This document shows positions 1 through 64,000 of a stretch of 64,000 nucleotides of DNA, piece by piece. Both the position numbers and the translations under genes were made by a program. Every line of letters starts with the position of its first letter. Position 1 is the stretch's first letter. Location: NCBI RefSeq assembly GCF_024298765.1, contig NZ_CP101210.1. One strand, given 5' to 3'. The stretch is from Escherichia coli. Lineage in GTDB: Bacteria; Pseudomonadota; Gammaproteobacteria; Enterobacterales; Enterobacteriaceae. Under the pieces are notes generated by a model. It was not told the DNA's origin. It searched no databases and saw only the letters and a list, made by a program, of their open reading frames with translations.

Positions 1-58
1 CTATAGTACGTTGCCATAAGGCCCTCTGAAATTTGTTAATTGGTAGCTAAGCCACAAA

Positions 59-1087
59 ATGGCGCATATTGTAACCCTAAATACCCCATCCAGAGAAGAT
101 TGGTTAACGCAACTTGCCGATGTTGTGACCGATCCTGATGAACTTCTGCGTCTTTTGAATATAGACGCGGACGAAAAACTGTTGGCCGGACGCAGTGCTA
201 AAAAGCTGTTTGCCCTGCGTGTGCCTCGATCATTTATTGAACGCATGGAGAAAGGTAATCCTGATGACCCTCTTTTGCGTCAGGTGCTTACATCGCAAGA
301 GGAGTATATTGTAGCGCCGGGATTCTCCACCGATCCGCTGGAAGAACAGCACAGCGTGGTGCCTGGTTTGTTGCATAAATACCACAACCGAGCGCTATTG
401 CTGGTAAAAGGCGGCTGTGCGGTAAATTGCCGCTATTGCTTCCGCCGCCACTTCCCGTATGCCGAAAATCAGGGCAATAAACGTAACTGGCAGACGGCAC
501 TTGAGTATGTTGCTGCGCATCCGGAACTGGACGAGATGATTTTCTCCGGCGGCGATCCGCTGATGGCGAAAGATCACGAGCTGGACTGGTTGCTCACACA
601 ACTGGAAGCCATCCCGCATATCAAACGTCTGCGGATTCACAGCCGTCTGCCGATTGTGATTCCGGCACGCATCACAGATGCGCTGGTTGAACGTTTTGCT
701 CATTCTACGCTGCAAATCTTGCTGGTGAATCACATCAACCATGCCAATGAGGTAGATGAAACATTCCGCCAGGCGATGGCTAAATTGCGCCGTGTCGGCG
801 TCACCCAGCTTAACCAGAGCGTTCTGTTACGTGGCGTGAACGATAACGCGCAAACGCTGGCAAATTTGAGTAATGCACTGTTTGACGCCGGTGTGATGCC
901 CTATTACCTGCACGTGCTCGATAAAGTGCAGGGCGCGGCGCATTTCGTGGTGAGCGATGATGAAGCACGGCAGATTATGCGTGAGTTGTTGACGTTAGTA
1001 TCGGGATATCTGGTGCCAAAACTGGCGCGCGAAATTGGTGGCGAACCCAGCAAGACTCCGCTGGATCTCCAGCTACGCCAGCAGTAA
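59..1087 (+). CDS. epmB: EF-P beta-lysylation radical-SAM enzyme (lysine 2,3-aminomutase-like)
   Basis: 342-aa ORF with radical-SAM Cys cluster (CAVNCRYC); matches remembered E. coli EpmB/YjeK and the conserved epmB-yjeJ-yjeI-groESL neighbourhood. Confidence 0.9.
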   Translation: MAHIVTLNTPSREDWLTQLADVVTDPDELLRLLNIDADEKLLAGRSAKKLFALRVPRSFIERMEKGNPDDPLLRQVLTSQEEYIVAPGFSTDPLEEQHSVVPGLLHKYHNRALLLVKGGCAVNCRYCFRRHFPYAENQGNKRNWQTALEYVAAHPELDEMIFSGGDPLMAKDHELDWLLTQLEAIPHIKRLRIHSRLPIVIPARITDALVERFAHSTLQILLVNHINHANEVDETFRQAMAKLRRVGVTQLNQSVLLRGVNDNAQTLANLSNALFDAGVMPYYLHVLDKVQGAAHFVVSDDEARQIMRELLTLVSGYLVPKLAREIGGEPSKTPLDLQLRQQ

Positions 1088-1117
1088 CTGATTAAACAGG
1101 GAAGTTAAACATTAAAA

Positions 1118-1228
1118 ATGCCTGATGCGCTACGCTTATCCGGCCTACATCGTGCTTTGAAATTGAATGAATTTTCTATGAACTGTAGGCCAGATAAGGC
1201 GTTTACGCCGCATCCGGCAAGAGCAACG
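1118..1228. repeat. REP/BIME-type extragenic palindromic repeats
   Basis: Two inverted copies of the enterobacterial REP consensus (gcctgatgcgctacgcttatccggcctac ... gtaggccagataaggcgtttacgccgcatccggc) in the epmB-yjeJ intergenic region. Confidence 0.8.
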
Positions 1229-1478
1229 AACACGAGTACAGCAACCTGCATTAAACTGGAAAGTTTAATCTTTGCCCGTTGCATTAGCCTTAAATATTCG
1301 TTTGATATGTTTTTTATTACTTACATAATTAACATCAATAATTATCCATTCTTTTCTGTTTATCTAGAGTGAGCCCCCTAAATTGTGTTATTTTAACAAC
1401 TATTACTACCAAGCCCATTTATCTGGCTTATAAATTAAAATTAATTATTTAATTGAGAAATGGTTAGGGAGAACCTAC

Positions 1479-2348
1479 ATGGCCATAAGCATCAAGGGTG
1501 TTAATACTGGTGTTATTCGCAAGAGTAATAATTTCATTGCGCTGGCGCTGAAAATAAAAGAGCCTCGCAATAAAGAATCGTTGTTCTTCATGTCTGCGAT
1601 GGAACTGCGCGACCTTTTGATAGCACTGGAAAGCCGTCTGTATCACAAGCATAAACTCGACGCTGAGGCTCGTCTTCAGTATGAGCAGGCGCGCGATAAA
1701 GCCATGAAAAAGATGGCAGAAAACATTCCAGAAATACAGATTGAAGAGCTTAAAAATGCCGATATTAATCGCCGAGTTAATATGCTGGAACTTACCGATA
1801 ATCAGGGCGAAAATCTTAGCTTCGTATTAACGTTACATGACGGTAGCAAATGTGAGTTAGTCGTCAATGAGTTGCAGATTGAAATGCTGGCGCGAGCAAT
1901 CATTCATGCAATTAATAATGCGGAAATGCGTGAACTGGCATTACGTATTACCTCACTGTTAGATTTCCTGCCGTTATACGACGTTGACTGCCAGGACAAT
2001 GGCAATCTGGAATATGACACCTATTCCCAACCGGAATGGAAACATAACTTGTTCAACCATTATCTGGCGGTGCTTTACCGCTTTAAAGATGAAAGTGGCA
2101 AAGAACAATTTAGCGGCGCAGTGGTGAAAACACGTGAAGCAACGCCGGGTAAAGAAGTGGAGGCGATCACTCGCCGAATGCTTGATTTCAGCCCACGACT
2201 GAAAAAACTTGCGGGTGTACCATGTCAGGTCTATGTTCGCACCGTAGCGGCAAATAACGCCCAACCGCTAACCCAGGATCAATGCTTACGCGCGCTGCAT
2301 CACTTACGTGTTCAATCCACCAGCAAAACTGCACCACAGGCGAAATAA
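1479..2348 (+). CDS. yjeJ: conserved protein YjeJ
   Basis: 289-aa ORF; position between epmB and groL locus matches K-12 synteny; length matches remembered YjeJ. Confidence 0.75.
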   Translation: MAISIKGVNTGVIRKSNNFIALALKIKEPRNKESLFFMSAMELRDLLIALESRLYHKHKLDAEARLQYEQARDKAMKKMAENIPEIQIEELKNADINRRVNMLELTDNQGENLSFVLTLHDGSKCELVVNELQIEMLARAIIHAINNAEMRELALRITSLLDFLPLYDVDCQDNGNLEYDTYSQPEWKHNLFNHYLAVLYRFKDESGKEQFSGAVVKTREATPGKEVEAITRRMLDFSPRLKKLAGVPCQVYVRTVAANNAQPLTQDQCLRALHHLRVQSTSKTAPQAK

Positions 2349-2397
2349 TCCCATCTGTTTTACTACGAGGCTGGAAGTATCCAGCCTCTGGATCACA

Positions 2398-2751
2398 TCA
2401 GTTCGGGCACTTATATACCTGGCCGATAATCTGGCTATCCGTCGGGACAAAACTGGACAACATTCCCTGCGACGGGCTGCTGATGCCATAAATCACGTTA
2501 CCGCCCATTGCAGCCGCCTGGTTGCGCAGATCATTTGCTGCGCCGCGCATAGAACCGCCCTCTTCACCGTGTTGCCCGGAAAGCCAGTTGCTTTGCTTAC
2601 CTGTCGCAGTACCAATCAGCTGGCACTCTGCGCCTGGCTGCTCGTCCACAATGCGTACACTCTGACCGGCAGCACTCAATTCGTTGCTGGAGCTACAACC
2701 CGCCATCAGTAGCGCGGCACCGACAATCCCTGCTAAGTATTTTACGTGCAT
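2398..2751 (-). CDS. yjeI: lipoprotein YjeI (DUF4156-like)
   Basis: ORF 2398..2784; likely start at internal Met giving lipoprotein signal peptide MHVKYLAGIVGAALLMAGC (lipobox LMAGC); synteny downstream of groL. Confidence 0.75.
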   Translation of the reverse strand: MHVKYLAGIVGAALLMAGCSSSNELSAAGQSVRIVDEQPGAECQLIGTATGKQSNWLSGQHGEEGGSMRGAANDLRNQAAAMGGNVIYGISSPSQGMLSSFVPTDSQIIGQVYKCPN

Positions 2752-2830
2752 GTTATTCCCCATAATCAATGAGCTGGACGCCACTCGCGTCGTCCGTGTC
2801 TGAATCTTATACTAGAAAGATGACCAAAAG

Positions 2831-2870
2831 AAAAACCCCCAGACATTTCTGCCCGGGGGTTTGTTTATTT
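2831..2870 (-). terminator. rho-independent terminator downstream of groL (hairpin usable in both orientations)
   Basis: GC-rich inverted repeat ccccc...ggggg flanked by A-run and T-run immediately 3-prime of groL stop. Confidence 0.65.
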
Positions 2871-2888
2871 CTGCGAGGTGCAGGGCAA

Positions 2889-4547
<1,659 letters not shown>

Positions 4548-4578
4548 TTAAATTCGTATGTTCAGTGTCGTGCGCGGA

Positions 4579-4923
<345 letters not shown>

Positions 4924-4929
4924 TTACGT

Positions 4930-4995
4930 GGTTTCCCGGCTGGTGACCAGAGAAATGGGGATGAGGCTTCGCCCCTTCAAGGGGGAAAAAGAAAA
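4930..4995 (-). promoter_or_regulatory. groESL heat-shock (sigma-32) promoter region
   Basis: Reverse complement reads tttcccccttgaaggggcgaagcctcatccccatttctc, matching the remembered sigma-32 -35 (CCCTTGAA) and -10 (CCCCATTT) elements of the E. coli groE promoter. Confidence 0.7.
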
Positions 4996-5147
4996 AAAAT
5001 TCTGATCAGCACAAAATCGGGTGAAAACCCTGATTCACCTCACATTTCATCGCTATTTCTTCATCACCGTCATAAGCGAATCTGATTGTGCTACCATCGA
5101 AAATCTACGCAGTTGCCCAAAATTTGGGCGCAATCGGACATCAACCC

Positions 5148-6404
5148 ATGAGTGGACTCAAACAAGAACTGGGGCTGGCCCAGGGCATCGGCCTGCTATC
5201 GACGTCATTATTAGGCACCGGCGTGTTTGCCGTTCCTGCGTTAGCTGCACTGGTAGCAGGCAATAACAGCCTGTGGGCGTGGCCCGTTTTGATTATCTTA
5301 GTGTTCCCGATTGCGATTGTGTTTGCGATTCTGGGTCGCCACTATCCCAGCGCAGGCGGTGTCGCGCACTTCGTCGGTATGGCGTTTGGTTCACGGCTTG
5401 AGCGAGTCACCGGCTGGCTGTTTTTATCGGTCATTCCCGTGGGTTTGCCTGCCGCACTACAAATTGCAGCCGGATTCGGCCAGGCAATGTTTGGCTGGAA
5501 TAGCTGGCAACTGTTGTTGGCAGAACTCGGTACGCTGGCGTTGGTGTGGTATATCGGTACTCGCGGTGCCAGTTCCAGTGCTAATCTACAAACCGTTATT
5601 GCCGGACTTATCGTCGCGCTGATTGTCGCTATCTGGTGGGCGGGCGATATCAAACCTGCGAATATCCCCTTCCCTGCGCCAGGAAATATCGAACTTACCG
5701 GGTTATTTGCTGCGTTATCAGTGATGTTCTGGTGTTTTGTCGGTCTGGAAGCATTTGCCCATCTTGCCTCGGAATTTAAAAATCCAGAGCGTGATTTTCC
5801 TCGTGCTTTGATGATTGGTCTGCTGCTGGCAGGATTAGTCTACTGGGGCTGTACGGTAGTCGTCTTACACTTCGACGCCTATGGTGAACAAATGGCCGCG
5901 GCAGCATCGCTTCCAAAAATTGTAGTGCTGTTGTTCGGTGTAGGAGCGTTATGGATTGCCTGCGTGATTGGCTATCTGGCCTGCTTTGCCAGTCTCAACA
6001 TTTATATACAGAGCTTCGCCCGCCTGGTCTGGTCGCAGGCGCAACATAATCCTGACCACTACCTGGCACGCCTCTCTTCTCGCCATATCCCGAATAATGC
6101 CCTCAATGCGGTGCTCGGCTGCTGCGTGGTGAGCACGTTGGTGATTCATGCTTTAGGGATCAATCTGGACGCACTTATCATCTATGCCAATGGCATCTTT
6201 ATTATGATTTATCTGTTATGCATGCTGGCAGGCTGTAAATTATTGCAAGGACGTTATCGACTACTGGCGGTGGTTGGCGGGCTGTTATGCGTTCTGTTAC
6301 TGGCAATGGTCGGCTGGAAAAGTCTCTATGCGCTAATCATGCTGGCGGGGTTATGGCTGTTTCTGCCAAAACGAAAAACGCCGGAAAATGGCATAACCAC
6401 ATAA
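5148..6404 (+). CDS. yjeH: APC-family amino-acid (methionine/branched-chain) exporter YjeH
   Basis: Multi-pass membrane ORF (track 5088..6404); start chosen at MSGLKQELGL to give a 418-aa product as in K-12 YjeH; synteny next to groS. Confidence 0.8.
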   Translation: MSGLKQELGLAQGIGLLSTSLLGTGVFAVPALAALVAGNNSLWAWPVLIILVFPIAIVFAILGRHYPSAGGVAHFVGMAFGSRLERVTGWLFLSVIPVGLPAALQIAAGFGQAMFGWNSWQLLLAELGTLALVWYIGTRGASSSANLQTVIAGLIVALIVAIWWAGDIKPANIPFPAPGNIELTGLFAALSVMFWCFVGLEAFAHLASEFKNPERDFPRALMIGLLLAGLVYWGCTVVVLHFDAYGEQMAAAASLPKIVVLLFGVGALWIACVIGYLACFASLNIYIQSFARLVWSQAQHNPDHYLARLSSRHIPNNALNAVLGCCVVSTLVIHALGINLDALIIYANGIFIMIYLLCMLAGCKLLQGRYRLLAVVGGLLCVLLLAMVGWKSLYALIMLAGLWLFLPKRKTPENGITT

Positions 6405-6419
6405 TCCGGCGTTTCGGCA

Positions 6420-6896
6420 TTAATCCTGGCGATCGTCTTTATGATCAAGGCGGTCGTGGTCATCATCCTTTCGCTGGTACTCACCATCAAAAGTATTACC
6501 GCCACCGGTCCCGGCGCTAAAACCGCCGCCTGGCATGCGAGAAAAGCGCAAATGCGGCATCAACTTCACTGTCAGATGCTTTTGCACCGGCGGCAATAAA
6601 AGCAGAAGACCGAGGAAGTCGGTGAAAAAGCCCGGTAATAAAAGCAGCAAACCGGCAATGATCAGCGAAACACTTTTAATCATCTCCGCCGCTGGGTTTT
6701 CACCCGCCGCCATTTTTTGCTGCATCAGCACGAAATTCTTAAAGCCCTGGTTGCGTACCAGTGACATACCGATAACTGACGTGAATATAACCAGCACGAG
6801 GGTCAGCAATACCCCCAATACATGGGCAACCTGAATAAAGATTGAAATCTCAATATAGACATAAAGGAAAATGGCAATAAAAGGTAACCAGCGCAA
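6420..6896 (-). CDS. fxsA: inner-membrane protein FxsA
   Basis: 158-aa ORF with N-terminal TM helices and acidic C-terminal tail (KDDDHDRLDHKDDRQD); located between yjeH and aspA as in K-12. Confidence 0.85.
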   Translation of the reverse strand: MRWLPFIAIFLYVYIEISIFIQVAHVLGVLLTLVLVIFTSVIGMSLVRNQGFKNFVLMQQKMAAGENPAAEMIKSVSLIIAGLLLLLPGFFTDFLGLLLLLPPVQKHLTVKLMPHLRFSRMPGGGFSAGTGGGNTFDGEYQRKDDDHDRLDHKDDRQD

Positions 6897-7232
6897 AGGT
6901 TTCTCCTGTAATAGCAGCCGGTTAACCCCGGCTACCTGAATGGGTTGCGAATCGCGTTCAGCTTATATTGTGGTCATTAGCAAAATTTCAAGATGTTTGC
7001 GCAACTATTTTTGGTAGTAATCCCAAAGCGGTGATCTATTTCACAAATTAATAATTAAGGGGTAAAAACCGGCACTTAAAGTGATCCAGATTACGGTAGA
7101 AATCCTCAAGCAGCATATGATCTCGGGTATTCGGTCGATGCAGGGGATAATCGTCGGTCGAAAAACATTCGAAACCACATATATTCTGTGTGTTTAAAGC
7201 AAATCATTGGCAGCTTGAAAAAGAAGGTTCAC

Positions 7233-8669
7233 ATGTCAAACAACATTCGTATCGAAGAAGATCTGTTGGGTACCAGGGAAGTTCCAGCTGATGCCTACTA
7301 TGGTGTTCACACTCTGAGAGCGATTGAAAACTTCTATATCAGCAACAACAAAATCAGTGATATTCCTGAATTTGTTCGCGGTATGGTAATGGTTAAAAAA
7401 GCCGCAGCTATGGCAAACAAAGAGCTGCAAACCATTCCTAAAAGTGTAGCGAATGCCATCATTGCCGCATGTGATGAAGTCCTGAACAACGGAAAATGCA
7501 TGGATCAGTTCCCGGTAGACGTCTACCAGGGCGGCGCAGGTACTTCCGTAAACATGAACACCAACGAAGTGCTGGCCAATATCGGTCTGGAACTGATGGG
7601 TCACCAGAAAGGTGAATATCAGTACCTGAACCCGAACGACCATGTTAACAAATGTCAGTCCACTAACGACGCCTACCCGACCGGTTTCCGTATCGCAGTT
7701 TACTCTTCCCTGATTAAGCTGGTAGATGCGATTAACCAACTGCGTGAAGGCTTTGAACGTAAAGCTGTCGAATTCCAGGACATCCTGAAAATGGGTCGTA
7801 CCCAGCTGCAGGACGCAGTACCGATGACCCTCGGTCAGGAATTCCGCGCTTTCAGCATCCTGCTGAAAGAAGAAGTGAAAAACATCCAACGTACCGCTGA
7901 ACTGCTGCTGGAAGTTAACCTTGGCGCAACAGCAATCGGTACTGGTCTGAACACGCCGAAAGAGTACTCTCCGCTGGCAGTGAAAAAACTGGCTGAAGTC
8001 ACTGGCTTCCCATGCGTACCGGCTGAAGACCTGATCGAAGCGACCTCTGACTGCGGCGCTTATGTTATGGTTCACGGCGCGCTGAAACGCCTGGCTGTGA
8101 AGATGTCCAAAATCTGTAACGACCTGCGCTTGCTCTCTTCTGGTCCACGTGCCGGCCTGAACGAGATCAACCTGCCGGAACTGCAGGCGGGCTCTTCCAT
8201 CATGCCAGCTAAAGTAAACCCGGTTGTCCCGGAAGTGGTTAACCAGGTATGCTTCAAAGTCATCGGTAACGACACCACTGTTACCATGGCAGCAGAAGCA
8301 GGTCAGCTGCAGTTGAACGTTATGGAGCCGGTCATTGGCCAGGCCATGTTCGAATCCGTTCACATTCTGACCAACGCTTGCTACAACCTGCTGGAAAAAT
8401 GCATTAACGGCATCACTGCTAACAAAGAAGTGTGCGAAGGTTACGTTTACAACTCTATCGGTATCGTTACTTACCTGAACCCGTTCATCGGTCACCACAA
8501 CGGTGACATCGTGGGTAAAATCTGTGCCGAAACCGGTAAGAGTGTACGTGAAGTCGTTCTGGAACGCGGCCTGTTGACTGAAGCGGAACTTGACGATATT
8601 TTCTCCGTACAGAATCTGATGCACCCGGCTTACAAAGCAAAACGCTATACTGATGAAAGCGAACAGTAA
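7233..8669 (+). CDS. aspA: aspartate ammonia-lyase (aspartase)
   Basis: ORF track 7188..8669; start at [30 protein letters not shown] gives 478 aa; fumarase/aspartase signature [12 protein letters not shown] present. Confidence 0.97.
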
Positions 8670-8692
8670 TCGTACAGGGTAGTACAAATAAA

Positions 8693-8722
8693 GAAGGCAC
8701 GTCAGATGACGTGCCTTTTTTC
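8693..8722 (+). terminator. rho-independent terminator after aspA
   Basis: Hairpin ggcacgtcagatgacgtgcc followed by ttttttc. Confidence 0.7.
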
Positions 8723-8786
8723 TTGTGAGCAGTAACTTAAAAATAACAATCTAATATCAACTTGTTAAAAAACAAGGAAGGCTAAT

Positions 8787-10088
8787 ATGCTAGTTGTAGA
8801 ACTCATCATAGTTTTGCTGGCGATCTTCTTGGGCGCCAGATTGGGGGGAATAGGTATTGGTTTTGCAGGCGGATTGGGGGTGCTGGTTCTTGCCGCTATT
8901 GGCGTTAAACCCGGTAACATCCCGTTCGATGTCATTTCCATTATCATGGCGGTTATCGCCGCTATTTCTGCCATGCAGGTTGCTGGCGGTCTGGACTATC
9001 TGGTTCATCAGACAGAAAAGCTGCTGCGCCGTAACCCGAAATACATCACGATCCTCGCACCGATCGTGACCTATTTCCTGACTATCTTTGCTGGTACTGG
9101 CAACATCTCTCTGGCGACACTGCCAGTTATCGCTGAAGTTGCGAAGGAACAAGGCGTTAAACCTTGCCGTCCGCTGTCTACTGCAGTGGTATCCGCGCAG
9201 ATTGCGATCACCGCATCGCCAATCTCAGCAGCAGTGGTTTACATGTCTTCCGTGATGGAAGGTCATGGCATCAGCTACCTCCATCTGCTCTCCGTGGTCA
9301 TCCCGTCCACCCTGCTGGCGGTTCTGGTGATGTCCTTCCTGGTCACTATGCTGTTCAACTCCAAACTCTCTGACGATCCGATTTATCGCAAGCGTCTGGA
9401 AGAGGGCCTGGTTGAACTGCGCGGTGAAAAGCAGATTGAAATCAAATCCGGTGCAAAAACGTCCGTCTGGCTATTCCTGCTGGGCGTAGTTGGCGTGGTT
9501 ATCTATGCAATCATCAACAGCCCAAGCATGGGTCTGGTTGAAAAACCGCTGATGAACACCACCAACGCAATCCTGATCATCATGCTCAGCGTTGCAACTC
9601 TGACCACCGTTATCTGTAAAGTCGATACCGACAACATCCTCAACTCCAGCACCTTCAAAGCAGGTATGAGCGCCTGTATTTGTATCCTGGGTGTTGCGTG
9701 GCTGGGCGATACTTTCGTTTCCAACAACATCGACTGGATCAAAGATACCGCTGGTGAAGTGATTCAGGGTCATCCGTGGCTGCTGGCCGTCATCTTCTTC
9801 TTTGCTTCTGCTCTGCTGTACTCTCAGGCTGCAACCGCAAAAGCACTGATGCCGATGGCTCTGGCACTGAACGTTTCTCCTCTGACCGCTGTTGCTTCTT
9901 TCGCTGCGGTGTCTGGTCTGTTCATTCTGCCGACCTACCCGACGCTGGTTGCTGCGGTACAGATGGATGACACGGGTACTACCCGTATCGGTAAATTCGT
10001 CTTCAACCATCCGTTCTTCATCCCGGGTACTCTGGGTGTTGCCCTGGCCGTTTGCTTCGGCTTCGTGCTGGGTAGCTTCATGCTGTAA
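8787..10088 (+). CDS. dcuA: anaerobic C4-dicarboxylate transporter DcuA
   Basis: 433-aa polytopic membrane ORF immediately downstream of aspA (aspA-dcuA operon arrangement). Confidence 0.95.
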   Translation: MLVVELIIVLLAIFLGARLGGIGIGFAGGLGVLVLAAIGVKPGNIPFDVISIIMAVIAAISAMQVAGGLDYLVHQTEKLLRRNPKYITILAPIVTYFLTIFAGTGNISLATLPVIAEVAKEQGVKPCRPLSTAVVSAQIAITASPISAAVVYMSSVMEGHGISYLHLLSVVIPSTLLAVLVMSFLVTMLFNSKLSDDPIYRKRLEEGLVELRGEKQIEIKSGAKTSVWLFLLGVVGVVIYAIINSPSMGLVEKPLMNTTNAILIIMLSVATLTTVICKVDTDNILNSSTFKAGMSACICILGVAWLGDTFVSNNIDWIKDTAGEVIQGHPWLLAVIFFFASALLYSQAATAKALMPMALALNVSPLTAVASFAAVSGLFILPTYPTLVAAVQMDDTGTTRIGKFVFNHPFFIPGTLGVALAVCFGFVLGSFML

Positions 10089-10094
10089 TGACCA

Positions 10095-10123
10095 ATCGCG
10101 GGGCTTCAGGCCCCGCTTTCTTT
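10095..10123 (+). terminator. rho-independent terminator after dcuA
   Basis: Hairpin gcggggcttcaggccccgc followed by tttcttt. Confidence 0.7.
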
Positions 10124-10202
10124 CCCGCCGACTAACATCCTTCCCCCGTCCGTTGTATAGTGACCTCTCTCTTGCGGTTCCATCTGTTCTTGCGAGGTGT
10201 TT

Positions 10203-10541
10203 ATGCTTGATGAAAAAAGTTCGAATACCGCGTCTGTCGTGGTGCTATGTACGGCACCGGATGAAGCGACAGCCCAGGATTTAGCCGCCAAAGTGCTGGC
10301 GGAAAAACTGGCGGCCTGCGCGACCTTGATCCCCGGCGCTACCTCTCTCTATTACTGGGAAGGTAAGCTGGAGCAAGAATACGAAGTGCAGATGATTTTA
10401 AAAACTACCGTATCTCTCCAGCAGGCACTGCTGGAATGCCTGAAGTCTCATCATCCATATCAAACCCCGGAACTTCTGGTTTTACCTGTTACACACGGAG
10501 ACACAGATTACCTCTCATGGCTCAACGCATCTTTACGCTGA
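10203..10541 (+). CDS. cutA: divalent-cation tolerance protein CutA
   Basis: ORF track 10197..10541 (GTG); ATG at 10203 gives 112 aa [55 protein letters not shown]; precedes dsbD. Confidence 0.9.
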
Positions 10542-12214
10542 TCCTGCTACTTTGCAGCACTTCCGTTTTTGCCGGATTATTCGACGCGCCGGGACGTTCA
10601 CAATTTGTCCCCGCGGATCAAGCCTTTGCTTTTGATTTTCAGCAAAATCAACATGATCTGAATCTGACCTGGCAGATCAAAGACGGTTACTACCTCTACC
10701 GTAAACAGATCCGCATTACGCCGGAACACGCGAAAATTGCTGACGTGCAGCTGCCGCAAGGCGTCTGGCATGAAGATGAGTTTTACGGCAAAAGCGAGAT
10801 TTACCGCGATCGGCTGACGCTTCCCGTAACCATCAACCAGGCGAGTGCGGGAGCAACGTTAACTGTCACCTACCAGGGCTGTGCTGATGCCGGTTTCTGT
10901 TATCCGCCAGAAACCAAAACCGTTCCGTTAAGCGAAGTGGTCGCCAACAACGAAGCGTCACAGCCTGTGTCTGTTCCGCAGCAAGAGCAGCCCACCGCGC
11001 AATTGCCCTTTTCCGCGCTCTGGGCGTTGTTGATCGGTATTGGTATCGCCTTTACGCCATGCGTGCTGCCAATGTACCCACTGATTTCTGGCATCGTGCT
11101 GGGCGGTAAACAGCGGCTTTCCACTGCCAGAGCATTGTTGCTGACCTTTATTTATGTGCAGGGGATGGCGCTGACTTACACGGCGCTGGGTCTGGTGGTT
11201 GCCGCCGCAGGGTTACAGTTCCAGGCGGCGCTACAGCACCCATACGTGCTCATTGGCCTCGCCATCGTCTTTACCTTGCTGGCGATGTCAATGTTTGGCT
11301 TGTTTACTCTGCAACTCCCCTCTTCGCTGCAAACACGTCTCACGCTGATGAGCAATCGCCAACAGGGCGGCTCACCTGGCGGTGTGTTTATTATGGGGGC
11401 GATTGCCGGACTGATCTGTTCACCATGCACCACTGCACCGCTTAGCGCGATTCTGTTGTATATCGCCCAAAGCGGGAACATGTGGCTGGGGGGCGGCACG
11501 CTTTATCTCTATGCGTTGGGCATGGGCCTGCCGCTGATGCTAATAACCGTCTTTGGTAACCGCCTGCTGCCGAAAAGCGGCCCGTGGATGGAACAAGTCA
11601 AAACCGCGTTTGGTTTTGTGATCCTCGCACTGCCGGTCTTCCTGCTGGAGCGAGTGATTGGCGATATATGGGGATTACGCTTGTGGTCGGCGCTTGGTGT
11701 CGCATTCTTTGGCTGGGCCTTTATCACCAGCCTACAGGCCAAACGCGGCTGGATGCGCGTAGTGCAAATAATCCTGCTGGCAGCGGCATTGGTTAGCGTG
11801 CGCCCACTTCAGGATTGGGCATTTGGTGCGACGCATACCGCGCAAACTCAGACGCATCTCAACTTTACACAAATCAAAACGGTAGATGAGTTAAATCAGG
11901 CGCTCGTTGAAGCCAAAGGCAAACCAGTGATGTTAGATCTCTATGCCGACTGGTGCGTCGCCTGTAAAGAGTTTGAGAAATACACCTTCAGCGACCCGCA
12001 GGTGCAAAAAGCGTTAGCAGACACGGTCTTACTTCAGGCCAACGTCACTGTCAACGACGCACAAGATGTGGCGCTGTTAAAGCATCTTAATGTCCTTGGC
12101 CTACCGACAATTCTCTTTTTTGACGGACAAGGCCAGGAGCATCCACAAGCACGCGTCACGGGCTTTATGGATGCTGAAACCTTCAGCGCACATTTGCGCG
12201 ATCGCCAACCGTGA
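10517..12214 (+). CDS. dsbD: thiol:disulfide interchange protein DsbD (DipZ)
   Basis: ORF track 10436..12214; start at [19 protein letters not shown] (signal peptide) gives 565 aa; central TM domain with CxxC pairs and C-terminal thioredoxin fold (WCVACK). Confidence 0.95.
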
Positions 12215-12250
12215 ACGACACTTGCAGTGGGAAAGACGGAGGAAAATAGC

Positions 12251-12826
12251 GTGCAACGTGAAGATGTACTGGGAGAAGCCCTGAAATTATTAGAATTACA
12301 AGGGATTGCCAACACCACGCTGGAGATGGTTGCTGAACGTGTGGATTATCCACTGGACGAGCTACGCCGCTTCTGGCCAGACAAAGAGGCAATCCTCTAC
12401 GATGCGCTGCGTTATCTTAGCCAACAGATAGATGTCTGGCGTCGTCAGCTGATGCTGGACGAAACGCAAACCGCCGAACAAAAGTTGCTGGCACGTTATC
12501 AGGCGTTATCGGAGTGCGTTAAAAACAACCGCTATCCGGGCTGTCTGTTTATCGCTGCCTGTACGTTTTATCCCGATCCTGGCCACCCTATTCATCAACT
12601 GGCCGATCAGCAAAAAAGCGCGGCCTACGATTTCACCCACGAACTGTTAACCACGCTGGAAGTTGACGATCCGGCGATGGTAGCAAAGCAGATGGAACTG
12701 GTGCTGGAAGGCTGTTTAAGCCGAATGCTGGTGAATCGTAGCCACGCGGATGTCGACACCGCACATCGGCTGGCAGAAGATATCCTGCGCTTCGCTCGCT
12801 GCCGCCAGGGTGGCGCACTGACCTGA
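12251..12826 (+). CDS. yjdC: TetR-family transcriptional regulator YjdC
   Basis: ORF track 12227..12826; GTG at 12251 gives 191 aa starting (M)[30 protein letters not shown] (TetR HTH); synteny dsbD-yjdC-pheU. Confidence 0.8.
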
Positions 12827-12932
12827 CAGAAACACAGAAAAGAAGCGATTTGCCGCAATCTTAAGCAGTTGAATCGCTTTTACTGAAATTAGGTTGACGA
12901 GATGTGCAGATTACGGTTTAATGCGCCCCGTT

Positions 12933-13008
12933 GCCCGGATAGCTCAGTCGGTAGAGCAGGGGATTGAAAATCCCCGTGTCCTTGGTTCGATTCCGAGTCC
13001 GGGCACCA
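12933..13008 (+). tRNA. pheU: tRNA-Phe (anticodon GAA)
   Basis: 76-nt sequence GCCCGGATAGCTCAGTCGGTAGAGCAGGGGATTGAAAATCCCCGTGTCCTTGGTTCGATTCCGAGTCCGGGCACCA; anticodon loop ATTGAAAAT; identical to remembered E. coli tRNA-Phe; pheU assignment from yjdC neighbourhood. Confidence 0.97.
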
Positions 13009-13020
13009 AATTCATATAAA

Positions 13021-13050
13021 CGGACCTCCACGGAGGTCCGTTTTTCGTTT
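13021..13050 (+). terminator. rho-independent terminator of pheU
   Basis: Perfect hairpin cggacctccacggaggtccg followed by tttttcgtttt. Confidence 0.85.
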
Positions 13051-13205
13051 TAGGACGCCACGATTTAAGCGTCCTGCCGCCAAATCAATTCTACCGAACT
13101 CAACCAGACTCCCCCCACATCAACCCCATTGTGTGGGTATAATTGCGGGTATACCCCAGTTCGACAGAATTTGTACCCTCTTTAACGCATTCAGAAGGCT
13201 GAACT

Positions 13206-14468
13206 ATGGCACTGACTGACGCAAAAATCCGGGCTGCAAAGCACACTGACAAGGCTTATAAACTCACTGACGGGGCTGGCATGTTCCTGCTGGTACATCC
13301 TAATGGTTCCCGTTACTGGCGTCTCCGTTATCGTATTCTGGGTAAGGAGAAGACTCTGGCACTTGGTGTGTATCCAGAAGTTTCTCTCTCCGAAGCTCGT
13401 ACAAAACGGGATGAGGCCCGAAAACTGATTTCAGAGGGGATTGACCCTTGCGAACAGAAAAGAGTTAAAAAAGTAGTCCCTGATTTACAGCTCTCTTTTG
13501 AACATATTGCACGACGCTGGCATGCCAGTAATAAACAATGGGCACAATCACACAGCGATAAAGTACTCAAAAGCCTCGAGACACACGTTTTCCCCTTTAT
13601 CGGCAACCGGGATATCACAACACTCAATACCCCGGACCTGCTTATCCCTGTTCGTGCTGCAGAAGCAAAACAAATTTATGAAATCGCCAGTCGTCTGCAG
13701 CAAAGAATATCTGCTGTAATGCGTTACGCCGTACAGTCTGGCATCATCAGATATAACCCGGCTCTGGATATGGCTGGTGCATTGACCACGGTAAAACGCC
13801 AGCATCGCCCCGCTCTGAATCTTTCACGTCTGCCTGAACTTCTGTCGCGTATTAACAGTTATAAAGGTCAGCCTGTCACCCGGCTTGCTGTTATGCTGAA
13901 TTTACTGGTTTTTATTCGCTCCAGTGAACTCAGATATGCCCGCTGGGCTGAAATTGATATTGACAATTCAATGTGGACTATTCCAGCCGAACGCAAACCT
14001 CTGCCAGGGGTAAAATTCTCACACCGGGGCTCCAAGATGCGAACACCACATCTTGTGCCACTCAGCAAACAGGCTGTAGCCATACTGACAGAACTTCAGA
14101 CATGGGCTGGTGAAAATGGTCTGATCTTTACGGGAGCACATGACCCGCGTAAACCAATCAGTGAAAATACCGTAAATAAGGCCCTCAGAGTGATGGGGTA
14201 TGACACAACCAAGGAAGTCTGTGGCCATGGATTCCGGGCGATGGCGTGCAGTGCATTGATTGAATCAGGTTTGTGGTCCCGCGATGCTGTGGAACGTCAG
14301 ATGAGCCATCAGGAGCGTAATGGTGTACGTGCTGCGTATATCCATAAAGCAGAACATCTGGAAGAACGTCGACTGATGCTACAGTGGTGGGCAGATTTTC
14401 TGGATGCGAACAGAGATAAGGGTATCAGCCCGTTTGAATATGCAAAGATTAACAATCCATTAAAATAG
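13206..14468 (+). CDS. int: P4-type tyrosine integrase (genomic-island integrase)
   Basis: 420-aa ORF immediately 3-prime of tRNA-Phe; N-terminal MALTDAKIRAAKHTDKAYKLTDGAGMFLLVHPNGSRYWRLRYR typical of P4/CP4-57-type integrases; C-terminal catalytic region with H-x-x-R and terminal Tyr region. Confidence 0.9.
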   Translation: MALTDAKIRAAKHTDKAYKLTDGAGMFLLVHPNGSRYWRLRYRILGKEKTLALGVYPEVSLSEARTKRDEARKLISEGIDPCEQKRVKKVVPDLQLSFEHIARRWHASNKQWAQSHSDKVLKSLETHVFPFIGNRDITTLNTPDLLIPVRAAEAKQIYEIASRLQQRISAVMRYAVQSGIIRYNPALDMAGALTTVKRQHRPALNLSRLPELLSRINSYKGQPVTRLAVMLNLLVFIRSSELRYARWAEIDIDNSMWTIPAERKPLPGVKFSHRGSKMRTPHLVPLSKQAVAILTELQTWAGENGLIFTGAHDPRKPISENTVNKALRVMGYDTTKEVCGHGFRAMACSALIESGLWSRDAVERQMSHQERNGVRAAYIHKAEHLEERRLMLQWWADFLDANRDKGISPFEYAKINNPLK

Positions 14469-14919
14469 TAAGCAGTCCGGGCTGATTGCCCGGACTGCTT
14501 TAACTGATTATTTTTCTTTGTAAATGATGACGAAGATTGATGTTCTGGCAAGTTACTCCGGCTTCCATTAAAGTCCCTTCGTCATGTTCTTCAGGCTATT
14601 TATGACTGTGATTAGCACCAGGAATATCTGGTTTCCATGAGAGCAGGTAATACCCCCCGGTGTTTTCGGCTGTTCTGGTATCCTTGTCCAACGCAGGCAG
14701 TCATTATAAACGGTAAAAAATGTATTCACTGTTATGAAATCAATAGTCCTGACGTACTGTTGAATGTGCTTGCGTTCTGAACCTTGTACAACCAGTACAT
14801 TTGATACCGAATTATAAACAAAACATTGCATCCAACTTTTTCAATATGGACAATAGTTGTCCATATGGTGGTTTTATATTCGATAAATCAATGGATTTCA
14901 TTGAGTCATAGGACTGGTA

Positions 14920-17900
14920 ATGGATGAAAATGCTTTAGGGTTTGCCTCATACTGGCGCAACTCGCTTGCGGACGCTGAGTCAGGAAAGGGCAGTTTTGAA
15001 CGGAAAGACGCCAAAAATTTCACTCATTGGCATGGGATAGCGGCGGGACGTCTTGACGAAGCGATTGTCAGTAAATTTTTTAAGGGAGAAAAAGACGATG
15101 TCGAAACGGTCGATGTCATCTTGCGCCCAAAAGTTTATTTCCGGTTACTGCAGCATGGTAAGGACCGTTCTGCAGGTGCGCCTGATATTGTTACCCCGAT
15201 AGTGACGCCAGCCTTGCTAAGCCGTGAGGGTTTTTTATATCCGACGCCAGCGACCTCCATTCCCAGAGACCTGCTTGAACCTTTGCCAAAAGGAGCATTT
15301 TCGATTGGTGAGATTGGGCAGTATGACAAATACAAGACGACCCATACCACGTTCTCTATCAACTTTGATGACAGCGTTGATAAGACTGCCGAAACGGATG
15401 AAGAACGGGAAGAACGATATGCAGCCTTGCAGCAGGAGTGGCGTCAATATCTGGATGATTCAGAGAGGCTGCTGAAGAACGTTGCCGGCGACTGGATTAA
15501 AAATCCTGAGCAATATGAACTCGCTGAGCACGGTTATATTGTTAAAACGGCGCAATCTGGCGGTGCCAGTTTCCATATCCTTTCTCTTTATGATCACCTG
15601 CTTGTTTGCAATAAGGATGTGCCGCTCTTCAATCGATTCGCCTCGCGAGAGGTTCATGCTGCAGAGTCTTTGCTGGCCCCTGGAGCAAAATTCAGCGACA
15701 GGCTTGGACACTCCGGAGATAAGTTTCCGCTGGCAAAGGCTCAGCGCGATGCCTTAAGCCATTTTCTGGATGCTAAACATGGCGATATCCTTGCTGTTAA
15801 TGGCCCTCCTGGAACCGGAAAAACCACGCTGGTGCTTTCTATCATCGCCACGCAGTGGGCCAGAGCGGCTCTCGAAAAATCTGAGCCTCCGGTTATTATC
15901 GCGACTTCAACGAATAACCAGGCTGTAACGAACATTATTGAGGCATTCGGGAAAGACTTTTCGCAAGGTTCAGGTGCGATGGCCGGGCGATGGTTGCCAG
16001 AGCTGAAAAGCTTCGGCGCTTATTTTCCCTCAGGCAGCCGTAAAGCTGAAGCAGCCAAAAAATATCAAACTGAAGATTTCTTCAACCAGGTTGAGTCAAA
16101 AGAGTATGTAGAAGATGCACTGCTGTTTTATCTGGAAAAGGCTAAGGCAGCCTTTCCTGAAAAAGAGTGTTCATCCCCTGAAAAGGTCATTGAACTCCTG
16201 CATGGTCAGTTGGCAGCAAAATCCGAGCAACTGATAAGACTGAACGCAACATGGCAAAAGTTAAGCCAGATTCGGGCTGCGCGTGAGCTTATTGCTAATG
16301 ATATTGAGCAATATCTCAATAATTTAAATAAATTACTTTCCGGACAAGAACAAAAAATCACTCTACTGAAGAGTGCTAAAACGGAATGGAAAAAATATCG
16401 CGCCGGTGAATCACTGATCTATTCATTATTTTCCTGGCTTCCGGCGGTTCGCAGTAAGCGACAGTACCAAATACAGCTGTTTCTCGAAGATAAATTAGGT
16501 GCGCTGATTGCAGGAAATCAATGGTCTGATCCTGAAACTATCGAACGTAATATTGATGGGCTGCTCAATTCCGCTGAGCGCGAGCAAACAACATACCGGC
16601 AGCAGATTGACTCCGCCCATGAAATCATTCTTAAAGAACAGCAGGCGGTTCAGGAGTGGCAGAGACTGGCTCTTGATTTAGGGTATGAGGGCGACGAGGA
16701 ACTGAGCTTCTCACAGGCCGATGAACTGGCTGATACGCAGATTCGCTTCCCTGCATTTTTACTGACGACTCACTACTGGGAAGGTCGTTGGCTGATGGAT
16801 ATGGCCAGCATTGATGATCTGCAGGAAGAGAAGAAGAAAAAAGGCGCTAAAGGGGTAACCGCCCGTTGGCAACGTCGAATGAAACTCACTCCATGTGTGG
16901 TGATGACATGCTATATGCTGCCCGGCAATATGCAGATAAGTGAGCACAAAGGACAGCGTAAATTCGAGAAAAGTTATTTGTATGATTTTGCCGATTTACT
17001 CATTGTCGATGAAGCCGGGCAGGTGCTTCCTGAAGTGGCTGCTGCCTCGTTTGCATTAGCTAAGAAGGCATTAGTGATTGGCGATACGGAGCAGATCCCG
17101 CCAATATGGAGTATTGCTCCTGCGATTGATATCGGTAACATGCTGGCGGAAAAAATTCTGTCTGGCAGTACGCAAGAAGAGATTACCGAGAAATATACGG
17201 CAATCGCAGACCTTGGTAAAAGTGCCGCATCTGGCAGCGTTATGAAAATAGCGCAGTTTGCTTCGCGCTATCAATATGATCCCGAACTGGCTCGTGGTAT
17301 GTACCTATATGAACACCGCCGGTGCTACGACAATATTATTGGATACTGTAATACGCTCTGCTATCACGGTAAGTTGTTGCCTAAAAGAGGGCGTGAAGAG
17401 AGCAATTTAATGCCCGCAATGGGGTATCTCCATATTGATGGTAAAGGAGAGCTGGCAAGTAGTGGAAGTCGATATAATTTGCTTGAGGCTGAAACGATAG
17501 CGGTCTGGTTGGCAGAGAACCAGCAAAATATTGAAGCGCATTACGGTAAATCGCTTCATGAAGTTGTCGGTATTGTGACGCCTTTTAGCGCTCAGGTATC
17601 CACTATCAAACAGGTGCTGGGCAAACAAGGTATCAGTACGGGCACGAATGAAAAGTCGCTCACAGTGGGCACCGTGCACTCTCTTCAGGGAGCGGAAAGA
17701 GCGATTGTGATATTCTCGCCAGTCTATTCAAAACATGAAGACGGCGGGTTTATTGATAGCGATAACAGCATGCTGAATGTTGCAGTCTCCCGTGCGAAGG
17801 ACAGTTTTCTGGTCTTCGGCGATATGGACCTGTTTGAGGTCCAGCCAGCCTCATCGCCACGGGGATTACTGGCAAAATACCTCTTTGAGTCAGAGAAGAA

Positions 17901-18435
17901 TGCGCTCTCTTTTGATTATAAAGAGCGTAAGGATTTAAAAACCGCCGGGACCAAAATCTACACACTTCATGGTGTGGAGCAACATGATAATTTCCTGAAT
18001 CAGACATTTGAAAATACCAGTAAACACATCACGATAGTTTCTCCATGGCTGACCTGGCAAAGGCTGGAGCAAACCGGTTTTCTTGATTCCATGATTGCGG
18101 CGTGTTCACGTGGAATTAACGTCACGATAGTCACTGACAGAAGCTACAACACTGAACATAATGATTTTGAGAAGCGAAAAGAGAAGCAGCAGAACTTTAA
18201 AGCGGCGCTGGAGAAACTGAATGCGCTGGGTATTGCTACAAAGCTGGTAAACCGTGTTCATAGCAAAATTGTTATTGGTGATGATGGTTTGCTGTGCGTG
18301 GGATCGTTCAACTGGTTTAGTGCGACACGGGAAGCGCGATATGAACGATACGATACATCAATGGTTTATTGCGGTGATAACCTGAAGGGTGAGATTGAGG
18401 CTATTTATAATAGTCTTGAGAGGCGGCAGGTTTAG
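14920..18435 (+). CDS. large SF1 (Upf1/DNA2-like) helicase fused to C-terminal PLD-family (HKD) nuclease; candidate single-gene anti-phage defence protein (Mokosh type II-like)
   Basis: 1171-aa ORF; Walker A GPPGTGKT at 15802..15825; Walker B-like LIVDEAGQ; motif VI-like [17 protein letters not shown]-terminal HxKxxxxD motif HSKIVIGDD at 18259..18285; first cargo gene after integrase. Confidence 0.7.
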
Positions 18436-18543
18436 AGCAGGAATGGTGAGTAGCCATCTTACCGATCGTTTTCGAGCGTAAGATGGCTGAATGGAATGGC
18501 TATTATTGCACAGTCCTTAATTATAACATTCATACCGACATGA

Positions 18544-20043
18544 TTATCTTCTGTCCGGAAGAATCAGAGGCTGTGGTTTCAGACTGTCTGCCGGTACATT
18601 CCTGTCTCCGTTAAAAACAATAACGGGTTCATTATCTTCGTCTGTCAGCGGATTGAATGGCGGTATATTTTCAGTACGAATGCCGGTCAGCCACTGAAAA
18701 ATACCTGCGAAATGACGGGCACTGATTTTTCTGCTGACGGACTGATGAGACGTGATGTCACTGGCGGTAATAATCAGGGGAACGCTGTAGCCTCCTTGTA
18801 TATGGCCATCATGATGAACAGGATTAGCACTGTCGCTGACCGACAGACCATGGTCAGAAAAGTAAAGCATGGCAAAATGACGGGAGTGCCGGCGAAGGAT
18901 ACCATCAAGCTGACCGAGAAAGTTATCCAGTTTACTGATGCTGGCGAGGTAACAGGCAATCTTTCGGGGATACTGCTCCAGGTAATGATTCGGCCAGGAG
19001 TTAAGTCGGTCACACGGATTCGGATGAGAGCCAATCATGTGCAGGAATATCACCTTCGGAGAGGATTTATCCGCCAGTGCACGTTCTGTTTCCTGTAACA
19101 ACAACATGTCATCCGTTTTACGGGAAGCAAAGCTGCCTTTCTTGAGGAAAACGGTATGCTCCGCATCAGAAGCAATAACAGAGATGCGTGTATCATGCTC
19201 CCCCAGTTTTCCCTGATTGGATATCCACCATGTGCTGTATCCTGCTTTTGCTGCCAGCGCCACCACGTTGTTGCCGGAGTCAGGGTTCTGCTCATAGTCA
19301 TAAATCAGTGTCCGGCTCAGGGAAGGTACGGTACTGGCTGCTGCCGATGTATAGCCGTCAATAAATAAACCGGGAGCCGTATTCAGCCATGGTGTGGTTG
19401 GCACGGGATAGCCATATACCGACATATAATCCCTGCGCACACTCTCACCAGTAACGATAACAATCGTGTCATACAACGGTGTTCCCGGCAGGATTTTCCA
19501 GTTGTCAGCCCCGTGCTGACTCAGTTGTTTATAACGCTGCATTTCACGCAATGTGTCAGTTGTTCCCACAACAATTCCTTTAACCATCCGCAACGGCCAG
19601 CTGTTTACAGAGCATAATACGAACAGCAGCAGTGCCAGCCAGTTACGGTGACCGCGGTGGTGTGTCCGCCAGAAAATCACCATGAATACCAGAATCGCGG
19701 CACTGACCAGAAAATGATAAACAGGAATCATCCCGGTAAACTCTGCAGCCTCATCAGCCGTGGTCTGCAGCAACGCGACAATAAAACTGTTGTTGATTTT
19801 ACCGTACGTCATACCCGCAGGCGCATACAGTGCACAACAGAACAGAAATAACAGCGTTGTAATGGATGTGAGGGTATTTCTGTGTGCAAGGAGCAGAAGG
19901 AGAAACAGAAGCAGCACATTTCCTGTGGCATTCTTCTCAGTGTATCCGCATGCAATTGTGGTTATCACAGAAATAACAAAAAAGAATAAAAACAATAAAA
20001 TCCGGGGTGTGTCGCCCGGACAAAACAGTTTTCTGATATTCAT
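18544..20043 (-). CDS. phosphoethanolamine transferase / sulfatase-superfamily inner-membrane protein (EptA/MCR-like family)
   Basis: 499-aa ORF; N-terminal multi-TM region then periplasmic domain with VTGESVRRDYMSVYGYP (cf. GE[T/S]AR nucleophile motif of EptA/MCR), HMIGSHPNP and FSDHG metal-site motifs. Confidence 0.7.
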   Translation of the reverse strand: MNIRKLFCPGDTPRILLFLFFFVISVITTIACGYTEKNATGNVLLLFLLLLLAHRNTLTSITTLLFLFCCALYAPAGMTYGKINNSFIVALLQTTADEAAEFTGMIPVYHFLVSAAILVFMVIFWRTHHRGHRNWLALLLFVLCSVNSWPLRMVKGIVVGTTDTLREMQRYKQLSQHGADNWKILPGTPLYDTIVIVTGESVRRDYMSVYGYPVPTTPWLNTAPGLFIDGYTSAAASTVPSLSRTLIYDYEQNPDSGNNVVALAAKAGYSTWWISNQGKLGEHDTRISVIASDAEHTVFLKKGSFASRKTDDMLLLQETERALADKSSPKVIFLHMIGSHPNPCDRLNSWPNHYLEQYPRKIACYLASISKLDNFLGQLDGILRRHSRHFAMLYFSDHGLSVSDSANPVHHDGHIQGGYSVPLIITASDITSHQSVSRKISARHFAGIFQWLTGIRTENIPPFNPLTDEDNEPVIVFNGDRNVPADSLKPQPLILPDRR

Positions 20044-20224
20044 CGGAGTATATCGACAACATTATTATGAAGAGAACAGGATAATAAAAATCAGAAATTA
20101 TCTGTAAAACAGATAACAGACAACCCTGCAGCAATAGACTGCAGGGTGTTTCTGTTTAATTGCAGAAGATATACAATTATATTAATTACAGAATATTCGT
20201 GATTATCTCTCGGGAACAGTGTTG

Positions 20225-20965
20225 TCAGAAGTTATAAGTCACACCAAGCATGATGTCATGACTTTTAACATCAACTTCTGACTTATATTTATCGCCCCAC
20301 TCGTCCTTGTAACTCACACTGCTGTCACCTGCATCAAGATAGCGATAGCTGAGGTCCAGAGCGATATCCGGGGTTACGTCATAGCGGACACCCGCGCCAA
20401 GGTTCCATGCGAAGTTGTCAGCAGAGCCTGAACGTGACAACGATTCGCGACCACTGCTTCCGTACTCATAATCCCAGGTACTGATACCGGTTGTTTTCTG
20501 GTGAATTCTGGCGTAGCCAATCCCTGCAGATATCCAAGGTGTGAATGCGCTGTCATTCCGGAAGTCATAGTACGCATTCAGCATTAGTGTGTTGACTGAC
20601 ACCTCATTCTTCAGGTCATCACGCCAGTAACCACCTGACCAACTGTCTTTATCTACGTTATACTTCGAATCAGCTTTTCCACGAGCGTAAAACTCCAGTT
20701 CTGTACGAACCGGAATACTGAACTGCGGATAAAAATCATAACCAGCCGCGATACCACCACTGAATACCGTATCATGGTCATCGCCGCCTTTATACTTTGA
20801 CGTTTCTTCCTCATCTCCTGACAGGAAACGCTGGTCTGAAAGTGACACCACAGAGGTACCGGCTTTACCGGTCAGATAAAAACCGCTTTTACCTTCCTCA
20901 GCACCTGCATTTGCTGCAAATACACAGGCTGCGGCCACCACTGAAACAGCAAAAACCTTTTTCAT
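20225..20965 (-). CDS. outer-membrane beta-barrel protein (OmpA-like transmembrane barrel family)
   Basis: 246-aa ORF; Sec signal peptide MKKVFAVSVVAAACVFAANA; alternating amphipathic beta-strands; C-terminal aromatic residue (GVTYNF) typical of OMPs. Confidence 0.7.
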   Translation of the reverse strand: MKKVFAVSVVAAACVFAANAGAEEGKSGFYLTGKAGTSVVSLSDQRFLSGDEEETSKYKGGDDHDTVFSGGIAAGYDFYPQFSIPVRTELEFYARGKADSKYNVDKDSWSGGYWRDDLKNEVSVNTLMLNAYYDFRNDSAFTPWISAGIGYARIHQKTTGISTWDYEYGSSGRESLSRSGSADNFAWNLGAGVRYDVTPDIALDLSYRYLDAGDSSVSYKDEWGDKYKSEVDVKSHDIMLGVTYNF

Positions 20966-21452
20966 TTCAATTATCTCCGTTATTGCTCCGTTGCTGCAAG
21001 CAGTACTCAGTGCATTTTAAAACCCGCCATGCTATAGCCTCAATCGAATAAAATCGATCGAATCGATCGATGATATCGATCGTCATTAACCAGAAATTTT
21101 TATCGTATTCAGTCAGCACAGACACAACAAATGCATGCCATGCAGGCAGCCATGCCCCGTCGCGACAGATGGTAGCAGTGGGCTGGCGAAGAGCAGAATT
21201 AATAAAATTTGTTTATTCTGTCAGGAGATAAGGTGTCACCTGTTCATGAACACAATTAAGGAAGAGACATACATGAGCTGACTGGCAGTCCAGAGTGCAT
21301 GCGGTTACAAGCCGGAAAGGTGAACCGGTATAACCAGTGAGCAGAGTTTGTGAAGGGGGGATATAAAAAAGCCCACTGCATGGCTGCGGGTAAAGAGTCA
21401 GTTATTTCCGGCGTTTTTCAAGGTAGTTGTCGCCTGATGTAATAAAATTACG

Positions 21453-21790
21453 TTATGCCGCTTCTTTTTCTGGATTCAGATAAACTGCCTGAATGAGTTC
21501 CCAGTCACGCAACTGTTTGCTCCAGCGCTCAGGATGACGCTTGCGAGCTTCGCGATAAACTTTTTTTCTGGCTTCCAGTATTTGTGCATCAATTCCGCGA
21601 TGGCGTTCATCCGGAGTAACATACTTAATACCGCTGTGCTTGTGTTCCAGGTTGTACCATTACGTGAACTTGCTTAACCAACTTCTGGCTTCATCTATGG
21701 TTCGAAAACCATTCTCCGGCCACCATGAACAATACTTAATCGTCCGGAAGAGCGATTCGGAATAAAGAAGTGTTACTGGCAGTTCTTTCA
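21453..21790 (-). pseudogene. remnant of IS3-family transposase OrfB (C-terminal part, in-frame stop)
   Basis: Minus-strand translation gives ...GFRTIDEARSWLSKFT*WYNLEHKHSGIKYVTPDERHRGIDAQILEARKKVYREARKRHPERWS..., typical integrase-core C-terminus, interrupted by a stop; no intact ORF. Confidence 0.5.
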
Positions 21791-21820
21791 TCGCATCAGT
21801 GAAAACCAGCAGGGCACTGC

Positions 21821-22162
21821 TCACCAGAGCAACACAGGAAAGTGAACCCGAACAAAAGTTCCTGTACCATTTTCTCCCAGCAGACGTGAGGCTTGTTCCA
21901 GTGACGCTGGTATACGTCCCAGCCGGACATCAAGTGCGCCGATGGCTATTGCCTGAAATCGCATCGTACAGCAAATCACCAACAGGACACCGACAGACAT
22001 TAAAGGTAACCCCCTGTAATCCAGTAGTTCCGACAGCCAGCGGTCATTTAGGGAGTCAGAAAACCAATCGCCAGAATCGTGCCCGGAAAGGCATAACCCA
22101 GCGACGCCCCTCTCATCACACCGCGCCTGAACAGTGGCATAGCGTTGAGGAATTCCGGGCAT
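21821..22162 (-). pseudogene. possible fragment of an ABC-transporter permease gene
   Basis: 113-aa ORF contains permease-like EAA-loop-type segment (IPASLEQASRLLG) but is far too short and lacks context. Confidence 0.25.
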
Positions 22163-22291
22163 TCCAGACTACGAGCAGACTGACAAAAATTACGACAAAG
22201 CGTTGAAGGAAGCCAGCGCGCGGACTGACAGGACTTTACCATAAAAACACAGGCTAACCGCGCCTGCGTTTTTAATGACGGATAAACAGAA

Positions 22292-24271
22292 TCAGGTGCC
22301 GATTATGCCGCCGTCGGCTTTTACGATAACGACAGTTGAGGAGCGCGGACGACCAGCCTTATCGCCGTCAGGCCAGCTTGATACTGCCGTCGGATGCTGC
22401 GGATCGCTAAGCCCTTCGCTTGGCTCGCCAGGGTGCTGGATGTTAATAAACAGCGTCCGGTTATCCGGAGTGAACGCGATGCCGGTGATTTCGCAGCCGC
22501 GCGGGCCGGTCAGGAAGCGGCGGAACTCATTGGTACCGGGGATCGTCGCCACCATCTGGTTGTTGCCCATGCCTTTGTAATCTTTACTATTGATGGTTGA
22601 TGACGACACGTCGGTCTGGATCCATAGCACGCCGCGGTGATCGAAGCTCAGGCCATCGGCGCTGCCGAATTCCGCCCCCTTCATGCTGCCTTTGGTTTCC
22701 GGTTTGTCCGTATCGGTGCGACCGCCCATCACAAGAATATCCCAGGCAAACTGCAGCGCGGTCGGGTCACCGTTATGCTCCAACCAGTGAATGATGTGGC
22801 CGTAAACGTTTTTGGCGCGCGGGTTGGCCGCATCCACTGGCGCTTTTCCTTCCTTACCGCGATCGCTGTTGTTGGTGAGCGTGCAGTAAACGCTGCCGGC
22901 GTGATATGGATCGACCGCAATCCACTCCGGGCGGTCCATTTTAGTGGCCCCCACGGCGTCTGCCGCCAGACGGGTTTTAATCAACAGGTCGCCCTGGTTT
23001 TCAAACCCTTTACTGGCGTCGAGCCCATTTTGTCCGAACACCAGCGGTAGCCACTCGCCTTTGCCGTCGTCGTTAAATTTCGCCACGTACAGAGTGCCTT
23101 TTTCCAGCAGGTGCATGTTGGCTTTGCGATCCTGCGGGTTGAATTTTCCTTCCGAGACAAATTTATATATGTATTCGAATTTCTGGTCATCGCCCATATA
23201 GACCACAACGCGGTTATCCGGGGCAATTGTCACCGCTGCGCCTTCGTGTTTGATGCGACCAAGCGCGGTGTGCTTGCGCGGCACTGAATGCGGATCGTAT
23301 GGATCGATTTCCACCACCCAGCCGAAGCGGTTCGGCTCGTTCGGCGTGGCGTCGACGCTGAACCTTTTATCCACTTCGTTCCAGCGGTAAGAGTCGTCGC
23401 TCCCGCTGATACCGTAACGTTTTTCCAGCGGGTTCATCTCTGCTTTTTTTACGAAAATATCGGACCAGTTCTCTTCACACGTCAGATAGGTGCCCCACGG
23501 CGTAAATCCGTTGGCACAGTTCTGCATGGTGCCGAGAATGATTTCGCCTTTCGGATCGTCAACTGTTTGCATCAGTGGGTTATGCAGCGCCGGACCGGTG
23601 ATTTTCATCGGCGTGTTAACGGTGATGCGGCGTGCGAAAGATGACGGGCGCACCACTTCCCAGCCCAGGGGCACTTTTTTTACTTCAATGACCGACACGC
23701 CCATCGCGTTCTGGCCTTTAAGAGCTTTATCGGCGCTCCAGTTGGCATCGCCATCTTTAAACAGTAGACCGTTATCGATGTATTCATGGTTTATGGCAAG
23801 CAGGCCGTGATCGGAGCTGTTCCCGCCCTGCGGCAGGCTAAACCACGCCATGCCGTCGTGGTGCATCCCGGCCTGCGCCGCCTGTTCTTCCGTGGTGTTG
23901 CTACCGTCGGTTTTAAAAACCGGCAGATTTCCGGCAATCCCGGTGGCGTCGCCCCATTTGTAGAAGGGCTTCGCGATGTATCCTTCCGGCACGATAACGG
24001 TATCTTCCGTGGAAACCGGCAGGCTGGTGAAACCGAGCGTCGTCGCTTTGCCGAGGTTACCGCTTGCTTTGGAGACCACTTTCGCCAGCGCGTTTTCCTG
24101 TTTCAGCAGAAATGGGAACGCTGCCGCGGCACCGGCGACCGTGCCTGCCTGTAACAGACGGCGGCGTGACAAATAGACTTCCGCCACCTGCGAAAACGCG
24201 CGGTTATCGCTCGGGTTACTGATTTCTTCACTATGCTCACGTTTGAATAAAGTTTTTAACGGTCTGCCCAT
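22292..24271 (-). CDS. phoX: Tat-secreted PhoX-family alkaline phosphatase (DUF839-like)
   Basis: 659-aa ORF; twin-arginine signal (SRRRLLQAGTVAGAAAAF); overall resemblance to PhoX family by memory. Confidence 0.6.
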   Translation of the reverse strand: MGRPLKTLFKREHSEEISNPSDNRAFSQVAEVYLSRRRLLQAGTVAGAAAAFPFLLKQENALAKVVSKASGNLGKATTLGFTSLPVSTEDTVIVPEGYIAKPFYKWGDATGIAGNLPVFKTDGSNTTEEQAAQAGMHHDGMAWFSLPQGGNSSDHGLLAINHEYIDNGLLFKDGDANWSADKALKGQNAMGVSVIEVKKVPLGWEVVRPSSFARRITVNTPMKITGPALHNPLMQTVDDPKGEIILGTMQNCANGFTPWGTYLTCEENWSDIFVKKAEMNPLEKRYGISGSDDSYRWNEVDKRFSVDATPNEPNRFGWVVEIDPYDPHSVPRKHTALGRIKHEGAAVTIAPDNRVVVYMGDDQKFEYIYKFVSEGKFNPQDRKANMHLLEKGTLYVAKFNDDGKGEWLPLVFGQNGLDASKGFENQGDLLIKTRLAADAVGATKMDRPEWIAVDPYHAGSVYCTLTNNSDRGKEGKAPVDAANPRAKNVYGHIIHWLEHNGDPTALQFAWDILVMGGRTDTDKPETKGSMKGAEFGSADGLSFDHRGVLWIQTDVSSSTINSKDYKGMGNNQMVATIPGTNEFRRFLTGPRGCEITGIAFTPDNRTLFINIQHPGEPSEGLSDPQHPTAVSSWPDGDKAGRPRSSTVVIVKADGGIIGT

Positions 24272-24693
24272 TGCGGTTTCCTTTCAAAAAATCGATTTCA
24301 AGGGGAATCATTTTTATGCACGTGAGTCTACGGAAAGATTGTTACGGAAATATAACAATTGTCATAAAAAACCGGCGATAAAATCATCTATGGTCGGGAC
24401 GCGGTTTCAGGTATGATGTGAGGCTAGAATTCTGAACGCTCTCTTTTGTTGAGCATATATGGACGTCCCAGATGAGGCAAGTACTGGTTCGATGCGGTTT
24501 GCGACCATATATCCGGCGTCGTTAGTAGGTTCAATGACCTGCGCCATGATGTTATCCGGGCCCTATTTCCTAATCACTACACCGGTATTTGATTACCCAG
24601 GTCAACTTCAGACTGTTACAGGGGCGGTAGCCGTTATCTCATCAGTGAATGTAAACTCAGTTAAAAATATTTTCTATAACTTACTGTTTTTCT

Positions 24694-24877
24694 TTAATTC
24701 ATCACAACGGCCTTCTGCATATTAAAATCAATACTATCGCTCAAAACACGCCAGATGATTCTTGTCAGCTTATTCGCCAGCGCACCAGTGGTTTTCAGGA
24801 ACCCTCGACGGGCTTCCATCCTTTGCAGACAAATACTCAGACTGTCAGTGAGCTTTTTCACACAGCGCATTACAGAC
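24694..24877 (-). pseudogene. possible IS110-family transposase C-terminal remnant
   Basis: Segment GALANKLTRIIWRVL resembles conserved C-terminal motif of IS110-family transposases; ORF N-terminus runs into IS911 end so it is chimeric. Confidence 0.3.
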
Positions 24878-25252
24878 TGAAATGGCACACTGAATTTGGT
24901 CACCTGAACAGAGGTGATATGCTCACCTCAGAACAAGACTGGTGCCCTAATGAAAAAAAGAAATTTTAGCGCAGAGTTTAAACGCTAATCCGCCCAACTG
25001 GTTGTTGACCAGAACTATACGGTGGCAGATGCCGCCAAAGCTATGGATATCGGCCTTTCCACAATGACAAGATGGGTCAAACAACTGCGTGATGAGCGTC
25101 AGGGCAAAACACTAAAAGCCTCTCCGATGACACCAGAACAAATCGAAATACGTGAGCTGAGGAAAAAGCTACAACGCATTGAAATGGAGAATGAAATATT
25201 AAAAAGGCTACTGCACTCTTGATGTCAGCCTCCCTGAACAGTTCTCTATAAT
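24878..25252 (+). mobile_element. IS911 (IS3 family) left end with orfA, frameshifted and truncated
   Basis: Terminal sequence tgaaatggcacactgaatttggtcacctgaacagaggtg; orfA product matches remembered IS911 OrfA (MKKRNFSAEFKR...[37 protein letters not shown]...) but has a TAA after codon 12 and a one-A deletion in the A6G slippery run; element is cut about 25252. Confidence 0.75.
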
Positions 25253-25361
25253 AGGGAAACTCAGGACACGTTATCCTTTGGTCACTCTCTGTGTAGTGGA
25301 TCGGTAATTCAGGACACCTCATTTTCACTGTTAATGTTAAAAAGTGAAAATGAGGTGATGC

Positions 25362-26161
25362 ATGATCAAAACTCGTCGGACTAAACGTACCTTTTCCCCG
25401 GAGTTCAAGCTTGAAGCTATCGAACAGGTGGTTAAATACCAGCGTGATGTCAGAGAAGTCGCGCTGGCACTCGAGCTCAACCCTGACCATTTGCGTAAAT
25501 AGATACGGTTGTATAAGCAGGAACTTCAGGGTATTGAGCCCGCTGGTAATGCTATTACTCCTGAACAACGCTAAATTAAGCAGCTTAAAGCGCAGATAAA
25601 GCGCCCTGAGATGGAAAAAGAAATACTAAAGCAGGCTGCCGTGCTGATGAGCGAAATCCCCGGGGAAACTGTCGCGCTAATCACACAGCTGAAAGCAAAG
25701 TGGCCAGTGCGGGTTCTTTGTCATTTATTCGGTATTCACCGTAGCATTTATTACGCGCAGGTGAAGCGTCCTGTTAATGTGCAAAGAATTGAATTACGAA
25801 GTCGGGTGAGGGCTGTCCATGCTCTCAGTCGTGGCGCAGTCGGTAGCCGGGCAATCAGTCAGATGTTGCGCCATAGTGGCGTTGATGCAGGCCGGTGGCT
25901 GGCACGACGACTGATGCGGGAATGCGGGCTGACAAGTCGACAGCCAGTTAAACATCACTACCGGGTAAACGAAGACAAAAGTCCGCCATTGCCAAATTTA
26001 CTGAACCGGCAATTTCACCCCGCCGCACCAAACCGCGTCTGGTGCGGCAACATCAGTTTTATTCGCCTGCAGGACAAATGGTGTTATCTCGCACTCGTTG
26101 TTGATTTATATTCACGGCGGATTATCGGTTCAGCCCTCTCATTAACCGCTGATGCTGAGTT
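25362..26161 (+). mobile_element. IS3-family element fragment (orfA with two in-frame stops; orfB truncated by IS66 insertion)
   Basis: orfA-like MIKTRRTKRTFSPEFKLEAIEQVVKYQRDV...LNPDHLRK*; orfB-like 25611..26165 (WPVRVLCHLFGIHRSIYY...) stops at the IS66-family terminus at 26162. Confidence 0.6.
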
Positions 26162-26198
26162 GTAAGCGTACAGCGAGGGCCGTATTGACGGGGATGTG

Positions 26199-27461
26199 TT
26201 ATTCAGCTGGCAGTGCTATGCGCCACGGAAGCAGTTCGCTGACCCGGTTGACCGGCCAGTCTGCTATGACGCCAAGCACATGGCGAAGGTAACTTTCTGG
26301 ATCCACGTCATTCAGTTTGCACGTCCCTATCAGGCTGTACAGTAGCGCTCCCCGCTCACCACCATGGCCAGAGCCGAAGAACAGGAAGTTTTTACGACCC
26401 AGACTTACCGCCCGCAGGGCATTTTCAGCGATGTTGTTGTCGATTTCCACCCAGCCATCGTTCGCATAGTACGTCAGTGCCGGCCACTGGTTAAGTGCGT
26501 ACGCGAACGCCTTCGCCAACTCTGAGTGTCGCGACAGGGTCTTCATCTTTTCACGCAACCAGCTTTCCAGGGATTTCAACAGCGGTTTCGTTTTTCGCTG
26601 ACGTTCAGCAAGCCGCTGCTCTGCCGGCATTCCCCTTATATCCGCCTCTATGGCGTACAACTGACCGATCTGCTCCAGGGCTTCTTCCGTCAGTGCTGAC
26701 GGGATGCGGACGTGCACATCGTGGATCTTTCGGCGGGCATGAGCCCAGCAGGCAGCTTCCGTTATCCCACCATTGCGATACAGCTCGTTGAACCCGGCGT
26801 ACGCATCCGCTTGCAGCACACCGCTGAAGCAAGCAAGATGAGTCTGCGGATGGATGCCTTTTCTGTCCGGGCTGTAAGCGAACCACACTGCAGGTGCCAA
26901 CGCTGACCCGGCATTGCGGTCATCACGAACATACGCCCACAACCGCCCGGTCTTCGTCTTCTTATTACCCGGCATCAGTACCTGGACCGGGGTATCATCG
27001 GCATGGAGTTTGCCGTCAGTCATGACATAGCCATGAAGCGCCTCTTCCAGCGGAGACAGCAGCCGGCAGCATGCATCCACCCAGCCCGACAGCAGTGAAC
27101 GGCTCAGCTCCACACCTTGCCGGCCGTATATTTCTGACTGGCGATACAGCGGGGTGTGCTCTGCATACTTCGAGGTCAGCACGCGGGCCAGCAGCCCCGG
27201 TCCGGCGATACCCCGCTCGATGGGCCGCGAAGGTGCAGGTGCCTGCACGATGGCATCGCACTGAGTACAGGCATGTTTTTCCCGTACCGTCCGGATAACC
27301 CGGAAGGCGCTACGCATCAACTCCAGCTGTTCGGCGGTATCCTCGCCCAGATAGCTCAGTGAACCGCCGCAGTTCGGGCAGCACGGCGCCGCAGGCAACA
27401 GTCGCTTTTCGTCACGGGGTAGTGATTCAGGGAACGGCTTACGGATGCGGGTCTGACGCAA
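26199..27461 (-). CDS. tnpC: IS66-family transposase TnpC (C-terminal 420 aa; N-terminal part in another frame)
   Basis: Zn-finger-like CCPNCGG...CTQC and DDE region; N-terminal leucine-zipper part is in ORF 27356..27736, implying a frameshift. Confidence 0.7.
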
Positions 27462-27736
27462 CGGACGCTGTACTGCGGGTCATACACCCTACCAGTCAGC
27501 GTATCGCTCTCTTTCTGAAGCCGGTTCAGATCGGCTTCCATTTGTGCGATACGGCGGGAGACTTTTTCGGAACGACTGCCGAAGTTCATCCGGCGGAGTT
27601 TATCCAGCTGCGCCTGCAGATGGTCTATTTCGCGCTCCCGGTTGCTCAGCTTTTCCTGCAGGGCGTGGATCAGCGCTTCCTGTTCGGCCAGGCGCTGTTT
27701 CAGCAGGAAGATGTCGTCAGAAGAGATGTCGTTCAT
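27356..27736 (-). pseudogene. IS66 TnpC N-terminal segment (frameshifted relative to the C-terminal part)
   Basis: 126-aa ORF with coiled-coil region (LLKQRLAEQEALIHALQEKLSNREREIDHLQAQLDKLRR); overlaps 26199..27461 in a different frame. Confidence 0.6.
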
Positions 27737-27785
27737 AAGCCCGTATTTTACCGGGCTTATTCTGTGACAACCAGGATAAAGAGAT

Positions 27786-28133
27786 TTACAGCATGGTCAG
27801 GGAGGTCAGCAGCCGCTTAGGCTGTCGCCAGTCGATACCTTCCAGCAGCATCGCCAGCTGCGCCTGTGTAAGGAACACTTTGCCATCACGGGCTGACGGC
27901 CAGGCGAAGCGCCCACGCTCCAGCCGTTTGGTCAGGAGGCACAGTCCGTCACCGGTGGACCACAGCAGTTTAACCTGACTGCCGCTGCGGCCCCGGAAAA
28001 TGAAAACATGGCCGGACATGGGATCGTCTTTCAGCGCCGTCTGTACTTTCGCAGCCAGGCCGTTGAAGCCATTTCTCATATCGGTGATACCGGCAACCAG
28101 CCAAATTTTGGTCCCGGAAGGTAACGGGATCAT
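27786..28133 (-). CDS. tnpB: IS66-family Orf2 (TnpB)
   Basis: 115-aa ORF MIPLPSGTKIWLVAGITDMRNGFNGLAAKV; canonical IS66 Orf2. Confidence 0.85.
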   Translation of the reverse strand: MIPLPSGTKIWLVAGITDMRNGFNGLAAKVQTALKDDPMSGHVFIFRGRSGSQVKLLWSTGDGLCLLTKRLERGRFAWPSARDGKVFLTQAQLAMLLEGIDWRQPKRLLTSLTML

Positions 28134-28531
28134 CGCTTCAGTTCCTGTATCAGCAGAGTCAGGAGCTTTTCGCTGACATTGCCATTGAAGCGGAGCGTCC
28201 CGTGCCGGAACGTTACCTCACAGCTGATACTGAGGGTTTCCGGGTCCTCTGCGAGCGATTCTGGCTGTTCGGCAGCTGCATCGAGAGTCACAGGAAGTAG
28301 CTGGGGGCTCTCTGAAGAAGGTAATATCAGCTTTCCCTCGCGCCATTGTTGTCGCCATTTGAACAACAGATTGGCGTTAATGCCATTTTCAAGAGCAAGT
28401 TTTGAGATGTATATCCCGGGTTCACAGGAGGCAGCAACGAGCTGCTGTTTAAATTCGGGAGGATAATTAGGGCAGCCTTTTCGCCTGCCGGGAGTCACAT
28501 TTTTCTGCATATCTGACACTTTGGTTCCCAC
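28130..28531 (-). CDS. tnpA: IS66-family Orf1 (TnpA)
   Basis: 133-aa ORF overlapping tnpB by 4 nt; typical IS66 Orf1. Confidence 0.8.
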   Translation of the reverse strand: MGTKVSDMQKNVTPGRRKGCPNYPPEFKQQLVAASCEPGIYISKLALENGINANLLFKWRQQWREGKLILPSSESPQLLPVTLDAAAEQPESLAEDPETLSISCEVTFRHGTLRFNGNVSEKLLTLLIQELKR

Positions 28532-28587
28532 TACTTATTTGAAGTGCGCCCCAATAGTTAGACACCAGATCTGTAACTGAGGAGCGT

Positions 28588-28943
28588 ATGAGCAAATTTT
28601 CATTAGAATTCAAAAGGGAAGTATCAGAAAAATACCTGGAAGGTGAGCTGAGTTTGAAGTCTGTTGGAAAAATGTACAATATTGACCCCAGCACGGTAAG
28701 GAAATGGGCTTATGTTTACCGTAAGCACGGATTAAAAACACTGACTGGGCAAAAAAGACGTTATGACGATAACTTCAGATTGAATGTGGTCAGAGATGTT
28801 ATTGATAATTCTCTTTCTATAAGGGAAGCTGCAGTGAAGTATGGGATCCCTGCTTTTAACACCATATCCAAATGGATTAAAAAATACAGTGAGGTTGATT
28901 TTTCGATGAAGGGACAAAAGGAAGATTTGAGGCCGAAAACTCC
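28588..28943 (+). pseudogene. HTH transposase-like OrfA gene, 3-prime end replaced by IS1
   Basis: 125-aa ORF with two HTH-like segments; last codons are encoded by the IS1 terminal repeat beginning at 28944. Confidence 0.5.
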
Positions 28944-28998
28944 GGTGATGCTGCCAACTTACTGATTTAGTGTATGATGGTGTTTTTGAGGTGCTCCA

Positions 28999-29274
28999 GT
29001 GGCTTCTGTTTCTATCAGCTGTCCCTCCTGTTCAGCTACTGACGGGGTGGTGCGTAACGGCAAAAGCACCGCCGGACATCAGCGCTATCTCTGCTCTCAC
29101 TGCCGTAAAACATGGCAACTGCAGTTCACTTACACCGCTTCTCAACCCGGTACGCACCAGAAAATCATTGATATGGCCATGAATGGCGTTGGATGCCGGG
29201 CAACAGCCCGCATTATGGGCGTTGGCCTCAACACGATTTTACGTCACTTAAAAAACTCAGGCCGCAGTCGGTAA
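28999..29274 (+). CDS. insA: IS1 InsA
   Basis: 91-aa [46 protein letters not shown]... Confidence 0.95.
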
Positions 29275-29696
29275 CCTCGCGCATACAGCCGGGCAGTGAT
29301 GTGATTGTCTGCGCTGAAATGGACGAACAGTGGGGCTACGTCGGTGCTAAATCACGTCAGCGATGGCTGTTTTACGCGTATGACAGGATACGGAGGACGG
29401 TTGTGGCGCACGTCTTCGGTGAACGCACTCTGGCCACACTGGAGCGTCTTCTGAGCCTGCTGTCGGCCTTTGAGGTCGTGGTATAGATGACGGATGGCTG
29501 GCCGCTGTATGAATCACGCCTGAAGGGAAAGCTGCACGTTATCAGCAAGCGTTACACTCAGCGCATTGAGCGACATAATCTGAATCTGAGACAACATCTG
29601 GCAAGGCTGGGACGGAAGTTACTGTCGTTCTCAAAATCGGTGGAGTTGCATGACAAGGTCATCGGGCATTATCTGAACATAAAACACTATCAGTAA
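29193..29696 (+). pseudogene. insB: IS1 insB with internal stop (TAG at 29484..29486)
   Basis: insB reading frame split into 29193..29486 and 29487..29696; canonical ...FEVVMWMTDGW... reads ...FEVVV*MTDGW... here. Confidence 0.8.
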
Positions 29697-29837
29697 GTTG
29701 GAGTCATTACCTCCTCCCGAACTCAAAGCTATCATACAGATAATTACTGGTTAACCCTATATAGGGCATTTTAAAGTGTTGTGATCTTACCCAGCAATAG
29801 TGGACACGCGGCTAAGTGAGTAAACTCTCAGTCAGAG

Positions 29838-30143
29838 GTGACTCACAAGACAAAACAGTTTCAACCAGTAAAAAAACGTAAACAGCATTCGCCTGAATTT
29901 CTCAGTGAAGCCCTGAAACTTGCTGAACGCATCGGTGTTGCTGCCGCAGCCCGTGAACTCAGCCTGTATGAATCACAGCTCTATGCGTGGCGCAGCAAAC
30001 TGCAGCAACAAATGAGTTCGTCAGAGCGTGAAAGTGAACTGGCCGCTGAAAATGCCCGCCTGAAGCGGCAACTGGCGGAGCAGGCAGAGGAACTGGCTAT
30101 CCTCCAAAAGGCCGCGACATACTTTGCGAATCGTCTGAAATGA
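29838..30143 (+). CDS. IS3 OrfA (GTG start)
   Basis: 101-aa HTH/leucine-zipper ORF ...[42 protein letters not shown]... Confidence 0.85.
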
Positions 30144-31006
30144 AGTATGTCTTTATTGAAAAACATCAGGCTGAGTTCAGCATCAAAGCAATGTGCCGCG
30201 TGCTCCGGGTGGCCCGCAGCGGCTGGTATACGTGGTGTCAGCGGCGGACAAGGATAAGCACGCGTCAGCAGTTCCGCCAACACTGCGACAGCGTTGTCCT
30301 CGCGGCTTTTACCCGGTCAAAACAGCGTTACGGTGCCCCACGCCTGACGGATGAACTGCGTGCTCAGGGTTACCCCTTTAACGTAAAAACCGTGGCGGCA
30401 AGCCTGCGCCGTCAGGGACTGAGGGCAAAGGCCTCCCGGAAGTTCAGCCCGGTCAGCTACCGCGCACACGGCCTGCCTGTGTCAGAAAATCTGTTGGAGC
30501 AGGATTTTTACGCCAGTGGCCCGAACCAGAAGTGGGCAGGAGACATCACGTACTTACGTACAGATGAAGGCTGGCTGTATCTGGCAGTGGTCATTGACCT
30601 GTGGTCACGTGCCGTTATTGGCTGGTCAATGTCGCCACGCATGACGGCGCAACTGGCCTGCGATGCCCTGCAGATGGCGCTGTGGCGGCGTAAGAGGCCC
30701 CGGAACGTTATCGTTCACACGGACCGTGGAGGCCAGTACTGTTCAGCAGATTATCAGGCGCAACTGAAGCGGCATAATCTGCGTGGAAGTATGAGCGCAA
30801 AAGGTTGCTGCTACGATAATGCCTGCGTGGAAAGCTTCTTTCATTCGCTGAAAGTGGAATGTATCCATGGAGAACACTTTATCAGCCGGGAAATAATGCG
30901 GGCAACGGTGTTTAATTATATCGAATGTGATTACAATCGGTGGCGGCGGCACAGTTGGTGTGGCGGCCTCAGTCCGGAACAATTTGAAAACCAGAACCTC
31001 GCTTAG
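30140..31006 (+). CDS. IS3 OrfB (integrase core, DDE)
   Basis: 288-aa ORF with rve-type catalytic core (WAGDITYL...[15 protein letters not shown]...[10 protein letters not shown]...). Confidence 0.85.
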
Positions 31007-31036
31007 GCCTGTGTCCATATTACGTGGGTAGGATCA

Positions 31037-31685
31037 CTAAGCCAGGAATTAAGTCATTTAAAGATATTTCAAATTCACTGGCAATCGTATCTAATCCTTC
31101 CTTATCAATAGATTCAAGCCATAAATTATAATCAATAGGAAGAAGCAACGGATGAGTAAAGTTCAATCTATTTACTAAAGATGATTTAGTATACTCATCA
31201 TTACTTAGCTCTCCAATAAATTCATTATTTATAGAAACAGCATAGTTCTTTATATATGCTGCTCTGTGCAATTGTGACCATGCGATTTTAAACTCTACAT
31301 AAACCTTTTCAGTTTCATCTGCAATGTCTTTCATTTTTATAAAATGAATATCGAAAATATCACCAAGTTCTTCTAAATATGTTTTATATTCTACACCTAT
31401 TGTTTGTTCAGGATCGAAACCGATACCAATAGTAATTACATTATTCAGATCCCCATTATGGACTAGAGATCTAAATCCATCTATGCGCCTGTTCCCCATA
31501 GCTTCTAAATATATAGGATCACACTGCTCACGGTCTAATATTTGTTGAAGATAAAATAATGCAATTAAAATAGTAGTCTTGCCCGCGCTGTTTGGCCCCA
31601 ATAGTAATGTTACAGGTGCAAAATCAATTTCCTGCCGCTCTCTAACAGATCTGAAATTTTCAAGTACAAGTTTAGTTAATTTCAT
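31037..31685 (-). pseudogene. AAA/ABC-type ATPase gene (OLD/Abi-like N-terminus) truncated at 3-prime end by IS3
   Basis: N-terminus MKLTKLVLENFRSVRERQEIDFAPVTLLLGPNSAGKTT (Walker A); ORF runs into the IS3 terminus after about 215 codons. Confidence 0.65.
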
Positions 31686-31693
31686 AATGAACC

Positions 31694-32800
31694 TTACATG
31701 AAATATTTATTCGATAGGTTTGATGCTAAAAGTTGAAGTTGCATTGCGCTTTTATCATAAATGCTTAGTCCTTTTTTTATTTTTTTATAAATAATCTCAT
31801 ACTCATCTTGTAGATGCTTAGGTGGGATTAATATCTCTATATTCTGCAATTCCTGTGCATTAATATTAGCCATGCCAACAATACTTTTACACATATTCAT
31901 CAATGTGATTTTGCCATGGATGGAATTAAGATACCCTGAAATATAGTAGTTATTTCCGATAGAATTAGGTCTAACGCGGATTAAATATCCAGCAAATGCC
32001 ATAGGCCTGTCTTCTTCATACACAGCTGTTTTACCAACAAGTTCCTTACTGTTAGTACGATTGAAAAGAAGATCGCCTTCTTTAACCAAATATTTATCCT
32101 TTTCTTTTACACTGAGATCAAGATATTTTAAATCTGTAAAATCCCACCTACCTTGATATGTTATATTACCCATCCGTAATATAGGATATTCACCAGAATC
32201 AATAGAGGCTTTTGCTGAAGTTCCATAATTTACTGAATCAACCAAGTCGCGAATCGTTCCTTTCGGGAAACGATGTATGTTGTTTGCAGGAGTTCCAAAC
32301 ATCTCTAGAAACTTAGCCCGCAAAAAATCATCAGCCAGTTTGATGGCTTGTTCGCGTTTTTGGCGTATACCCTCAGCTTTATCGAGAAGATCCACAATTC
32401 GTTTCTGCTCTTCAAAAGGTGGTAATTTAATAAATGTATCATAGAGATCGTCTCTATTTAATCCAGGAATACTTGTGGTAATCGTTTTCTTAGTGAGATC
32501 AATTCCGCTCAGAATATAAAACAAGTATCGGAGATCTAACTTATTATTATCTTTGATCTCAACGTAATAAGCAGTATCAATGATCCAACCTCCGTCAGGA
32601 GCCCAGGTAATAGCACCAACGCTGCCTTTGCGACCAATAATTATCGTGGGATAGCTGCAAAGCGTTTTATCGTGGTTGCCGACAATTCCTGAACTACCAA
32701 AAACATGGACACTTCCATTCGATACTCGCTGATCAGCTTTTAATGCTTTTCCGTAGTGAACATTAATAACATCCCCTAACTTCACCATCGCCGAACTCAC
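31694..32800 (-). CDS. hsdS: type I restriction-modification specificity subunit HsdS
   Basis: 368-aa ORF overlapping hsdM stop by 4 nt; two target-recognition-domain-like halves; operon position. Confidence 0.8.
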   Translation of the reverse strand: MSSAMVKLGDVINVHYGKALKADQRVSNGSVHVFGSSGIVGNHDKTLCSYPTIIIGRKGSVGAITWAPDGGWIIDTAYYVEIKDNNKLDLRYLFYILSGIDLTKKTITTSIPGLNRDDLYDTFIKLPPFEEQKRIVDLLDKAEGIRQKREQAIKLADDFLRAKFLEMFGTPANNIHRFPKGTIRDLVDSVNYGTSAKASIDSGEYPILRMGNITYQGRWDFTDLKYLDLSVKEKDKYLVKEGDLLFNRTNSKELVGKTAVYEEDRPMAFAGYLIRVRPNSIGNNYYISGYLNSIHGKITLMNMCKSIVGMANINAQELQNIEILIPPKHLQDEYEIIYKKIKKGLSIYDKSAMQLQLLASNLSNKYFM

Positions 32801-34431
32801 AGCATACCCTCCAGCTCATCCAGATCCGCCAGAATTTCTTTTTCCAAATCTTTTAAGCGCTTTAGTATCACCTTCGGATCTTCATATTCCTCCGCCTGAT
32901 ACACCACTTCTTTATAACGATTGATAGAGAGATCGTATTTCTGCGCAGCAATATCCGCTTTCGGTACAACAAACGCCGCCTGCGTGCGATCTTTAAAATC
33001 AACGCCAGCATCAATCCCTTCCGGGTACTGCTGTTTAAGCAACGAGGCTAACTTCTCACCCATAAAGTTATCAACCGGTAGCCCGCGTAAAGTACGGTAA
33101 TGCTTCCAGCTTGCCAGCAGATGCGGCAGATCGTTGTCTTTTATCGGGTTGCGCTTATCATCCAGGCTGTAGCCATCATTTTGCAGATCGTAGAACCAGA
33201 CCTCATCCGTTTGACCGCCTTTGGTAAAGATCAGGATCGCCGTCGCCACGCCAGCGTAAGGTTTAAATACACCAGAAGGCAGATTGATCACCGCTTCCAG
33301 TTGGTTATCTTCCACCAGCGTTTTGCGAAGTGACTGGTGCGCCTTGCTGGAGCCAAACAGCACGCCCTGCGGCACGATAGTGGCACTGCGCCCGCCCACT
33401 TTCAGCATTTGCAGAATACGCGCCAGGAACAGCAGTTCGGTTTTTTTGGTTTTCACCATTGCCGACAACGTGGAGTCGATATCTTCCTCGTCCAGTGAAC
33501 CGGTAAAAGGCGGGTTCGCCAGAATCAGATTGAAAGCGTTTTTACTGGCCTGAGGGAAGTTAGTGCTGAAGCTCTGGCTCATGGTGTCCTGATAGTGAAT
33601 ATCCGGCGCTTCCACACCGTGCATAATCAGGTTCATAGCGGCGATACGCAGCATGGTGGTATCAAAATCGTAACCGTGGAACATATTGTTATCTACATGG
33701 TTACGCCACGGTGTCAGCAGATCGCCGGTAAAGATTTTTTGCTCTTCCAGTTCGCCACGTTCGTTGGTGCCAATCTCAGTATGGATGGATTCCAGCGAGC
33801 TGTACTTCTCCAGAAGATATTCATAGCTGGTTGCCAGAAAACCACCGGTGCCACAGGCGGGATCACAAATCGTCTCGCCGCGGGCCGGGTTCGGCTCCAT
33901 CATTTCAACCATCGTGCGGATAATGTGGCGCGGCGTGCGGAACTGACCGTTGATTCCGGCAGTGGTCAGCTTGCTTAACAGGTATTCGTAAAGGTCGCCT
34001 TTGGTGTCGCCACGATCCAGCGGCAGGTTTTTGATCACCTCAACCGCTTTGGTCAGTAATGACGGCTTAACAATCTCCAGACGAGCATCTTTCATAAAGT
34101 TGCCCAGCAGCGTCACCTTCGACGCATCGGCCTGGCCAAGCTGACGAAAATGCTGGAATACGCCATCGCGCACCACTTCCATCATCTCATCCGAGCCAAG
34201 ATTGCTATAGTGACTGAAACGGAACTCCTGCTGTTCTGGCGCAAAACGCGGTTTAAAATCAATTCCCGCGATTTGTTTACGCTTCTCGTCGCGTTGTTCC
34301 TGGGTATCCAGCATCCGGGAATACATCAGATAGGTGATCTGTTCGATTACGGTCAGCGGGTTGGTGATACCACCCACCCAGAAATCTTCCCACAGGCCGT
34401 CGATTTTACTTTTTAAGTCACCAGTGATCAT
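32797..34431 (-). CDS. hsdM: type I restriction-modification N6-adenine DNA methyltransferase HsdM
   Basis: 544-aa ORF; SAM-binding [10 protein letters not shown] and catalytic NPPF motifs. Confidence 0.9.
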
Positions 34432-34494
34432 TGTTAGCGTTTATATCCTGTTTTAAATACAAAAGCCCCGCTGTCGGGGCTTGTCATGTGCGTA

Positions 34495-37400
34495 TTATAC
34501 CGTCGCTGCGTCGGTCACAACACCCAGCTCTTCGACTATCTTTTGCAGGCGGGCGATCTGCTCTATATCCGGGAACACACCGGTAACGCCTTCGTTGTGG
34601 ATATGCGTAAAAGGCTGTTCAAAGAGCTGCCGCATTTCAATGGTGCCGTAATCGCGAATGTGGTTTTTCAGCAATGACAGGAAGCGCAGTTGTTGGCTGG
34701 TCAGACTGTTATCAGCGGCGAACTGAGCAAAGCGCACTTCCACCGCGTCGCTGTCCATCCCGATGATGGTACGCAAAAGTTTATCCAGGCTGGCAGTTGC
34801 CTGCGGATAGAACTCTTTCAGTGCCCGGATATCAACGTTGGGGTTCTGGATCAGCACCAGCTTCGCCAGCTCATCCAGCTCGTTTTGCGTGACTGGCTCA
34901 CCGTTGCGGATTTTCTTCAGCACCGGATTTTGCTGGAACAGCGGCTCCAACGCTCCCTGAACCTGCTGGCGATAGAGTTTGAAATCAATCGAGCGGATAT
35001 TAGTTTTGCGGGTCTCTGTCTGGATCAGGTTCGCATCTTCGGTAATATCTACCTGTATCGAACCAAATTTTGGCGTCGCGTCTTTTTCCATCAGGTGCAT
35101 GATGCCGCGCAGATGAATGCGGATATCTTCCAGCTCTTCCAGGCTGGCCTGCTTCCACCAGCCTAAATCACGAAGCTGATTGATCCGCGGTCCTTGCTGT
35201 TGGACCTGCGCCAAATGCGGCGGCAGGCGCTCCACTTTTTCGACGATGACCGGCCAGAGCACATCCAGCTCTTCCGGGTTGGTATAACGGGCAGTTTGCG
35301 CCGCCAGAATATCCATATCAAAGCGCATAGCGTCGCTTTGCCCGCGCACGTCCAGCCACTGCATCAGCGGGGCCAGGACAGATAGCAAATCCTGCTGTGT
35401 TTTCGGGGAAAGCTGGCGCAGCACTTTTTCATCGCTGTACTGCGCTTTTTGATGCCACTTTTCCTGGACGGCAATCGACTTTTCATCCAGTGCATTGATT
35501 TGCTCGCGTAGCTGGTGAGCAACTAAATCCACCGCCTGTTTGTCGAATTTACGTTGCGCAGCGGCCCCCAGCATAACCCACGCTTCGAAGCGTTTTTGTG
35601 CAAGCGATTTTGTCGCTGTGACTTCGGCCTCTTCGGTATGCAGTTCGTGATACTCAAAATTGCCCCAGTGATCGAAAATGCGGAATTTCTGTTTATCCAG
35701 AGGTTTGCCGTTATCGTCGTAACCGTACAACCCCGGACAGAGGCGCGTACCACGGCCAATCATCTGCCAGAACTTCACTTTTGATTTGACCGGTTTGGCA
35801 AAGACCAGATTCACAATTTCCGGGACATCAATACCGGTATCGAGCATGTCAACGGAGATAGCGATGGTCAGCTCTTTGTTGGTGCTTTCATCCAGCCCTT
35901 TAAAATCATCAATCAGTTGCTCGGCGCGGGGATCGTAATTGTCGATGACCTGGCAGAAGCGCCCGGCAAACTGCGGGTACATATCGTCGAATAATTCATT
36001 CAACAGCAGCGCGTGTTTGTGGTTACGGGCGAAAATGATGGTTTTACCTGGCAACTGGCCGTCCCGATCTTTCAGGCCATTTTCCATCAGGTTACGCAGG
36101 ATATAGCGGTTGGTGTCTTTGTTGTAGATCGCCTCATCCAGCGCCTTGCCATCAAACTCCAGCGTATTGGGATCTATGCCTTGTTCTTCCAGCTCGCGGA
36201 TTTGTGCGTCGCTTAATTTCTCCCGTTTGATGCCTTCGCGCAGGAATTCTGTGGTGTGCGTGACAACCTCATAGGGAACCAGATTGTTATCGGCGATGGC
36301 ATCTTCCAGGCTGTAGTTGGCGGTAGGAATACGTCCTTCACAACCAAACAGGCCGAAAGTGGTTTTACTCACCATGTCAATCGGCGTGGCCGTCAGGCCA
36401 ATCTGGAGGGCATCAAAATACTTAAACAGATCGCCGTAAACGTTGTAGATAGAGCGATGGGATTCATCGGCGATGATCAAATCGAAATAACCAACATCGA
36501 AATGGTCCATGATTTTCATCATACCAGGATAGGTGGCGATGTAGATCCTAGCATTCTGCCTGTCTGCTTTTTTCGATTTCCCGACCACATACAGCGGCTC
36601 ATTGGTGAATTGATTAAAGGCATTCGCCGCCTGTTTACGTAGTTCCTTGCGGTCGCAAAGAAACAGGACGCGTTTTACCCAGCGGGCATCAATCATCAGT
36701 TTGCTTAGCGCTATTGCCACGCGGGTTTTGCCTGTACCCGTAGCCTGAACAATTAGCGATTGCCGGTATTTGTTGGTAAACCGCTCGCTGACACGGGCAA
36801 TGGTTTCAAGCTGGTACAAACGTCCGGCAACGGCCTTACCTTCGTTATCTTTTACGTGCGGCACACTGTTCAGCGGAAGACGGGTTTCACGCTGTTGAAT
36901 AAGATATTGCAGGCTTTCCTTGCTGTAGAAGCCAAACACCCGACGCGGGGGATAACCATGAGTTTTATGGTCATCCCACAGCCAGATATCATAGCCGTTG
37001 GTGTAGAAGATGATCGGACGCTGGCCGTATTCTTTTTCCAGCCAGTCTGCATACAGCCGGGCCTGAATTCGTCCTTGCTCGGCATTGACGCTGGTTTTTT
37101 TTGCTTCCACCACCGCCAGCGGTTTGTGTGCCTCATCCCACAAGACATAGTCCGCATAACCGTCTCCGGTCGCGGTAGGTTGTTCTTTAACGGGATGTTC
37201 CTGCGTAACCTGATCGGTATTTTTAAGGCCTTCGCCTACATTCCAGTCAGCAGCAAGCAGGCGAGAGTCAATCAGGCGACGGCGGGTTTCCGCTTCATCA
37301 ATAGAGAGAATATCGGCAACATGCTGGTTACGCGCTCTGGCTTCATTCAGGCGTTGAGTGAGGTGTTCGGCCTTTTCCTGTTCTTGCTGTAGTGCGCGTT

Positions 37401-37911
37401 GCAGCGCCAGTTCGCGCTCACGGCTTTCATCCTGAGCCCTGATTGCATCTTCCAGACGTTTTTCATCTGCACGACCTGAAGATTGTGTTAATGGAGGGAG
37501 TGTAAATTTGGGGCAGTCATCAACATTACCGTGGGCGTAGCGAACATACAGCCAAATTCCCAACAAATACGCTTCTTTGAGCAGCCAGTAAGTATCTTTA
37601 GCTTTGATACGTCCGCCGTGCGCGGCACGGTTGCCATGGATACGCAGCGCATCCATTTTCATGATGATGGCTTCCGGCATCATGCTGGTAAAGACATCAG
37701 CATTCATTAAATCGTAAAGATTAGCCTTAATACCTTCCGGCAACCGCTCCTGACGATACAACCAGCGCACCATCAATTCGGTGTAGTTGCGCAGCTTGAC
37801 CAGACAGCTTTCCGGATCGGAGTGAACATAGCGTTCCGCCATACACGCGAGTTCAGCCAGTTCCGGCCACTGGCTGCGCAACATTTCAAAATTGAGAGAC
37901 TGCTCCATCAA
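34495..37911 (-). CDS. hsdR: type I restriction enzyme endonuclease/helicase subunit HsdR
   Basis: 1138-aa ORF; PD-(D/E)xK-like segment (DYVLWD...VVEAKK), SF2 helicase motifs (ATGTGKT, DESH); upstream of hsdM on same strand. Confidence 0.9.
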   Translation of the reverse strand: MMEQSLNFEMLRSQWPELAELACMAERYVHSDPESCLVKLRNYTELMVRWLYRQERLPEGIKANLYDLMNADVFTSMMPEAIIMKMDALRIHGNRAAHGGRIKAKDTYWLLKEAYLLGIWLYVRYAHGNVDDCPKFTLPPLTQSSGRADEKRLEDAIRAQDESRERELALQRALQQEQEKAEHLTQRLNEARARNQHVADILSIDEAETRRRLIDSRLLAADWNVGEGLKNTDQVTQEHPVKEQPTATGDGYADYVLWDEAHKPLAVVEAKKTSVNAEQGRIQARLYADWLEKEYGQRPIIFYTNGYDIWLWDDHKTHGYPPRRVFGFYSKESLQYLIQQRETRLPLNSVPHVKDNEGKAVAGRLYQLETIARVSERFTNKYRQSLIVQATGTGKTRVAIALSKLMIDARWVKRVLFLCDRKELRKQAANAFNQFTNEPLYVVGKSKKADRQNARIYIATYPGMMKIMDHFDVGYFDLIIADESHRSIYNVYGDLFKYFDALQIGLTATPIDMVSKTTFGLFGCEGRIPTANYSLEDAIADNNLVPYEVVTHTTEFLREGIKREKLSDAQIRELEEQGIDPNTLEFDGKALDEAIYNKDTNRYILRNLMENGLKDRDGQLPGKTIIFARNHKHALLLNELFDDMYPQFAGRFCQVIDNYDPRAEQLIDDFKGLDESTNKELTIAISVDMLDTGIDVPEIVNLVFAKPVKSKVKFWQMIGRGTRLCPGLYGYDDNGKPLDKQKFRIFDHWGNFEYHELHTEEAEVTATKSLAQKRFEAWVMLGAAAQRKFDKQAVDLVAHQLREQINALDEKSIAVQEKWHQKAQYSDEKVLRQLSPKTQQDLLSVLAPLMQWLDVRGQSDAMRFDMDILAAQTARYTNPEELDVLWPVIVEKVERLPPHLAQVQQQGPRINQLRDLGWWKQASLEELEDIRIHLRGIMHLMEKDATPKFGSIQVDITEDANLIQTETRKTNIRSIDFKLYRQQVQGALEPLFQQNPVLKKIRNGEPVTQNELDELAKLVLIQNPNVDIRALKEFYPQATASLDKLLRTIIGMDSDAVEVRFAQFAADNSLTSQQLRFLSLLKNHIRDYGTIEMRQLFEQPFTHIHNEGVTGVFPDIEQIARLQKIVEELGVVTDAATV

Positions 37912-38004
37912 TCATCGCCTTATGTCGTGGATACAACAGCATTTCTGGAAAGAATATCACACTAATTTGGCCGACGAAGTGAGCCGGAAAGGGCGGAATT
38001 ACCA

Positions 38005-38337
38005 TTAATTCTCATATTTAAAGTCGATGTTTATTTTGAGTGTTTCAATATTCACAGTGACTTCGCAACCATGCCAGAATGGCTTTTCTTGTGATTTAAA
38101 GTTATCCACAAACAAATTTCTTAGTTCCACCAAAAGATCTAAAAGTCTTTCACTGGCATCTGCGGTTTCAGTGATCCAATGTTGATTGCCCTGTTTATCT
38201 ACATAGTCATAAGTAAACTCACCACAGTCGCTTTCCGGTTCTAACTTTGCACACAGAATGATTTTGACTGCATCACTAGGAGTGATCGATAGCAACACCG
38301 AACCAATGTCATTATAAATATCCTGATCAGAACGCAT
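38005..38337 (-). CDS. cdiI: putative CdiI immunity protein for the adjacent CdiA-CT toxin
   Basis: 110-aa ORF whose ATG overlaps the cdiA stop (TAATG); position immediately downstream of a VENN-delimited CdiA-CT. Confidence 0.6.
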   Translation of the reverse strand: MRSDQDIYNDIGSVLLSITPSDAVKIILCAKLEPESDCGEFTYDYVDKQGNQHWITETADASERLLDLLVELRNLFVDNFKSQEKPFWHGCEVTVNIETLKINIDFKYEN

Positions 38338-41300
38338 TATTTACCTCCGGGTGCATTGTTAAATACTTTTTCAATCGGGCGACCTCCATCTATCGAATAT
38401 ACTACTTTAAATTTAGCAGGTCTGACACTATCCCCAATATACGATGGCTGAATGTTGACCTTAACCTCTTTTCCTTCACCCAATGCTTTTGCCCAAGTAT
38501 TTTCCATCTGCTTCCAGGCTCCTTTGTTCAGATTTCCATCCATTGGAACAAGGTTCAATTTTTCACCAGGACCATTAAAAATACTGGCTATTAAATGACC
38601 ACCCTCATCTCCATCAAGGCCACACTTACCTGCTTTACATTGTTGATAGCCATTTCTATCCTTTACATTAGGACTAAGAGTTGCTTCAACCTGGCTTGGC
38701 CTTGCCTGAGCATCAGTTTTATAAATTTTATCACCATCTACATGATAAACTTTATTCGGCTGTGGGTTATTTAGCTCTTTGCTCCAGTTCCCTTTACCAC
38801 CTGAGTCTAGCATCAGCTTTTCAAGTGACTCCGCACTGATTTTCTGACCTGTCTGTTTTTCAACAGCCATTAGAGCCTTCAACTCTGACAACTCGCTGGC
38901 AGACATTTTACCAACCGCCGCTACTGTCAGGCCCGCTGGAAGAGCATCGCCAGCGACCATTTCCGCAACCCAGATACTAACTTCATTTGCACACAGCACA
39001 GTATTCGCACCACAGGCACTGACTGCTGCCTGGGCGGCTGCAATTGCTTCCGGAGTCAGAGCAATCACTACCCCACCTGTAGCCCCCCCAACAAGCGCTG
39101 CTGCAATCGCTTTGTTTACAGCCTCACCGCGTTTACATTCAGCCCCGCCAGGGTTAGTCGAGCAGGACGCAATATCTTTGCCATGCTCCTGCACGAACTT
39201 GGTCTGAGTGTCTTCATTACCACCCAGCAGGTTATTCTCAACAACATTCTTCCCAGCAGCAGCTCCGGTAGCCACACCCGCAGTATTCCCACCTGCAACA
39301 CCACCCGCCATACCTGCTGAGATACTCGCCAGCGTACTTAGCGTCTGCTTCTGGTCCTCGGTCAGCTTCGACAGGTCTTTCTCATCCGGATATAAAACCT
39401 TCGCGATTGCACCTGCGATAAGTTCACCGCTCACCGCACCGACTGAACCTGCTGCGGCATTATTTCCCTGAAGAGCCGCAGTCACACCGCCGAGAATGGC
39501 ATGAGCAATGGCTTTCGCTGCATCGTTATCATTAATTCCAGCATTGTGCCCTATGAAGTTTGCCAGTTCCGGTGCAGAAGCTCCGGCCAGAGCACCCGCT
39601 AAATTCCCCCCAGCCAGTCCCTGAAGCGCGGCTGTCGCGGCCTGGATACCCCGCTGCATATCGCTACCGGTACCATACTTTTCCTGTTCCTTTTTGTATT
39701 CCGGCGTATCACGCAGTTTTGCCAGATATGCCTGCCGCTGTTCTTCCGTCGTATCCGCCGGAACAGGCCCATATTTATCCTGCGCAGCCTTCAACGCATT
39801 CAGTTCACCCTGCGTCCGCGCGATATCCGCCACCTGACTGCCTATGTCACTGATAAGCCCCACTGTCTGCAGACGCCTCTGCTCTTTCTCCTTGTCAAAT
39901 ATCGGGCTGATACTGTCGTTGGCGTGTTCCGGGTCACGGCTCAGGTTCGCCAGATTCTGCTTCTGATTGTCCCTGTCCCGGATGGTGATAGTGCCTTCTG
40001 CCACTGCGGCCTGAGTCGTTCCTTCCGCATGTCCGCTGTGACCTCCGGCGGATATCATGCCACCCGGCATGTTACCCTGAAATTTATCCCCGAAGCTGCC
40101 ACCACCGCTCAGACTGATTCCACTGTGACTGACTTTATAATCCGCTTCGTTGTGAAGGTCACTGAACCCCAGCGTTCCGGTATCCAGGTGGTTTTTATCC
40201 GGTGTGGCAGTGGAGGCAATCACCGCACCATCCAGTTGGGTATGTTTACCCACTGTGATGTCGAAGCCGCCGTCACCGGCAAACATTCCGGTTTGTTCAG
40301 CAACGGAGTCAAAGCGGCTCTTCATCTTATCCCGGGAGGCAGCGATGTAACCTGAGCCGGTCATGGAGCCAAAGGTAAAACTGCCGCCGGCAGCCACGCT
40401 GGTCTGTTTACTGTCGTACTTACTGGTGTCCTGCTGGCTGCTTATCAGCAGGTCGTGGCCCACATCGGCGATAATCCTGTTGCCGTTGACCTGAGCACCG
40501 TTCAGTACCGTATCCCGACCACTGTTGATGGTGACGGTTTTACCGCTGTCTATTGTGGTTTCAGTCCACTCAGTACCGTTACCTTTCTCGCTGCCTTTTG
40601 CCGCATTAACGCTGGCAAAGACACTGATACCGGCACCGTTACCACCGGCACCGATACTGACACCCACGCCACCGCCACTGCTGCTGTTCCTGCCCGTTGT
40701 TTTTTGTGTGTTTGCCGCGCCACTCAACAGAACATCATTCGCAGCATCCAGGTTTGTGTTACCACCGGCCTTAAGCTGGCTTCCGGCAATCACAATATCT
40801 CCGCGGTTATCGCCCCTGTTTTTACCGGTTGCGACAACAGACAGATTATTCCCGGCATTCAGCGTACTGCCGGATACTGTGTCACTTTCAGAATGTTGTT
40901 GTGATTTCGATTTCTGGGTGGTGAGCGACAGGCTGACTCCCATCGCATTCGGGTCACCGGTTGCGGAGGCCATTGCCGCAGCCTGTCCGGCCTGCACACC
41001 AGACAGCGCTGTCTTTGTAGCCTGCAGGGTTTTCAGACGGCTGTCACTGCTCTCCTTCGTCTCCTGTGCACTGGTGACCGCATTATTGATGGCACTGCCC
41101 ACTGTGCCGGAAAGGGCAACCGTCAGCCCGCTTTTCTTCTGCTCAAATTTTTCGTCCACAGTACGACGGTCATGCCCCGGGTCAACCACCACACTGTCAC
41201 CGGTAATGCTGATATCCCGGTTCGCAATCACATCCGAACCGCTGATATGAGCCTGTTTGCCCGCGGTAATACTGACATTACCGGCAGTGGAGCCGATGGT

Positions 41301-41801
41301 ACTGGCACTCTGACTCTGCGTTGTCCCGGCCTCGCGGCGGTCGTGCGTTGTCTTACTGCTGCCAATGGTGAAGCCAATACCGCCGGTACCCATCAGACCG
41401 GATTTCTTCGTTTCCTTAAAGCGCCAGGACGTATCTGTACTGGTGGCAGCAAGAACATCAACATGGTTACCCGCCGCCAGTGACACATCCCGGTCAGCCA
41501 CCACATCCGAACCCTCTACCGTCAGGTTATCACCGGCGTTAACGGTCACGCGGTTCCCCGACAGCAGGGAGCCTGCTTCACGGGAGGCACTGTTCTCACT
41601 GATGGTGTGGGTGGTTTTCTTACTGAGAAAACCTCCGCTTTTTTTCTTCGTTTCCAGATAGTGATAGTCACTTTCTGTCGCCGTGGTCAGGGCGACATCA
41701 CGACCGGCATTCACACTGATATTGCCGGTTGCGGTAACGGATGACGCAACAGCGGTGATACGCATACTGAAGAGCATTCCGTATAAAGATTCAGCTGGCA
41801 A
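38337..41801 (-). CDS. cdiA: 5-prime-truncated contact-dependent inhibition toxin CdiA fragment (FHA-repeat region, pretoxin VENN, variable CT toxin domain)
   Basis: 1154-aa ORF rich in Gly/Ser/Thr beta-helical repeats; VENN motif ([11 protein letters not shown]) encoded at 39231..39242; about 298-aa CT after VENN; no TPS domain or cdiB upstream. Confidence 0.8.
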
Positions 41802-42032
41802 AACTTTATCAGTCCATAAAAATCAACGGAAGCGCAGATGGTTCACACGTCCATTACCAACTGATTGTTGTCACAACCGGTAACACAAAGTACTGAACGA
41901 CTGTTTTTAACAGCGGTGTTGCGTCATCCACCACCGTGAAACAACGCTGTGCAGGGAATCGTCCGCATCCCCATAACGGTCAAACATCGTGGCGTTGACA
42001 GAATGACCGACGAAAAGCCAGAAAGCGCTGAT

Positions 42033-42581
42033 TCACTGAGCTGTAATCAATGTACAGCGCTGTACCGGACGATGGGTAATGGCGGTCACAACCGGTAACC
42101 CCAGAGACAATGCGACTGTTTTTAACGCAACATACTGACCGGATGTATCACCCCGGGCAACCCGAAAACACCTTTCCACCCGGCATTGTCCGCCAGCACT
42201 TATCACCTGCCAGCTATGTTGCAGTAAATCCACCACTTGCGAACATTGTTCATCAACTGTGACACAGGCTCGCGGGTGACAAATACTCGTCTGGCTGAGC
42301 AGCAACAGGCATCGAATTGTTGCTCCTCCATGTTGTTCCCGCAACCAGCGTAATACCACCGACGATGATGGACTGGCAGTGTGATTGCTCTCAGTAATAC
42401 GTTCATGCAGTTGTCGATAAAAGGAAGTACAGAATGCATGAATCTGTTGCCCGTTGATATTTCCTTCTGCCGAATGGAGTGTGAAGTAAAATGCCAGCAA
42501 ATGCGGCCAGTGGTCCACCGCCTGCTGAACAAAACGCCGGATGTCTCCCGGCTCTGAAATTAAGGCTTCGGTTATTTGCAC
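42033..42581 (-). CDS. YfjJ/YagK (inovirus Gp2-like) family protein, possibly degenerate
   Basis: 182-aa ORF; pattern ...RWLREQHGG..IRCLLLLSQ... parallels ...FWCREFGKMYGRKHYHVILLLNKD... of the paralogue at 61862..62593. Confidence 0.4.
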   Translation of the reverse strand: MQITEALISEPGDIRRFVQQAVDHWPHLLAFYFTLHSAEGNINGQQIHAFCTSFYRQLHERITESNHTASPSSSVVLRWLREQHGGATIRCLLLLSQTSICHPRACVTVDEQCSQVVDLLQHSWQVISAGGQCRVERCFRVARGDTSGQYVALKTVALSLGLPVVTAITHRPVQRCTLITAQ

Positions 42582-43026
42582 GAAATGTTCCTTTTCAAAC
42601 CCTGTTGGATTTTGTCAAGACGGTACAGACACAGTAAAGCGCGCATCAACACCTGAAAGGTACGATACAAACACAAGTTACAAACAATAAGAACGGAAGG
42701 ACAATTAATCAGTGAGGAATAATAACTAAATTAACCAAAAGAATGTTACTGACAATACCACCAATACTTAAATAGCAATATATTAATTAATGTAAGAACA
42801 GATGCCCGGTAAGACATATACACAATACATCCACAAACACACTCTTTTCATTAAATAAATCACCTGATTAAACCATGAAAGTGTGATGTAAGTCAAAATT
42901 ACTGACACAATCAATTGATAATGATTATCTCTATCATTATCGTGAAATTCGAGAATGAAAGGAGAAGTAGTCATTATAAGTCTTTTATAAATCGTCATCA
43001 TCATAGTAAAGTAGAACACTTTTTAT

Positions 43027-43485
43027 ATGAGTTACTATATGAAAATATACTGGACAAGAAAAAACATTCCTGAACTTTCAGCACTTCCACCTTCATTAAG
43101 AAAGAAAAATTTTACTGACGCATATAATGCTGCATCTTCCCATATCGAATACTGGATAGGTGCTGGCGTCTCATTTATCTCGATGATGATTTTATTCAAA
43201 GTATATGACTTTCTTTTACCCGCCCAAGATACTTTCCCGGGTGATATCATAAGAAGTTTATGTGTTGTGTGTCCATCCATATTAATCTGGTTTCAGTTTT
43301 CGGTATATGTCATGAGGAAATATTACAGACATATTCTGGAACGAGGTAAGGAAACCGAAACCATTTCAGAAAGGTTGATACGTGAGGCTGATACACGAGA
43401 ATATGAATTATGGCGTCCGGCCCATCGCTTTTTCTCCATTATTCTATTAGTTTGCATTCATTCACTGATAACAACTATAAAATAA
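43027..43485 (+). CDS. hypothetical small membrane protein at edge of microcin cluster
   Basis: 152-aa ORF with 2-3 hydrophobic helices; no recognizable family. Confidence 0.4.
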   Translation: MSYYMKIYWTRKNIPELSALPPSLRKKNFTDAYNAASSHIEYWIGAGVSFISMMILFKVYDFLLPAQDTFPGDIIRSLCVVCPSILIWFQFSVYVMRKYYRHILERGKETETISERLIREADTREYELWRPAHRFFSIILLVCIHSLITTIK

Positions 43486-43584
43486 AAGTTATGGCTGTTC
43501 TGATACAGGAAAATAAACGTTCATTCTATGGTTACCTCTTCCTGTTATATAAAAGAATTTTAAACAACAAGTAAGGGAATATAA

Positions 43585-44271
43585 ATGGAAATAACAAAAA
43601 ATAAAAATGCAACTATAAAAAAACAGTCATCAGCCGGCTGCTTTTCAATGTTTACTTTATCATTTTCCATTACCTTTATTCCTGCATTTCTTACAAACAG
43701 GCAGGAACTTATATCCAGGGGGCTTCTTGTTCCAGCATTATTTCTTGCTGAATTTCTAATTCTTGTTCCACTGTATTTTATTTTCTTCCGAAAAAGAGAA
43801 GGATTAGGAAGAGGTTCTTTTCGACTGGATGTTTTTTTTACTCTTTTCTCTTTAATAATGATTATTCAGTTATTTGTCCCTTATCTGCTGGCAGTGAGGA
43901 AAACGGAAGAATGGATGATCTCGCAAATGTCTTTTTCCGGGGCCATTTTATGGATTAATATATTTTCTTCCGTACTTCTTGTTCCTGTATATGAAGAGAT
44001 TGTATTTCGAGGGTGTCTTTTTAACTCTTTTAAATTCTGGTTTAATGACAATATTTACATCTCTGCTATTGTAACATCAGTCATATTTTCTGCATTACAT
44101 CTACAATATACTGACTTTCGTACATTTTTGATGCTCTTTCTGATATCGTTAGTTCTTATCAGTGCAAAAATAAAGTCGAATGGCCTGTTAATGCCCATAT
44201 TACTTCACATGGCGATGAATGCAGTCATAACAGGAATACAATATACGTTACAATATCACATAACAGTCTGA
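43585..44271 (+). CDS. CPBP-family (CAAX protease/Abi) intramembrane protein, MceF/McmM-like microcin accessory protein
   Basis: 228-aa polytopic ORF with CPBP motifs EEIVFRG, FSALH and HMAMN; such genes accompany class II bacteriocin/microcin loci. Confidence 0.7.
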   Translation: MEITKNKNATIKKQSSAGCFSMFTLSFSITFIPAFLTNRQELISRGLLVPALFLAEFLILVPLYFIFFRKREGLGRGSFRLDVFFTLFSLIMIIQLFVPYLLAVRKTEEWMISQMSFSGAILWINIFSSVLLVPVYEEIVFRGCLFNSFKFWFNDNIYISAIVTSVIFSALHLQYTDFRTFLMLFLISLVLISAKIKSNGLLMPILLHMAMNAVITGIQYTLQYHITV

Positions 44272-44644
44272 AATTGTTATTATGAGATATCTATAACACC
44301 TGAAGTTGGAAAAAGAAGCAAATAATTCCTTATAAGGAATCGTTTACTAATATATTTAGATGATCTCATATTTGTTTATGATATACATCTGATTAAGATA
44401 TAATGGATTATAAATTACTCAAAGGTGAACAAATATCTTCGCCTTTTCTCGTAGAAAGAGACTTGAAACTTATAATACATCTATATAAACGTGATTTAAA
44501 TCACGATTTGCAGTAAAAGCAATTGGTATAATTCATTGGTATTACTATTATTTCATCTATTGCACGAACTATTTTACAACAATAAAAAAGATATACAAAC
44601 AGCAAGAAGTAAAAATATTCGGATAAATAAAAATTTTTGCTACC

Positions 44645-44881
44645 TTGGTTTCTATAGTCTTTATTTCTAAGTTTTTCATAAGCACTCAAAGACTCATGTA
44701 TAGGGACGGTTTAATAATGAAACTATTTTTTTATTTCTCGTTGTTCTTTATAATACAACTTATAAATTCAGACTTAGACACATTAACCCTTTATCTTTTC
44801 ATAAAGAAAATAATTCTTTCGTTACTTGCGAGTGTACTGTTTTTATTTGTTTTATCTTTCTTTAATAAAAAGAGGAAATAA
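44645..44881 (+). CDS. small hydrophobic protein, candidate microcin immunity protein
   Basis: 78-aa ORF (alternative start at 44717 gives 54 aa) ending 1 nt before the microcin-like precursor gene; two predicted TM helices. Confidence 0.45.
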   Translation: MVSIVFISKFFISTQRLMYRDGLIMKLFFYFSLFFIIQLINSDLDTLTLYLFIKKIILSLLASVLFLFVLSFFNKKRK

Positions 44882-44882
44882 C

Positions 44883-45206
44883 ATGAGAAATATAACAACC
44901 GATGAACTTGCTTTAATACATGGTGCAGGATTAGATAAAGATGCATCCGTTGCAATAGGTACTGCGGCTGGTGGTTTTTTAGGTAAAGCAACAAAAATCC
45001 CTGGTGCGGATATAGCAGGAAGTGCAATTGGAGGATATATTGGAGGAGTTATTGCTGATGGTTCAAATAGGACAATAACAATACCATCAAACGGTATTAA
45101 CTATAATCCGGGTATAGGACTTGGAAGTTTTAATCCAAACTACAATGGAGGTTTATTAAACTCAGGATTTAACTCATCAACATCCTCTTCTAGTAGTGGA
45201 AGTTGA
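44883..45206 (+). CDS. double-glycine-leader class IIb (siderophore-type) microcin precursor, identity unassigned
   Basis: ORF track 44826..45206; start at ATG 44883 (RBS aagagg) gives 107 aa; leader MRNITTDELALIHGA-G parallels MchB leader; Gly-rich core; Ser-rich C-terminal tail NSSTSSSSSGS. Confidence 0.65.
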   Translation: MRNITTDELALIHGAGLDKDASVAIGTAAGGFLGKATKIPGADIAGSAIGGYIGGVIADGSNRTITIPSNGINYNPGIGLGSFNPNYNGGLLNSGFNSSTSSSSSGS

Positions 45207-45266
45207 TTAATTTCTAAAGCAGCATAGCTTATTATGCAGCAATGCTGCTTTTAGTGATATATTATC

Positions 45267-47369
45267 CTAATTTGTAATTCTAAAAATCCGATCAACTGTT
45301 CTTAAAGTTGTCTCTCTATGTGCAATAATCACCCGGGTGATATTCATCTTTTTTATAGCAGCATTCACGAAACGTTCACTTTCTGTATCAAGAGAACTTG
45401 TAGCCTCATCCATAAATAATATTCCAGGTTTCCGGTATAAAGCTCGGGCAATGAATATACGCTGTTTTTGACCGCCGGAAAGACCTTCCCCCAGTTCACC
45501 TATTAACGTTTCATACCCCATTGGCATTTTCATTATCACATCATGAATATGACTTGCTCTGGCACATTCTGTCATCCATTCGTCGTCTGTTTCTTCTGCA
45601 AACCCACAGATATTTTCACGAATTGATCCTGAAAATAGCCGGTCGTCCTGCATAACACAGGCTATCATACGGTGATAATTATTTATTCCAAGTTGACGTA
45701 TATCCGTGCCATTAACCAGTACTTTTCCACTATCTGGTTCAAACAGTCCACATAATACTTTCATTAATGTGGTTTTTCCGGCACCGGAGGCACCAGTTAT
45801 AGCCACACTTTCTCCCGGAGCCACAGACAAATTCAGACCACTGAATACCTGTGCTGACTGGCTGTCATACCGGTAGCTTAAATCAGTGGTTTCCAGTGAA
45901 ACCGGGCTCATGTCAGCAACGATTTCAATTTCCGGTTTCTTTTCTTCCTTTTCATGTAGTGCAATATCTGCAATGCGCTCATTATGCAGACTCATTATTC
46001 TCAGTTGAAGAAGAAAACTGGTCAGCGAAGCAACCCGATCCGAAAACTGCCCACGAAAAGAACCAAATGCCACAAACATCCCTATTGTCATCTGATTATC
46101 GATCACAAGGCTTGCACCCAGCCATAAAATCGCCACCTGATCACAGGCGGCAACAAAAGTATTTATCCCCCCGAAGAGCAAATCCATCCTGGTTAACTTA
46201 ATACCTGAATTGATCGCATCTATTTTCAGGTTAAGCCAGTGTGTTCCCCGAATCCCAGCCATACCCTGGATTTTTACCGTGGCAATACCATACAGGCTTT
46301 CCATAAAATAGGAGCTGGCCCGGGCCCCCCTGACAAGAGTTTCTTCCGATATTTGCCGGTAATAGCCGTATGTCACCAGACGAATAAGAACGTAAACCAT
46401 GGTAAAACCGAGCACTATCCAGGTAAGATATCCTCCATATAACAGCATCATCACAAAAACACCCACAACCATAATACTGTCCATGATTGCCCCAACAACA
46501 CAGGTGGTAAAGGTGGCCCTCAAAGTGTCAAGGGAGCCAAAACGCGACTGGATATCACCTAATTTACGGCGTTCAAAAAACGCCAGCGGCAGTCTGAGAA
46601 GATGGTTAAACAGACCCGACTGCCACTGTATATTGATGAGCGTGCTCATAACCAGTGAGGACCATGCACGCAGCATACTCACCGCGGCCCTGAGCAATAT
46701 AAAGAACATCAGGCCAGCAGAAATAAGCGTCAGCAGCCCTCTGTCCCCCGCCGGAATCGCATGATCCATAACCAGCTGAGTTCCCACCGGCATTACCAGA
46801 TTGATTGCTTCAATTACAACTGACAGACAGAAAATTTTCGCCAGTGTTCTTTTAATACCGTAAATACTGTTAATCAGTGAACGGAGACTTATGCGGGTCT
46901 GCTGGGTTTCCGCCAGGAATTCACTTCCGGGCCAGACCTCAAGTGCAATGCCCGTAAAATACCGGCTCATTTCCTCCCGACCGAGATATCTTCTGCCTCT
47001 GGCCGGATCATGCAGTACATAACGGTTACGCTTTACGCTGACCAGCACGACGAAGTGACTGAAATCCCAGTGGAGAATACACGGCATTTTGAGGGCACCA
47101 AGTTCATCCAGCTCCAGTGAAAGAGCCCGGGTGACCATCCCCAGCTGCTCCGCTATTCCATTGATTCCTGCAAGGTTTGCTCCACGGGCCGAGAGATTAA
47201 ACTTCCGGCGAAGAGATATCAGGTCAATATTCTTACCAAAATGACCGCATATCATTGCCAGGCAGGCCAGTCCACATTCAGCGGTCTCCGTCTGATGAAT
47301 AACCGGAACACGACGTCGCCAGCGCATATCAAGCTGATTTATAATTTGTCTGAAATTCCCGTTAGTCAT
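45267..47369 (-). CDS. mchF: microcin export ABC transporter with N-terminal C39 peptidase domain (CvaB/MchF family)
   Basis: ORF track 45267..47387; near-identical over long stretches to remembered CvaB ([32 protein letters not shown]...); Walker [10 protein letters not shown], signature LSGGQKQR. Confidence 0.9.
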
Positions 47370-48636
47370 TGAGCGGTCCTGTTGCACTGTGTTTCATGTC
47401 ATAGAAAGGAGAAAGCATCCACTGGTAAATACGCCTTTTTTCCAGAAATAGTGTACTTTCGGCTTTCATTCCATTTTCCAGAGGGAGGTATTTTTCGTCA
47501 TATCTGATAATCTGCTTTTCAGGCATCGCAATGACTTTATACCAGGGAACAGAGTCGCCCGGCGTATTCTGTGGTGCTCCCTTATAGGTCAACATTTCCT
47601 GTGTTGACGCAGGAGTCCTGGATATAGTTTTAACCGTAGCAGAGAACTGCCCAAATTTTTCTGCCGGAAAGGCTTCATAACGAATATTCACTTTGTCACC
47701 AGCCGAAATATAAGGAACAGCATCATTCGGGACCCAGAGAATAAGATAATAGTTTTCAATGTTCTCAGGAATAACCTGCAGAAGGCTGTCTCCGGTATTG
47801 ACCATTTGCCCGACAGTGACACTCAAGGAGTCAACTTTCCCGTCAGTCAACGCCCGGATAATGATTTCGCCCTCCACATCAGTGTTAACCAGTTCTTTCT
47901 GTAACTCATACCGTTGCAGTTCCATCTGGTAGATACGGTTATCAAAATCTGCAGCCTGAGTCTGAATCTGACTCTCCAGAGTGGTTATCTGCAGGGCATT
48001 CTGTTCGTTCTGTCCGCTCAGGCTGAGAAGATTGTTTTGTTGCTGATAATATAATGCCACCTGGTTAGTTAACTGATCTTTATTAATCAGCCCTTTTGCC
48101 TGATAGTTTCTGTAATTCTCCATATTGTTTTTCATTATTTTTATCCCTTCCTCTGCACGCTGTATAATATCTGATGAGCGACGAAACGCATCTGTGTATT
48201 GCAGGCGTTGTTTTTCCAGGGTATCTAGCGTTATTTTTTTACTTTCTTCCAGACGGGAAATAATGTTGTCCACACGAACCAACTGGTTTTCTATATCCCG
48301 ACGATGATTATCAGTGACAATACCACTACGTGTACTTTTACTGATGTCAATCAGATAAACAGGATCCCCTTTTTTTATCAACTGTCCTTCATGAACAAAC
48401 TGCCTGACAACAAATCCCTGTACACCTGAATATATATTGACAGCTCTTGGCCAGGTTGTGACCTCACCACTGACATTAACACGGCGGCTATAGGTACCAA
48501 CAATAATGAACATCAGAAATGCCGTAATAAACACTATGCTTCCCAGCATGATTAACCATAGTGGTATTCCGGGAAGTAATATTGCCCGTCCCTGCCACTT
48601 CATTTTTCTGTTTTCTAAAGCATCCTGACGAAACAA
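47362..48636 (-). CDS. mchE: microcin secretion membrane-fusion protein (CvaA/MchE, HlyD family)
   Basis: 424-aa ORF; N-terminal TM anchor, coiled-coil region; matches remembered CvaA. Confidence 0.9.
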
Positions 48637-48788
48637 AATAGCTCCTCTTACTCACACTTTTCCTGTAATACCTTCACTGGTTAACCGAAATGCTATAATC
48701 AAAGCCAGAAAATATAGAGTCCTGTTAAAATAGTATCAGCGATGCATTTACCCCGTAATTTACAATTATCTCTGTATCTTCAGAGGTA

Positions 48789-49241
48789 CTACGTTTTATG
48801 CAGCCGCTCAGGGATGTATGTCACAATTTTCTTTCGCCTGCTTAACCATCGTACTTCTCCTTCTCCCCATGGCTGAAGCTGTATGAGATAGTCAATAACT
48901 TTTCGACCAAAGCCTGGTTTACAACAGAAATCCAGAATCCAAATCCTTCCATCTTCATTCCATTCAGACGGATGCAACCTGAATTCTGGATCCCTGAGCA
49001 GGCGCGCTTCTGTATCAGCCTCAAGATATGCCCAGGTAATATACGCCAGTGGAAAACCTCGTGAATCAAACAGGAATTTAATCTGATTATGCTGTATCGC
49101 ATATTCAGTCCAGTATTGAATGGTTAACACCGGATACAGACTGTAATTACGATTGTAGAGCATACAACTGACCGCAAAACCGATCTGTTCATAAACAGTC
49201 CATTCATCTTTTCCTCTGATGTTTTCCCTTATATAAGACAT
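48789..49241 (-). CDS. mchD: microcin maturation accessory protein (MchD/MceI-like)
   Basis: 150-aa ORF between mchE and mchC; assignment by synteny with the H47/E492 systems as remembered. Confidence 0.55.
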   Translation of the reverse strand: MSYIRENIRGKDEWTVYEQIGFAVSCMLYNRNYSLYPVLTIQYWTEYAIQHNQIKFLFDSRGFPLAYITWAYLEADTEARLLRDPEFRLHPSEWNEDGRIWILDFCCKPGFGRKVIDYLIQLQPWGEGEVRWLSRRKKIVTYIPERLHKT

Positions 49242-49266
49242 GATTACTATTTCCCTTATATATTTT

Positions 49267-50817
49267 TTACACTGTGTTTCTTATCGGTTCAAGATATCCA
49301 AATGCATCTCTGGAAAACTTAAGCATAAAATTTTTCATATCAGAAATTGCTTCTTGTAAAAAAAGGGGATCATCGCCATGATTATCCAGCAGGATGGCAA
49401 TTTTTTCGCACATATTCTCTTTCCTCAGCTCTTCCCTGGGTTGCAGCCTTTTCATGGTATGATGTTCAATTTCTTTCAGGAGTAATGAGGCATTTATCTG
49501 ACGTCTGGTACTGCCTTGCGTCAGCCAGTGGATGGCCTGGGAAAAACACTGTTGTGCAACGGTGAAATAAACATCATTCTTGATGCTACTATTCAGTGCC
49601 TGCTTTTGATTATGCCTATGATGGATTAGCGTCACAACCAACTTTTGCAATGGTGAACCATCCTGATTGACAATATCTTGGGCATGTGATTTCTCGCAGT
49701 ATTGATTGAGTAATGCAACAAAACTGTTAACCAGTTCTTTCAATATATCAGGTATCTCTTTTTGTGTTATAAATTCTCCAGGAATACCCAACAGTTCTAG
49801 ATAACAGTAATAACATGCTTCATGAAAAGTTTTCTGAAATATCTCCTCAACCTTCAAACGGGCTGCAAGAGTGAAGTCAGGGTCAAACATATATTTTCCG
49901 ATATACAAGCAGAGATCAGACAGCCCTTGCATAAGTACCATCGGTTCTTTTGCCAGTTCAGCTAATCTTAGTTTATACCCAAAATCAGCTGGGGAATCTC
50001 CCGGAAACAGACAACTGAGTCCGCTAAAATCCATTAATCTGCCATCCATTGCAATATTAGAAGGAGAAGTTGTCAATCTCAGGAAACGTGTTCGACAAAA
50101 TGCCATTTGCCAGGCCTCACGACGTGCCAGTTCACATAACCCCTCAATGCAATAAATCCGGGGATCAGTTCGTGCTTCAGCATCAATTTCTTCCGGTGGT
50201 ACAGGTAGATATCCTGGCAGCTTGTGGATCACAGATCTAACCCGACAGGCATCGTGAATTAACAGACTGGAATACTCCGGTTTTACTTGGAAGTAAGGTG
50301 CCCGTTCAAAATGCGCCGGACGAACAACAGGCTCACGTACCAACAGGGCTCTTCGTGATTTCCTACCGGAGCGCTCAAATGCCTTTTCAGTATAGAGATC
50401 TGTAAGTAAAACCGCCCGAACCCGCACAGCACTATAAGGTAATATTTGAGCCAGTACTTCTCCCCACAAAGCCTCATATATTGCATGAACAGCGCCGAGT
50501 GCACCATTAGAATGACGTTCGTCAGTACCTTCGCCAACCAACGGATTACTTCCTATTCCTTTAACCTGGTAGTTACCATCAAACCCACAACGTGCACCAC
50601 CTCCATTACGCTGAATACCACTGCCACCATAGCGCTCTGCATGGAACACTTTGGCAGAAGCTGTACTGCCAGGATCGATAATATAACTGCAGGCATTTTG
50701 CAGCTCGTCTGGATTTCTGACATCCTCTGCACACCAGATTAATGAGGCCTTGATCTGCCTGGCAGTGAAAGGCACCAGGTTTTCATTCAGTTCAGAAAGT
50801 GAACACTGATGACTCAT
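49267..50817 (-). CDS. mchC: microcin maturation protein (MchC/MceJ-like)
   Basis: 516-aa ORF immediately downstream of mchB; size and position match remembered MchC. Confidence 0.6.
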   Translation of the reverse strand: MSHQCSLSELNENLVPFTARQIKASLIWCAEDVRNPDELQNACSYIIDPGSTASAKVFHAERYGGSGIQRNGGGARCGFDGNYQVKGIGSNPLVGEGTDERHSNGALGAVHAIYEALWGEVLAQILPYSAVRVRAVLLTDLYTEKAFERSGRKSRRALLVREPVVRPAHFERAPYFQVKPEYSSLLIHDACRVRSVIHKLPGYLPVPPEEIDAEARTDPRIYCIEGLCELARREAWQMAFCRTRFLRLTTSPSNIAMDGRLMDFSGLSCLFPGDSPADFGYKLRLAELAKEPMVLMQGLSDLCLYIGKYMFDPDFTLAARLKVEEIFQKTFHEACYYCYLELLGIPGEFITQKEIPDILKELVNSFVALLNQYCEKSHAQDIVNQDGSPLQKLVVTLIHHRHNQKQALNSSIKNDVYFTVAQQCFSQAIHWLTQGSTRRQINASLLLKEIEHHTMKRLQPREELRKENMCEKIAILLDNHGDDPLFLQEAISDMKNFMLKFSRDAFGYLEPIRNTV

Positions 50818-51088
50818 CTGGCAGTATTCTCCGTTTCAATTTTCATAAAAGAGTGTTCATAAAAGAGCAAGTAAGTGTCCTGACAGCTTCTTCCTTATTA
50901 CAGTAAAACTCTATTAATTACACATAAATTAAAAAATTATTTATCAACGACTGTAAATCATATCTTCATCAGTAAAGTGTTGAACATAAAAACACACTTA
51001 TAAATGGATCTTCTATCTGTTTTAAACAAAAAGGATATATTTTACAGGTACTACCGAAAAAGTGCCTGTAAAATAAATAAAAATATAA

Positions 51089-51316
51089 TTAGCTACCGCC
51101 ACCAGCAGAAGAACTGGCACTACCACTTCCCACGGTCGAGCCAATTGCTGTTGTCAAACCGGCAGATACGGCTCCAACTACAACCCCAAGTGGACCACCA
51201 GGTATTCCGGCGAGAGCTCCAACAATAGCTGCAGCACCTGCAGCATTAGCTGAAGTCGCTGGCGCACCTCCCGCCCCGGAAATATATCTTAACTGTGATT
51301 CTGTTATTTCTGGCAT
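51089..51316 (-). CDS. mchB: microcin H47 precursor
   Basis: 75-aa ORF M(P)EITESQLRYISGA-GGAPATSANAAGAAAIVGALAGIPGGPLGVVVGAVSAGLTTAIGSTVGSGSASSSAGGGS; core matches remembered MccH47 sequence. Confidence 0.9.
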   Translation of the reverse strand: MPEITESQLRYISGAGGAPATSANAAGAAAIVGALAGIPGGPLGVVVGAVSAGLTTAIGSTVGSGSASSSAGGGS

Positions 51317-51343
51317 ATAAACTGCATATAAACTCCATCATAT

Positions 51344-51553
51344 TTAACTTCCGTTTTTCCAGTCTGACCAGACCAGAATCCTTCGAATCCCATGAATCAG
51401 CTCAATAAAACCAAGAAATATTATAAAGCTTAGAAAAACGTCAACATAAGAATTCCCTTCGCCAACAATCCGAAGGGATGAAAGTGAAACCAATAAGATA
51501 GTAATAGGTAAACTGAATATAGCCGTCAATTGGGACAGTTTTTTATAACTCAT
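51344..51553 (-). CDS. mchI: microcin H47 immunity protein
   Basis: 69-aa hydrophobic ORF immediately upstream of mchB on same strand; size matches MchI. Confidence 0.75.
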   Translation of the reverse strand: MSYKKLSQLTAIFSLPITILLVSLSSLRIVGEGNSYVDVFLSFIIFLGFIELIHGIRRILVWSDWKNGS

Positions 51554-51964
51554 TAATCCCTACCTGTTGCTTTATTTTCATTATGAAAAGTTACCAAATC
51601 TTAGCACCTCAGTCAGGAGAGTCAGGTCATCGATAAAGAATATTCCAGTAGAGTGGCGCTCATGATCAAAGATAACAGCAAAGTTGATGACAGTGCTGAC
51701 CGACTGTCATTTACAGAAACCCTGTTTGTAGCAAATTCCATCTTACCTGACCTCACCCAGACAAAGACAAAAGAGAATGATTGTTATTTACTTTTCAAAA
51801 AAAGTGTCATATTGTCCATATAAAGTCAAGAGGTATTTTACGTTATGTCACTGATGCAATTGTTAGTCAGGATCTCATGGTTGTCGCTCATGTATAACCT
51901 GAGACTTGAACGCACACTAATAGCGCTGACGGTCATACATCGGGAAATGTGAGGAGGCATAAGA

Positions 51965-52210
51965 ATGAATTGTGATAATAATCACAGAAATGAAGAATTC
52001 ATTGTTACCTTTGATAAAGGCAACAAGCAAGACAATTCAAGACGAAAACACGATAATTTTCCTATAGAGGTAGAATCCTCCGTAGAGCAGGAGACACACT
52101 GTATCACAAATAATAAGTCAGCTTCCGGTATAGTAACACATGACTATGATGCCGATTATATTTGTGGTTGTGGTGAAATTATGTGTCCTGGTTGCGGTCA
52201 TGACCTATAA
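51965..52210 (+). CDS. small Cys-rich hypothetical protein
   Basis: 81-aa ORF with C-terminal CGCGEIMCPGCGH cluster; no family assignable; coding status uncertain. Confidence 0.3.
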   Translation: MNCDNNHRNEEFIVTFDKGNKQDNSRRKHDNFPIEVESSVEQETHCITNNKSASGIVTHDYDADYICGCGEIMCPGCGHDL

Positions 52211-52365
52211 CAAACATTTTTGCAAACTGATACCTGATCAGGTACAAGCCTGTTGATTATTATGCTGAATATTTCATGTTATAAAACCATCGATATAAAC
52301 ATTAACAAGAAAAAACATATATTGTTTATCTGAACATTTATCGATGGAAAACCAAAGGGGAAAGT

Positions 52366-52800
52366 ATGTATCTTACGAAAAAGATTATAATAAGTATGAT
52401 GTTTATATTACCATCTGCTGCATTTTCATCAGATCCACCTCCCCTTCAACAATCGTTAGAAAAAACAACCTATTTTTCTATAGGTATGAATGGGTTTATA
52501 GGCTATCAGAGCGAAGGGGAAAAATTATACACACACATTCTTACATTAGATAATCCCGAAGAGATATTTAAAAATATAATAGAAAATAGAAAGTCAACTA
52601 AGGAGTCTAAAATTTATGCTGCTTGTGGGCTATATTATTTAAACGTAGAAAATATAGAGTCATTGTTTAATGAAAATGATAAACAAGAATATATGTCTGT
52701 CTTAAGAGGGGATATTTTAACAAAAATAAAACTGAATGATATTCTGAATTCTGTGATAATAAATGGTTGCAACACCAAATTAATATCTGAACATAAATGA
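52366..52800 (+). CDS. secreted small protein adjacent to microcin-like precursor (possible immunity/accessory protein)
   Basis: 144-aa ORF with Sec signal peptide (MYLTKKIIISMMFILPSAAFS); ends 16 nt before the precursor gene. Confidence 0.45.
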   Translation: MYLTKKIIISMMFILPSAAFSSDPPPLQQSLEKTTYFSIGMNGFIGYQSEGEKLYTHILTLDNPEEIFKNIIENRKSTKESKIYAACGLYYLNVENIESLFNENDKQEYMSVLRGDILTKIKLNDILNSVIINGCNTKLISEHK

Positions 52801-52816
52801 GCAGGAGGTTTTTAAA

Positions 52817-53053
52817 ATGAGAGAAATATCAGATCACATGCTTGATTTCGTGAAAGGAGGGATGAATCTTAATGGATTACCTAGTTCTACTAATGTAATA
52901 GATCTACGAGGAAAAGATATGGGAACATATATTGATGCTAATGGAACATGCTGGGCTCCGGGTACTCCATCCATCATCATGTATCCGGGGGGAAGTGGAC
53001 CTTCTTATAGTATGAGTAGTTCCACATCCAGCGTAAACAGCGGCACATCATAA
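52817..53053 (+). CDS. double-glycine-leader class IIb microcin-like precursor (possibly MccI47-type; identity not confirmed)
   Basis: 78-aa ORF; leader MREISDHMLDFVKGG; Ser-rich C-terminus SMSSSTSSVNSGTS; located next to IroD/IroB homologues. Confidence 0.6.
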   Translation: MREISDHMLDFVKGGMNLNGLPSSTNVIDLRGKDMGTYIDANGTCWAPGTPSIIMYPGGSGPSYSMSSSTSSVNSGTS

Positions 53054-53337
53054 ATACCCTCCGGCATGGCCGGAGGGTATTTATGATGTGCCTGTAAGAC
53101 TCTACTTCTGTCGTCTCTTTACAAAGGCATATGATCTGTCATTTTGTACCAGACATCTTAACGAGAGCCTTTTCATATATTACTTACATACGTGAAATCT
53201 ACAGTATAAAGCAAAAATTTTATTAAACCTGTTTTATATTTATCATCAATACAACAGATTTAATTCCGGAAAGTCACTCATCATCCCTTGAATGAACGTC
53301 ATTTGATGTATTATTCTTACACTTGGATTAATTTAAG

Positions 53338-54612
53338 ATGATACCTATGAAAAACTATCTTTTCCAGACTCCCGAAGATATTTGTGTACAGTTAAAAAAA
53401 ATGACACATCCTGTCACAATAAGAACAACAGATATTGCTAATTTCTGGCACTATCTTGAGTCAGCAACACTTCCAGTGATCACAAAAAGCACCACTACAG
53501 AAAATCGGGAGGTTACATTTCTGTGGCGCTCAGAGAAAGCACTGCAAGGCGTATATCTTCGCCTGAATCGTGTTACAGATAAAAAAGACGTCAAAAAAGG
53601 ACTAATGACTCATATCCCTTCGACAGATATCTGGATGCTGACACTGGTGTTACCAGCTTCATATCGGGGCTCATACTCATTTATAGAAATTCCCACAGAT
53701 ATGACACAAAAAGACATATTTCAACTAGGAAGTCGCTTCTCTCCATTACCCGGTAAATCTGATCCATTTAACAAAACAGCAGAAATAAATATACGAGGAT
53801 TCGGAGAATCAGTCCTTTCTCTTGATATGGCTCCTGAACAAAAGGAATGGGATGATACTTCCCATAAATGTACAGGTATTCTTTCAATATTACATTCCTT
53901 TGTTGCAGGATATCAACGCCGGATTCGTTTATATTTCCCCCTGAATCCAACATCAGTACCTCTTGGATTACTTGTGTTACCTGATGCTGAAACATGGTTT
54001 GACCGGATAGATATTACCCGGGCATTAGATATGGCCATCACCACTGGTCGTATCACGCCAATGGCAATTATGGGGATAGACAATATTAATGAATCTGATC
54101 GTATGAATATACTGGGAGGCAATAAAGAACTCATCTTTGATATAGCGGAAAATCTGATACCCCAGTTATACAGAGACTATCCGGATATCGTATGGGCTGG
54201 TCGCTCTAATACTGTACTGGCCGGGCAGAGCCTCGGTGGAGTGACAGCACTGATGGCAGCTATATATGCGTCGACAACATTTGGTACAATCATTAGTCAC
54301 TCACCTTCAATGTGGTGGAACCCTGACCAGGGCAGCCCGATCTTGTTTACTGAGAATAATACCTCCTGGGTAAGTGAGCAGATACTTTCAGCGCCTCCGA
54401 AAGATGTAAATATCCGACTTGGAGTCGGTTCTTTAGAAGGTACAACCGTCTCACATGTTCAGCGATTGCATCATTCGTTAATCGCAGCTGGTTTGGAAAG
54501 TAACCTCACTGTCTATACCGGTGGTCACGATTATGCTTGGTGGCGCGGAGCAATTATTGATGAATTAGCAAATTATAATTGCAGGAAGGTATCAAATAAT
54601 AACTCTGTGTAA
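53338..54612 (+). CDS. enterobactin/salmochelin esterase homologue (IroD/Fes-like; MceD/McmK/MchS1-type)
   Basis: 424-aa ORF with serine-hydrolase motif GQSLGG. Confidence 0.7.
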   Translation: MIPMKNYLFQTPEDICVQLKKMTHPVTIRTTDIANFWHYLESATLPVITKSTTTENREVTFLWRSEKALQGVYLRLNRVTDKKDVKKGLMTHIPSTDIWMLTLVLPASYRGSYSFIEIPTDMTQKDIFQLGSRFSPLPGKSDPFNKTAEINIRGFGESVLSLDMAPEQKEWDDTSHKCTGILSILHSFVAGYQRRIRLYFPLNPTSVPLGLLVLPDAETWFDRIDITRALDMAITTGRITPMAIMGIDNINESDRMNILGGNKELIFDIAENLIPQLYRDYPDIVWAGRSNTVLAGQSLGGVTALMAAIYASTTFGTIISHSPSMWWNPDQGSPILFTENNTSWVSEQILSAPPKDVNIRLGVGSLEGTTVSHVQRLHHSLIAAGLESNLTVYTGGHDYAWWRGAIIDELANYNCRKVSNNNSV

Positions 54613-54753
54613 AATATCGTTTTATCGTCCGATAACTCTTTCTGCAATATTATTATGGGAGACTGTCTCATTTATTTAGTGATGTCCTTCATTTATGTGA
54701 TGAAGGACATTATATTACTCATAACATTTCTCGTTGAAAATTTCAGCAATACG

Positions 54754-55878
54754 CTACAATTGTTTCCCGTTGTTTTTTAATTTTCTCATCAAAACCTCTG
54801 CGATCTCTGCAGGAGTGGGTTGTTCAGCCATTTCAGCGGCTACCTGATCTGAACAGAAGCGTAGTGAATCATCATAAAGCAGGCGATTTACCAAATCACT
54901 GGTCAGTCCATGCTTGTCCGGAATAATCCCACACCCACGCTTCGCAACAATTTCTGCATTAACAGAGCGATCTGCACCTTCTCCAAACACAATCTGTGGT
55001 ATTCCACTATACAGCGCTGTCAGGGTATTACCTGCGCCACCGTGATGAATAAATCCATCAGCTCCATTAAGGAATACACCCATAGGTATCCAGTCAACCA
55101 GACGTACATTTGATGGTAGTTTTCGTAATCCAGTACGAGCATTTATTGCAAGTTGCAAAATGATATCAGCATCAACTTCATTTGCTGAATCCATAACCCA
55201 TGAAATCAGCTCCAGACCATCAACCATTGGTTTTACAGTGCCAAGGCTGATGAGTAAACGTTTCCGATCAGAATCCCTGTCCCACCATGTTTCCTTTACA
55301 GCACCTCCGTTATAAGGAATATATCGCATTGAGATAATCGGTTCTTCAGCATTTTTAAGAATGCTCATACTTGGGGGAGCAACATCAATCCATGCTAAAT
55401 CACATAGTGGACCGCTGACTCCATGCCGCCTGTAAGCATTGCTTAAAGAACGGTTTAACATCTGAATATGGGCAGATGTATGCGCGAATCCAACAGCCAG
55501 CATCACTGAAGAAATTCTATATTTAGCAGCAACCAATGGGCCTGCCGGACCAAGCGGGGGATAGACTATTAAATCTGGCCTCCATTTTCCTGCAAAATCG
55601 ATGAGGTTATCTGCCATTTCATCGCTAAAAAAAGAGAAATGACCAATAATATTACTTTTTTTCCTCAACTCTTCCTGATGACGATATCCAGCCTCTGAAT
55701 CTAAACTTGGAGCTGCATCAAAAACAACCAGTCCAGCTTCTGCTGCTTTATTCGCGAATTTGCCAGCGCTACTAATTACTACATCATGTCCGATTACACG
55801 AAAGGCCTGAGCCAGAGAAATCAATGGGTATAACAAACCGTACAGCGGAGGGCCAATAAAAAGAATACGTTTTCGCAT
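54754..55878 (-). CDS. IroB-like C-glycosyltransferase (MceC/McmL/MchA-type) for siderophore-microcin maturation
   Basis: 374-aa ORF; GT1-family architecture; C-terminal donor-binding region ...HHGGAGNTLTALYSGIPQIVF... Confidence 0.7.
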   Translation of the reverse strand: MRKRILFIGPPLYGLLYPLISLAQAFRVIGHDVVISSAGKFANKAAEAGLVVFDAAPSLDSEAGYRHQEELRKKSNIIGHFSFFSDEMADNLIDFAGKWRPDLIVYPPLGPAGPLVAAKYRISSVMLAVGFAHTSAHIQMLNRSLSNAYRRHGVSGPLCDLAWIDVAPPSMSILKNAEEPIISMRYIPYNGGAVKETWWDRDSDRKRLLISLGTVKPMVDGLELISWVMDSANEVDADIILQLAINARTGLRKLPSNVRLVDWIPMGVFLNGADGFIHHGGAGNTLTALYSGIPQIVFGEGADRSVNAEIVAKRGCGIIPDKHGLTSDLVNRLLYDDSLRFCSDQVAAEMAEQPTPAEIAEVLMRKLKNNGKQL

Positions 55879-56554
55879 TAAAAAAGTCCGTCTTCTGCTT
55901 ACCTGTTTATTTTTCTATCGCTAAGAAAACATAATTAATATTATTTTTATGTGAGCTTATGCACAAAAATAACAAAGTATCTTATCTTCTGGTAGAGATA
56001 CAGGATACAGTTTGTAGGAGCTTTCTTTTTTTGAACAATGATTTGCAGGACAGTTATGCCAACCTAGCAGAATCAGTATCACAACAATAAATGACAGATC
56101 ATACCTGAAATTTGAATTAACAGGCATCATGAATGTCAATAGTCTAAGCGGTTACTACTTACATCGCTTGCATAAATACTAAACACTGACTAGAAAAGTA
56201 TTGGATAACCCCGTCACTAAAAGTAACACTTCGGTTATTTGCTCGGAATGTATCAACGCCAAGATTGTTAGCCGTTACGCCTTATATCACTGGCGCTGAC
56301 AAATGTTTCTTTTCTAATTTACTGAACCGGCGCAGACTTACAGAAAAACACTCCGGCACCGGTGTAATGCCAGTTATAAACAATGTGAATGGAATGACGA
56401 ATCAGTCAGGAAAGAGCTACAATCTGCTGGCTGACCGGAGAGGGTCAGCAGGAAGATGAACGGTAATGTCGCCAGCACCAGGGGCAGGGCCGGGTTCCAC
56501 AATACCAGCGCCGGCATTTTGCACATTGCCAGCGTACCGGCATCACAACACGTT

Positions 56555-56728
56555 TCATGCAGCTGCTCCTCGTGATTCCTCAATTCGCTGCTGCATCCAC
56601 TGCTCCACTTCACTTTTGTACCAGCGGCTGCTGCGGCCCAGCTTGATGGGTTTCGGGAAATGGCCTTCACTGATCAGCTTGTAAAACCATTTATCTGTCA
56701 TACCGGTGAAACTGGTGATGTAGTTCAT
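56555..56728 (-). CDS. alpA: AlpA-family phage/island transcriptional regulator
   Basis: ORF track 56555..56791; internal start gives MNYITSFTGMTDKWFYKLISEGHFPKPIKLGRSSRWYKSEVEQWM, typical Phage_AlpA HTH. Confidence 0.75.
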   Translation of the reverse strand: MNYITSFTGMTDKWFYKLISEGHFPKPIKLGRSSRWYKSEVEQWMQQRIEESRGAAA

Positions 56729-56859
56729 GTCGATCAGGGGATCGTCGGCACGCAGCAACACGCAGTCGTGGCCTGTCATTGAGGTCAACATGGTCAGAAT
56801 ATCCTCTGTGAGATTTATGAAGGTTGTGCGAATGCGGGGAAAGGTGCTGAGCCGTATTC

Positions 56860-57435
56860 TCAGAACGGTCCTGCAGATCCGGGATAGCCGGGATTACCGG
56901 CGAGGCAACGGGCTTCCGGATCGCACACACCACGACGATCGCGGGCGAAATCACTGAACGCCCAGATCAAATCTTTGAGGATGTCTTCGCAGTCCGGTGA
57001 ACGACTGTCCAGCACCACATCCCGGGTTATCTGTTTCTGGTACGGTGCCGCTTCCCCCGGTGACGCGAAGCCCAGTACGTTGCTCCAGGCATCCAGAATC
57101 AGCCGGTCCAGTTCGGGGCCGTCGAAATACTCCTGTCTGACGCACAGCACCACGTGGTATTCCGGCTTTTCCGGATGACGGGTCAGGAGCCAGCAAAGGT
57201 CGCGTCCGGGTTTCGCATTCATCAGCGCACTGACGGTTTCGATAAAATCCATACCAAACCAGGTCTGTCTGCTGTTGAAGGCGTTGTCATGTTCCCACGG
57301 CAGACGAAGCAGGATCCGCCGTATCCGTGAGCCGGACTGCTCACGCAGCGCACGCTCAAGGACGCCGATGACTTTGTTCTGATAAGATGGCCAGAAGGGT
57401 GCCAGGCTATAGTCGAAATAAGGAATAGCATTCAT
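56860..57435 (-). CDS. YfjJ/YagK (inovirus Gp2-like) family protein
   Basis: ORF track 56860..57567; start at MNAIPYFDYSLAPFW gives about 191 aa; downstream of alpA as in CP4-57-type islands. Confidence 0.6.
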   Translation of the reverse strand: MNAIPYFDYSLAPFWPSYQNKVIGVLERALREQSGSRIRRILLRLPWEHDNAFNSRQTWFGMDFIETVSALMNAKPGRDLCWLLTRHPEKPEYHVVLCVRQEYFDGPELDRLILDAWSNVLGFASPGEAAPYQKQITRDVVLDSRSPDCEDILKDLIWAFSDFARDRRGVCDPEARCLAGNPGYPGSAGPF

Positions 57436-57681
57436 AAGATATGTTCCGTTATGCGCAGCCCACAATGCGTCCTGCCCGTGAATGAGCTGACGTGTTATGG
57501 CTTGCGGATGAGATTGATGGAATAAGTGAAGAACTGAAGCAGAACGGGAAGATAAGGGACAGAACACCGGATTCAGGTTCAGGATGAATGATCTCCGTTG
57601 ACTTCAGTTCACATCATTAATCAATGCGGTAAGTTTTTACCGACGGAGTGTTTCCAGGAGCGGAGGCTCAGGCCTTAAGCT

Positions 57682-58248
57682 TCAGAAGTGAGGCTTACGA
57701 GGACGCCCTGCAGCAGGACGTTCAGGAACTTCATTGCAGCCGTAGGCACACAGCCCGTCTTTTTGTTCTTCTTTCGCCAGATAATGCAGGGCACCGCGAA
57801 TATTATCGATGCTTTCAGGATCGTTGTGGCGCACAGGAATGTTGATGTTGTATGCATAATGCGGCTGATATGTACAGCGGTGCGCCGAACCACAGTTATA
57901 CGTAATTGCCTGCCAGCATTCCGCTATCCGCTCCGCAAAGGGATATATTTTTTTAACCCTCTGACGATCGATCCAGAAAACGACATGCGCATGAAAACCA
58001 TGATCAGCCGTCCATTCAATCACCCAGAAGAAACCAACGATATTTTCAAATTGTTCCACCTGCTCCAGCAGCATACGCAACTGTAATTCAAGCCAGCGAT
58101 GATCAGGTTGTAAGAAATCGGGCGTATCTTTCCTGTAGAAGAAATCCATCCGTAAGGCCCGCAGGCAGGAATAGCGTGCCATCATTTGATTGATGTGATT
58201 GTCAAGTAAAGCGGTAAAAAACCAGTTTGGTGTGTAAGATTTAGGCAT
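57682..58248 (-). CDS. YfjJ/YagK (inovirus Gp2-like) family protein
   Basis: 188-aa ORF MPKSYTPNWFFTALLDNHINQMMARYSCLRALRMDFFYRKD...; paralogue of 56860..57435 and 61862..62593. Confidence 0.6.
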   Translation of the reverse strand: MPKSYTPNWFFTALLDNHINQMMARYSCLRALRMDFFYRKDTPDFLQPDHRWLELQLRMLLEQVEQFENIVGFFWVIEWTADHGFHAHVVFWIDRQRVKKIYPFAERIAECWQAITYNCGSAHRCTYQPHYAYNINIPVRHNDPESIDNIRGALHYLAKEEQKDGLCAYGCNEVPERPAAGRPRKPHF

Positions 58249-59665
58249 GTTGATGACTCCTGAAAGTTAATGATGTTTTAAGCTCTGTGAGCGAATTAAT
58301 GCTTTCGCTCATAATCAGATCTAAAACGGTAATAACTTACAGATGGTATTTATCAGGCATGCTGTAACAGAATGGATACGACGGATTATTAACGACACAC
58401 AGCGTTGTGCTGAAGGGTATGAGTTATCTGATGGCATTGTCTATAGAGATGAGATAAACGAGGTGCGAAGAAAATACAGATTCAATACAACACAGTGAAA
58501 TACAGAAAAATACGAACTGTAATCCCGCTGCCAGGCGGTTAGGAAACATATTACAACTATAAGCTCATGATTTGTAAATTTGCTCTCAGTGAGTCTGAAA
58601 AAACGTTTATAAGGTCACCACAATAAACTCACACGCGCTTATTCAATCTGTTTTCCAGGATATGAACGTTAACGACACACGATAGCATAAGACAACATAC
58701 AATGGATGAATAATTTTCACCCAGTACCTTAAACAATACAACCGGCAACAAATATAATCAGAAATTCACTCTGTTAATTCTGTTGTTTATCCTGCGCTGT
58801 TAAACATGACGGAATCATGGATACCTTATCAAAGAGTAAACATTCAGTTAATCTGTGATGACAGAGAAATTGTTTCCAACCAGAATAGTTAAAACACTTC
58901 AGATAAACAATCATTGTTAAGCAAATACAGTTCATGATGGATAAGATTAAAATCAATTGCTGTTTCACTGAAAATGAGAACAGATGGATATCAGCAATAG
59001 CGTAGTAGAGAATAACTTATCCGAACATCATATGAGTTACAGTAATTATGATTGAGGGGGATGGAGTGGATACGATAACAAGAGTAAATAAAGACAGAGT
59101 AAAAGTAAAGGGCAAGTGTAATAATAGTAATAAACCTAAATTAAAATTATCCATGTTTGATGTAAAAATAATAATATACTGACAACCATGAAGGTAAGAA
59201 AAAGAGAGTGCAGGTATCAGGAAGATCTCAGGATATGAAGATTCCCACAGCACAGATTTAAAATTAGTCGAATATAATAAATTTAAAAACCTTAATTAAA
59301 ATGTAATCTCATCCATGGTTAACATGCTCCTGAAAAGGAAAGTTACAAATACCGTATGCTACCAACTAATTACAACAATGATATATGTACATTCAGTAAG
59401 AATACAGATAAAATATTAATACCAACTTCCAGTATCAAGATCGTATCGCGAACTTCAGATGCGCTATGAGGCAGTTCAATTTTTAACTTTCGTTTTCCTC
59501 TTCCTCCCTGGCTTCATATGCATAAGCGACTTGAAAGACCCGATGATAGTTACAATTTCAGGTTGTGGCATGACGATCAATTTGTAACTGAAACAATGAA
59601 CGGTAACGCTGCCATATAAACATCAAAATGCGAGCATTACAGCGACATTGAACCGATTAGATGTA

Positions 59666-60406
59666 TCACTCATAATCAGAACAAGATGATGTATCCTGAG
59701 ATATAAGAAAATCATCAAGAGAACCTCCGGCTTTTATTGCTTCTGCAATAACATTAGGCCGACGACCTTGTCCACTCCAGTACATTGTTTGACCGTTATA
59801 CTCATATCTGTATTTATGCCCTCCTGACACACTTTTTCTGCCTGCCTGTAATTTTTTGCCAAATTCACGTTCGTCGATCATGGTAATGATATAGCGACGC
59901 ATTTCACCCATTCTGAGCTCAATGGCGTCCATCCCAATGAGCTCACCGGTCTTTACCAGACGGTAGTGCTTTGGCCGGTGGGGTTTGGCGGTTCGCTTTT
60001 TGACAAGCAGAGCCTTACCCCGCGAGCTCAGACGTACTGGTACCATCCGCATTTTATCGTGTGCGGTGGCGATCATTCTGCCGATGGTGGAAACACTCGG
60101 GCAGGTCAGATGGCGCTGTGCGCACCAGGGCTTCAGGCGAACAAAAATCTGCTCTTTACCGAGGTTTGGCAGCTCTGTCCTGAGGCGTCGAATCTCTTTC
60201 AGCACATCGGGATGCCAGTGCTTTTTTCGTCGCACCAGAGGTGCCTTACTGTGCGGGATTAGCCCCTCAGGTCCTCCCTTGTTCAGTAACTGACGCCACC
60301 AGTAAAGCGTGCGGCAGGACACGCCAAAGGCTTCAGAAGCCGCAGAAATACCGTGTTTATCCCAGAAGTGCAGAGCCTTCATTCTCATTGTTGCTATATC
60401 AGCCAT
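59666..60406 (-). pseudogene. transposase-like gene fragment (HTH plus start of integrase core), probably degenerate
   Basis: ORF track 59666..60421; HTH region (FGVSCRTLYWWRQLL) then partial rve-like start (GMDAIELRMGEMRRYIITMID) but no complete catalytic core. Confidence 0.4.
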
Positions 60407-60899
60407 CACTGAAAGCCTCAACGCATAATCGGCCGTTTAGGATAGCCAACCATCAGATGCTGCATTTGCATAGTGCAATCTCCCCTTACTTATCCGGAGG
60501 CAATTGCAATATCTCTGTGAACTTACACACAGGTATAATCAATAAGGGCGTACGGAGATTGCCCGTTATTGCTGCAGGATCGGCAGACTGGTTCCCGTCC
60601 TTGCGCATATAACTGTACAACCACAGAGAAAAGCATCAATGCACGCTTTATGTTGCGTCAGGGCAGCGAACGACTCCTTTTGTTGACGACACATATCACC
60701 TTCTGTACTGCCAATTATGGCATTCAGCGTCTCCCCGAGTTTTAAGCTCCTGCTCTTACGAACCAGCGACAAGCAATAAATAACTATGGCAATGAATCTA
60801 ATAACAGCATAAATATGAGACTCATCGATACTCATCGTGATTAGTATAATCGGGGCAGAATTATATTCACTGTCTGATTTATTATTGAGTTAAATATAA

Positions 60900-61352
60900 T
60901 TAAAGTGTTCTCAAAAGTCTGGCTGGATTACCGGCATACACGCCTTTTACCAGCACGGGCTTTGTAACCACACTACCAGCACCAATCACTGCTCCACTGC
61001 AAATTTCTGTGGTTAAAATGGTCGCTCCGCTACCCACTGTTACAGTGTTACCTAATACGATGCGTATCCAGCTTTCTGCAGAGGCATCGGGACCACCACA
61101 CTTAAAAAGATCATTAGCAAAAGTTACGCCATGACCGATGAAACAGCCATCACCTAAAATGACGTTCTCACAGATGAAACTGTGGGACTGAATTCGGCTC
61201 CGGTTGCCAATGATACATCCCTTCTGTATTTCCACAAAGGGACCGATAAAAACATCATCCCCCAGTTCACATTCATAGAGGTTTACTGGCATGACGACTT
61301 TCACATTTTCACCAAATTTCACATCACGAATGCGGCTGTCAATAACGTTCAT
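60900..61352 (-). CDS. hexapeptide-repeat (left-handed beta-helix) acetyltransferase
   Basis: 150-aa ORF with tandem [LIV]-G-x-x-x-x hexapeptide repeats (IGDGCFIGHGVTF, LGNTVTVGSGATI, SGAVIGAGSVV). Confidence 0.75.
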   Translation of the reverse strand: MNVIDSRIRDVKFGENVKVVMPVNLYECELGDDVFIGPFVEIQKGCIIGNRSRIQSHSFICENVILGDGCFIGHGVTFANDLFKCGGPDASAESWIRIVLGNTVTVGSGATILTTEICSGAVIGAGSVVTKPVLVKGVYAGNPARLLRTL

Positions 61353-61861
61353 ATCCGTTGTATCCTCCCTCAGGATGATTCTTATCAGAACATTTCACCT
61401 GTCAGAATATTCCCGGTAATGTGATACAAGAGCCAGTCTCACCGGGTACCATGTGTTATTGCTCGTATCCTTTTGCCCGTTACGAGTGTACAACCGGTTT
61501 TATATTTTGCAATCCAGGCCTGTTACACCAGAGCATCCTCTCACTGCCCCCTCACTGGTCAATCCGGGATTCAAAGTCATCCTCCAGCACTAAACCCCAT
61601 ACCAGTCCTGAACCTTCCCTCGCCAGCAGCCAGACTCCTACTGTTCACCACAATCCTCTTCCGTGAATGGCCGTAAGTGCGCAGCACCAAAATAAATCGG
61701 TACTTCCGATGACAGACAGTGAAAGCGTCAGAGAAATATGAACATGAGAATGGAAGCAGATACATGACTTCAGGACGACTTTTTCAGAAAACGAGCTAAG
61801 GGCGTCAGCCAACGACCTTACCGTGGTATACGCTCAGGCGCCGGATGCCGTTTTACCCGGT

Positions 61862-62593
61862 TCACCTGCCATCCAGCAAACGCCCCGGCCCACGACTGCA
61901 ACCATAATTACGTTGCCCGGAACCGTCATGCTGCTTCGTCTCATATTTCACGAGATAACTGGCTCTGTTCCGGGCTTTCTGCATCGCTTCCACATCACCA
62001 CGCTTGATCCAGAGAACAGCGGCTTCACCAGACTTTTTGTCTGAAGCCTTCCAGGTATCAGAACATCCACCCGACAAAGGCGTGTCATCGGAAGAAGGGC
62101 GAACATCAGACGATGCTGGTTTACGGGAAGGCGTCCACCTGGAAAAATGGACCAGGCCATCGCCTTGCCAGGGCTCAAGATGCAGGGCGCTGCACCATGC
62201 CTCCTGGATCATCGTCGCCAGCGAAGACGGTTCGCTGAAATCCCCGAGCGAGCACCAGGTATCTTTGTTGAGCAGTAATATCACGTGATAATGTTTCCTG
62301 CCATACATCTTGCCGAACTCCCGGCACCAGAAATAACCCAGGCTGGTTGCATGCACACGCTGATTGGCACATCTTTTTTTCCGCTGGTAAGCCTGAATTT
62401 TGGCTTTCAGGGATGCAAAAAAACGAGAAATCACCGCTGAATCCGGATCGGGATCCATGATGGTGACAGGCATATACTCAGGGAAACGTAAATCCACCCG
62501 GATTAACGAGACGGCACGGTGCTGCGCCAGGGCACTGTCGAGAAGGCTGTCAAAACGGGATAACCAGTAAGCATTGTGTATTGGTTGATTCAT
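61862..62593 (-). CDS. YfjJ/YagK (inovirus Gp2-like) family protein
   Basis: 243-aa ORF MNQPIHNAYWLSRFDSLLDSALAQHRAVSLIRVDLRFPEY...; CP4-like island backbone family. Confidence 0.6.
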   Translation of the reverse strand: MNQPIHNAYWLSRFDSLLDSALAQHRAVSLIRVDLRFPEYMPVTIMDPDPDSAVISRFFASLKAKIQAYQRKKRCANQRVHATSLGYFWCREFGKMYGRKHYHVILLLNKDTWCSLGDFSEPSSLATMIQEAWCSALHLEPWQGDGLVHFSRWTPSRKPASSDVRPSSDDTPLSGGCSDTWKASDKKSGEAAVLWIKRGDVEAMQKARNRASYLVKYETKQHDGSGQRNYGCSRGPGRLLDGR

Positions 62594-62984
62594 GATGAGA
62601 GATCTCCGTTGATTTGGATTGACTTCACATCATTAATCAACGCAGTAAAACTTTACGGCATCCGACATTGAGCAATACTACAACTCTCTGATTAAGAGTG
62701 ATTGAAACGGAACAAACCATCCCGGAACGAAAAGATAATCCTGCACACAGCAGCAAAATACGCAACAACAGCATGAATGGATTTAAAAACGACATGGACG
62801 ACGAGAAAAGTCTGAAGGGAAAAGGAGCCACAGAACATTCGAACAAAACACCAGAAATGCAACCAGAACGCTTCCTGGCAATGCAAATCAACAACAACGC
62901 CAAAACCTACAACTTAATCACACAACTCAATCACGGATGCGAATGACACGCTTAAAACCTGTTTACAGATAACGCCGTAACACG

Positions 62985-63026
62985 ATCATCACCATCACCA
63001 TCACCATCACCATCACCATCACCATC
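62985..63026. repeat. hexanucleotide microsatellite (ATCACC/CATCAC) of about 6.7 units
   Basis: Perfect tandem atcacc repeats 62988..63023 with partial flanking units; not in any long ORF. Confidence 0.9.
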
Positions 63027-63460
63027 AGAATCGATTTTCTCATCCCGAAAATGTTACGTTTCACTACGCACCATAAAAACGATTAACCATCGATAACGTA
63101 AATCTCATCTGAATCAAAACACCAAAACCGTTCATCACACTTTCGCAATGCAAGAAGAAACCTCATGACAAAAAGAATGACCTTACACGGAAAAGAAAAA
63201 CGTCAGGAATCGTTAATGCCTCAATCTGATTGTTATCAAAACATCCAGAAAGTCGTTTAACAGAATCGTCGTAAGCACATCGAAAAGAACGTCAGATTAC
63301 TTCAGGAAAGTTCGGGTTGATTTAGCGTAAAGATACTTTTCTCAAGCTAACGTCGAAACTCGAAATCTCAGGAAAGGTTAAACGTAACATCAGTAAAATC
63401 GAATAGCAGATTGATTGCTTAAACAGAAAGGTTTTACAGCAGCATTAAACTGATTTAGTT

Positions 63461-63494
63461 AACGTAAAGATTTACTAAACGTAAAGATTTACTA
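63461..63494. repeat. two perfect tandem copies of a 17-bp unit (acgtaaagatttactaa)
   Basis: Direct tandem duplication; related copies (ttagcgtaaagatac, ttagttaacgtaaagat) nearby at about 63316 and 63455. Confidence 0.85.
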
Positions 63495-64000
63495 AACTGG
63501 ATGTGTATCAGATCAAACAATGTGTACAGCAATGCTTAATGAAAATACTTGTAGAATTGTTTATGAGAAAGCGTGTATAACACTTACTGAAATGCTTAGT
63601 TAAATACGTGTATGTTTGGTAAAACACTTAAGTAAAATACGTGTATAGTACCATTCCCGACATTCTCAACATCTTCAGACATCCATGCAGACTGAGTGTT
63701 GATTTCAGTTTTTCACGGCCAGCATGGATCTTTACTGTTTAAAAAACATACAGATTTACTCTGAAATTATTTACCCAGGCCTCCCTGAAAAGACCATCCG
63801 GAGCATCCCGTTCGTCAGCTTCCATGTTGTCTTTTACCCCGGAAAGTGATCGCATTTTCCAGCCAGAATGACAGCCATACTGATTATGACGTCTCTCCGG
63901 CCCCTTCACATATAACATTCATGTCAGTCATTTCTTACTGCCTCACTCACCGGAATTCTCCATGCCGGATGAAGCAATTGTTCTGAACTGAGCAGAAGCA

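Follow-up and report, generated by a model that had tools for sequence, protein, structure and literature searches.

The cluster of direct repeats near the right end of a 64-kb stretch of Escherichia coli DNA (the window, to which all positions refer) is, on balance, best read as two-layered: a 17-bp slippage pair without a conserved role lies among older short boxes which may act as regulatory binding sites. We hold this combined reading with modest confidence. For the tandem pair taken by itself the case is strong, and we are highly confident that it is a neutral, recent duplication and not an iteron or operator array. The older boxes can be regarded, more tentatively, as putative cis-regulatory sites within the control or leader region of a leftward Gp2-YfjI module.

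Recent origin of the tandem pair

A preliminary description of this DNA, made from its letters alone, had reported two perfect tandem 17-bp units at 63461-63494, and both the sequence and TRF (63452-63497, period 17, 2.7 copies, 93% matches) confirm them. The units are 100% identical and stand head-to-tail. The trinucleotide AAC starts the 17-bp unit and also forms the bases 3' of the second copy, which gives short homology at the unit borders. Allowing up to three mismatches, the 17-mer AACGTAAAGATTTACTA matches four times in the 64-kb window (0.14 expected), a count that none of 100 shuffles reached. The related copies announced near 63316 and 63455 were found at 63317-63334 and 63454-63471, and an additional one lies at 63738-63760. 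Coordinates of all features are collected in Table 1.

Table 1. Features of the repeat-bearing spacer and the adjoining gene, with positions in the window.
Feature	Position	Strand	Remarks
243-aa YagK/YfjJ ('inovirus Gp2') family gene	61862-62593	-	spacer upstream; HUH (HYH) and YLxKxxxK motifs
Non-coding spacer in the island-family backbone	62594-~63790 (~1.2 kb)	.	conserved in position
CATCAC hexanucleotide microsatellite, 6.8 units	62987-63027	+	lineage-specific, copy number polymorphic; second slippage product in the spacer
Inverted AACGTAA pair (TTACGTT 63054, AACGTAA 63095)	63054-63101	.	further direct copy at 63381
Upstream related copy TTGATTTAGCGTAAAGAT with CGTAAAGA box	63317-63334	+	repeat family D3, identity 78-83%
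Ancestral copy TTTAGTTAACGTAAAGATTTACT	63454-63476	+	duplication template; repeat family D3 part 63454-63471
Perfect 17-bp tandem units AACGTAAAGATTTACTA, two copies	63461-63477 and 63478-63494	+	young duplication, polymorphic in the population
Five same-orientation GTGTAY boxes, consensus RAAAAYAYGTGTAT	63503, 63522, 63573, 63608, 63641 (segment 63497-63650)	+	include both AAATACGTGTAT 12-mers
12-mer AAATACGTGTAT, two copies	63602-63613 and 63635-63646	+	exact copies
Best-conserved core block TATAGTACCATTCCCGACATTCTCAACATCTTCAGAC	63644-63680	+	opens with -10-like TATAGT, without matching -35
Third related copy AAAAAACATACAGATTTACTC	63738-63761	+	family D2, 83%; within the final conserved block, ahead of the divergence of homologous islands at ~63790

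Homologous islands differ at the site of the pair. Of eight fully annotated homologues, some have a single unit there (…TAACGTAAAGATTTACTAAACTGG) and the others a 13-nt insert of unrelated sequence. A larger sample of 84 copies was assembled by searching metagenome contigs with an anchored pattern and adding the loci already collected; the search pattern fixes two flanking blocks, and variants without those blocks are unrepresented in it. Here, a single-unit allele of 73 nt occurred 17 times and a duplicated allele of 90 nt 8 times, one 17-bp unit being the sole difference between them. The remaining allele classes have one unit each, and copy states of the 17-mer were confined to one or two. 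Among complete genomes, 94 covered the duplicated allele and 887 the single-copy allele to at least 80%. A subject with one copy can reach no more than about 74% coverage when the duplicated allele is the query. The duplication is present in ca. 10% of the genomes with this allele class.

The pair had initially been described as part of an iteron-like array. Since it is missing from most homologous islands and from an otherwise identical allele, it is a young duplication and not a conserved array of binding sites. Copy number that varies between otherwise identical alleles and identical head-to-tail copies with border homology are what slippage-type duplication should leave behind, and replication slippage likely produced the pair, with a single ancestral unit giving rise to the 17-bp copy-number polymorphism. 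Slippage appears to be active in this DNA, since the same lineage carries the polymorphic CATCAC microsatellite, whose length in close relatives ranges from 4 to 6 units; one locus (L068) has this microsatellite together with a single 17-mer. In its perfect head-to-tail copies, its one- and two-copy alleles on otherwise identical backgrounds, its AAC border homology and the varying microsatellite in the same spacer, the pair resembles bacterial intergenic VNTR and slippage polymorphisms, although only two states occur here and the spacer also holds older retained boxes. The tandem repeat is thus an ordinary slippage polymorphism and at most, together with CATCAC, a lineage marker.

A widespread but poorly constrained spacer

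The repeats sit within a gene-free gap of ca. 2 kb in an island that extends from tRNA-Phe and an integrase gene to cadC; aac(3), genes for microcin H47 and a type I restriction-modification system also lie in it. E. coli ACN002 matches the window with 100% identity. To the right of the gap, past the end of the window, follow a hypothetical gene and genes for a GTPase, DUF905, DUF932, antirestriction, RadC/JAB, DUF987 and CbeA/CbtA proteins; defence-system models gave no matches to the neighbouring hypothetical genes. Other islands have the same order: the 243-aa Gp2 gene on one strand, next the spacer, and then variable genes ahead of the GTPase module. On the left side, fuller islands additionally hold YfjI (DUF3987), followed by another long gene-free gap, a 188-aa Gp2-type gene and an AlpA-like gene; the window's own island lacks yfjI. 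Scanning a collection of genome contigs with the Gp2 protein returned two close loci only. A cassette-type recombination site was considered and rejected, as AGATTTACT, which marks the left cargo boundary, is unpaired in six loci, with no counterpart at the boundary on the GTPase side.

A megablast search located 3,284 copies of the spacer at 74-100% identity, distributed over 1,877 of 5,426 complete E. coli genomes, that is, about a third of the complete genomes hold at least one copy of this ca. 1.2-kb DNA beside an HUH-type gene. It consistently adjoins the 243-aa Gp2-family gene. Homologous islands align between 62594 and about 63790, past which they differ according to type. The most widely retained sub-segment, 63321-63772, persists in copies whose left part has been swapped for other DNA. 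Segments of the spacer give differing relationships, which indicates mosaic recombination. Four plasmids carry the spacer, all from E. coli, and the one examined (H93), an IncI plasmid, has the same island gene set; a phage collection gave no match. The CP4-57, CP4-44 and CP4-6 regions examined in K-12 have no homologue of the spacer, and K-12 yfjJ and yagK are without such a spacer. K-12 YagJ, although of equal length, was set aside as an equivalent, being non-homologous.

The stretch had been called ORF-free, which holds: only ORFs of 33-39 aa overlap the repeats, and no ORF is conserved across 30 spacer variants. The annotated 82-aa ORF at 62698-62946 was rejected as a gene on account of frame-breaking indels in homologues. 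A hidden protein gene or pseudogene was likewise dismissed, with six-frame peptides of low complexity and no ORF kept in the 30 variants. Overall, the spacer is rich in indels, poorly constrained and diverged beyond the level of four-fold sites. Most pairwise comparisons of its non-coding segments give 75-85% identity, whereas four-fold sites in the Gp2 and GTPase genes on either side reach 83-99% in the same pairs.

This divergence speaks for the strongest rival to our own reading, namely that the whole cluster is a decaying minisatellite in an unconstrained, A+T-rich and probably H-NS-silenced spacer. Because divergence exceeds the synonymous level, the boxes described below could be the slowest-decaying parts of such an old minisatellite, and their conservation would be only apparent, resulting from shared recent ancestry and homogenization by unequal recombination. 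The many length classes, the gains and losses of units and the lineage-specific slippage products fit this picture, as does the lack of a promoter, terminator, hairpin, RNA family, ORF or A-tract phasing. Still, we consider it rather unlikely. Neutral decay does not readily account for a spacer found in the same position in thousands of island copies or for a sub-segment that survives replacement of the left part, and in local conservation several boxes are among the highest-ranking.

Short boxes older than the duplication

Conserved short blocks within the spacer comprise 41 bp beside the Gp2 start, GATAACGTAAA, ATCTGAATCAAAACACCA, AAAGGTTAAACG, TATAGTAYCA…CCGACATTCTCAAC and CAGATTTACTCTGGAATTATTT. 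The GATAACGTAAA block, in the region of the AACGTAA pair, is at least 90% conserved, and the CAGATTTACTCTGGAATTATTT block around the third related copy is conserved in 49 variants. Two further invariant blocks are fixed by the search pattern and were not counted as evidence of conservation. The core is A+T-rich, with a GC content of ca. 0.31.

Two box families, RAAAAYAYGTGTAT and AACGTAA(A), predate the 17-bp duplication. The consensus of the former was derived from 187 box instances pooled over 49 variants. At 63503-63646, GTGTAY reaches ca. 36 per kb compared with 0.30 per kb across the window, and the exact hexamer GTGTAT occurs four times against 0.41 expected, a count that none of 300 shuffles reached. 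With up to one mismatch, CGTAAAGA was found seven times against 1.1 expected (0 of 300 shuffles), and its match at the 63317-63334 copy recurs in nearly all 49 variants. The 12-bp motif reported twice in the preliminary description is an exact pair, with the first copy at 63602-63613; the second lies at 63635-63646, so that its position had been given ca. 10 bp too high (about 63645). This 12-mer, AAATACGTGTAT, occurs exactly twice against 0.34 expected, and 3 of 100 shuffles also reach two. Two sets of repeats had not been listed before, the GTGTAY array at 63503-63646 and the AACGTAA/TTACGTT boxes at 63054, 63095 and 63381.

Boxes of the RAAAAYAYGTGTAT type are present in 3-5 copies and in a single orientation. 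At least three copies of GTGTAY are intact in all 46 evaluable variants despite 20-25% divergence, a further point against neutral decay of the entire cluster. Their spacing is irregular (19, 51, 35 and 33 bp), and the segment that bears them, between AAACTGG and TATAGTA, falls into more than 10 length classes of 126-230 bp between island copies. The inverted AACGTAA pair is found in 20 of 30 variants with a loop of 34 nt. When 7-mers were ranked by conservation, nine box instances were counted, all beyond the stretch that is duplicated or fixed by the search pattern, and six of them lay at the 78th to 100th percentile of the local values. The other three, two of GTGTAT and one of CGTAAA, ranked low, in part a result of ambiguous alignment in the repeat region, where at least two of them lie.

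The preliminary description had held that repeats absent from homologous islands would speak against binding sites. Absence applies to most islands in case of the tandem pair, while the RAAAAYAYGTGTAT, AACGTAA(A) and CGTAAAGA boxes are present in all homologous islands sampled and are mostly better conserved than the surrounding 7-mers. Inside the 64-kb window the box and 17-mer motifs are confined to the spacer, with none elsewhere, for example near the island's int or alpA.

A possible control region

An operator cluster should show a motif that is over-represented and retained in homologues, and both were found for the boxes. This suggests a regulatory role, a reading drawn from sequence patterns. 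In our preferred explanation, the setting is an A+T-rich, indel-prone and fast-evolving backbone spacer of very common tRNA-associated islands with CP4-57-like genes. The spacer lies upstream of a leftward HUH-type Gp2/YfjJ-family gene, followed in fuller islands by YfjI, a second Gp2-type gene and AlpA. Its older boxes, RAAAAYAYGTGTAT and AACGTAA(A)/CGTAAAGA, may have arisen from ancient duplications of units and have been kept better than their surroundings, and they would bind a DNA-binding protein that controls transcription across the spacer, rather than serving as replication iterons. Candidate binders are the AlpA-like HTH protein, the YfjR-like HTH protein of other islands, the Gp2 proteins and H-NS.

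The operator reading is left without a promoter to act on, since no convincing sigma-70 promoter or terminator was found near the boxes on either strand. A sigma-70 consensus scan returned one promoter-like site against 3.5 expected and no intrinsic terminators, and a rough PWM scan of 62500-64000 on both strands, using an approximate matrix, returned only weak promoter-like sites. The last GTGTAY box overlaps the conserved TATAGT, for which a -35 element is absent. The interpretation offered in the preliminary description, that the repeats resemble binding sites for a replication initiator or a regulator and may be operators of an island regulator, is thus partly supported: the older boxes are enriched, retained and, judging by their sequence, compatible with binding of a regulator or initiator, but the tandem pair is young and no promoter was found. 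On the side of a replication initiator, DnaA enrichment, an IHF consensus, regular spacing and a conserved hairpin are all lacking.

A structured non-coding RNA was tried as another explanation and rejected, with an RNA folding z of -1.12 and a single local stem that is not kept in homologues. An Rfam scan with E up to 1 gave nothing relevant. Curved DNA was likewise rejected, as A-tracts show no helical phasing at 10-11.5 bp; AA/TT or AAA periodicity in this range was not detected either.

A possible replication or transfer origin

The gene beside the spacer makes a different reading worth weighing, in which the core, ca. 63050-63790, is a replication or transfer origin of an ancestral mobile element. 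The same-orientation boxes would then resemble the short iterons of SaPI/PICI elements or repeats beside a nick site, with the Gp2-family HUH protein and/or YfjI as the actors. We regard this as improbable. The more specific proposal, that the core boxes form an origin of a very common family of CP4-57-like E. coli islands, used by the island HUH nuclease with the DUF3987 protein, and that these 'pathogenicity islands' are degenerate satellite-like or mobilizable replicons, is slightly more so.

The neighbouring gene is Rep-like, and this favours an origin. Its 243-aa product matches PF11726 (YagK_YfjJ_C) with E 2.5e-35 and PF23343 (REP_ORF2-G2P) with 34.2 bits (cut-off 27.8). The HxH and YLxKxxxK motifs are retained in homologues with as little as 21% identity; in a set of 11 diverse ones, Y213, K216 and K220 never vary and H101 and H103 are near-invariant. 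With HUH and Tyr motifs intact, the gene qualifies by sequence as an HUH endonuclease gene. PDB matches to an AlphaFold model (pLDDT 77) are mainly HUH nuclease or origin-binding domains, all with E above 1e-3; with E 5e-3 to 0.1, the nuclease domains of NS1 and AAV Rep are weak matches. The 243-aa subfamily is essentially confined to E. coli, and nothing functional was found in the literature on YfjJ, YagK and PF11726.

Further points in favour of an origin are the core GC content of ca. 0.31 together with two families of short direct repeats, and the long non-coding region that Ff phages likewise have upstream of gene II. YfjI and AlpA stand beside Gp2 in fuller islands. DUF3987 has been used to define the primase gene of Vibrionaceae phage satellites, and deleting that gene lowered satellite replication (PMC10803314).

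Tests of origin features argue the other way. DnaA boxes are not enriched: TTATNCACA with up to one mismatch occurs twice against 0.7 expected, and 47 of 300 shuffles reach two. The GTGTAT boxes read TGTGNATAA-like and so have some resemblance to DnaA boxes. The IHF consensus WATCAANNNNTTR has no match in the stretch, GATC is limited to four scattered sites, and box spacing is irregular. Among stems of 7 bp or more, none recurs in every variant, the best one being present in 20 of 30 with a 34-nt loop. A single-stranded DNA promoter (Frpo-like) or long hairpin was rejected, as folding z was -0.76 and -1.12 on the two strands and no hairpin is conserved. The poor constraint on the spacer, the distance of 0.5-1 kb between the repeats and the Gp2 start, the K-12 yfjJ and yagK genes without such a spacer, the missing yfjI in the window's own island and the fold matches, all with E above 1e-3, also weigh against an origin.

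Known origins share some features with the stretch and differ in others. Like iteron plasmid origins (pSC101, R6K, P1, F oriS), the stretch has direct repeats of ca. 17-22 bp in A+T-rich, ORF-free DNA with a replication-type gene nearby. An iteron origin would have at least three conserved direct repeats at helically phased spacing with DnaA or IHF sites; here there are two perfect units, young and polymorphic, with one in most homologues, and of these features of spacing and composition only A+T-richness is present. Further, the neighbour is an HUH-type protein of the rolling-circle class and not an iteron-binding Rep. SaPI/PICI origins, in which short iterons surround an A+T-rich stretch beside pri-rep, are similar in their short same-orientation boxes of 6-8 bp, and the island family has the int-alpA-DUF3987 gene set. 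They differ in that the boxes here are of two unrelated kinds, irregularly placed over ca. 600 bp and poorly constrained, and in that the Gp2 gene separates the spacer from yfjI, which this island lacks altogether. The plus-strand origin region of gpII in Ff phages (f1/M13) also has long non-coding DNA directly upstream of a Gp2-family gene, with a T-rich gene-sense strand. In contrast to that region, and to rolling-circle origins or oriT sites in general, the spacer has no conserved hairpin or nick-site palindrome; it shows no significant similarity to the f1 origin, and relatedness at the protein level is only distant (PF23343, 34 bits). In gene content, K-12 CP4-57 (intA-alpA-yfjI-yfjJ ... 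yfjP-yfjQ ... TA) shares the backbone of AlpA, YfjI, YfjJ-family, GTPase, DUF932, antirestriction, RadC and CbtA-type TA genes, but its yfjJ points the same way as the GTPase module and lacks a long spacer. If the boxes were either an origin or the control region of the module, they would shed light on the regulation or the past mobility of these widespread islands.

Least likely of all, and in our view very improbable, is that the duplication itself created a rightward promoter with copy number as an expression switch: TTTACT(63471)-N16-TAAACT(63493) is the top plus-strand site in 62500-64000 (7.7 bits with the same rough matrix) and, with TTTACT 16 bp upstream of TAAACT, is present only in the duplicated allele, but it agrees with the consensus at 8 of 12 positions, falls below the threshold of the consensus scan, has only one- and two-copy states and is ca. 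1.1 kb away from the next plus-strand gene.

Distant Gp2 loci provide a last comparison. Homologues with 36-43% identity occur in Morganellaceae, in Brenneria and on one further contig, with Gp2 and AlpA adjacent. In Morganellaceae and Brenneria, Gp2/AlpA is divergent from a DUF932-containing module, which additionally includes a GTPase and an antirestriction gene in the former and RadC and CbtA in the latter. The gaps upstream of these Gp2 genes are 0.4-0.7 kb in Morganellaceae and Brenneria and ca. 0.5 kb in the third locus, much shorter than the E. coli spacer and without significant homology to it (best nhmmer E 1.2), which again speaks against an origin. By sequence, conservation of these particular boxes does not extend past E. 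coli. The non-coding DNA of the distant loci nevertheless holds repeats of its own, with ACACATTTTA occurring three times in Brenneria and three units of 22-23 bp beside a gene start in locus L095. Since these distant gaps have their own direct repeats, short repeats at this position appear to be a recurring theme.

Sequence features of the spacer

Within the ORF-free spacer upstream of Gp2-243, the 243-aa YagK/YfjJ ("inovirus Gp2") HUH-type gene, the 17-bp duplication gives rise to a promoter-like site, TTTACT-N16-TAAACT (window 63471-63498). This was the top plus-strand site of the gap when scored with a rough position weight matrix, with only 8 of its 12 positions matching. The left part of the spacer (window 62650-63300) shows strong strand asymmetry, its plus strand being composed of 40% A, 26% C, 15% G and 19% T. 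RNA read rightward through this region would be C-rich, G-poor and rut-like, while RNA read leftward would make a poor substrate for Rho. The spacer further carries a CATCAC hexanucleotide microsatellite which varies from 4 to 6 units across close relatives and is absent from other island alleles; no start codon was found ahead of its His-His reading frame.

Coordinates of features in the window and in the compared loci
Feature	Location	Strand	Details
CATCAC microsatellite	window 62987-63027		6.8 units
Second HUH-type gene	window 57682-58248	-	188 aa
Second ORF-free gap	window 58249-59665		A-rich, ~1.4 kb; upstream of the 188-aa HUH-type gene
329-aa hypothetical protein	L001 14861-15850	-	adjoins GTPase gene
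407-aa hypothetical protein	L002 5477-6700	-	adjoins GTPase gene
176-aa hypothetical gene (WP_000778605.1)	L004 3116-3646 and L010 3116-3646	+	within ~1.1 kb left-spacer replacement
Direct repeats, ACACATTTTA x3	L094 4293-4369		intergenic, adjoining gene start
Direct repeats, three 22-23 bp units	L095 3980-4043		intergenic, adjoining gene start

Variation among islands and distant loci

Some islands (L004 and L010) retain the right core of the spacer but have ~1.1 kb of other DNA in place of its A/C-rich left part. Next to the backbone GTPase gene, islands L001 and L002 encode hypothetical proteins which are distant homologues of each other (25% identity, E 1e-3) and had no match in Pfam or PADLOC. 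Since the GTPase gene is divergent from both of their genes, these proteins look like backbone rather than cargo.

Two distant Gp2 loci, L094 (Brenneria) and L095, carry direct repeats of their own. In the Brenneria intergenic gap, TGATTGCTTAACCAGGAAG (L094 4620-4638) matches the invariant E. coli block TGATTGCTTAAACAGGAAA at 17 of 19 positions. Its nhmmer E value is 1.6, and with respect to the Gp2 gene it is oriented the other way round from the E. coli block. A Ser/Pro/Asp-rich insertion of ~45 residues (residues ~150-190) is present in the E. coli 243-aa Gp2 subfamily (gene at window 61862-62593, minus strand); this insertion is predicted to be disordered (pLDDT <50) and is missing from the aligned homologues of 189-208 aa.

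Sequences upstream of other island genes

The gap upstream of the second HUH-type gene contains neither GTGTAY nor AACGTAA boxes. Directly upstream of the Gp2-243 start, window 62594-62656 shares 76% identity across 63 nt with 57583-57640, which lies upstream of a 191-aa hypothetical gene. Because these upstream sequences resemble each other, the two genes may have a common leader or translation-initiation region.
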